Translations under genes and position numbers: made by a program | In this document: positions 1 to 38,445 of the stretch, piece after piece | Layout of the letters: each line of letters starts with the position of its first letter | Numbering within the stretch: the first letter of the stretch is position 1 | Notes under the pieces: generated by a model | Told to the model about the DNA's origin: nothing | What the model saw: the letters and a program-made list of their open reading frames with translations, nothing else | Databases searched by the model: none | From: a virus | Lineage: Duplodnaviria; Caudoviricetes | Length of the DNA stretch: 38,445 nt | Direction: 5' to 3' (one strand) | IMG/VR virus record: IMGVR_UViG_3300029258_000472 | Location: 1 to 38,445 of that record

Positions 1-52
1 GTTCCAATTGCCCGCCGCGTTTTGGCGCAAAAGGACCCGCAAGTTGTTGATT
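1..52 (-). promoter_or_regulatory. cos site, cosN/cosQ side, with an IHF box
   Basis: GTTCCAATTGCC at 1-12 equals 38434-38445. AGGACCC at 32-38 is the lambda cosQ heptamer GGGTCCT on the minus strand. 40-52 on the minus strand reads AATCAACAACTTG, matching IHF consensus WATCAANNNNTTR. Confidence 0.75.
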
Positions 53-312
53 GCAAAAGATTTTTTTGACAAGCCAAAAAACGCAAACGAAGGGGTAACG
101 GTTTTGCGCCGGCCAGCCATCCGCGTGGCGCTCGCGGATCGCCTCGACCAGCGTGCGCTTTCGCGCCCCTGTCGCCCGCTGACAGTCCGCGTGCGCCGCG
201 ATCTCGGAAAATCCGTGCCATCGTGCAGCCCGCAAGCGCATCGCCTCACAGGCGCTTACAGCGGCTCTCACGCCTTACTCGCTGTCATCGCCCACATCGC
301 CGCGACGGTTGG

Positions 313-1080
313 TCACGCCTTGCTCGCTTTCAGCTTGCGAGCCAGGATGTCCAGCGACTTGTCCACCTCGCCCGGCAGCACTTTGTCAAACGTTTTTTCT
401 GAAAGTTCGTGAAAGCGAAAACGCTTGGCGTAACGCGGTTGCGTCTTGACGACCACCATCACCAGCGCAGCCGGTTTCTGACTCACGAATCGATTCACCA
501 ACCAGATGCCGCGTGTGACCTTGCCGCTCGCGTCTTTGACCTCGCCCCACATGTACTTGACCTTTGGTGCTTTGGTTGTGGAGTCAAAGCCCGCCACGCC
601 AGCGAATGCCCCAATATCGTTTAGCATCTTGCTGGCTTGACTTCCCGGAATGTTGCCGTTTTTATCAAGTTTTGCCGTTCGACTCGGCACTAAAAATTCC
701 TTGTCACTGATCTTTCCCATGCGACGCAACGCGCTTTCCATGCCCTTGACCGGATCGCGTGTTGCAGGATAACCAGGAATGTGCGGCGACAATGTATTAA
801 AAACCACGTTGACGCTTGTACTTCCATAAACGTCTTTCAATCTTACTTTGGCCTGTATCGGAGTTTTGTTGATGTCCGCACGCTCGACAAAAAAGGGCTT
901 CTGGATAAGCCTTGTAGGATTATGAAAAACTTTCTTGATCTCTTTTTCCTGCCGCGCCATCACCAGCCGAGCAGAGTCGTTCATAGAATTGCGAATCGCC
1001 TTTTTAAGCTCGACCGGCAAACCATCCAGCATGGCCTTGACCGAGTTTTCGCCAGTGATGTCAAAGTCAACTTGCGCCAT
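313..1080 (-). CDS. Putative neck/tail-completion protein (lambda gpZ / HK97 gp10-like)
   Basis: Basic 255-aa ORF. N-terminal 'AIRNSMNDSARLV...KKVFHNPTRLIQKPF' and C-terminal 'QPRYAKRFRFHE' resemble this family from memory. Confidence 0.45.
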   Translation of the reverse strand: MAQVDFDITGENSVKAMLDGLPVELKKAIRNSMNDSARLVMARQEKEIKKVFHNPTRLIQKPFFVERADINKTPIQAKVRLKDVYGSTSVNVVFNTLSPHIPGYPATRDPVKGMESALRRMGKISDKEFLVPSRTAKLDKNGNIPGSQASKMLNDIGAFAGVAGFDSTTKAPKVKYMWGEVKDASGKVTRGIWLVNRFVSQKPAALVMVVVKTQPRYAKRFRFHELSEKTFDKVLPGEVDKSLDILARKLKASKA

Positions 1081-1102
1081 GCGTCTTTACTCTATCAATC
1101 AT

Positions 1103-1210
1103 AGGGGGTGGGGGTGTTTATAAAAATCCCGGCTTGATGATTTTTTGCGCCAGCATGAGTGTTGTGTGTCGCGTCGCTCGCTTGGTCACCGACAGGGGGT
1201 GGGGGTGTTT
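1103..1210. repeat. Direct repeat AGGGGGTGGGGGTGTTT (x2) upstream of the 313-1080 gene
   Basis: Exact 17-mers at 1103-1119 and 1194-1210, each followed by an A-tract plus TC. Confidence 0.85.
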
Positions 1211-1246
1211 TGAAAAAATCGGGTTGGGGCATTTTCGGCAGCGTGG

Positions 1247-1561
1247 TCATGGGCTGAGTATACACCGTGTAAGATCATCGACAAACGCATCCACAGCGGC
1301 GGCACTGTCCAGCACAGATACGACACCGCCGGCTGCGCGGATGCGGCGGTGCATGTGTGCCTGAATTGGCCGCACTCTACCGCCAGGACGTTTTAGTTCC
1401 ACGAACACCACACGACCGCCCAAGATCACGATGCGATCAGGCACACCGGCTGTGGCGGACGCTGGCCATTTCAGCGCGAGGCCGCCGGCGGCTTCAATGC
1501 GGCGTGTTAGGCGCAACTCAATCGCGTTTTCTGTTTGTTGGGTTTTCGTTTTCTTTTTCAA
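1247..1561 (-). CDS. VRR-NUC domain nuclease
   Basis: 'ENAIE...GGLALKW...GVPDRIVILGGRVVFVELKRPGG...Q' is a VRR-NUC PD-(D/E)XK signature. The start is uncertain; TTG at 1561 was chosen because the upstream codons lie in the iterons. Confidence 0.85.
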   Translation of the reverse strand: MKKKTKTQQTENAIELRLTRRIEAAGGLALKWPASATAGVPDRIVILGGRVVFVELKRPGGRVRPIQAHMHRRIRAAGGVVSVLDSAAAVDAFVDDLTRCILSP

Positions 1562-1563
1562 GT

Positions 1564-1809
1564 GTGCCCCATGTGCCCCATCGGTTATACGTATGGGGCA
1601 CAAAAAAAATCGTTAAAAAACAATGCTTTGTCCCCATGTGCCCCATGTGCCCCATACTTTTACAAAAGTTTATGTCAGTGAGTAATGGCATGGTGAAAGG
1701 TAGGATGCACATATTTAACCAGTAGAGAAGTTATGGGTCTCATGGGGCACATGGGGCACAAAGGGGCACACGGTCTGATTTTGTGCCCCATGTGCCCCAT
1801 GTGCCCCAT
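1564..1809. repeat. Iteron-like 9-mer GTGCCCCAT cluster, probable replication origin
   Basis: Seven direct copies (1564, 1573, 1638, 1647, 1783, 1792, 1801), three inverted copies (1593, 1742, 1751) and three variants, with AT-rich spacers, directly downstream of the primase-helicase. Confidence 0.8.
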
Positions 1810-1849
1810 CAAAACGGCAAAACCTGATTAACCCGTTTTCAGTGTGGGT

Positions 1850-4009
1850 TTAGGAATCTGGGCCTTTCGCCCAGACCTTGACTTGCTGCCCGTTCTCTCT
1901 GATGCGCACGCGCTGATAACCAAGCTGGCGCAAAATGCTTCCAAATCGCCGGCTCAGCGCGACCGTCTGACGCTCCGGTGCGATCTCCAACGCCTCAAGC
2001 AGTCCACCGATGGTGATGTGCGTCACGCAGCTTTCCGCGTAATTCGCGACGATGGGCAGCATCGGGTCTTCGACCTCGTACTGTTCGTTGACCTCTGGCG
2101 ACAGTTCCGCCAGGGCCTGCCACGCCACGCCGGATTTTCGCCATTGGGCGATACCCTGCGCCCAAAGCTGATCGCGGTTGTCCATGAACCATTGCACGTC
2201 AATGGGCGCCTGCGGCGTCAGGACGGCATAGCGACGGCTGCCGGTCGGATCATCCAGAAAGCTCAGCTCATTGTTGGTGGCATAAAGTAAACAGCGCCGA
2301 GGGTAGAACATGCGCGTTTCCATGTACTTTGGCACATAGCTTTCTGTCCGCCGAGTGAGTGCCGTCTTCACTTCCGCGCTCTCACGTTTACCGAATCCGC
2401 GCATCTCATCAAGATTTCCAACCAGCAAATGCCTCAACGCCCGCGCCGACTTATCTTCCTGTAGCAGATCGGAAATGTTGATGTCGTTGGCTGTCGGAAA
2501 TCCGCAAATGTCAGGTGCAATGGCATGTACATAACTGGTCTTCAAATAGCCTTGCGGACCTGCGAGGACAAAGATACTGTCGGCTTGCGTCCCAGGCTGC
2601 ATCAAGCGGCCCGCGTGTCCTGTCCATTGATAATCGACAACAGCCCGGGAGTGAGGCGTGTCTTCAACGTGCATGCGCTTACACGCCTCGCCGAATCGGT
2701 CTACATCATCCCACACCAATGAGTTGCCCCAATCAATTGCGATGTCTGTGCGCCGCGCTCGGGCAACAGCGTGGATCACGTCGCGCATGTCGGATTTACT
2801 AACCGGCTCCCATCCACGCCGGTCAAACCATGCCCGCATCTGCGTGATGTGTTCGTCCTGATAGCGCACTGGCGGCGCACCGTCGATGGAGATCAGAACA
2901 TCCTGCATGAAGTCGTCAAAGGCGACAGAAAACGGGAATTCAGGATCTTTGCCTACGCATATAGTGAGCTGGTCAATGGTGCTTTCGATCTTGCCCGCAT
3001 GCCGTCCGCGCCCATCGACGCGGCTGTAATCGGCAATGAACCCGTCCATCTTCGGGAACTGCTTTACGTCGGCTTGCGTGTCCGGCACCACCACGCCGGG
3101 ATGCGCCGCTGTAAACGCGTTTATGGCCTTTTGAACATCGCCGTCATGTTCCAGCACCACAAAAGCCGACCACGCATCGAAGGTGCCGCAGAGCGGGTCT
3201 GAGCCGTGGTCAGATCGCCACAAGCCATCCTTTCCCGGTATCGGTCTCACGCCGGGTTCACCCGTAGCTCCAGGCGGTGACCATCGCCCGGAGCTGTGCG
3301 CGTCATAACCGGCGAACATCAGAAAGTCTTCCGGGTCGTGGCGCTCGTTAAACGCCTGCCGGATGCCCGGCGCCGCATATGCGAGGTGTTCGCCGACTGA
3401 CGCCGATAGCACCGGCACCTCGCTCCCTATGCCTGCGCAGAACTTCCTTATCTGGTCGTGCTGAAAGTCGATGTCCTGCGACATCCGCAGCCACCATGCC
3501 GCGAATGCCGGCGGCAGCTCCGGTGCATCCTCATACGTCCGCCCATTGGCGTATCGTTGGGTACAAAGCGTGCCTTCTCGATCCTTGTACACCACGCCCG
3601 GCACAGCATCCTGCAAATTGTCAGACTTTGCTCGAAGTTCCAGCACTAAGCCGTTGTTTTTCGTGCGAAATCTGATCCATTCCAAGCCGTCTGCAACTTG
3701 GAACATCGACCGTCCGCCGCTACCCTCTCGGGTGCTTTCCGTCCTGACGCCTGCAGCCATGATCTCGTCCAGATCAAAGCCGCAGGCCGCAAGCCCACGG
3801 CGAGCAAGCTGCACGTTATCCGGGTCGATGGAGCAGCGACCGTTGATCGCCAGCGGGAAGCCGTACCCGGTCGCGTCATCCATGACTTGCTGAACCTTTC
3901 GGTCATTCCATCGCAAGCCTGCTGGCGCCTTGCTGTGACGCTTGAGCGCCACCAGTGTAAAGCCCGCCGCAACCAGATCACGGGCGGGTTCGAGGTCTGG
4001 GGTAATCAA
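1850..4009 (-). CDS. Bifunctional primase-polymerase fused to a VapE-family P-loop helicase
   Basis: N-terminal Prim-Pol-like segment ('LVAAGFTLVALKRHSKAP...SIDPD'). C-terminal Walker A 'GPQGYLKT', Walker B 'NLDEM', and 'ATNN...FLDDPTGSRRY'. Likely TTG start at 4009 with RBS AAGGAGG and a TTGA overlap with the upstream stop. Confidence 0.85.
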   Translation of the reverse strand: MITPDLEPARDLVAAGFTLVALKRHSKAPAGLRWNDRKVQQVMDDATGYGFPLAINGRCSIDPDNVQLARRGLAACGFDLDEIMAAGVRTESTREGSGGRSMFQVADGLEWIRFRTKNNGLVLELRAKSDNLQDAVPGVVYKDREGTLCTQRYANGRTYEDAPELPPAFAAWWLRMSQDIDFQHDQIRKFCAGIGSEVPVLSASVGEHLAYAAPGIRQAFNERHDPEDFLMFAGYDAHSSGRWSPPGATGEPGVRPIPGKDGLWRSDHGSDPLCGTFDAWSAFVVLEHDGDVQKAINAFTAAHPGVVVPDTQADVKQFPKMDGFIADYSRVDGRGRHAGKIESTIDQLTICVGKDPEFPFSVAFDDFMQDVLISIDGAPPVRYQDEHITQMRAWFDRRGWEPVSKSDMRDVIHAVARARRTDIAIDWGNSLVWDDVDRFGEACKRMHVEDTPHSRAVVDYQWTGHAGRLMQPGTQADSIFVLAGPQGYLKTSYVHAIAPDICGFPTANDINISDLLQEDKSARALRHLLVGNLDEMRGFGKRESAEVKTALTRRTESYVPKYMETRMFYPRRCLLYATNNELSFLDDPTGSRRYAVLTPQAPIDVQWFMDNRDQLWAQGIAQWRKSGVAWQALAELSPEVNEQYEVEDPMLPIVANYAESCVTHITIGGLLEALEIAPERQTVALSRRFGSILRQLGYQRVRIRENGQQVKVWAKGPDS

Positions 4010-4257
4010 TGGTGCCTCCTTATCCTTCGGTGGATCCACATCGCAGCCACGGCACCGATACCGCCGCCAGTCCCGATCCACGCCCAGGATGACCAACCAT
4101 CAACAACGATGGCGCCAATGACGGCGATCTCGCCAGCAGCTATGAGATACGGGGTAAGGGCGGCAGCGACATAGTGCCCATGGATGACGTTCTGCTGCTG
4201 GATCGCCCTGCCGAACACCAGCAGGGCGGTAGCAGCTAAGGCTATTGGGCCGGTCAT
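4006..4257 (-). CDS. Small membrane protein
   Basis: Hydrophobic helices and 'GTGGGIGAVAAM'. ATGA-coupled to the helicase stop. Confidence 0.65.
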   Translation of the reverse strand: MTGPIALAATALLVFGRAIQQQNVIHGHYVAAALTPYLIAAGEIAVIGAIVVDGWSSWAWIGTGGGIGAVAAMWIHRRIRRHH

Positions 4258-5636
4258 GACGCACACATAAACGCTGGAACGCGGACAGGCTGATGCGCGT
4301 TGTATGCGTTGGTCTTGCGTTCCTGGCCGAGTATTTCATGGCGCACTGTAGCCGCTGTTTCACGCGATAGCGTTTCGGCCATCGTCATTGCGTCCCGCTC
4401 TTTTCGTTCCAAGTTTGCTCTGACAGCGCCTTCTTCCTCGCTAGCAAAAAGGTAAGCATAAACTTCGCGGGTCTGTCCAAATCGCCAGCAGCGGCGCACT
4501 GCCTGATAGTACGACTCAAAAGAATCCACAACCCCGACGAAACCGACGCGCCGGCAGTGCTGCCAATTCAACCCAAACCCTGCAATCTTCGGCTTGGTGA
4601 TGAGTACGCGAATGCGCTTGTCAGCAAAATCACGCAGTGCCTGTTCTTTTTTTGTCACATCATCTGATCCGCGAATCTCAACCGCATCAGGAATGGCAGC
4701 GCACAAAGCATCGCCTTCTGCGTTAAGTTCACACCAGATCACCCACGGCTCATTGATTGAATTGGCCAAGTCCGCTGCCGCTTCAACCCGATAGCGCATA
4801 CTGTCGCGTCGCGCTTGCCTCCTTTCGCTTAAGGTTTGTGCTTGGCGAGTGAACAGTTCGCCATCTACAGGCTTGGCGTCTGACCGCACAGTGACTTGCT
4901 CAACGTGCAGTGACGGTAGTTGGTAGGCTGTTGCATCGAAACCCAGATCAGCCGGCGAGCGCACCAGTGCGCCCCAACTGGATACCCATCGCCAGAATTC
5001 GTCGCGTGCATGCCCTTTGAGCCGCCACGTCTGCGTGTCGCCGCCATCGTGAACAAAATACTCGGCGAGCATTTCTGCACGACTGCACACACCGAGAAAT
5101 TCAGCATGAGTGCCAAGCTCAGTCCAGTCGTTAGGCGATGGTGTCGCAGTAGCGCATAGCTTGTATGGCGTATTGCCAAACGTCGCCAGCATTGTTGCCA
5201 GTGTTTTTGCATCGTGGTGTTTGATGATGCTCGACTCATCAAGAACCACGCCGCTAAATCGACTAGCATCAAAACGATGGAGTCTGTCGTAATTGGTGAT
5301 GCTGATGCCCGGCACTACGTCGATGGCGTCGCGAGCATGCACGACACTGATGCCCACATCGCCACCTTCCCTCACCGTTTGCTCGGCAACTGCAAGCGGA
5401 GCCAATATCAGCACATCACCGCCAGTGTGCTTATGCACAAGATCAGCCCATGCCAACTGCATCCGCGTTTTGCCGAGTCCGGTGTCTGCAAAGATAGCCG
5501 CTCGCCCTTTACGCGCAGCCCATGAAACCAGCGCGTGTTGATGGTCAAACAGCGGATATTTCAAGTCGCCTATGTCAAAGCCACTGGATGCCGCCCGGCG
5601 CAATTTGCCATTCAAAAATCCTGCGTAGTCCATCAC
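4254..5636 (-). CDS. SNF2-like (SF2) helicase associated with the MTase
   Basis: Motifs 'ADTGLGKT', 'VVLDESS', 'TATPSPND', 'GFGLNWQ' and 'QAVRRCWRFGQ'. Confidence 0.9.
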   Translation of the reverse strand: MMDYAGFLNGKLRRAASSGFDIGDLKYPLFDHQHALVSWAARKGRAAIFADTGLGKTRMQLAWADLVHKHTGGDVLILAPLAVAEQTVREGGDVGISVVHARDAIDVVPGISITNYDRLHRFDASRFSGVVLDESSIIKHHDAKTLATMLATFGNTPYKLCATATPSPNDWTELGTHAEFLGVCSRAEMLAEYFVHDGGDTQTWRLKGHARDEFWRWVSSWGALVRSPADLGFDATAYQLPSLHVEQVTVRSDAKPVDGELFTRQAQTLSERRQARRDSMRYRVEAAADLANSINEPWVIWCELNAEGDALCAAIPDAVEIRGSDDVTKKEQALRDFADKRIRVLITKPKIAGFGLNWQHCRRVGFVGVVDSFESYYQAVRRCWRFGQTREVYAYLFASEEEGAVRANLERKERDAMTMAETLSRETAATVRHEILGQERKTNAYNAHQPVRVPAFMCAS

Positions 5637-6502
5637 ATAGCCTCCAACAAATCGCCTTGGCGATTGGCGTTTGCCAGATTGGCTACGGATTGGTGGTAAT
5701 AACTGGACTTCAGCTCAATGCCGACAAACCGCCGCCCAAGTTCCTGTGCGACTACGCCTTCACTGCCGATTCCAGCAAAAGGACTCAGCACTATGTCGCC
5801 GGGGTTGGTCCACAGCCGAATACCGCGACGAATGACCTCAAGTTGCAATGGGCATATATGTCGCTCGTCGTCATGCTCGCGGGCACTGCGGTACTGCAAT
5901 GTATCGCTGGGATTGATGTCCATCCATACCGGCGAAGCGATCCGCTGCCATTCTTCGACCGGATAATCCGTATGCGTCACCTTTGACGCCTGTTCTCCAG
6001 GGGTGCGCATTGTCACAAGATAATCCGGGATTCCCTGCCGACTCATGGCCGCATTGCCGCGCACGGTTTTATGCAGCAGTCCTAATGCCTTCGTGCGCTG
6101 CATCGCAGTCACCGGGTCTTTCCATATCACCACCTCGGAATGATGGATGAAACCTTCCGCCTTAAACGCAGAAATCAAATCGCCGCGAAAGTCTTTCAAA
6201 CCGATCACACCATCACGCTCTTTGCTGGTCGGCAGAAGCATGCAATGGAAACTAATATCTCGACCTGGCATCATTACTCGGCGCAGTTCGCGCACCAGAT
6301 ATGCAAAATGCTCAAAGAATTCCGAGTCATCGCGCACATTGCCCATGTCTCGCGGGCTGTTGCTGTAGGTGTATAGCGATGCAAACGGCGGACTAAAAAT
6401 GCTGTATCCAACGCTGGCGTCGGGTAGCCCTTTAAGCACTTCAACGGAATCTCCCTGATACATGCTCCATGTGTTTTCATGGTGTTGTTCTAAGCAGTTC
6501 AC
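5633..6502 (-). CDS. DNA amino-methyltransferase (N4-C/N6-A, beta class)
   Basis: Catalytic 'FSPPF' near the N-terminus, 'HICPL', and SAM motif 'LSPFAGIGS...GIEL' near the C-terminus. Confidence 0.9.
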   Translation of the reverse strand: MNCLEQHHENTWSMYQGDSVEVLKGLPDASVGYSIFSPPFASLYTYSNSPRDMGNVRDDSEFFEHFAYLVRELRRVMMPGRDISFHCMLLPTSKERDGVIGLKDFRGDLISAFKAEGFIHHSEVVIWKDPVTAMQRTKALGLLHKTVRGNAAMSRQGIPDYLVTMRTPGEQASKVTHTDYPVEEWQRIASPVWMDINPSDTLQYRSAREHDDERHICPLQLEVIRRGIRLWTNPGDIVLSPFAGIGSEGVVAQELGRRFVGIELKSSYYHQSVANLANANRQGDLLEAM

Positions 6503-6672
6503 TGTTTCCCCTCCAGATAGTCACTCAACGCCTTTAGCACCGAGTACGTCGGGTTGGTCTGTCGGCCCTGGCGGATAGCCCGCAGGGTATTGGGGTGGAT
6601 ACCAGTGGCTTGGGCCACGATGTCGAGTCGTCGATCCTGAAGTTTTTCAGCGATCTGTTCGAGGGTCATCAT
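6499..6672 (-). CDS. Cro/XRE-like HTH protein, 57 aa (not in ORF track)
   Basis: Hand translation MMTLEQIAEKLQDRRLDIVAQATGIHPNTLRAIRQGRQTNPTYSVLKALSDYLEGKQ. Its stop overlaps the MTase GTG (GTGA). Confidence 0.85.
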   Translation of the reverse strand: MMTLEQIAEKLQDRRLDIVAQATGIHPNTLRAIRQGRQTNPTYSVLKALSDYLEGKQ

Positions 6673-6700
6673 TAAAGTGTCTCCGGTGAACTATTGGGAG

Positions 6701-6735
6701 TTGACATGCTACACCGGAATGTGCCACGATTGCAA
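6701..6735. promoter_or_regulatory. Overlapping divergent sigma70-like promoters
   Basis: Plus strand TTGACA(6701)-N18-CACGAT. Minus strand TTGCAA-N18-TAGCAT. Lies between divergent operons. Confidence 0.5.
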
Positions 6736-6765
6736 CTGCATTCCAACCCCATGACCGAGGTACTC

Positions 6766-7098
6766 ATGCAAGACACGAAGAAGATCACCGCGGCATTGCG
6801 CCTGCTGGCGGATGCTATAGACGATTGGAGCGAGGCGACGATGGAGCGCACCGCGATCCAAGCGGAGCCATCCGCAGCGCCGGAACAAGCTGACCCGCAG
6901 ATTGAAGCGTCTTTTGACGACACTTCGCCCGCCGAGCAAGAAGTGAGCATGGACATGCTGCGCGGCGTGCTGGACCGCCTTGCGAAGGAATATGGGCGGA
7001 AGGACGTTGCAAACGTGTTGGCAGGGCGCAAGCTCGCTGCAACCACGAACGCGGAGCGGCTTCAGATCATGGCTGATCTGGACAAGGCGTTTTCCTGA
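6766..7098 (+). CDS. Hypothetical protein, first gene of the replication operon
   Basis: GAGG RBS before ATG 6766. TGATG overlap with the next gene. Confidence 0.7.
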   Translation: MQDTKKITAALRLLADAIDDWSEATMERTAIQAEPSAAPEQADPQIEASFDDTSPAEQEVSMDMLRGVLDRLAKEYGRKDVANVLAGRKLAATTNAERLQIMADLDKAFS

Positions 7099-8159
7099 TG
7101 GACGCGCACGCCACACTCGGCGCCAGCAACAGCCACACGTGGCTGTACTGCGCCGCAGCACCGCGTTTGTCAGAAGGCATTGATGATCCCGGTAACGATC
7201 ACGCTTTGGCAGGATCGCAGCGGCACCTGACCGCTGAGCAGCACTTGCGCGGTGAAGCGTTGACTCATCCTGATCTGCTGCCGGAGGTTCAGCCGTACAT
7301 CGACCTGATTGGCGAGTTGCGGGCGGGCGCGGAGTTCGTCGGCATTGAGGAACGGGTGCAGTATGACGAATGGGTGCCGGGCGGATTCGGTACAGCGGAT
7401 GCCGTCGTTATCAAGGACGGCACGTTGACCGTCTGCGATCTCAAGACCGGACGTAACCGCGTCGATGCGCCGAACAACTCACAACTGCGCCTGTACGGTC
7501 TGGCGTGCCTTCAGCGTTGGCAGTTCGAGTACGGCATACATCGCATCCGCACGATGATCTGTCAGCCGCCGCTCGATCACATCAGCGAGGAATCCATTAG
7601 CGCCACCGAGTTGCTGACATGGGGTGAATGGGTCAAGCAGCGTGCCATGTTGACGCAAGACCCGGACGCGCCAGCGACACCCGGCCCTGAGCAGTGCCGA
7701 TGGTGCCGTGCTCGGCACACCTGTCGTGACCGGGCGATATGGGCGCTATCAGTGCCGGGTTCCACCGCGCTGACACCATCGGATTACGCCGACATCCTGC
7801 CGCTGCTCGACGGTTTAGGTAGATGGATCAGTGACATGGAGCATCAAGTTCAGCAAATGCTCGAACTCGGCAAAACCGTGCCTGGATATAAGCTGGTCGA
7901 AGGTCGCAGGACACGCAAGCTCAATGCCGACGCGGCAGACACCCTGCGTGACGCAGGACTGACCGACGACCAGATATACCGCCGCGACTATCAAACCTTG
8001 ACGTCCATCGAAAAAGCCCTTGGCGGGAAGAAAGCCGCCGCACCGATTTTGGCTCAGTGTACGAGCCGAAAACCCGGCAATCTGACGATTGCCCCTGAAA
8101 CCGACCCACGGCCCGCAGTTGAGCCACACGTCGAAGATAACTTCCCTGTTGGAGAATGA
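7098..8159 (+). CDS. DUF2800 / Cas4-like PD-(D/E)XK exonuclease
   Basis: 'HATLGASNSHTWLYC', 'GFGTADAV...CDLKTG', 'QLRLYGL' and the Cys cluster 'QCRWCRARHTC'. Confidence 0.88.
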   Translation: MDAHATLGASNSHTWLYCAAAPRLSEGIDDPGNDHALAGSQRHLTAEQHLRGEALTHPDLLPEVQPYIDLIGELRAGAEFVGIEERVQYDEWVPGGFGTADAVVIKDGTLTVCDLKTGRNRVDAPNNSQLRLYGLACLQRWQFEYGIHRIRTMICQPPLDHISEESISATELLTWGEWVKQRAMLTQDPDAPATPGPEQCRWCRARHTCRDRAIWALSVPGSTALTPSDYADILPLLDGLGRWISDMEHQVQQMLELGKTVPGYKLVEGRRTRKLNADAADTLRDAGLTDDQIYRRDYQTLTSIEKALGGKKAAAPILAQCTSRKPGNLTIAPETDPRPAVEPHVEDNFPVGE

Positions 8160-8163
8160 CACA

Positions 8164-8721
8164 ATGCACATGCTCAAAAATGTCCGCCTCTCGTTTCCGT
8201 CGATCTGGAAGCCCACCGCATACGAGGGCGCAGACCCTAAATACAGCGCCGTGTTTTTGATCGAGAAGGACAGCGAGGCACACAAAGCCCTGGTTACGCA
8301 CATGCGCGAGGTCGCAAAGGCGCAATGGGGCGAGAAGGCGAAAAGCATCCTTGAACGTCAGGACATGGACAGCAATCGCCAATTGCTTAAGGACGGTGAC
8401 GGCCCGAAAGGTTTTACCCAGGACGGCGAGCCGAAAGACGGATACGCCGGACACGTTTTCATCAAGGCCAGCAACAAACATGCGCCCAAGATCGTCGGTC
8501 GAGGGCGCCAGCCGCTGACCGAGGATGACGGCATCCCGTATGGCGGTTGTTACGTCAATGCGCAGATCAGCGTATGGGCGCAGGACAACAAGTTCGGCAA
8601 GTTTCTGAACTGCAAGTTGTTGGCGCTGCAATTCTGGGCAGACGGTGACCGGTTCGGCTCGGCGGACGTTGCGGATGTTGACGCCTTCGAGGAAGCGGAA
8701 GAAGTTACCGAGGACTGGTGA
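8164..8721 (+). CDS. DUF2815 / T7 gp2.5-like ssDNA-binding protein
   Basis: 'LKNVRLSFP', 'LKDGD', 'YGGCYVNA', 'QFWADGDRFG' and an acidic tail ending in W. Confidence 0.88.
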   Translation: MHMLKNVRLSFPSIWKPTAYEGADPKYSAVFLIEKDSEAHKALVTHMREVAKAQWGEKAKSILERQDMDSNRQLLKDGDGPKGFTQDGEPKDGYAGHVFIKASNKHAPKIVGRGRQPLTEDDGIPYGGCYVNAQISVWAQDNKFGKFLNCKLLALQFWADGDRFGSADVADVDAFEEAEEVTEDW

Positions 8722-10457
8722 CGGTGTACGGGGTAGACGTTGAAGTTTACCCCAACTGGTGTTTGGTCCTGGCCGGTGACGGTCAGGACTGGCAGCAGTG
8801 GGAACTGGGGCTGGATCGCACGTTGGATCGTGACGATTTGGCCGCATTCATGGCCCGACAACGCACCGTCGGGTTCAATTCACTGGCGTATGACTTGCCG
8901 ATCATCTGCGAGCTGTTGGAGCCATCCAGCACGCCGAAAAGCATCTACCGGCTATCGTGCGAGCTGATAGAAACCGGCAAGCGGACAGCAAAGCCTAAAG
9001 ACTGGCGGCACGCTGATCTGAGCGAGGTCGCTCCAGGTGTTCGCATTAGCTTGAAGATGTACGGGGCGCGGATGCACATGCCACGTTTGCAGGACTTGCC
9101 GCTCGATCCTCACATCCCGATCACCGACGACCAGCGCACGCTGCTGACCGATTATTGCCGAAACGACGTAGACACCACGCTCGCGCTTGCCCGCAGGCTC
9201 GAAAAGCAACTTGCCTTGCGGGCATCAATGGGCCGGCAGTATGGCCTGTCGCTGATCTCAAAATCAGATGCCCAGATCGCCGAGGCCGTGCTGATTGCGG
9301 AGATCGGACACGTTGAACGACCGCAGCACATCCGCGAATGCCAATACCGCCCGCCGCCTTGGTTGACCTATGAGACACCCGAACTCAGAGAACTGATGGC
9401 GGATGTCTTGCGCTCGACGTTTCGCATTGACGGAAACGGCAAGATGCAACTACCTGACGCTCTCAAGCGCACGCTGACCATTGGTAGCGGTGAGTATCGT
9501 TTGGGTATCGGTGGCATTCACAGCAGCGAACAGCGTCGCACGCTGCGCTCTAGCGCGGATCGCTTGCTGATAGACATCGACGTTGCGAGTTATTACCCGT
9601 CGATCATCTTGGAACAAGAACTGTATCCGCCGCAGTGCGGACGCAAGTTCCTTGATGTGTATCGCTCTATTGTTGAACGCCGGCTGGAGGCCAAGCGTAC
9701 TGGCGACAAGGTGACGGCGGACAGTCTGAAAATCTGCGTCAATGGATCATTCGGCAAGCTCGGCAGCAAGTACAGCAAGCTCTATGCCCCGGACCTGTTC
9801 AAGCAAGTCACCGTGACCGGACAGCTTGCATTGCTGATGCTGATCGAATCGCTGGAACAGGCCGGCATCGCCGTTGTAAGCGCCAATACGGACGGTGTGG
9901 TAACACATCCATACCGACACCAGCTCGACGATCTGCGCGGCGTGGTGGCGATATGGGAAGCCCTGACAGGCTACAGCATGGAGGAAACCGAATACGCCGC
10001 ATTGTATAGCCGCGACGTGAACAATTACATCGCGGTGAAGATTGACGGCACCGTGAAGACCAAAGGTGCCTATGCCACGGACGGGCTGATGGTCACACCG
10101 AGAGCATCAATTTTGGTGCGAGCCGTGGTCGAGCACTTGCGCGATGGCGTGCCGCTGAGCGACATCATTGGGCGAGGTGATGTCCGCGGGTATCTGATAG
10201 CACGCACCGTCAAAGGCGGTGGCGTGTGGCGCGGTGAGCACCTCGGTAAAGTCGTCCGCTGGTACTGGGGCATGGACGGCGAGCCGATCACCTACGCCAG
10301 CAACGGCAACCGCGTGGCCGGCAGCGAGGGTGCCGTGCCCATGATGACGCTGAGCGATGAACTGCCGGGCGATCTGGACGTGGGGCGCTATCTAGATGAG
10401 GCGCAGTCAATCCTGCAAGACATCGGCGCATGGCAGCCGCAAGGGTCGCTGCTATGA
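8718..10457 (+). CDS. Family B DNA polymerase with 3'-5' exonuclease domain
   Basis: Exonuclease motifs 'DVEVY', 'GFNSLAYD', 'YCRND'. Polymerase motifs 'DIDVASYYPSI', 'KICVNGSFGK', 'SANTDG'. Confidence 0.92.
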   Translation: MTVYGVDVEVYPNWCLVLAGDGQDWQQWELGLDRTLDRDDLAAFMARQRTVGFNSLAYDLPIICELLEPSSTPKSIYRLSCELIETGKRTAKPKDWRHADLSEVAPGVRISLKMYGARMHMPRLQDLPLDPHIPITDDQRTLLTDYCRNDVDTTLALARRLEKQLALRASMGRQYGLSLISKSDAQIAEAVLIAEIGHVERPQHIRECQYRPPPWLTYETPELRELMADVLRSTFRIDGNGKMQLPDALKRTLTIGSGEYRLGIGGIHSSEQRRTLRSSADRLLIDIDVASYYPSIILEQELYPPQCGRKFLDVYRSIVERRLEAKRTGDKVTADSLKICVNGSFGKLGSKYSKLYAPDLFKQVTVTGQLALLMLIESLEQAGIAVVSANTDGVVTHPYRHQLDDLRGVVAIWEALTGYSMEETEYAALYSRDVNNYIAVKIDGTVKTKGAYATDGLMVTPRASILVRAVVEHLRDGVPLSDIIGRGDVRGYLIARTVKGGGVWRGEHLGKVVRWYWGMDGEPITYASNGNRVAGSEGAVPMMTLSDELPGDLDVGRYLDEAQSILQDIGAWQPQGSLL

Positions 10458-11746
10458 CCTTGTACACCCATCAACAGCGCGCCCTCGCCCACACCGAACA
10501 ACACGCCCGCTGCGCCCTGTGGATGGGTTGCGGCACCGGGAAAACGCTAGTTGCAATCGAAGCGATCCGGCGTGAATACCTACCAACGCTCATCATTGGC
10601 CCAAAGCGCGTCATCGACCACACATGGCCCGGCGAGCTTGCGCGATGGTGGCCTGAATGCCGATGGGTCAGCCTCGCCACCACACCTGCCAAACGCCAGG
10701 ACCGTTACGCGCTGGACGCTGATGTGTGGCTGGTCAACTTCGAGCTGATACCCAAGCTGATTGAGGAAACAGATTGGCGCTGGCCGATGGTCGTCATCGA
10801 CGAATCCAGCCGCGTGAAGTCCCGCGCCAGCAAACTATTCAAAGCACTGCGCAAGGTCCATCCGCATTGGCTGCGTCTCATTGAACTGACCGGCACGCCG
10901 GCGCCAAACGGGCTTATGGACCTATGGAGCCAGCTCTATCTGATCGACGGCGGGCAGCGACTCGGCAAGACCATCACCGCGTACCGCGAGCGATGGTTTA
11001 AGCCGGACTTCATGGGCTGGAACTGGACACCGCTGAGCAACGCGCAACGCGAAATTGAGGACCGATGCGCCGACGTGGCGCTGTCAATGCACACCGAGGA
11101 CTACATCGACCTGCCGGCACTGACGGTGCTGGATGTCCCGGTTGATCTGCCACCCAAAGCCCGCGCCGCATATCGTGACATGCAAGCGGAACTAATCGCA
11201 GAGATTGACGATGACTCCATCACCGCCGCCTCCGCAGCCGTCGCTGCCAACAAGCTGATTCAGATCACCAGCGGTGCCAGTTACAGCGAGGGCGGGCAGG
11301 TGCAGTTGCACACTGCCAAACTCGACGCACTCGCCGAGGTCATCGACGGCGGGGAGCCAGTGCTGATCGTCTATCAGTTCCGCCACGAGCTTGCGGCCAT
11401 GCGGGCACGCTGGCCTGAGCTGGTCGAGCTGCGCGACGCACCGGACGCCGTCGAACGATGGAACGCTGGCGCTCTGCCGCTGATGGCGATACACCCCGCG
11501 AGTGCAGGACATGGCCTGAACTTGCAGGGCGGTGGGCGCGTAATGGTATGGACCTCGCCGACCTACAACTTAGAGCACTACGAGCAAACCTGCGCCAGAT
11601 TGTACCGCAATGGTCAGACACGGCCCGTGGTCATCTATCGACTGCTGGCCGCAGACACCATCGACCAGCGAGTCATTGACGTGCTCGGGCGCAAAGCCGG
11701 CGTGCAAAACGCATTGCTAGCAGCACTCAAAAAAACACCCGCCTGA
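10454..11746 (+). CDS. SNF2-like DEXD helicase
   Basis: 'MGCGTGKT', 'VIDESS', 'LTGTPAPN', 'GHGLNLQ' and 'RLYRNGQ'. ATGA overlap with the polymerase stop. Confidence 0.9.
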   Translation: MTLYTHQQRALAHTEQHARCALWMGCGTGKTLVAIEAIRREYLPTLIIGPKRVIDHTWPGELARWWPECRWVSLATTPAKRQDRYALDADVWLVNFELIPKLIEETDWRWPMVVIDESSRVKSRASKLFKALRKVHPHWLRLIELTGTPAPNGLMDLWSQLYLIDGGQRLGKTITAYRERWFKPDFMGWNWTPLSNAQREIEDRCADVALSMHTEDYIDLPALTVLDVPVDLPPKARAAYRDMQAELIAEIDDDSITAASAAVAANKLIQITSGASYSEGGQVQLHTAKLDALAEVIDGGEPVLIVYQFRHELAAMRARWPELVELRDAPDAVERWNAGALPLMAIHPASAGHGLNLQGGGRVMVWTSPTYNLEHYEQTCARLYRNGQTRPVVIYRLLAADTIDQRVIDVLGRKAGVQNALLAALKKTPA

Positions 11747-11821
11747 GCGCATGGGGAATGCGCATCGAAGGCGAGCGTAAAGGGGCATCCGTTCCCAGGT
11801 GGAGTACACGAAGTGCTCAGC

Positions 11822-12007
11822 CTACCAGATGTCAGGACGAATGGCATGGAGTGACAGTCCGGGCACCGCTTCCGCCAGCTTGCGGGCAGTCTGCACGCTT
11901 GGTTGCCTGCGCCCTTTGCGCCAATGATCCACAGCAGCAATGGATACACCAGCAAGTTCAGCAACTTGCCGCAACGTGTGAGCATAAAGAAAATCTTTGA
12001 AGGTCAT
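11822..12007 (-). CDS. Cro/YdaS-like HTH regulator
   Basis: 'LRQVAELAGVSIAAVDHWRKGRRQPS...LHAIRPDIW'. Start taken at ATG 12007. Confidence 0.85.
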   Translation of the reverse strand: MTFKDFLYAHTLRQVAELAGVSIAAVDHWRKGRRQPSVQTARKLAEAVPGLSLHAIRPDIW

Positions 12008-12017
12008 AAGTATTTTT

Positions 12018-12066
12018 TGTGTTGTACATGAAGTGTAGTAATGTCTACAATCAGTGTACACCAACA
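12018..12066. promoter_or_regulatory. Divergent promoters within an imperfect palindrome (operator)
   Basis: Plus strand TTGTAC(12022)-N18-TACAAT. Minus strand TTGTAG-N18-TACAAC. Dyad TGTACA..TGTAG-N6-CTACA..TGTACA. Confidence 0.6.
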
Positions 12067-12085
12067 ACAGAACGGAGAAACGGAG

Positions 12086-12223
12086 ATGCACGACTACGCA
12101 ACCAAACCCTACACCCGCCAGCATCGCATCATTTGGCGGCGCATATTGCGGGCGCTGCGCGGCATGATGGTCCGCGACCGCTTTGACCGCACCATGCCGG
12201 AGAACTGGACATGGCCCCGGTAA
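12086..12223 (+). CDS. Small basic hypothetical protein (45 aa)
   Basis: GGAG upstream of ATG 12086. First ORF after the promoter. Confidence 0.55.
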   Translation: MHDYATKPYTRQHRIIWRRILRALRGMMVRDRFDRTMPENWTWPR

Positions 12224-12384
12224 GCGATCTGATCCGCATTAACGAAACGATCCGGGCCTGGAACCTGGATCGCCTCAACCCTTGGTCGGATCAGTACACG
12301 ACCGACCGTGAAACACAAGCCAACGCGCTGATGATGGCGCGGTTGGCGGAAAAACGACTGGTGGAACTTCGGAGACAACTGTAA
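12211..12384 (+). CDS. Small hypothetical protein, 57 aa (not in ORF track)
   Basis: MAPVSDLIRINETIRAWNLDRLNPWSDQYTTDRETQANALMMARLAEKRLVELRRQL. GGAG RBS, and TAATG coupling to the RAMP-like gene. Confidence 0.7.
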   Translation: MAPVSDLIRINETIRAWNLDRLNPWSDQYTTDRETQANALMMARLAEKRLVELRRQL

Positions 12385-12968
12385 TGCAATCAATTACCTG
12401 CACGTTCTCGGGTATCAGCCCGATTCTGCTCAACAATCCGCAAACGGTTGATCCTTTCAACCGTTACGCCAAGGCGATGAAAACCATCACCGCTAAGCGC
12501 AAAAAGTCGGATGATGACTTGCTGGAACTGCGCCGCCTAGAAGTCGAGGCCAAGTGTTATTTTGATGAGCGCATCGGTATCTATGTTCCGTCAACGTGGG
12601 TTGTTGCCGCCATCGGCAGCGTATCCTGGACCAAGGGCAAGGTGAAGAGGGCGGATATCCGGTCGTCGGTGTTTCCGACTGCGGCTAAGTTGCCGCTGCA
12701 CTTTGCCGGACGGGAAAAGATCAAGGCGCTGTCAGATGTCAGCGGCAACCCGGAATTTCAGCGCGTGTTGCTGCTGAAACAGGGTCAAGTCAAAGTCGCC
12801 AAAGCCGCGCCGATCTTCCATGACTGGCAGTTCTCGGTTGAACTGGAATTTGACCACACCGTTCTGAACGAGCGGGAACTGACCAGTCTCATCGAGCACG
12901 CCAGCCGTTACGGCGGATTCGGTGATTTCAGACCCACCTACGGTGCCTGCGAGGTGTCGTTCGGGTAG
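12384..12968 (+). CDS. Stand-alone RAMP/Cas7-like RNA-binding protein
   Basis: N-terminal strand 'ITCTFSGISPILLN', 'IYVPSTWV', 'PIFHDWQFSVELEFD', and a C-terminal Gly-rich loop 'YGGFGDFRPTYGACEV'. This is the RAMP/RRM motif order. No cas genes or CRISPR array nearby. Confidence 0.75.
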   Translation: MQSITCTFSGISPILLNNPQTVDPFNRYAKAMKTITAKRKKSDDDLLELRRLEVEAKCYFDERIGIYVPSTWVVAAIGSVSWTKGKVKRADIRSSVFPTAAKLPLHFAGREKIKALSDVSGNPEFQRVLLLKQGQVKVAKAAPIFHDWQFSVELEFDHTVLNERELTSLIEHASRYGGFGDFRPTYGACEVSFG

Positions 12969-12969
12969 C

Positions 12970-13502
12970 GCAAGGCATAGCCATACAACGCACGGCAGGA
13001 CATAGCAGCGCACAGCATTGCAGTGTATGGCAGCGCAACGTAAGGCAGTGCAACGAATTGCATCGCAAGGCATGGCAATGCATCGCAATGCGCCGGAAAC
13101 GGCCGGTAGCGCCTTGGCAACAGGGCGCTATCGGGCGACCTTCGGGGAGTTAAGCGCATTGCACCACATCGCACAGCAAGGCACGGCAAGGCAGTGCAGC
13201 GTAGCGCATCGCGCCGCATCGCACCGTACTGCAAAGCAGAGCAGTTCTCGGCAGATCACTGCAATGCAGGGCACAGCAGTGTAAGGCAACGCGCCGGAAA
13301 CGGCCTCAAACATCTTGCTTGCAGGGTGTTTGGGGGCGACCTTCGGGGAGTCAATGGCAATGCAAGGTATAGCAAGGCACAGCAAGGCTGCGCAGCGCAC
13401 GGCAGCGCAGTGCAAAGCAGTGCAGGGCACCGCAAGGCATTGCAGCGCAAAGCACCGCCGCCAGTCCTGGCCATCAGCACATTGGCGACAGTGTGTTGGT
13501 GG
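12970..13502 (+). ncRNA. Putative guide-RNA array: three GCA-NN pentamer tracts with structured linkers
   Basis: Tracts at 12970-13089 (24 units), 13156-13290 (27) and 13357-13456 (20). 56 of 71 units start with exact GCA. Linkers at 13090-13150 and 13291-13351; terminal hairpin at 13471-13502. Confidence 0.8.
13090..13351 (+). repeat. Two 61-nt linker repeats, GCGCCGGAAACGGCC-[28-nt hairpin]-GGGCGACCTTCGGGGAGT
   Basis: Identical 15-nt and 18-nt flanks starting at 13090/13291 and 13133/13334 (201-nt spacing). Confidence 0.92.
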
Positions 13503-13537
13503 GCATCGATTGGATGTCAATTAGAGGTTTTCGACCA

Positions 13538-14005
13538 ATGCGAGAACACATGAAAGATGGGTTTTACGAACTGCAACAGGCCGGGCTTACCGAGTACGGC
13601 GCAGAGATTCACCGTGGCGCGTTCCTGAGCATGTTCGGTATTGAGCGGGTCACGGACAATGATCTGGCGATGATGCAGCCAAAAGAGATCCGCCAAGCAT
13701 TGCAGGGCGAAGCCCTCGCCGAGCTGGCAGCGGCAGGCTATGTGCGAGATCAACTGCTGAAAGAGGGCAAGTATTTTGCCAGAACGCAGGACGTGTACCG
13801 TGTGGCGCTGCCCAGCGAGAACGCGGAGCACGCTGGCCGATACTTGGCGCAGGCGAACCGGAAGCAGCGCAAAGCACGGCTTTTGCTGGACTCGACGCCC
13901 AAGCAGGCCGAGCAAGTGACTGATAACACCGCCCGGCGGCTCGCCCGGCATCGGATGCAGCACGACCGGATGGCAGAACGGATTGGAGTACAGGCAGCAC
14001 AATGA
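13538..14005 (+). CDS. Hypothetical protein, candidate accessory factor of the RAMP/array locus
   Basis: ORF starts just after the array's terminal hairpin (ATG 13538 or 13550) and is ATGA-coupled to the next gene. Confidence 0.7.
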   Translation: MREHMKDGFYELQQAGLTEYGAEIHRGAFLSMFGIERVTDNDLAMMQPKEIRQALQGEALAELAAAGYVRDQLLKEGKYFARTQDVYRVALPSENAEHAGRYLAQANRKQRKARLLLDSTPKQAEQVTDNTARRLARHRMQHDRMAERIGVQAAQ

Positions 14006-14259
14006 ACCCAACAGAAATAGCCCACGACCTAGCAGAAAAAATCCGCCGCGACCGCAGATCCCGCAGTGCTCGCGTGTTGTGGTCAAAGCGCCTCAAGCGG
14101 TTTACGGTTCAGCGCCCAAACACAATAGAAGCCGACCGAGCGGACTTGGAGCCATGGCGAATGGTCGGCGTGTACAACCGCACCAGCAAAACGCTGGTGT
14201 GTGACATCGCCGAAGATGTCGAACACTTTATGAAAAACACACTGAGGACAACCGGATGA
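14002..14259 (+). CDS. Hypothetical basic protein
   Basis: ATGA overlaps at both ends. Confidence 0.7.
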   Translation: MNPTEIAHDLAEKIRRDRRSRSARVLWSKRLKRFTVQRPNTIEADRADLEPWRMVGVYNRTSKTLVCDIAEDVEHFMKNTLRTTG

Positions 14260-15344
14260 TTACACTATCTCGTTCTGACTTACTGGCACCGCTTCGTTCG
14301 GTCGCCAGCGTGGTTGATCGGCGCGGCGCTATGCCTGTGCTTTCGACTGTTTTGATTCAAGTTACTGACGGCAAGCTCGCCCTTCGCGGGACTGACCTGG
14401 AAGTCGAAGTGACCGCCAGCCTGCCGCTCGACTTCGTTGGCGATTGGTCCACCTGCATCCCGGCGCGAAAGTTCCTGGACATCGTGAAGGCTGCACCGGA
14501 TGACGCGCAGATCGTCATCAAGCCGGACACTGACCGAGTGCAGGTCAAGATCGGGCGCGGTCGGTATGGTATGTCTGTGCTGGACTCCGACACCTTCCCG
14601 GCCATAGACACCGGAGATGCGCCGTATCAAGTCGCAGTGGCCGCCGACATACTGCAAGCCGTCATCGGTCACACGGCATACGCGATGGCGCAGAATGACG
14701 CACGGTACTATCTGAACGGTTTGCTGCTACAGCTCGATGGTCAAGCACTGCGAGCAGTAGGCACTGATGGAGGCCGTTTGGCGGTTTCTGAGCGTGACAT
14801 GAAGTCGGACCACACCATGAGCGCCATCATCCCACGCAAAGCCGTCACGGAGCTTGCAAAGATGCTGAGTGCCTATGACGGCGAGGTGCAAGTCCGGTGG
14901 TCAGATAATTTTGTCGAGTTCGTCATGGATCGCGTGTCGTTTCTGACCAAGGTCATTGAGGGTCGTTTCCCCGACTGGCAGCGGGTGATGCCAGATGCGC
15001 CGCACGAATGTCGCGCAAGTCGCCTGGAATTGAAGGGCGCACTCAGTCGCACGTCGATCTTGTCAAACGAAAAGTACAAGGGACTGAAAATCAACTTGAG
15101 CCGGGACCACATGGCACTGAGCGCCAGCAACCCGGATCAGGACATGGCAGAAGAATCAGTGGACGTGGCGTATACCGGCAATGATCTGGAACTCGGTATC
15201 AACGTCGCTTTCCTGCTCGACGCCGTGAACGCTATAGAATCGGAAGACATTCAAATCGGACTGACCGACGAAAACAGTGCGGTGTTGATCGTCGATCCCG
15301 ACTCGCAAGATGATCGGCACATCGTCATGCCGATGCGGGTATAG
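14256..15344 (+). CDS. dnaN: DNA polymerase III beta sliding clamp
   Basis: 362 aa with 'GTDLEVE', 'PARKFLDIVK', 'RYYLNG', 'VGTDGGRLA', 'IIPRKAV', 'IEGRFPDW' and C-terminal 'VMPMRV'. Confidence 0.96.
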   Translation: MITLSRSDLLAPLRSVASVVDRRGAMPVLSTVLIQVTDGKLALRGTDLEVEVTASLPLDFVGDWSTCIPARKFLDIVKAAPDDAQIVIKPDTDRVQVKIGRGRYGMSVLDSDTFPAIDTGDAPYQVAVAADILQAVIGHTAYAMAQNDARYYLNGLLLQLDGQALRAVGTDGGRLAVSERDMKSDHTMSAIIPRKAVTELAKMLSAYDGEVQVRWSDNFVEFVMDRVSFLTKVIEGRFPDWQRVMPDAPHECRASRLELKGALSRTSILSNEKYKGLKINLSRDHMALSASNPDQDMAEESVDVAYTGNDLELGINVAFLLDAVNAIESEDIQIGLTDENSAVLIVDPDSQDDRHIVMPMRV

Positions 15345-15348
15345 ACAC

Positions 15349-15540
15349 ATGGAATGCCGGCATGTCCGCAGCGTGGTGGTGGATAGCCGCACCCACAACG
15401 GGCACCGCTGGCGCAAACGCCGCTGCCACGATTGCAAGCAGGATTTCTACACGCTTGAAGTTCCGATCAGCGTACATCCCGGAGAGACTTGGGATGAGCG
15501 CATTAGGAGAACACATGATTACAGCAAAGATCATTGCTGA
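15349..15540 (+). CDS. NrdR N-terminal-like Zn-ribbon protein
   Basis: 'C.H..S.VVDSR....WRKRRCHDCKQDFYTLE'. No ATP-cone domain. Confidence 0.7.
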   Translation: MECRHVRSVVVDSRTHNGHRWRKRRCHDCKQDFYTLEVPISVHPGETWDERIRRTHDYSKDHC

Positions 15541-16346
15541 CAGCATCAGCCCATCCGGTGTCAGGCTGACCACGCTACAGCTCCGATACCCGAGATTCAT
15601 TCATTCGGAGTTCATGACCCATCGACAGTTCAGCCGGAATGCTTCAAGTTCCCGAGCGATCCCGGTGTCGAAGATGATTGAGCAAGTGCGAACCGAACCC
15701 GCCGAGCCGATCCATTGGGGCCGTAACCAGCCAGGGATGCAAGCAGATGAAGAGACTCACCATATTGGCATAGCGCAAAACTGCTGGAAATTGGCTGCTA
15801 ATGACGCTGCGCATTACGCCGAGATCCTTGCCGAAAATGCGCGAGTGCATAAGCAGGTGGCAAATAGGATTCTGGAGCCGTTCACCTTTATTTCAGTCGT
15901 GGTCACCGCTACCGATTGCCCTTCGGCTACACCCCGATGCACAGCCTGAAATTCAGGAACTGGCTCGATGCATGAAGGCTGCGATGGATGCCAGCGAGCC
16001 GAAGTTCTGCGACCCTGGAGACTGGCACCTTCCGTACATTACTGGCCCATATCCCGATGATGTAGAGCAGGCCAAACTGATCTCCGCCGCCCGCTGCGCC
16101 AGGGTGTCATACCTGAATCATGACCAATCCGAGCCAGACACCACAAAAGATCTGGCATTGGCCGAAAGGCTGGCTGAGTCGGGTCACTGGTCGCCTTTTG
16201 AGCATCAGGCGGCACCTTTGTCCTACCATCGCTGGCTTGGTGGCTCATGGGAAACAGGCGTCACTCATGTAGACCGAGATAGGAATCTATGGTCCGGCAA
16301 CCTTCGCGGCTGGGTCCAGCACCGATGCCTAAAAGCAGCAGAATAG
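15515..16346 (+). pseudogene. thyX: ThyX-like FAD-dependent thymidylate synthase, frameshifted at ~15917
   Basis: One frame gives 'YPRFIHSEFMTHRQFSRNASSSRAIP...HKQVANRILEPF...VVTATD'. The family sequence continues in the +1 frame as 'ALRLHPDAQPEIQELA...SAARCARVSY...HWSPFEH'. Confidence 0.8.
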
Positions 16347-16594
16347 CCCGTCAACGCCAAGCAGCAACAGAGAAGGAACTGACCCTGCTGGCGCAACTAA
16401 TCGACCTGGAGGAACGCATGACCGAATACGAACTACGCCGAGAACAGATCGCCGCGTCGATTGACATGGCCCGTGAGGCGCTAGCCAAAGAAAAGTATAA
16501 AGACGTGGCACGGTTGCTGGAGACCGCGCACATCATTGTGTCGAATGAACTCGAAATGGAGGCTCGGAATGAGCAGCGAAAAGAAACCCTGTGA
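16325..16594 (+). CDS. Hypothetical coiled-coil protein
   Basis: Helical, charged ORF within the operon. Start uncertain. Confidence 0.55.
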   Translation: MPKSSRIARQRQAATEKELTLLAQLIDLEERMTEYELRREQIAASIDMAREALAKEKYKDVARLLETAHIIVSNELEMEARNEQRKETL

Positions 16595-16733
16595 CGGTCA
16601 CTGCGGCCATTGGCACGAAGAACGAGGCTGCCTGGAAGGTCACGGTCGATGGTATGTCGGTGACTGTGAGGACTTCATCACGCTTGAGGAGGGCGAAGAG
16701 TGGTACTCGGATATGGAAGAGGAGGCGATATGA
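16569..16733 (+). CDS. Small Cys/His-rich acidic protein
   Basis: GGAGG RBS before ATG 16569. ATGA overlap downstream. Confidence 0.55.
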   Translation: MSSEKKPCDGHCGHWHEERGCLEGHGRWYVGDCEDFITLEEGEEWYSDMEEEAI

Positions 16734-16957
16734 AGCCGTGGACATATAAGAGCAACATATCAGGCGACTGGCACCGCTGTACGATCATGCTTGGAGATGG
16801 TTCAACCGTAGGCGGGCGGATGTCGCTTGCGGATGCTCGTTTGATTGCCGCTGCGCCGGAATTGCTGGAGGCTTGCGAAATTGCCTACCAATCAGACGAT
16901 TTGAGCGTAAAAGATATTTTGCGTGCTGCGATTGCCAAAGCAAAGGGGGAAGCATGA
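16730..16957 (+). CDS. Phage hypothetical protein ('ARLIAAAPELLEA' family)
   Basis: Common phage motif 'DARLIAAAPELLEAC...RAAIAKAKGE' and a strong RBS. Confidence 0.75.
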   Translation: MKPWTYKSNISGDWHRCTIMLGDGSTVGGRMSLADARLIAAAPELLEACEIAYQSDDLSVKDILRAAIAKAKGEA

Positions 16958-17184
16958 CCGAATCAGCAAAATCTTATCAGGTCGGCGGTGACCACTATCG
17001 CCAGATGGAAGTTCAACCGTGGGACATCGTGGACACATGGCCCAAGATCGAGCGCATGGCTTTCTACCGTGGAAACGCACTCAAGTACCTGATGCGTGCT
17101 GGTCGGAAAGGCGAAATGCTGGACGACATTAAGAAAGCCAAGCACTACTGCGAGAAGATGATAGAGGTATGTTCGTATGACTGA
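16954..17184 (+). CDS. DUF3310 family protein
   Basis: 'QVGGDHY...QPWD...FYRGNALKYLMRAGRKG...DIKKAKHY'. Confidence 0.88.
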   Translation: MTESAKSYQVGGDHYRQMEVQPWDIVDTWPKIERMAFYRGNALKYLMRAGRKGEMLDDIKKAKHYCEKMIEVCSYD

Positions 17185-17494
17185 GATTCGCACGTTTGAC
17201 GACATCGAGCACCGGGTACTGGCTTGGGGCCAGGATCGGGATCTGTATAGCCAGTCAACGGCAAAGGCGCAGGCGATCAAGCTTGGCGAGGAATTCGGTG
17301 AACTTATGGCCGATCTGGCCAGGGGTAGGTGCCCCTCTGACAGCATCGGGGACATGATGGTGGTACTGACCCATATCGCCCATTTCCACGGATTAAGCCT
17401 GACAGGCTGCTACGCCAGTGCGTACCGGGAGATCGAGCCGCGCAAAGGAAAATTTGTTGATGGTGTGTTCATCAAGGAGTCGGACCTTGCCTAA
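17177..17494 (+). CDS. MazG-like NTP pyrophosphohydrolase
   Basis: 'WGQDRDL...QAIKLGEEFGEL...DSIGDMMVVL...AYREI..RKG..VDGVFIKE'. Confidence 0.88.
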   Translation: MTEIRTFDDIEHRVLAWGQDRDLYSQSTAKAQAIKLGEEFGELMADLARGRCPSDSIGDMMVVLTHIAHFHGLSLTGCYASAYREIEPRKGKFVDGVFIKESDLA

Positions 17495-17729
17495 GTACAG
17501 AACCGGCTCATATAGCCTAACCACCTTCGATCAATACGGCACCAAACTGGCGTTGGCTTCATGCCCTAGCCTGACTGATGCAAGCGTCATGGGTGAAGAC
17601 GCTGTAGCCCGTGGCGATGCCTTTTCCTATGTGATCCAGCGCGTCATCGTCAACAGCCTGGACAACGCATGGGAAAGCAAGCGCACACCCAATGAACTGG
17701 ATGACCTAGCCCGCAAGGCTGGTCTATAG
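17487..17729 (+). CDS. Hypothetical protein, last rightward gene
   Basis: AAGGAG before TTG 17487. Converges on the endolysin. Confidence 0.55.
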   Translation: MPKYRTGSYSLTTFDQYGTKLALASCPSLTDASVMGEDAVARGDAFSYVIQRVIVNSLDNAWESKRTPNELDDLARKAGL

Positions 17730-18083
17730 CTTCCACCTGACCCGGCCTCGACGTACATCGACATGCACCCAGCTTGAGTATTCACCCAAGCCCAGGGTAT
17801 TCGGGTGCTTCTCGTCGATGTATGCCACCACCTCGGACGGTGCTACCCCTTTCACTTTGAAGTCAGCAGCCTTCCCGCATAGGTGCTGGCTGTTCGGTGA
17901 GCCTCCCACAAGCGCGTTGTGATGCCGACAGCGACACCCGCTGGTGATGGTCACTGGTGCGCCGTAATGGTCCCTGATCTCCTGTAAGATGCTCACGACA
18001 CGGCTGTCGATGTCGTCGAAGCCGCAGCCGCAGGAACATGAGAACTCGCTAAGGTAAAAGTTTTTAGATAACTGCTCAGTCAC
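17724..18083 (-). CDS. Peptidase M15 family endolysin
   Basis: 'LSKNFYLSEFSCSCGCG', 'ITSGCRC..HN..VGG...SQHLCGKAADF' and 'WVHVDVR'. GTG start with AGGAG RBS. Confidence 0.9.
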   Translation of the reverse strand: MTEQLSKNFYLSEFSCSCGCGFDDIDSRVVSILQEIRDHYGAPVTITSGCRCRHHNALVGGSPNSQHLCGKAADFKVKGVAPSEVVAYIDEKHPNTLGLGEYSSWVHVDVRRGRVRWKL

Positions 18084-18390
18084 CAAACCATCTCCTGTAA
18101 GGCGTTGCTGGCGGATCAATCGCCGGTAGCCCCTCGATCCCCTCCGGCGCTTTCAGGTTGGCATGGTAGCCCGGTAGCGGGGCCATCTCCGGGTAGGGGG
18201 TGCCCTCCTCGTCCGTCAGCGTGTTGCCGGTCGGAGCGTGGATGGTGCCGATCATGTCCAGGGCGATGACCGGGGGCTTGATGGGTTGCCATTGGGGGCC
18301 GTCGTCGGTGTCGATCTGGTGGGCTAGACCGGCTGAGGATAGGGCTTGCCACATATCCTGTTCGGTGTCGGTGTGTAGGTAGTAGATCAT
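18076..18390 (-). CDS. Fibre-associated small protein (possible assembly/accessory)
   Basis: 'LDMIGTIHAPTGNTLTDEEG..YPEMAPLPGYHANL...P.TPYRRW', a motif recalled from genes downstream of such fibres. Confidence 0.6.
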   Translation of the reverse strand: MIYYLHTDTEQDMWQALSSAGLAHQIDTDDGPQWQPIKPPVIALDMIGTIHAPTGNTLTDEEGTPYPEMAPLPGYHANLKAPEGIEGLPAIDPPATPYRRWFGD

Positions 18391-19058
18391 GAGGTGAGTT
18401 TCTCCAGCTCGGCGTTGGGCAAGCGTTTGGGTCTTGGTCCTGATTTCTTTTTAGGCAAGTCAGGAAAATCTTTTGTTATGTGCTTCCAGATTTTCTTGAG
18501 TTTTATTTGAGAGACATACGAAGGCACAATGTTGTACTCATTCGCAATTTCTTTATTAGTGCGAGGATCATGGTAAATAGCTTTAATTTGAGCTTCTGTC
18601 AGTTTTGCATTGCCGTTATTGGTTCCTGGCAATGAAGACTGCCGACCCTTGTTGACTTTATCTTGCATATTATCTGCTGGAGTCCCAGCAAACAAATGAT
18701 TTGGATTACAGCATTTTGGATTGTCGCATTTGTGGCAAATAAACAAGCCCTTGGGGATTTCGCCATTTGTCAGGGTGTAAGCAATGCGATGAGCTTTTAA
18801 CAAGACCCCAGGCAAAGGTGCATATAAACCGTATCCATTATGCGCCAGTGTTCCCTGCCACTCCCAACAGTCTTCATCAGCTTTGATCGCGGCATTTGAC
18901 CAAAAAGCTTCAATGTTTCTGACAGCTTCTGTGATGGTCAAATTACCATTTTTCTTGCGGTACTCAGCAGCAGAAAGCCTGCTTTTTTCCCGCATCAATT
19001 CTTTGTTTTTTGCTCGATAGCGACGGTTATACTCACGCTGCTGTTCTTTGGTAGTCAT
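18387..19058 (-). CDS. HNH homing endonuclease
   Basis: 'CWEWQG...GYG...AHRIAY...ICHKCDNPKCCNPNHLFAGTPADNMQD...GNAKLTE'. AT-rich. Confidence 0.92.
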   Translation of the reverse strand: MTTKEQQREYNRRYRAKNKELMREKSRLSAAEYRKKNGNLTITEAVRNIEAFWSNAAIKADEDCWEWQGTLAHNGYGLYAPLPGVLLKAHRIAYTLTNGEIPKGLFICHKCDNPKCCNPNHLFAGTPADNMQDKVNKGRQSSLPGTNNGNAKLTEAQIKAIYHDPRTNKEIANEYNIVPSYVSQIKLKKIWKHITKDFPDLPKKKSGPRPKRLPNAELEKLTS

Positions 19059-20290
19059 GAGGTTAACTTCTCCAATTCCTGATTACTGAGCCTCTTATTA
19101 TAATACGAAAGGCGGGCGATGTGGCCGTTGAGGTGATTTACTGTTGAGTTTGATCCAATAAACAATTTATTAGGGCTTGGCAAAGATCCGCTAGAATCTG
19201 TATAAGCTGAAATCCCATTCCATGAGGATGCGAAATCGTTTGCTTTGTACGCAAGTGCGTTTTTAGCAGTTTGGATAGGCATAACTACATATCCATTCGG
19301 GAGAGTTGTATCTCCTGAAAATTGCGAAACACTGCCATTTATAACAAACGGATAAACTCGATCTGGCGAATAACCAGAAAAAGACCTAACAGCAATATAA
19401 TCGCCACTAGCTTGACTGAAGTTATACAAAAATAGACTCGTGCTATCCGCTGGTCTGAATGATGAAAATTCTGAATAAATCGTCCCCTCATCCTGTCTGT
19501 AAAACTCCGCAAAATCATCCCCATCAACCACAGCAACGTCGGCTTCGCGGGTGACGGTGGAATCGGTGGTGGGGATGTAGCTGGTGGGGAAGGAACCCTC
19601 CTCTAACTGGGCGCCCCAGGCGTAAAAGGCTCCTGTTTCACCAAACGGTCTGGAGATAAAAACTCTTGCCGAAGTACATCCAACAGGAGTTGTAAAAGAA
19701 AACGAAATGCGAGTGTATGAATCTGTATTTACTTGCGACAAATAGCTTGTTGCTGGAACTATGTCTGCAGCAGCAATTAAGTCAAGAGCCGAATACTCCA
19801 GATCGCTAGCAGTGTCATTTTTTATATAAAACGAAAATGTATAAGCAGTGGAAGCTGTTACAGTTACATCATAAGCAACAAACTGCTGCCCTGGCACCGC
19901 TGTTATTTCGTAATATGTCGCAGAAGATGTACCGTCTGGTGATACGTCGTCATTCTCTGTAGCAGATACGTTACTTCCAACATTCCATGATGTGCCGTCA
20001 TCTGGAACTGAAGGAGCTATCAAATTCGTCCTACTCTCCTCCACCAACAACCCCAAACTTTCCCCTGTCTCCGGGTCATGGTCGAAGCGTGCCTGATTGG
20101 CGCTCGCGGTTTGCAGCACTCCGCTCTCGTCAAAGTAGGTGCCGGAGCTTGCGCGGGTGAAGGTGATGCGGGGGTCGAGGGCCTTGTCGCGGGCGAACTG
20201 GAGGTCGAGGGTGGCCCAGGCGGAAAGCGTTCGCGGCGCACTTACAAGCCCGAACAACCGGAACAGCGATGTCAGTTTGGTTAGTTTCAT
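19055..20290 (-). CDS. Tail fibre / head-spike protein with carbohydrate-binding-like domains
   Basis: 'ITFTRASSGTYFD..G.L....NQARFDHDPETG..LGLLVEESRTNL', 'WGAQLEEGSFPTSYIPTT...TREAD' and a LamG-like end 'LNGHIARLSYY'. Confidence 0.75.
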   Translation of the reverse strand: MKLTKLTSLFRLFGLVSAPRTLSAWATLDLQFARDKALDPRITFTRASSGTYFDESGVLQTASANQARFDHDPETGESLGLLVEESRTNLIAPSVPDDGTSWNVGSNVSATENDDVSPDGTSSATYYEITAVPGQQFVAYDVTVTASTAYTFSFYIKNDTASDLEYSALDLIAAADIVPATSYLSQVNTDSYTRISFSFTTPVGCTSARVFISRPFGETGAFYAWGAQLEEGSFPTSYIPTTDSTVTREADVAVVDGDDFAEFYRQDEGTIYSEFSSFRPADSTSLFLYNFSQASGDYIAVRSFSGYSPDRVYPFVINGSVSQFSGDTTLPNGYVVMPIQTAKNALAYKANDFASSWNGISAYTDSSGSLPSPNKLFIGSNSTVNHLNGHIARLSYYNKRLSNQELEKLTS

Positions 20291-20679
20291 TTTGTCAGAC
20301 CTTTTGCTTTCTCGTACGTCCGCAACCCGCCAAGCCCCAGCATCCCCATTAGCACCGTCAGCAGCGTGCCCATATCAAAATCAATGTCGGGCCAAGTATA
20401 GCCCGCCAGACCCGCCAGCGTCGCGCCTATCGGGCTAAGGACAAAGTGCCATCCCAGCGCCAAGACACACACCCACCCCACCGCAGGCCGCCAGCCAGCG
20501 ACCCAGATTGAGCGGTGCCCGGCCTCGGCTTGGTTTACCGCGATCTGTGCTTGCGCGATCTCGTGACCGTGGCGCTCGGCCATTGTGGCAAGTTCGTGCG
20601 CGAGCCTTGCTCGTTCGTCGGCGTCGGGGATCCATTTGTCGAGCAGTGATGATGCGGCGGTGATTAGGGTTGGGATCAT
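20287..20679 (-). CDS. Holin (GTA 3TM / DUF3154-like)
   Basis: 'QIAVNQAEA.H.S..VAGWRPAVGWVC' and 'LMGMLGLGGLRTYEK'. Confidence 0.85.
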   Translation of the reverse strand: MIPTLITAASSLLDKWIPDADERARLAHELATMAERHGHEIAQAQIAVNQAEAGHRSIWVAGWRPAVGWVCVLALGWHFVLSPIGATLAGLAGYTWPDIDFDMGTLLTVLMGMLGLGGLRTYEKAKGLTK

Positions 20680-20708
20680 AACGGGGTCTCTAGTTTAGGC
20701 ACGGGTGG

Positions 20709-22592
20709 TTATTTGGGAACCACTGGCTGGTAATTCCAGATACTGGTAGAAAACGTCGTAGAGGATATGGCGTTAAGTTCGCAAGCTGTGCCTTTTGAAA
20801 CAACGATTGTTGCGCCATCATTGCGAACGTTGGCGCCTATACCAGCGGCGATATTTGGTCCTGAAAGGTTCAGTTTATTTCTTCCATTGTTGGCCGCCAT
20901 AAAATTGGCGGCATGGGTGCGCGGCGCAATGTTGTTATCGTTGACTACTCCACTAAACAAAACTTCATCATCTAAATTAGTAGATGGGTCGTTTTCTTCA
21001 AAAATTAAACAATTTGAAAAAACGTTCGTTGTGACAACCTCAGAACCGACGGAAATATCGAGATCAGCGAATGTTTGAATGGTGAATCCGTTTTCATCAA
21101 ACTCGGGCATGGGATACAGGTGAGCAATGGCGACACTTTCTATGATGTTGGCGAGCCCTGTGTGTGATATGGCGCAGCCGTTCCAGGTATTTTTGAATCC
21201 GTTGCGATAAAACAGTGTGGTGCTGACGACAGGATTGTAGGCAAAAAAGTCGGTCGGCAGTTCTGCCAGTTCGTCACCATACACATCAAACATACCAGCC
21301 GGGAAACTGCTGAGGCTGGAGCAGTCGCGCCAGGCTTCCTCGAAGCCGACAAAATTACCCGGGTGGGCGGCCAAGGTGATGCTGGGGAAGCTGGTGAGGC
21401 TGCTGCAGCCTTTCCAGGTCTGTCTGAAGTTGCGCCCGGCGGGCAGGTCGAGCGCGGGGAAGCTGGTGAGGCCGCGGCAATACTCCCAGGTCTCGGTAAA
21501 GGTGACGGCATTGGGCAGGGGGATTTCGGGGAAACTGGTGAGGCTTTCGCACTCTTTCCAGGCGGCGGGCAGGCGGACTACCGTGGTCAGATCGAGAGCC
21601 GGGAAGCTGGTGAGGGCGGTGCAGTTTTGCCAGGTGGCGTCGAGGTCGGTGCAGGCCGGCAGGGCGAGGGCCGGGAAACTGGTGAGGGCGGTGCAATCGC
21701 GCCAGGCGGCGTCGAGGATCTGGGCGTTGGGGAGGGTGATGATCGGGAACGCGGTGAGGGCGGTGCAGGTGTCCCAGCAGTCGTGCAGGATGCGGGCCTC
21801 GGTAAAGTTCATCGGCGGGAAGCTGGTGAGGCTGCTGCAGCTTTCCCAGGTGTATTCGTGGCAGCGGACGTTGGCGAGGGCGTCGGGGTGGGCCTGGAAG
21901 CTGGTCATGTTGGAGAGGTCCCAGAAGGTGTCGAAGGTGACCAGGGTGGTGAGGCCGCGCTGCCAACTGGCAGCGGTGATGGCTGCCCAGCTGGTGGTGT
22001 AAGCGACGGTGAAGTGCGGCAGGTGGCCGCGGATGTGGACGGTGTAGGTGCCGGTGGTGGCGTAGGTGTGCTCGTAGTACCCGGGGGCGCTGATCTGGGT
22101 GAAGTTGCCGTCGCCCCAGGCGACGGTGGCGCGGTATTCGAGGTCGGCGTCGAACGGCAGGTGTTCTTCGGCGTCGTAGTAGCTGGATGCGGATTCGAGG
22201 TCGCCGCCTGCGGTGACGTCGTAGCAGAAAACGGCAAAGCTCAGGCTGTTGGTGAGGCTCAGGTCGAGGGTGAGGGTGAGGCCCTGCGCCAGCTCCACAC
22301 TGATGACCTTGCCGACCTGCGTCAAATACTTGAGCAGCGGGGCCAGCCATCCGCCGCGTGAAAGCGTAGACTGATCCGCCAATCGCAGCGGGATGAACTG
22401 AAAGTCGATCTCTCTAAAGCCATCGACTGTGATCGGCACCGATTGCGCCGGCATCTCCAGATAGCCACTGACGGCCAGCGGAATGGTCTGCTCACCCGGC
22501 GTGGCGACAGTGCGAATCGGGATCTGCTTTTCGCTGATCTCCTTGTATCCGCTGATCGACAGCGGGATAGTCTGCTCACCCGTGGCGCTCAT
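20709..22592 (-). CDS. Virion adhesin-like protein with a PKD domain and BspA-type LRRs
   Basis: PKD signature 'VAWGDG...EHTYATTGTYTVHIRG' and eight ~24-aa repeats WxxCxxLTSFP. Confidence 0.75.
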   Translation of the reverse strand: MSATGEQTIPLSISGYKEISEKQIPIRTVATPGEQTIPLAVSGYLEMPAQSVPITVDGFREIDFQFIPLRLADQSTLSRGGWLAPLLKYLTQVGKVISVELAQGLTLTLDLSLTNSLSFAVFCYDVTAGGDLESASSYYDAEEHLPFDADLEYRATVAWGDGNFTQISAPGYYEHTYATTGTYTVHIRGHLPHFTVAYTTSWAAITAASWQRGLTTLVTFDTFWDLSNMTSFQAHPDALANVRCHEYTWESCSSLTSFPPMNFTEARILHDCWDTCTALTAFPIITLPNAQILDAAWRDCTALTSFPALALPACTDLDATWQNCTALTSFPALDLTTVVRLPAAWKECESLTSFPEIPLPNAVTFTETWEYCRGLTSFPALDLPAGRNFRQTWKGCSSLTSFPSITLAAHPGNFVGFEEAWRDCSSLSSFPAGMFDVYGDELAELPTDFFAYNPVVSTTLFYRNGFKNTWNGCAISHTGLANIIESVAIAHLYPMPEFDENGFTIQTFADLDISVGSEVVTTNVFSNCLIFEENDPSTNLDDEVLFSGVVNDNNIAPRTHAANFMAANNGRNKLNLSGPNIAAGIGANVRNDGATIVVSKGTACELNAISSTTFSTSIWNYQPVVPK

Positions 22593-23029
22593 GCCGTACC
22601 CGTGTCGGTGCCTGTATCGGTGCCCGTGTCGGTCTCGGTCACGTTCAGTTCGCTGCGGTCGATGTCGGCGTGGGTCATCACGACCAGCCGGCCCTGGCCG
22701 TCGCGGAAAACACGATCCTTAATCGGCGCCCAGGTCACGATTAACGCACCGGTGGTGTCTGTTACCGTCGCTTCGTCGTAGTAGGTTCGATACTGCGGAA
22801 GCTCGGTCAGCGGGCTGGCAATGCCGGCGGATTCGCTCACATCCGCCAGCGCGCCGAGTTCCGAGGTCGGAATCGAAATGCCGGCGGCTTCCGTGGCGCT
22901 GGATGTCTCGGCGAAAGCCTCGCCCAGTTCGGCCTCGATCTGCTGTCGGAAATCCTCATTAGACAGCGGTTCGTTGCCTGGCGGGTTACACAGGATCGCG
23001 TTGATGTAATCCTGCAAAGTTGCAGCCAT
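22589..23029 (-). CDS. Hypothetical tail-region protein
   Basis: ATGA-coupled to the next gene. C-terminal TDTG repeats. Confidence 0.65.
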   Translation of the reverse strand: MAATLQDYINAILCNPPGNEPLSNEDFRQQIEAELGEAFAETSSATEAAGISIPTSELGALADVSESAGIASPLTELPQYRTYYDEATVTDTTGALIVTWAPIKDRVFRDGQGRLVVMTHADIDRSELNVTETDTGTDTGTDTGTA

Positions 23030-23030
23030 A

Positions 23031-23453
23031 TCAGCTTGCCGCGACTTCGATCATCGAGGACAGGAACAGGCTGATGTCGGTGCTGTTTCCGATAAAGCCG
23101 TCGTTTGTAAAACGCATGTGAACGGCAATCGCGTTTCCTGCGCCGGACAAGATTTCGGTGCCGAGATCCAGCGTTGATCCGCCAGTGGCGGTGTCTAGGC
23201 CATTGCTTGTGGTCGCCAGTCTAATGTCTGTGTCGTCTGGATCGGTGCCGCCGTCAGCGTCGGCGATTGATACTTGAATTTGCCCCGTGCCGGGGTTGGT
23301 CGCGTCTTGAAGTTTGCGGTTTGCTGTCGGAACGCCGATATAAATCACGCCGTCTGCGCTGCTGCCATCGGCTGCGGCAAGCTCAAGCGGTGTCTCAGTG
23401 TCATATAGCGTGGTCAGTGTTGCGTCGGTGTAGATATAGGCGAGCTGGGACAT
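23031..23453 (-). CDS. Putative minor tail protein
   Basis: GAGG RBS. 'ATNPGTGQIQVSI...IRLATT...LD.A..G..LDLG..ILSG..NAIAVH'. Confidence 0.65.
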   Translation of the reverse strand: MSQLAYIYTDATLTTLYDTETPLELAAADGSSADGVIYIGVPTANRKLQDATNPGTGQIQVSIADADGGTDPDDTDIRLATTSNGLDTATGGSTLDLGTEILSGAGNAIAVHMRFTNDGFIGNSTDISLFLSSMIEVAAS

Positions 23454-23463
23454 AGTCGGTGCC

Positions 23464-25458
23464 TCAATGGGAAAGGGTCAGGATGTCTTGCGGGATCATC
23501 ACCGCGTATGTGTCGGCAGCGGTGACCGTAGCCGGGGCGCGGTCGGGGTTCGGGATGTTTGGAACTACCACCGAGCACCGCGTTTGATACACCGGCCCCT
23601 CTGCCGTGCCGCGTCTATTTGTGATCCAACCGTCCCAGGATGCAGCCTCGGGCGGCGATGTAGCCAGCCCACCGATCCGCAGCGGGAAGTCCAGGCTCTC
23701 GGCCCTGGCGGCGCTGCTGTGTGCGGGCTGACCGGGCGGTGTCAGTGTGTCATCGCCTGCACCCTCGGCGCCCAGGCGGCGCGAGATCGCCAGTTCCACG
23801 GTCATCGTGAGTGCGCCGCGCTCCCGGTCCATCACTTCGCTGACTCGACGTACTTTGCCGACAGCGGTCAGGCCGGGTGATTCGAGGCGGACGGTCTTGC
23901 TCAGGTCCATGTCGGGCCGGTACACAATCGACGCGCTCACGCTCGTCCTGCGGGCGCGTTTGCGCAGCTCGGTCGCGGCTTTGTGCATCGCAACGACCAT
24001 GGCGTCTTGAGCCGCTGAGCGCCCGTCTACGGCGCCGGCTGTTGGGTAGAACACATAGTCCCCGGCCAGGGCGGAAGACTTGCTGGAACCCGCAGGCGGG
24101 CCGGTGTAGGTCTTGATGGTCTCGAAGCTGGACGTGTCGTAGCGGACCTGCAAGTTATAGGTCTCATCGCGCTGTACCTCGCCGATCCGCTCCTCCAGTT
24201 CGGGCGCGTAGACGGTCATGGTGTACTGCTCGGTGATGTCCTGCGCCCATCGCTTTGCCAAAGTCCATGTGCCGCTGAGCATGGGTGTGGTCGTGATGGC
24301 ATTGTTCGTCCACTCGAATGAGCCAGCGATGCCTGAGCAGGTATAGGTGCCGCTGTCGGGCACGGCGGTGTATGACAGCCCGTAGACGGCCCAAGACGTG
24401 CTGCCCACGGCGGTCTTGAGCGCCTGCACGGTCAACGCATCGCGGACGGTTGGGGTTTGGAAACCGGCGTATTGGCAGAAGCTATGCCCGGCATAAGTGA
24501 CGCGGTACTCGCGGTGTCGCAGCAGCGGATAGCGGTACTGGAAAGTGACAGCGATCCGGCCCAGCAAGTCGCGCTTTGATGCCCGCTGCAAAGAAAGCGT
24601 GTCGTTGAACCGCGTCGCATCGGTGATCGTGATGTCCGGTGTCGCTTTTGCTTGCCAGTCCACCACACGCAGTGCGCCAGCGCGGTCTACGTGCATCTCT
24701 GCGGGCACGGTGCTGATCTGCGCTCTCGCGTACTGGTAGCCGGTTGCACGGTCATCGAAGATGGCGGATGACCAGTAGCCACCGATCAGCGCGTCAATGG
24801 TCGGGCGATCCAGGGCTTCTAGGCGCCCCTGCAAGTTCGTGCTACCCCGAATCGTGACCAGCCCGACGACCGGGCTGTAATCGGCAACATCGACCACGCC
24901 AGTAAACCGCCGGTAGGTCCATGCGCTGGTCGAGATGTCCACGGTCAAAGTCTGTGCTTCGTAGTCCTCAAGGTCCAGGGCGCCATCCGGCGGGACGTAG
25001 GAAAAAGTACAGATGCTGCTGGCGCTTTCCTCGGCGTCGATGCGGATCGTGCCGACGATAGACGTTGTGATGTCGGTCGTGCCGAGCATGACCGTTGCGC
25101 TCCAGGTCAGGTGCGTGGCGGTCAGATCGGACTCGACAATGCTACGGACATCGAGCGGGATCGTTTGCTGGGCGGTGATGCGCTGGCCGTCGATTCGCAG
25201 CGGGATGGTTTGCTGGCCGGTGGTTGGACGGTCGCTGATTTGTAGCGGGATCGTCTGATCCGGCGCAGATTCAAGACTGGCAAGCAGGCGCGGATTGATT
25301 AGCGGCGAGGCGGCCGCGATCTGTGCGGCGGCAGTCGGCGCGGCGATGATCTTGGGGCTGGTCAGTACATCGGCGGCGATGAAGGCGCCGACATCGGCCG
25401 TGGCGACCAGCTGCGGGTCAGCGAGGATGTCTGCGGCGATGCGGGCCGTGATGCTCAT
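23464..25458 (-). CDS. Tail tip / baseplate hub-like protein
   Basis: 664 aa downstream of the tape measure. 'IRIDAEESAS...F', 'RRFTGVVD'. Confidence 0.65.
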   Translation of the reverse strand: MSITARIAADILADPQLVATADVGAFIAADVLTSPKIIAAPTAAAQIAAASPLINPRLLASLESAPDQTIPLQISDRPTTGQQTIPLRIDGQRITAQQTIPLDVRSIVESDLTATHLTWSATVMLGTTDITTSIVGTIRIDAEESASSICTFSYVPPDGALDLEDYEAQTLTVDISTSAWTYRRFTGVVDVADYSPVVGLVTIRGSTNLQGRLEALDRPTIDALIGGYWSSAIFDDRATGYQYARAQISTVPAEMHVDRAGALRVVDWQAKATPDITITDATRFNDTLSLQRASKRDLLGRIAVTFQYRYPLLRHREYRVTYAGHSFCQYAGFQTPTVRDALTVQALKTAVGSTSWAVYGLSYTAVPDSGTYTCSGIAGSFEWTNNAITTTPMLSGTWTLAKRWAQDITEQYTMTVYAPELEERIGEVQRDETYNLQVRYDTSSFETIKTYTGPPAGSSKSSALAGDYVFYPTAGAVDGRSAAQDAMVVAMHKAATELRKRARRTSVSASIVYRPDMDLSKTVRLESPGLTAVGKVRRVSEVMDRERGALTMTVELAISRRLGAEGAGDDTLTPPGQPAHSSAARAESLDFPLRIGGLATSPPEAASWDGWITNRRGTAEGPVYQTRCSVVVPNIPNPDRAPATVTAADTYAVMIPQDILTLSH

Positions 25459-25467
25459 AAGCGCGTA

Positions 25468-25860
25468 TCAGCCGACGGTGCCAGACGCGATCTCGACGTT
25501 AGTGCCAGCGACGATGCTCAAAGTGTTCAGGACGATCTTGCCCGACACAGCCACAGTCCCCGCCTCGGCGGGCAAGGCGAGGTGTACATTCCCGTCTGAG
25601 TCGCAGATCTCAGCATACGCCGCAGTGCCGGTGGCGTCGGCTGACGTGTCCGGCCCTGCGAAGCTAAACGCCAACTGCCCGGTGCCGCCGCTGACGGTGC
25701 CGCAGGGATCAGACAAAGCGATCTCGGCGAGCAGTACGTCCGACGCGTCGCGGATCTTGACAGACCCGGCAGATGCACCGCCGTCGATAGTGTTGATGAC
25801 GCCCGTATGCGCCGCACTGAGGGCAGCCACGGACCACGTTGCAGATGATGGTACGGCCAT
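25468..25860 (-). CDS. Virion structural protein
   Basis: Ala/Gly/Thr-rich, 'ADATGTAAYAEICDSDG'. GAGGAG RBS. Confidence 0.65.
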   Translation of the reverse strand: MAVPSSATWSVAALSAAHTGVINTIDGGASAGSVKIRDASDVLLAEIALSDPCGTVSGGTGQLAFSFAGPDTSADATGTAAYAEICDSDGNVHLALPAEAGTVAVSGKIVLNTLSIVAGTNVEIASGTVG

Positions 25861-25861
25861 A

Positions 25862-26395
25862 TCAAATCTCCTCGGCGGTCACCCGCCAGCTGTAGGTGTG
25901 CCCGCCGCCGCCGGAAGTTAGCGACTGGTTCATGTCGAGAATGTGTGCGCTGATCTGCGGCCAATACGCCACCTGGTAGCCGTCTGCGCCGCTCACGGCG
26001 GTACAGGTGGCGACATCGTCGGTCACGGTGACATCGGTCGAGATCAGCTCGCCGTCTTTCACGGCCCACGCCAGTGGCGCATAGAGCGCACCAGAGCGCC
26101 GTCCGGCGGGCAGTGTGATGGTGGTCGCGCTGCCGGCGATGTGTCGGGGTGTGGCGCAGGCGATGGTGACTGCGCCGGATGTATCGAGCTGCGCCAGGGC
26201 GTAGGGCAGTTTGCCGTTGCCGCTGATCTCGGTTCGAAGTTTCCCGGCCCATGCGCGACGGATGTACAGCGACCCGTCAGCAGCGCGGCGTGTATCTTCG
26301 GCACGTAGCTCGGTGTACTGCTGCGTCAGTGACCAGCGCGAGCGCATCGTGAGGATGGCGGGGCCGATGCGCAGATCGGGTAGTTGTGTGCTCAT
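25862..26395 (-). CDS. Distal-tail-like protein
   Basis: ATGA-coupled to the tape measure. 'RRAADGSLY...W.GKLRTEISG.G' and C-terminal 'WRVTAEEI'. Confidence 0.6.
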   Translation of the reverse strand: MSTQLPDLRIGPAILTMRSRWSLTQQYTELRAEDTRRAADGSLYIRRAWAGKLRTEISGNGKLPYALAQLDTSGAVTIACATPRHIAGSATTITLPAGRRSGALYAPLAWAVKDGELISTDVTVTDDVATCTAVSGADGYQVAYWPQISAHILDMNQSLTSGGGGHTYSWRVTAEEI

Positions 26396-28152
26396 GCGTT
26401 ACAGCCCCTCAAGGCGACTTCTCGGGCGATGTCGGATGCGAGGCCAGCCGATCCGATGGCGCTGCCGCCGGTCAAGCCTTGCGACACGCCTTCTTGTATC
26501 GCAATGCGAAGGATCTCTTTAGTCTGTTCAGCAGCGACTAGGGCGCTATCAGGATCAAGTTGTAGTTGTAGCTTGCTGGCTTCGGCCAGTTGGCGACGCA
26601 GCGATTCCAGCTCACTTTCTGCTTCGCGCACATCCAGTAGCTCGGCCTGCACTTGTGCATCCCCGACCGTGCGCACCCAGCCCTCCAGGTCGCGCTGCAA
26701 GCTGAAAAGGGTCGCGGCGGATAGCTTGCCAGAGTCGGCTAGGGCTTCCAGCACGTCGGCGGCTTTGTTCAGATCGCGCTCGGCGATGCCGAATTCCTGA
26801 TCTTTCAGAGCTTCGTTGGCATCTTGGATTTCTTCGTAAAAGTCCAGCACGTCGGCGTTGTCTGCCGAGATGTTGTCGAAGATGTCGTCAATCCGATCTT
26901 CGAATTCTTGCTCAAGCTCGGCCTGCGCCGTGCGGGCTTTCCGTAGCTCTTCGGTCTGCTTTTCGAGTTCTTTTTCGGCGTCTTCTGTCTGCTTTTCCAG
27001 CGCCTTTACAATGCCGTCTATCGCGTCGGCGCGGACCTTGGCGGCTTCTTCTTCGGCTTTGGCCTGCTCATCAATAGCTTTCTGTACTTCTTCTGCGCCT
27101 TGTTCTACTTCTTTGTTATATTCTCTGCGAGCCGCAAGTTCGTCTTGTTTTGATTGCGCTGCTTTTTCTTCTTCGCCTTGCAATTCTACCAAAGCGGCTT
27201 TTTCGTTTAGCGTTTGCTTGATGCTTTCTTTTCGCGCTTCAATGAGGCTGTCAAAAATGCCGCCGACATTCAAAGACTTTAGCGTTTCCAGTTCTTCATA
27301 CTGGTCTTCCAGCGAAGCGTTAAGCCGGTCTAGATCGTTGGCATATATACCGAACTTCTCAAGAAATGATCCAGCTAGAATCGTTGCGCCGGTCTTTATG
27401 CCATCGGTAAACTTGCCTAATGCACCCTCGGCAGATTGCAGTTTATCCGCCAAAAGACTTGCGTTATCAGCAAAGTCTCCGCTGTAAGTGACAGCAAAAT
27501 CTTCGACTTGGCGATTCAGTTCTGACACTGCGTTACTTCCACCTTGGAAAACGCGAATCAGATCTACGCCGCTTTTGTCAAATAATTTGTATCCCGCTAA
27601 AACTTTTGTTCCTTGATCGTCAATAGACGCAAAAGCATCAGCCAATAGTTTTAACTGATCTTCAAACGACGTTCCGTCAAAATCATCAATAGTCAGCCCT
27701 AATGCTTCAAGTCCTGCTACAGCAGGGCCAGTACCAGTTTCTTCTACTTCTGCAAGCCGTCGAATGAACCGCTGAATGCCAGTGACAGCAGTGTCTGCGC
27801 TGACACCAGATCGTTCTGCTATAGCGCCAAACGTTTGCAGTTGATCGGTGGTCAGCCCGAGTTTTTCTCCTTCTTTATTCAGCGCGTCAACTTCGCTGAC
27901 AAAATCTTGCAGGCTTGACAATGCCGCGCTAATGCTAAATCCGCCTGCAATGGTGGCCGCCAGTCCTGCTATCCCTGAGCCTAGCGATTTGAAGCTCTTG
28001 GTAATTTTGTCGTTCTGAGTTTCTATCTCCTTGGCATTTTTCTTGCTGCTTTTTGCCAGCTTGTCATATCCTTTGGTGACATTACCAACCTTGCCCGAGA
28101 AAAGATCCTTGAGCTGGATAGCAACTTCTATGATTTTGCTGGCAAGTGACAT
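26392..28152 (-). CDS. Tail tape measure protein (short, 586 aa)
   Basis: Helical Ala/Leu/Glu-rich protein with 'LEALGL' and coiled-coil. Follows the tail tube gene. Confidence 0.85.
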   Translation of the reverse strand: MSLASKIIEVAIQLKDLFSGKVGNVTKGYDKLAKSSKKNAKEIETQNDKITKSFKSLGSGIAGLAATIAGGFSISAALSSLQDFVSEVDALNKEGEKLGLTTDQLQTFGAIAERSGVSADTAVTGIQRFIRRLAEVEETGTGPAVAGLEALGLTIDDFDGTSFEDQLKLLADAFASIDDQGTKVLAGYKLFDKSGVDLIRVFQGGSNAVSELNRQVEDFAVTYSGDFADNASLLADKLQSAEGALGKFTDGIKTGATILAGSFLEKFGIYANDLDRLNASLEDQYEELETLKSLNVGGIFDSLIEARKESIKQTLNEKAALVELQGEEEKAAQSKQDELAARREYNKEVEQGAEEVQKAIDEQAKAEEEAAKVRADAIDGIVKALEKQTEDAEKELEKQTEELRKARTAQAELEQEFEDRIDDIFDNISADNADVLDFYEEIQDANEALKDQEFGIAERDLNKAADVLEALADSGKLSAATLFSLQRDLEGWVRTVGDAQVQAELLDVREAESELESLRRQLAEASKLQLQLDPDSALVAAEQTKEILRIAIQEGVSQGLTGGSAIGSAGLASDIAREVALRGCNA

Positions 28153-28167
28153 AGCGGCTCCAAGTAT

Positions 28168-28188
28168 ACCCGGGCGCGGGGCCCGGGT
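28168..28188 (-). terminator. GC hairpin after the tail tube gene
   Basis: ACCCGGGC-N5-GCCCGGGT, with a weak U-tract. Confidence 0.5.
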
Positions 28189-28196
28189 TAATCACA

Positions 28197-28934
28197 TCAT
28201 GCCATGTCGATATGATAGTACTCGGACTCGCCATCACCTTGCGTGGTGTCCGCCAGGACTTTGCCAGCCAAGGTAAGCGTGCCAAAATCATCGCCGATCA
28301 GGCTGATGCTGGACGGATCAGGCTTGAAGCGATGAATGACAACGCGCATAGCCTCGCCATTCATGCCTGCGTTGACGCCGGTCAGGATGACTTGGAACTC
28401 CTGTGTCGTGGAAGTCAGCGCCTCAACGACGTCATACGCGGTCTTGGTGTATGACACCAACAAATCATCGGACGCGGAGATATTGCCGCCCGACAAGATC
28501 AGGATACCGGCACTTGTCACCGTGTAGTCGGTGCCTGCGGTGTATGTCGTGCCGGCAGGATCGCTGGTGACGGTGACGGTTTCGGCGGTGTCGATAAGGC
28601 TTGCGGTCAGCACCAGTCGATCACCGGAAGCGAGGTCCGCTGGGGCTGAAATGCTTTCATCGGACACGCTGCCGGAGGCCACGCTAGAAGCCGTGCCAAG
28701 TGCCGCGATGGCAAGGTTCTCTTTGTTGTGGTCGTACAGTTCCAGCGACATCGTGACCTGCGTAATCAGCGAATCGGAGGCCCAAGTGCCGCCGCTTGCG
28801 TTGCGGTAGTTGGTCACGGTGGATTCTTCGAACTCAACCTCAATGGACATGTTCGAGTTTGGGTTGCCTGCGTCGCGTCCATTGAAGTACGGAACGCCAC
28901 GGAACTTCATTGTCTTTTTGGTCACTTCGGCCAT
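28197..28934 (-). CDS. Major tail tube protein
   Basis: 'NYRNASGG', 'MSLELYDHNKENLAIA..G', 'GTDYTVTSAGI', 'LIGDDFGTLTLAGKVLAD'. Confidence 0.85.
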   Translation of the reverse strand: MAEVTKKTMKFRGVPYFNGRDAGNPNSNMSIEVEFEESTVTNYRNASGGTWASDSLITQVTMSLELYDHNKENLAIAALGTASSVASGSVSDESISAPADLASGDRLVLTASLIDTAETVTVTSDPAGTTYTAGTDYTVTSAGILILSGGNISASDDLLVSYTKTAYDVVEALTSTTQEFQVILTGVNAGMNGEAMRVVIHRFKPDPSSISLIGDDFGTLTLAGKVLADTTQGDGESEYYHIDMA

Positions 28935-28945
28935 GTCTGCTTACC

Positions 28946-29401
28946 TCAGTCGGCTTTGCGAATGTACGGCGCTGTGTAGACGACACGCACGCCGACGATA
29001 GAATCTTGATCTTCTGGATAAGTGATGTCGCCCTGCTCAAACGCGATGCCTAGTTGCTCACCGAGGTGCAACAGTCCACCGAGCGTGCGGTCCGTCGATT
29101 CGACAGCAACGCGGATGTCTTCAAGCATCCGGCAAGCTACATCTTCTGGCTCGTCATCCTCGAACCGGCTGTACGCTTCGACAGCAATACTTGCTTCGAT
29201 CAGCGTGCGGGCCGGGGCTGCGGCGGTGACGGTTTGGCTGTCCAGGTAGATCGCGCACGCGGGCGGCGCTGGCAGCCTATGACGACCCCTCTGGACGTAT
29301 CGGCCGATGTCTGTGTGATAAGCATCGTCCGTGTCCCGGATCGCCGCCAGACGGGCGCTCAAGGCTTGCAGGATGAGCAGGATTTTCGGATCAGCCGCCA
29401 T
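28946..29401 (-). CDS. Tail terminator (gpU-like)
   Basis: Position before the tail tube gene. 'ARLAAI...YHTDIG..V.RGR', 'TLGGL'. Confidence 0.7.
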   Translation of the reverse strand: MAADPKILLILQALSARLAAIRDTDDAYHTDIGRYVQRGRHRLPAPPACAIYLDSQTVTAAAPARTLIEASIAVEAYSRFEDDEPEDVACRMLEDIRVAVESTDRTLGGLLHLGEQLGIAFEQGDITYPEDQDSIVGVRVVYTAPYIRKAD

Positions 29402-29612
29402 CGGTCTTACCTTTCACGGCTTGTGCGATACGCATCATCTCGATCTGTCGAGAGCGGGCATCGATGGCCAGCACTCCGGTCAATGCCACCAGTGCCAGCA
29501 CAGCCAGTACAAGCGCGAGCCAAAGCGAGCTGACCACGGCGATAGCCCAGGCGGCGCAGGCGTGGATTACAGCGACAGCAGTCATTGTCTTGCCAGCACT
29601 AAGGGCGGACAT
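29391..29612 (-). CDS. Small membrane protein
   Basis: Long hydrophobic stretch. Fills the gap between the head-closure and terminator genes. Start may be 29585. Confidence 0.55.
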   Translation of the reverse strand: MSALSAGKTMTAVAVIHACAAWAIAVVSSLWLALVLAVLALVALTGVLAIDARSRQIEMMRIAQAVKGKTDGG

Positions 29613-29895
29613 ACAGCCTCCACTCAGATTCGTTCACGCGCTCCCACGACTCGACTTTGTAGGTCTTGCCGGTGTAGGTGATCTGATCGCCTCTAGCCGG
29701 ATCAGCGAGTTGCGACAGGCGCACGCGGAAGGTAGGCGCGTCCTGCCGGGCAAGCTCGACGATTTCACCGAAGCTGGCGGACTGCCACTCAGGTATAACC
29801 GTCAACGATGCGGCAGCACCGACAGATGGCGTATATGTCGCCGGCTGCCCGGTCGTCAGATACACACTTGATGTCAGCGCGGCTTCGGAAAGCAT
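29599..29895 (-). CDS. Head-tail joining / head closure protein (gpFII-like)
   Basis: 'GQPATYTP', 'PARGDQITYTGKTYKV...WRLYVR', and position. Confidence 0.7.
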   Translation of the reverse strand: MLSEAALTSSVYLTTGQPATYTPSVGAAASLTVIPEWQSASFGEIVELARQDAPTFRVRLSQLADPARGDQITYTGKTYKVESWERVNESEWRLYVRP

Positions 29896-30194
29896 CAGAC
29901 CGCATCCCGCAGGAAATAGACCACAACGCCCAGGGTGGCGGTAGCGATCATCCAGAAAAATCGCTCAGCGAAAGCCAGCGATTTGTCCGCGCCCGCATTG
30001 CGCTCGCGAAGTTCATCGATAGCGCGGTCGTGCTCTTCGATCTTTTTGAAAGCACGCGCCAGCGATTCACTATGCTGAGTCAGTCGGCTTTCAATCACTT
30101 TGATGTCAGCAATCGCCTCAATGAGTCGATCTAGCTTTGTCTCGATTTTATCAAGGCGCTGATCGAAAAGGTCGGTGACTTCCTCAATCATCAC
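29895..30194 (-). CDS. Coiled-coil protein with a C-terminal TM helix (XhlA/holin-like)
   Basis: 'RLDKIETKLDRL...IEEHDRAIDEL' followed by 'FFWMIATATLGVVVYFL'. Confidence 0.6.
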   Translation of the reverse strand: MMIEEVTDLFDQRLDKIETKLDRLIEAIADIKVIESRLTQHSESLARAFKKIEEHDRAIDELRERNAGADKSLAFAERFFWMIATATLGVVVYFLRDAV

Positions 30195-30463
30195 GGTGTC
30201 CAGGTAGTGAGTGCGACAGAAATTGAGCCATCAACGGCGCGGGCATAGACATAACCGGGGCCGATCAAAGCTCGGTTAATTGCTTCGTGGTCGCCAGTCG
30301 TCAGGCGGTGTCCAAGTACGGTAGACGCTGGCGCGGATTCAGTGTCGGCGGTAGCGACATCGACCTTGCCGGTGCCGGTCGTCGGGAAGCTCAACAAAAA
30401 CTCATCGCCGCTGTCGGCGATCTTGGTATAAGTCGTGGTGAGCGTGGTATTCGTGGTGGCCAT
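30191..30463 (-). CDS. Small virion protein
   Basis: AGGAGG RBS. Thr-rich beta protein. Confidence 0.65.
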   Translation of the reverse strand: MATTNTTLTTTYTKIADSGDEFLLSFPTTGTGKVDVATADTESAPASTVLGHRLTTGDHEAINRALIGPGYVYARAVDGSISVALTTWTP

Positions 30464-30477
30464 CGGTGCCTCCTAAA

Positions 30478-30498
30478 GCCCGGGCGCATGGCCCGGGC
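30478..30498 (-). terminator. GC hairpin after the decoration gene
   Basis: GCCCGGGC-N5-GCCCGGGC followed by TTT on the minus strand. Confidence 0.5.
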
Positions 30499-30506
30499 AG
30501 ATCAGG

Positions 30507-30965
30507 TTAGACGCGCAGCATGCCGCCGACGCCGTGACCAGTCTTGCTGCTCGGCATAGCGTCGCCACGGTACAGCTCACACCAGATAGCAGCGTAAGTG
30601 CCGGTAGAGCCGTCGCCAGCCGTAGCCACCACGTCGAGGTAACGCTTCCGACCGCGCAGGTCCAGATCAACAACGAAGAATTTGTTGTCATCGGTGGCGG
30701 TAGGCAGTGCGCTGGTCGAGCCGTCGATGTCGGTAGAGGTGCCGAAAACCGCGCCGGTAATGTCCGCGTGACCAGAGGCCGACGTGTTGGACTCGGTGAC
30801 CTTTAGCGCGGCCATGGCGATGTCGGTGGCACCGAGATAGACGACGATCCGTGCCATGTCCCAGCCGGCAGTATCGACTTCGGCGGTCGTAAAAGATGCG
30901 TTATCGACAATGGCGGCGGGAGGGGTAACCGACGCCATCTTGAAGTTGTCAAATTGCTTGCTCAT
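30507..30965 (-). CDS. Putative capsid decoration / minor head protein
   Basis: Directly after the capsid gene. 'VDTAGWD', 'KRYLDV'. GGAG RBS before ATG 30965. Confidence 0.65.
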   Translation of the reverse strand: MSKQFDNFKMASVTPPAAIVDNASFTTAEVDTAGWDMARIVVYLGATDIAMAALKVTESNTSASGHADITGAVFGTSTDIDGSTSALPTATDDNKFFVVDLDLRGRKRYLDVVATAGDGSTGTYAAIWCELYRGDAMPSSKTGHGVGGMLRV

Positions 30966-30975
30966 CTTGATCTCC

Positions 30976-31004
30976 AAAAAGGTAAAGCCGGGCCGGAGCC
31001 CGGC
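30976..31004 (-). terminator. Probable intrinsic terminator after the capsid gene
   Basis: Minus strand GCCGGGC-TCCG-GCCCGGC followed by TTTACCTTTTT. Confidence 0.65.
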
Positions 31005-31011
31005 GGTCGGT

Positions 31012-32874
31012 TTACTCGCCGATCAGCGCAGTGATGGGGCCAACGGTGCTGGCATCGCCGACACCGTGGACGTTGATGTCAAACCTCTGCGTGGCACGAA
31101 TGCCGATCTGGTCATACTCGGAGAAACGCTCCTCCAGGACCATCAGCTGGATGTCGCGGCGGGTACCCATCAGCGATCCCATGCGGAAGTCACCGAACAG
31201 CAACATGGCCACGTCGCTGTAATCAGCGGTCAGGCTGGCAGGCATGGACTGCGACAGCATCACCGGGTAACCCTGATATTGCATGACAGGCCCGCGACCC
31301 AGGTCGGCGACGGTGTTACCACCAGCAGCGGCTTGGAAAGCCTGCACGGTGTCCACGAAAGCGGCTTGGCTCATGACCCACATGGCATTGCCTTGCGCGT
31401 ACAGCGGAAGCTGAGACATCACTTTCAGGAAGTCAGCCGCGTCGATTTCCGGGAAAGTGTCGTTGCCAGATGCCGCATCAACCGCACCGGCTTTGCCCAG
31501 GATCGCGTTACGCACGCCAACAATGCCGCCGTAGGTCGAGGTTCCGTCGCCGTTAAAAAAACAGGCGTCTTCTTTCTCGGCGAACTGCCTTGCGATGTCG
31601 GTTGCCAGCCAGTCGGCAAGGTCGATCACGCTATCTTCCAGCAGGTCATTGGACACGCGGACCAGCGTGGCCATTTTGCGGGCCACCAACTGAACCTGAT
31701 CGAAAGCCGCATCCGATGCGGTGATGGCGTCTTCTTCACCGACAAAGTAGGCGGTCGTGCCAGACTTGTAGCGCGGAATCGTAAGGGTGTCGGCAGTCAT
31801 GGTGACCTGCTCGGCCAGCCGCCGGGCAACGCCGAATTCCTCGCGCAGCTCGATGACGCGGTTTAGCAGCGGATCGGGAATGAAGGCACCGCCTTTGACG
31901 CTGGATGCACCAGTCATGACGCGGGTCAAGTTTTGTTCGGTCCACTGGCGAGCGTTGCGGTCACCGAGCAGTGCGCCGCGAATCCACATACCAGCAGCGT
32001 AGGCGTCACGCTCGCCCGCAGGCGTGTTCGGGAAAGCAACCAGTTTCCGGCCATGGCGCGGCTGCTCAATAATCGGCATTTCTGCGATAGCAGGCACCGG
32101 ACGAAGGGCGGCTTTCTGCTCTTCGTAGATGTCGGCTTGCAGTTCTTTCAGTGTGCGACCCAGCGCCGCCATCTTTCGTGCTTTGTCTTCGCAGCCAAAG
32201 ATGCGACCCACGGCCAACATCTGGTCAAGATCCGGGTTCGTGATTTCCGGTTTCGGCTCGGTAGCCTCTGCACGGATCTCGTCATCTTGCACCTGCTCGA
32301 CAGGTGCCTGGTCTACAGGTGCAGACATGGTGTGTTCCTCCGGTTGAGGTGTAAAAGTGTCACTGCGCCCGACGCCGACACGATCATCAGCAGGCACAGC
32401 AACAAGGGAAATTTCATGCGGGGTCCAGGACGTAACGCGGTAGGTTTCCATGCCGTCTTCTTCGCCCTCTAGGCGCAGCGCGTTGATGCGATAGCCCACG
32501 GATACTTTGCCCAGGATGCCGTCACGGATGTCATCAGCAATGGCCTGTACTTCCGGGCGGCGGGATAGTCGGACGCGGGCACGGGCTACGCCGTCGGAGC
32601 CGATGCGGGCATCAGTGACTACGCCGATTTGTGACCGCACGCTGTTGTCATGGTCGAGAAGCAGAGGGGCGCTGTTTAGCATCCGCGACATATCTACTTC
32701 GCCATCGCCATGCCCGAGAATTTCGACGCCCCAGAACCGTTCGTAGGGCGTTTCGGAGCTAAACGCCAGTTCCAGTTCCTCGGCTTTCGTTTCTTCATCG
32801 ACGGTCAGGAAACGGCACTCTGCCGACATCTCGCGGGACTGCGCCGCCTCTCGGATTTCTTCAATCTTCGACAT
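31012..32874 (-). CDS. Fused prohead protease + HK97-fold major capsid protein
   Basis: Protease part 'AFSSETP...PLLLDH...VSVGY...EISLVAVPAD'. Capsid part 'GGAFIP', 'VSNDLLEDS', 'FFNGDG', 'LFGDF', 'RATQRFD'. Confidence 0.92.
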   Translation of the reverse strand: MSKIEEIREAAQSREMSAECRFLTVDEETKAEELELAFSSETPYERFWGVEILGHGDGEVDMSRMLNSAPLLLDHDNSVRSQIGVVTDARIGSDGVARARVRLSRRPEVQAIADDIRDGILGKVSVGYRINALRLEGEEDGMETYRVTSWTPHEISLVAVPADDRVGVGRSDTFTPQPEEHTMSAPVDQAPVEQVQDDEIRAEATEPKPEITNPDLDQMLAVGRIFGCEDKARKMAALGRTLKELQADIYEEQKAALRPVPAIAEMPIIEQPRHGRKLVAFPNTPAGERDAYAAGMWIRGALLGDRNARQWTEQNLTRVMTGASSVKGGAFIPDPLLNRVIELREEFGVARRLAEQVTMTADTLTIPRYKSGTTAYFVGEEDAITASDAAFDQVQLVARKMATLVRVSNDLLEDSVIDLADWLATDIARQFAEKEDACFFNGDGTSTYGGIVGVRNAILGKAGAVDAASGNDTFPEIDAADFLKVMSQLPLYAQGNAMWVMSQAAFVDTVQAFQAAAGGNTVADLGRGPVMQYQGYPVMLSQSMPASLTADYSDVAMLLFGDFRMGSLMGTRRDIQLMVLEERFSEYDQIGIRATQRFDINVHGVGDASTVGPITALIGE

Positions 32875-34303
32875 CAGGTATCGCTCCGGTGTCAGTATCG
32901 GTATCGGTGTCAGTCATCAGCCCCATGTCCCGCAGGCGCTCCTGATCGGCAGCCAGCTCCGCCCACACGTCATCAGGGTCGCGCCCTTGCTCGCGGATCA
33001 CATCAGAGATGGAGCGGGTGCGGAGCTTGATGGCCAGCTCGGCGGCCTGCAGGTCTTTGACGGGATCAACCCAAGGCCAGCGCCGACCGAGAATGGTGGC
33101 ACGGCGCAGGGAGTCGGCGCGGGCAGGATCAAGCGGACGGCCAGACGGTCGGGTGATGCGACCTAGGCCAACCGAGTACATCAGCCATCGCTCGAAAATC
33201 GGTCGCACGGCGGCGGAGATGTACCAATCTTGCAGGGTCATCCAAAGATCGCGCTCGGCCAATGCGCCCTGTCGGAGGCTGCTGTAATTGACGCCCTCAA
33301 GGTCGGTGGCCAACATGTTGTATGACACGCCCAAACCGGCAGCGATGCCGCGCAAACAGCCTTTTGTGAACTCTCCGTGCTCTACGTTCGGCCAGCTCCA
33401 GTCAAGCGATTTCAGATCCCAGCCGTAGGGCAGAATTTCAGCCAAGCCCGGTTCCAAAACCTGATTGAGTGCGCCGGTAATTTCGTCCTCGTCACCAGCA
33501 GGTCCGGTGCCGGGCGGGACATCGGGAGACTGGACATAGGCGGCAGACTTGATGGCAGCCGAGCGGGCGGCGGTGATAGCCGCATCCTCGTATCCGCCCA
33601 GCATTTGCATACGAACTAGGCTTGCGGCCATCCAGGGTATGCCACGGCTTTGCCAGATCCACTCGGGCAGGTACAGATGGATGATCTCGGAGGCCGGCAC
33701 ACGAACGCGCTCACGGACCTTGTAGGTCCGGCTGACGGCGCTCGGTGCTTTGGTCAAGTGATAGGCAATGGGGCGGCGGTACTCGTCCATCTCAATGCCC
33801 ATGCGGATACTGCCGCCGCCGGGCAGATCGGCGTTGTATGTCTCGTCCAGCGTAGCCGCGTCGATGATCTGGACGGCGAAGGCCGAGTCAGAGCGGGGCC
33901 AGCCAGTGGTAATGCGAATCAGGCACTCGCCATCAATGGCCATCGTGCGCAGCACAAGCCGGTCGAATTGGGCGCGGGTCATCGTGCCTGACACGTCCCA
34001 CTGACCGCGCTCGGACTGCCGATGCCATGCTTCCTCAATCGCATCAATCGCCAGCCTGTCAGGGCGGCCAGAGGCTAAAGGGGCGCGGCTCTGAACGCTA
34101 AAACCGGACGATCCAACCACGTTCGTTTCCACCAGCCTAACGAACTGCCGGGCATGGTCATTGTTCTGTGCCGCGTCCCGACAGCGGGTGCGGATAGCCT
34201 CAATTTCGTGCCGAATGTCGGCATCGATTGGCGTGGAGTTGCTGCGCCAGTTACTGATAAGGCTCGATGGCCTGCCGGCATCCCATGCACGACGCGCTTT
34301 CAT
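32861..34303 (-). CDS. Portal protein, lambda gpB family
   Basis: 'NVVGSSG', 'IRMGIEMDEYRRPIAYH', 'QSRGIPW', 'GVNYSSLRQG', 'WPWVDPVKD'. Confidence 0.95.
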   Translation of the reverse strand: MKARRAWDAGRPSSLISNWRSNSTPIDADIRHEIEAIRTRCRDAAQNNDHARQFVRLVETNVVGSSGFSVQSRAPLASGRPDRLAIDAIEEAWHRQSERGQWDVSGTMTRAQFDRLVLRTMAIDGECLIRITTGWPRSDSAFAVQIIDAATLDETYNADLPGGGSIRMGIEMDEYRRPIAYHLTKAPSAVSRTYKVRERVRVPASEIIHLYLPEWIWQSRGIPWMAASLVRMQMLGGYEDAAITAARSAAIKSAAYVQSPDVPPGTGPAGDEDEITGALNQVLEPGLAEILPYGWDLKSLDWSWPNVEHGEFTKGCLRGIAAGLGVSYNMLATDLEGVNYSSLRQGALAERDLWMTLQDWYISAAVRPIFERWLMYSVGLGRITRPSGRPLDPARADSLRRATILGRRWPWVDPVKDLQAAELAIKLRTRSISDVIREQGRDPDDVWAELAADQERLRDMGLMTDTDTDTDTGAIPDVED

Positions 34304-34893
34304 CGGAAGCTACTCCGCACGAAGCCCGCCAGGGTCTTGCCCTGCTGATGGGCGATGCGGGCATCCTCAGACGCCACGATGCGGCTGTAGTACCGGTGCA
34401 TATCAAGCAGTCCGCCACGGGTCAATGAGCGGTCGCCAATGGTGCTCTGTACCGCATCCAGCTCTTCGGTATCCGCTCGGCCCTCAAGCATCGCTTCGAT
34501 GGCATCGACCATCTTGCGAGCGTGGCTCCGGGGGTCCGCTTGGTTGCTGTCAAGGTCCGCCAGGGCGCGGAAGTCGCCAATGTCCACCACAACCCGGTCG
34601 CCGGTAGCAACCTTCGTGATCTCAAGCTGCCAGTGATACAGCCCGACCGAGAAGCCGGCGGAGGTCGCGGAATCGGCAACGAACAGGTAATAGCTAGACG
34701 TGGTGCCCGCATCTTGCGCCAACTTGATCTCATCTTCGCCACCACCCGAGATACGAGCGACATACTCGGCGCTGTACTCGCCGGGCGGGTAGTCGAAGAC
34801 CAGATCAGACCGCTTCCAGGCGATGTAATCGCCCGGAACGACCTGTGTCGGCTCGCCCTCGCGGGCTGTCGATGTGTCAAAGAGGTTCGCCAT
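34300..34893 (-). CDS. Head completion protein (gpW-like C-terminus)
   Basis: Immediately upstream of the portal. 'AIEAMLEGRA...STIGDRSLTR'. Confidence 0.7.
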   Translation of the reverse strand: MANLFDTSTAREGEPTQVVPGDYIAWKRSDLVFDYPPGEYSAEYVARISGGGEDEIKLAQDAGTTSSYYLFVADSATSAGFSVGLYHWQLEITKVATGDRVVVDIGDFRALADLDSNQADPRSHARKMVDAIEAMLEGRADTEELDAVQSTIGDRSLTRGGLLDMHRYYSRIVASEDARIAHQQGKTLAGFVRSSFR

Positions 34894-34951
34894 AACTGCA
34901 TCTTATGGCGGGGCGTGTGCAAATTTAATGGGAAAATTGCACTAATTGGGG

Positions 34952-34979
34952 TTGCATCGGGCGGTTTTATCCGTATAAT
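34952..34979 (+). promoter_or_regulatory. sigma70-like promoter of a counter-oriented cassette
   Basis: TTGCAT-N16-TATAAT upstream of 35018. Confidence 0.6.
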
Positions 34980-35017
34980 AACAATCACACCAACGAAAAC
35001 ACAGACGGAGACACGAC

Positions 35018-35344
35018 ATGATCCTCAACCAAAAAATCAAACGCCTTGAAGACGACGCCGATTTAGCTTGGCATGACGGTGACGAAGCAGAAGGTATGCG
35101 CATTGACGCCCTAGTCTTTGAGCTTGGGGCAGAAAACGAGCGCCGATTAGAAGCAGCAAAAACGCGGTTTGAGACCTTCGACGAAGAAGCTAAAGATTCT
35201 GGATTGCTGAATGCTAGCGAAACGAGCGTGAGCATGTCTGGAAACGGACCTACCTTTGGCGCTCTGGGTGATAACGCCCTTCAAATGTGCGAGTTCTGGG
35301 AGCTGGCCGCAGAATCCGCGCAAAACATCGTTGATTTTCGATAA
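35018..35344 (+). CDS. Acidic hypothetical protein (moron-like cassette)
   Basis: GGAG RBS, downstream of its own promoter. Confidence 0.7.
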   Translation: MILNQKIKRLEDDADLAWHDGDEAEGMRIDALVFELGAENERRLEAAKTRFETFDEEAKDSGLLNASETSVSMSGNGPTFGALGDNALQMCEFWELAAESAQNIVDFR

Positions 35345-35384
35345 CAAACACGCCACGGACGGCACCAACCCCGGAGACACGACA

Positions 35385-35549
35385 ATGACCCAACAAGACA
35401 CCATCACCAACTTGGCCGCCATTCACACGCCGCTTGAAATGCTGGCGCTTCTCGAAGATGGCGAAGCACTAGCCCGGCTTGGCATCACCGATCAGGAATT
35501 GGTCGAAGATGCGCACTTTGCAGCACAGGACATTGATAATGACCGATAA
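35385..35549 (+). CDS. Small acidic hypothetical protein (54 aa)
   Basis: CGGAGACACGACA leader before ATG 35385. Confidence 0.6.
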   Translation: MTQQDTITNLAAIHTPLEMLALLEDGEALARLGITDQELVEDAHFAAQDIDNDR

Positions 35550-35709
35550 GCCCAAGAAAAAAGGCGGTCGCCCCCGCCTATACGACGAAAGCATGAGCAA
35601 AGTAACCGTCATGCTAGACGAATCCACGCTGTCCATGCTCAACGCCATCGACAGCAACCGCTCGGCGGCGATTCGTAAGGCAGTGGCGCGTTATTTCTCG
35701 CGCCGCTGA
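35539..35709 (+). CDS. Ribbon-helix-helix regulator with an AT-hook-like GRPR motif
   Basis: 'KKKGGRPR...KVTVMLDESTLSMLNAI..NRSAAIRKAV'. Confidence 0.75.
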   Translation: MTDKPKKKGGRPRLYDESMSKVTVMLDESTLSMLNAIDSNRSAAIRKAVARYFSRR

Positions 35710-35713
35710 ACCG

Positions 35714-35878
35714 TCAAGGAATCCTCTCGGGTTCCTTTCGTTTCCCTTCCCACAACGCTTCGCAGACGGCGTACCGCTGCGGGGCTTGTGGGTACTCCTC
35801 CTGCGTAGTCGGGTTCCGCATACAGCGTGCGATGAACTCGGCTTTGCTCTCACGTCCTCGGGGCTTGGGTAGCGGCAT
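35714..35878 (-). CDS. Small phage protein, 54 aa (not in ORF track)
   Basis: MPLPKPRGRESKAEFIARCMRNPTTQEEYPQAPQRYAVCEALWEGKRKEPERIP. TAATG-coupled to the upstream gene. Confidence 0.75.
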   Translation of the reverse strand: MPLPKPRGRESKAEFIARCMRNPTTQEEYPQAPQRYAVCEALWEGKRKEPERIP

Positions 35879-36102
35879 TATTTCCTCCAGCGTTTCACCC
35901 AGTTATACGCGGTCCTGCGGCTCACACCATAGCGGCGCTGTACCGTGGCTGGCGTGTCATTGGGCTGGATGGTGGGTTGGTGGCGAGCAGGAATATACAC
36001 CGACTCGCCAGCAGCCTGACGGCAGATGTCGTCAGCGATCCTGCGCCCCAGGTCCGCGCCTGCGTGTGCCGTGATGATGTCCGCCAGCTCGGCGAAGGTC
36101 AT
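35878..36102 (-). CDS. Mor/C-like transcription regulator
   Basis: 'ICRQAAGESVYIP' plus HTH 'VQRRYGVSRRTAYNWV'. Confidence 0.7.
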   Translation of the reverse strand: MTFAELADIITAHAGADLGRRIADDICRQAAGESVYIPARHQPTIQPNDTPATVQRRYGVSRRTAYNWVKRWRK

Positions 36103-37949
36103 CGCCGCCAGGACGAAGCATACCCACTACGTCGAGCGGGCTTGGGTCGCTTGATGGGCATCGGTGGTGGCTCGCTGGTCGTCTGTGTGACTTTCTCAGG
36201 CGCTCTCTTCACGCGGTCAGGTCCATACAGCAGCAGTGCCCCGTAAGCGTACACGCGGCAGTCCAGCGCCTCTACATGCGGGTGTATCGGCACCCATCGG
36301 CGCTGCGCTCGGCGTCCCCGCTGATTGACGACTTGCAGGCGCTCACCGGTCAGTTGCAGGTAATACTCTTCGGCACGACCCATAGGGAAATGACAGAAAC
36401 CGACCTTGCCCGGTCTGGCTGCAAGGTGGTGGTAGATGGTCCGCTTGATGGCGTCTACGCCAAGGATTTCGGGTGGCTTGCCGTTGATCGCCCGCTTGGC
36501 CGCTCGTCGATTCTGCTGGCGGATGTCACCCGCTATGGCATCGCGCTCCATGCCCGCTGCACCCTTGATCGGTATCACCCACCGATCCCGGGCACGCTTC
36601 ACGAACTCGTAGACATGCTGCGTGTACGCGCCTGAGTCAACAGCCATCGCGCAAGCCCGCAGGGATCGCCCATCCGGCGTTTCCCAGGTCTGCCGGTACA
36701 AGTCGAGCAGGTCATCCCAGGCTTCGCGCCCGGTAGGCTCACCCGGGATGACTTGGTAATCCAGCGACCAGCTCTCAAGGTTCGCACCCCAGCCAACGAC
36801 CTCCACTTCGATGCGGTCCTGCTGCACGTCCGCGCCAAGGGTGATCGCCAGCACTTCGCTTGGGCAGTCGGCTCCGTAGTCTTCGGCACGCTGGCTGAGT
36901 AGCGAGGGTTCGATCTTCTCGCCTTCACCGTCCCATGGTAGGGCGAACACGGTATTGGTGACGGCTTGCTTTCGGGCGGGATCGTCGCCGGCCTGCACCC
37001 ACTCGGCAAGGGTATCGTCCCACCGAGCAAAGTTGGACGCCCACTGGTTCATGGTAAATCCCACGGTTGATTCGCCAGCGTTCTTGACCTCCACCCATTG
37101 CCCGGTTGATTTCACCAAATCCTCGTCACTCAGGTCATGCGAGTGTCCGCAGTGCTCGCAAGTGTAGGTGATTGGATCAGGCGTGAAGTGTTCCAGACGC
37201 GGGAGTTGAGTTTGACCGCACTTGAGGCACGCCAAGTGCCACTCATGGTGCTGCTCGCATCGGTCATACTCGGCACACACGCCAAGGTCGGCGTAAGTCG
37301 GTGAGGACACGATAAGTTCCTTTGCCGTGCGTCTCGCCCGGTAAGTCTGTAGGCGCTTCCTCGCCAGCAGCAACGGGTCACCTTCTTTCGTGATGTCCCA
37401 GCGGTCAAGCTCATCACACACCAGATAGCGGATAGGGCGGGACGCCAAGCCGGCGGGCGAGTTTGCGCCAGCGATGGTGAGGTGTCCGCCGGGGAAAACC
37501 TTGTGGGTGATAGTGCTCGCGCTGTTCCGTGCCTTGGCTTGGCCTACCTTCTCTGCCAAGGTCGGCGAGTCGCGCAACATGGGCGCGATCCGGTCTTTTG
37601 AAAACGCCTCGCCCATCGGTGTGACGTTCGGCTGAATGGCCAGGATCGGGCCAGGGTCCAGGTCGATGATGTACCCAACGAAGTTCAATATCGCCTCAGT
37701 CTTGCCGGTCTGACTTGACATTTTGCACACAATGCGCTCAGCCGGATGCGCGGGACTGAGATGGCGCATGATCTGTGTCAGATACGGTGCTCGCGCATTC
37801 CGCCAGGGTCCGGCCTCGGCACTGGCCTCCGGGCTCAGGTAGCGGAAACGGTCTGCCCACTCATCAACCGTGAGTTGCGGCGGCGGTCGCCATGCGGCGC
37901 GAACCGAAACGGTCAGTATACGGATCAGCGCCGGATGTTGGTCACTCAT
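36099..37949 (-). CDS. terL: Terminase large subunit, lambda gpA family
   Basis: 'SSQTGKTE', 'LVCDELDRW', 'EGDP', 'SSPT', Zn finger, 'GADVQ', 'VDSG', 'EALDCRVYA'. Confidence 0.96.
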   Translation of the reverse strand: MSDQHPALIRILTVSVRAAWRPPPQLTVDEWADRFRYLSPEASAEAGPWRNARAPYLTQIMRHLSPAHPAERIVCKMSSQTGKTEAILNFVGYIIDLDPGPILAIQPNVTPMGEAFSKDRIAPMLRDSPTLAEKVGQAKARNSASTITHKVFPGGHLTIAGANSPAGLASRPIRYLVCDELDRWDITKEGDPLLLARKRLQTYRARRTAKELIVSSPTYADLGVCAEYDRCEQHHEWHLACLKCGQTQLPRLEHFTPDPITYTCEHCGHSHDLSDEDLVKSTGQWVEVKNAGESTVGFTMNQWASNFARWDDTLAEWVQAGDDPARKQAVTNTVFALPWDGEGEKIEPSLLSQRAEDYGADCPSEVLAITLGADVQQDRIEVEVVGWGANLESWSLDYQVIPGEPTGREAWDDLLDLYRQTWETPDGRSLRACAMAVDSGAYTQHVYEFVKRARDRWVIPIKGAAGMERDAIAGDIRQQNRRAAKRAINGKPPEILGVDAIKRTIYHHLAARPGKVGFCHFPMGRAEEYYLQLTGERLQVVNQRGRRAQRRWVPIHPHVEALDCRVYAYGALLLYGPDRVKRAPEKVTQTTSEPPPMPIKRPKPARRSGYASSWRR

Positions 37950-38376
37950 GCGAGCCGCTAAGCTCCTCCAAGCACTCTATGACCGCTACCTTTATGACCT
38001 TCTCAGCCTCTCGGATCGTCTTGGCTCGCACCATCTCCGGGGCCAGCCTAGACGGTAGGGACATGAGGCGAGACTTCGTGGTGGCGACATAGCCGGTCCA
38101 AGCGGCTTCGACTTGTGAGGCGGGGATGAGTTCGCCTTCCTTCTGCCGGCGCTCCATCTCCACCAACAGGCGGCGCTCGCGGTCGAGCTGCGCCTTCTCC
38201 TGCGATGGGTCCAAGTGCTCGCCATCCTCGCCACGGAGCAGGCGCAGTGCTTCACGTCCGCTGTATAGCTTCCCGTTACGCGGTCCCGGTTTGTGCGGCA
38301 GCTCGCGTAGGCGCTCGGTGATGGTGCGACGATCCATTCCGGTAAGTTGAGACAGAGCTGTAATTGAAAGGTCCAT
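37942..38376 (-). CDS. terS: Terminase small subunit, Nu1-like
   Basis: N-terminal wHTH 'SITALSQLTGMDRRTI', 'EGELIP', 'LMSLPSRLA'. Adjacent to cos. Confidence 0.9.
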   Translation of the reverse strand: MDLSITALSQLTGMDRRTITERLRELPHKPGPRNGKLYSGREALRLLRGEDGEHLDPSQEKAQLDRERRLLVEMERRQKEGELIPASQVEAAWTGYVATTKSRLMSLPSRLAPEMVRAKTIREAEKVIKVAVIECLEELSGSHE

Positions 38377-38377
38377 A

Positions 38378-38445
38378 AATCAATGACTTACAAGTGGAAC
38401 CTAAAAGAAAACTTTAGCTAGTAAAATTGCGGGGTTCCAATTGCC
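38378..38445. promoter_or_regulatory. cosB-like region with IHF box and terminal repeat
   Basis: AATCAATGACTTA at 38378-38390 matches the IHF consensus. AT-rich. GCGGG at 38429-38433 precedes the repeated GTTCCAATTGCC. Confidence 0.75.

Follow-up and report, generated by a model that had tools for sequence, protein, structure and literature searches.

An array of five-nucleotide guide repeats, interrupted by structured linkers and carried by a phage genome, raises the question of how individual guide RNAs are released from one transcript. A sequence-only reading of this DNA had proposed that selection acts on the RNA structure of the linkers, and that they serve as processing, capping or loading handles. 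Our analysis shows that the linkers are genuine and conserved RNA elements belonging to a known system. We consider it likely that they are sites at which host RNase III would release the individual guides, and that they double as a self-capping switch.

The VIPR locus and its guide tracts

The window, by which we mean the whole 38,445-nt stretch analysed (the assembly being this single contig), is a 38.4-kb phage genome with genes for a terminase (matches all near 38-39%), a portal, a capsid, a clamp and ThyX. Along with phage structural genes, the genome carries a locus free of cas genes that consists of vipr, the array and an accessory gene (Table 1); no Cas family was found among the 43 window proteins scanned. 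Vipr (12384-12968) matches the SUSP1 Vipr of PDB 36pp with an E value of 2e-19 (phmmer) and an identity of 28%, and its structure model (pLDDT 94) matches the folds of Cas7, Csm3 and Cas6. The accessory gene has a homologue in 138 of the 150 loci that carry a close Vipr; its product is 35% identical to phiHSIC ORF20 and matches SUSP1 Vap1 only at E 0.065. With a Vipr homologue, pentamer guides and an accessory gene, the locus at 12384-14005 is a phage VIPR system. VIPR was described in bioRxiv 10.64898/2026.04.26.720920, with GGY-NN guides, a structured 3′ tail and related repeat consensuses; two VIPR types have hammerhead-interspersed arrays, and no processing nuclease is named. In the searchable text of the VIPR preprints, the cutting of VIPR arrays is unaddressed except for the hammerhead arrays, and no proposal of RNase III was found.

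Table 1. Features of the VIPR locus, in window positions; cuts are predicted and fall between the two bases given.
Feature	Position	Strand	Details
Sigma-70-like promoter candidate	12023..12051	+	Upstream of the operon; 9/12 consensus matches; about 0.9 expected by chance per region; weak
vipr gene	12384..12968	+	194 aa; RAMP-fold protein with G-rich loop
Guide tract 1	12970..13089	+	24 pentamers, 18 of them GCA-NN; starts one base past the vipr stop
Linker 1	13090..13155	+	GNRA hairpin 13092-13103; 14-bp stem 13103-13134; 3′ hairpin 13134-13151
Linker 1 distal box	13114-13115 with 13122-13123	+	
Linker 1, predicted cuts	13105/13106, 13133/13134	+	
Guide tract 2	13156..13290	+	27 pentamers, 20 of them GCA-NN; small internal hairpin 13241-13262
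Linker 2	13291..13356	+	GNRA hairpin 13293-13304; 14-bp stem 13304-13335; 3′ hairpin 13335-13352
Linker 2, predicted cuts	13306/13307, 13334/13335	+	
Guide tract 3	13357..13456	+	20 pentamers, 18 of them GCA-NN
Linker 3	13458..13520	+	Four-pair hairpin 13460-13471; 14-bp stem 13471-13502; 3′ hairpin 13502-13518
Linker 3, predicted cuts	13473/13474, 13501/13502	+	
Accessory (vap-like) gene	13550..14005	+	151 aa from the likely ATG; alternative starts 13538, 13493

Shortly downstream of the cassette and in the same orientation lies a full-length beta sliding clamp gene (14256-15344). Matches to ThyX-like thymidylate synthase fall on two ORFs (15362-15949 and 15801-16346) that overlap in different frames and represent a split gene, a frameshift or an intron. 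In marine contigs from three runs of a single study, 12356 is connected to 13998 through 20 other letters and the vipr-array-vap cassette is missing. Hence, close relatives of the phage either have or lack the cassette as a whole.

Across the three tracts, 56 of the 72 units counted (71 full, 1 partial) carry GCA, and the NN positions are variable. We took the residue-base contacts of Vipr from the accessible text of bioRxiv.720927 and compared 98 GCA loci with 17 GGY loci, duplicates included. The aspartate that binds G1 is kept in 98/98 GCA loci. The arginine that binds G2 is present in 17/17 GGY loci and falls outside the five commonest residues in the GCA loci, where the pocket residue M72/Y is replaced by W. 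This residue pattern fits GCA being read on the + strand, and would establish GCA-NN, not its reverse complement, as the strand on which the GCA-code clade works. TGH/NN is listed among non-canonical motifs in the accessible part of bioRxiv 10.64898/2026.10.21.760802; this motif could be the GCA clade read from the opposite strand.

Several relatives differ in their repeats. Three close Vipr relatives (L039, L042 and L097) have very long unbroken GCA tracts (18-39 units) without linkers. One locus with a distant Vipr (L060) has AGY-NN repeats, with N, Y and N at the H17, E71 and M72 positions, and another whose Vipr belongs to the GCA clade (L061) has a GGY-type tract downstream of its GCA-type array. 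Within tract 2 of the window, the small hairpin breaks the GCA motif twice, keeps the phase and has a folding z-score of -2.4; it might split the 27-unit tract, or it may be incidental. A search for guide targets by the 1-nt skip rule in the window and the fetched loci found none (best 17/20, not above what other skips gave), and a scan of a public collection with one seed of one tract gave 9 matches, none of them extending (6-14/32 outside the seed).

Folding and covariation of the linkers

The coordinates and sequences given for the linkers in the sequence-only reading are all correct, and the three long hairpins that it drew are real, with stems of 14 bp instead of the 12 bp that it gave for the first two. 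It had counted two complete linkers and taken the third hairpin merely to end the array. The third hairpin does close the guide array, but it belongs to a full linker with 5′ and 3′ hairpins that leads into the accessory gene; hence there are three linkers. Their stems are the sole uninterrupted hairpins of at least 14 bp in the 38,445-nt window, both strands included. The three stems share just 17-20 of 32 letters, and pairwise comparisons show 5, 5 and 3 two-sided changes. G·U pairs number 2, 3 and 3 in linkers 1-3, respectively, and folding gives z-scores of -5.1, -4.2 and -3.3 for the + strand versus -1.3, -0.7 and -1.2 for the - strand. A - strand reading of the array (as TGC-NN) was rejected in view of the G·U pairs, the + strand folding bias and the Vipr residues described above.

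The succession of GNRA hairpin, long hairpin and UUCG hairpin that had been drawn is not how the intact RNA is predicted to fold. Each linker is predicted instead to form one extended stem, which is 5-8 kcal/mol more stable than the three-hairpin form (-39.6 vs -31.3, -31.7 vs -26.7 and -33.4 vs -26.7 kcal/mol), and the small flanking hairpins have pair probabilities of only 0.006-0.076 in the precursor. In the precursor fold, the GNRA and UUCG regions of linkers 1 and 2 are paired with each other. Linker 3 writes both alternative folds in letters different from those of linkers 1 and 2, which argues that both folds have been selected.

For a survey of relatives, Vipr protein and alignment searches gave 170 loci, including duplicates and one locus identical to the window. 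From 72 loci with at least 39% Vipr identity, 143 distinct linkers were extracted; 8 without a callable 3′ hairpin were removed, leaving 135, and a further 25 that had no starting G or fewer than 7/10 pairs were set aside. The 110 linkers kept come from 56 loci and 48 Vipr clusters at 90%. The layout common to the 143 linkers consists of the last repeats of a tract, a long variable hairpin, a short hairpin starting with G, a few mostly A-rich bases and the next tract. The exact linker pattern of the window had 0 matches in viral contigs.

Covariation was assessed on an ungapped alignment of 20 tetraloop stems, namely the window's three plus one per cluster, chosen by stem length and loop size and not by sequence. 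In this alignment pairing holds in 93% of cells, and two-sided changes are seen at 13 of the 16 pairs. The covariation score, a check that the sequence-only reading had itself called for among homologues, is 0.76, as opposed to 0.19 for shuffled and 0.09-0.15 for slid alignments, and 0 of 500 shuffles reached it in a control that ignores relatedness. Together with the strand-asymmetric folding, this covariation among relatives bears out the proposal that selection acts on the structure of the + strand RNA. Three pairs are nearly fixed in the same 20 stems, which were not selected for the box described below (U·G 20/20, U-A 18/20 and A-U 17/20), and their neighbours covary freely.

In the DNA contigs of the three marine runs mentioned above, which carry close relatives of the phage, tracts are replaced or resized and the linkers persist. 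These contigs also show loop changes, a change from G·U to G-C at 13496, and, at two partial contig ends, a further stem sequence of apparently the same length and with the same box.

Conserved structure of this kind could in principle belong to a self-cleaving ribozyme, like the hammerheads between the guides of types I and V. Ribozyme-interspersed VIPR arrays exist (bioRxiv 10.64898/2026.04.26.720920), and linkers 1 and 2 contain GAAAC and GUY. Linker 3, however, has no GAAAC, and in the relatives it is the paired positions that hold the conserved letters, not a single-stranded core. The hammerhead core motif is CUGANGA, and it is absent from the linkers. Rfam gave no match at gathering level over the whole window, and the 10 weak matches up to E 10 at 12940-13560 include no ribozyme family. 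We therefore regard a ribozyme as very unlikely. The layouts of the hammerhead, hairpin, HDV, twister and pistol ribozymes were compared with the linkers by eye and rejected.

The RNase III-type signature and the predicted cuts

The stems were next compared with the rules for E. coli RNase III, which may differ from those of the phage's host. According to the accessible passages of PMC1540722, the optimal distal box is U-A/U·G, with the U·G pair stringent, and the substrate has an 11-bp helix, a GCAA loop and a 28-nt product. In its proximal box, G-C is found at pb1, and pb2 (pair 9:30 of a 34-nt RNA) must be A-U or U-A, G-C being inhibitory there; the rules further ask for A-U at pb3 and no G-C at pb4. 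The accessible text of PMC6212723, on in vivo E. coli sites, reports that G is preferred 11 nt upstream of the cut, and that G-C pairs lie between the two cuts. Across species the distal box is not conserved (PMC3867540). In our numbering pb2 is position -5 from the 3′ cut, and the box register of -11/-12 was taken from the PMC6212723 passage and the layout of the substrate.

All three window linkers have the U-A/U·G box, 10/10 pairs below it, A-U at pb2, a helix of exactly 11 bp from the predicted 5′ cut to the loop and a middle piece of 28 nt. Among the 21 sites with at least 8 pairs on both strands of the window, the three linkers are the sole sites with 10/10. In linkers 1-3, respectively, the proximal box has G-C, A-U and G·U at pb1, U-A, A-U and C-G at pb3, and G·U, C-G and U·G at pb4. 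C-G stands at -1, between the cuts, in all three. At +1, the pair just below the 3′ cut, C-G and not A/U is found again, as it is in 86% of the weighted linkers. This last feature is not what E. coli would prefer: A/U is favoured at that position in vivo (PMC6212723, accessible text), and at the symmetric position a G-C or C-G pair reduces catalysis 7- to 14-fold in vitro (PMC1540722, accessible passages). The C-G pair below the 3′ cut in all three window linkers and the C-G at pb4 of linker 2 are disfavoured in E. coli assays and, along with the C-G at pb3 of linker 3, count against the RNase III reading.

The signature extends to the relatives. With the start of the downstream hairpin as the anchor, AG occurs at -12/-11 in 67 of 135 linkers, as opposed to 20 of 135 at a one-base offset and 2-10 at nine other offsets. 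This anchoring rule, independent of the box, is the third version that we used; the first placed AG at the expected position in 55/140. The full UU/AG box with a 10-nt spacer is found in 60 of the 110 linkers and 31 of the 48 clusters, and spacers of 5-9 and 11-15 account for 0-4 of the 110 linkers each. Cluster-weighted frequencies are 0.71 for U·G at -11, 0.65 for U-A at -12 and 0.77 for G-C at -1; at position -5, A-U or U-A reaches 0.79 and G-C only 0.03. Paired fractions at -1 to -10 are inflated in the 110-linker set by the 7/10-pair filter. Over 106 GCA loci (duplicates included), sites with at least 9 pairs number 156 on the array strand, 132 of them near tracts, versus 19 on the other strand, an eightfold excess.

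The stem also continues for about 10 bp below the cut. At +3 to +10, 73% of positions are paired, compared with 31-46% when the strands are slid and 52.5±1.4% when they are swapped between clusters. This pairing explains the conserved last two repeats and the U-rich loops of the small hairpins. Another view is that the linkers are intrinsic terminators or promoters making separate transcripts. Many relatives do have U-rich bases shortly past the long hairpin, yet these bases form the loop of the small hairpin and are paired with the last repeats, which are A-rich. The window linkers have no U run, and nothing resembling a terminator or promoter was seen on the + strand within the array, so that we consider this explanation extremely unlikely.

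There are at least 12 bp above the predicted 3′ cut in 78 of the 110 linkers. The remaining 32 (14 clusters), which count against the RNase III reading, have fewer than 12 bp and are mostly without the box. This short-stem class (L017, L048, L144, L145, L151 and L168) has 8-11 bp above the cut, mostly lacks a distal box, and keeps both the lower stem and the downstream hairpin; it possibly belongs to hosts with a different RNase III preference.

In all three window linkers, the predicted 3′-arm cut falls at the first base of the small downstream hairpin, and the predicted 5′-arm cuts would spare the small upstream hairpin together with 2 nt. Successive linkers are spaced 201 and about 167 nt apart, and the guides are predicted to measure 173 and 139 nt after a double cut or 201 and 167 nt after a single cut. 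The earlier estimate of units of about 180-200 nt is therefore only roughly right. There is no RNase III-type site in front of tract 1, which may stay as the 3′ end of the vipr mRNA. A tract-1 arrangement similar to that of the window is seen in L039, L042 and L167.

Two further explanations deal with the same geometry. In the first, Vipr or the accessory protein would recognise the long hairpin and cut at its 3′ base. Cas6 cuts CRISPR repeat hairpins in just this manner. Vipr has a RAMP fold whose model matches Cas6 among others, cleavage at the 3′ base would give the same geometry, and the near-invariant C-G at +1 is unexplained by the E. coli RNase III rules. Against this, the positions contacted by RNase III are precisely those that hold the conserved pairs, the other pairs covarying, and SUSP1, with a Vipr of only 28% identity that reads another repeat, shows the signature too. 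The accessible text of bioRxiv.720927 also describes Vipr solely as an RNA-coating filament. Cutting by a protein of the locus is, in our judgement, quite unlikely.

In the second, the linkers would stay uncut and act as filament stops, nucleation handles or sites that RNase III only binds, with the array remaining one long RNA or being trimmed to the hairpins by general nucleases. In SUSP1, assembly begins at the 3′ tail, which forms a structured cap (bioRxiv.720927, accessible text), a G-C pair beside the scissile bond can permit binding without cleavage (PMC1540722, accessible passages), and the missing site upstream of tract 1 would agree with this view. It leaves unexplained, however, the fixed 10-nt distance from the box to an alternative hairpin that is mutually exclusive with the precursor, and we hold it to be unlikely. 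RNase III cleavage remains the reading that we prefer; the idea of processing handles is thereby supported and can be specified as putative host RNase III sites.

On this reading, the end of the upstream unit would pair with the start of the downstream unit in the uncut transcript, making the stem about 10 bp longer; the resulting helix is predicted to have about 24 bp and to be cut at its middle. RNase III would bind through the upper half and cut the 3′ arm 10 nt below the distal box. The 5′ arm is probably cut too, with a 2-nt offset, which would remove the 28-nt hairpin. After the cut the lower stem would fall apart and refold, and only then would the GNRA and UUCG hairpins form. A fully paired hairpin would stand at the head of the downstream RNA. 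The upstream RNA of the window phage would finish with a four-pair hairpin followed by 2 nt, and Vipr would afterwards coat the pentamers. Cutting at the third site would in addition release the accessory-gene mRNA, which is predicted to be headed by the 3′ hairpin of linker 3. Both end hairpins would likely protect the RNA ends, and the capping role proposed earlier fits the hairpins predicted on the cut products. The accessible text of the RNase E paper PMC11194081 does not address 5′-terminal hairpins. Not all relatives would switch in this way: the "product" hairpin already wins the precursor fold in 29 of the 110 linkers, and a 3′ capping hairpin is found in 9 of the 110, two of them from the window phage.

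Taken together, these results give a named enzyme and cut predictions at the nucleotide level. If they are true, a one-protein system matures its guides without Cas6 or tracrRNA, and VIPR would depend on a host enzyme. The linkers would also supply a compact self-capping cassette for multiplexed guide expression.

Comparison with SUSP1 and other guide and RNase III systems

SUSP1 carries a type II VIPR which, like the window phage, has a homologous Vipr, an adjoining accessory gene and pentamer-guide arrays in a phage. We found RNase III-type sites with 10/10 pairs 0-5 nt before each of its four GGY tracts and a 9/10 site after the first tract (within L175:1000-1160 and 2265-2583). The searchable text of bioRxiv.720920,.720927 and 2026.10.15.759431 makes no mention of RNase III-type stems of SUSP1. 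Cut-to-cut sizes are 105 nt for vrRNA1, 121 nt for vrRNA2 and 116 nt for vrRNA3, and four RNAs of about 100 nt are reported in SUSP1 (bioRxiv 10.64898/2026.04.26.720920); the predicted vrRNA2 and vrRNA3 pieces need trimming to reach about 100 nt. Such sites also occur at the loci of phage wV8, Medea1, phiHSIC and Vibrio phage 1.266.O. Among distant GGY loci just 3/15 have one, and thus the RNase III route is not universal.

The two systems differ in several respects. The repeat is GCA-NN in the window phage and GGY-NN in SUSP1, and the tracts have 20-27 units versus 9-16. Among the repeat-reading residues, H17 is replaced by N and M72 by W in the window Vipr, and R138 is lost. SUSP1 guides end in a 3′ pseudoknot tail, no counterpart of which is visible in the linkers, whereas the window phage guide is predicted to have its conserved structure at the 5′ end. 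Hence, the window locus has neither of the hallmarks of SUSP1-clade type II, the GGY-NN repeat and the pseudoknot 3′ tail.

A broader proposal is put forward tentatively, as a possibility that we judge somewhat short of even. The linkers of the GCA-code clade may be cleavage-triggered RNA switches, in which the stem to be cut would be built partly of one guide's last repeats and the next guide's leader, and in which the cut would yield a guide capped at a structured 5′ handle. A tracrRNA-free RNase III route of this kind may be general, SUSP1 included, and would be a candidate for RAMP guide maturation before Cas6. The conserved 5′ handle predicted for GCA-clade guides has a polarity opposite to that of SUSP1 guides. 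Class 1 CRISPR RNAs carry a 5′ handle as well, the same polarity as is proposed here.

Set against E. coli substrates, the window linkers resemble uR1.1, the T7-derived minimal substrate (PMC1540722, accessible passages), in their U-A/U·G box, 11-bp helix, A-U at pb2 and 28-nt product; the GCAA loop of that paper's substrate recurs in linker 1. With the in vivo sites of PMC6212723 (accessible text) they share G-C between the cuts. Unlike E. coli substrates, they have C-G just below the 3′ cut with a G·purine mismatch beside it, a lower stem predicted to arise from strands that refold into end caps, and products that would be guide RNAs and not mRNAs alone. Type II CRISPR with tracrRNA (cited in PMC12045711, accessible text) is likewise a case in which host RNase III matures a guide array, but the window duplex is intramolecular and therefore dispenses with a tracrRNA, and a class-1-like RAMP protein serves as the effector. 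Finally, the hammerhead-interspersed VIPR types I and V (bioRxiv 10.64898/2026.04.26.720920, fig. S19 legend) also place structured linkers between guides for processing; theirs have a ribozyme core, whereas those of the window phage do not.
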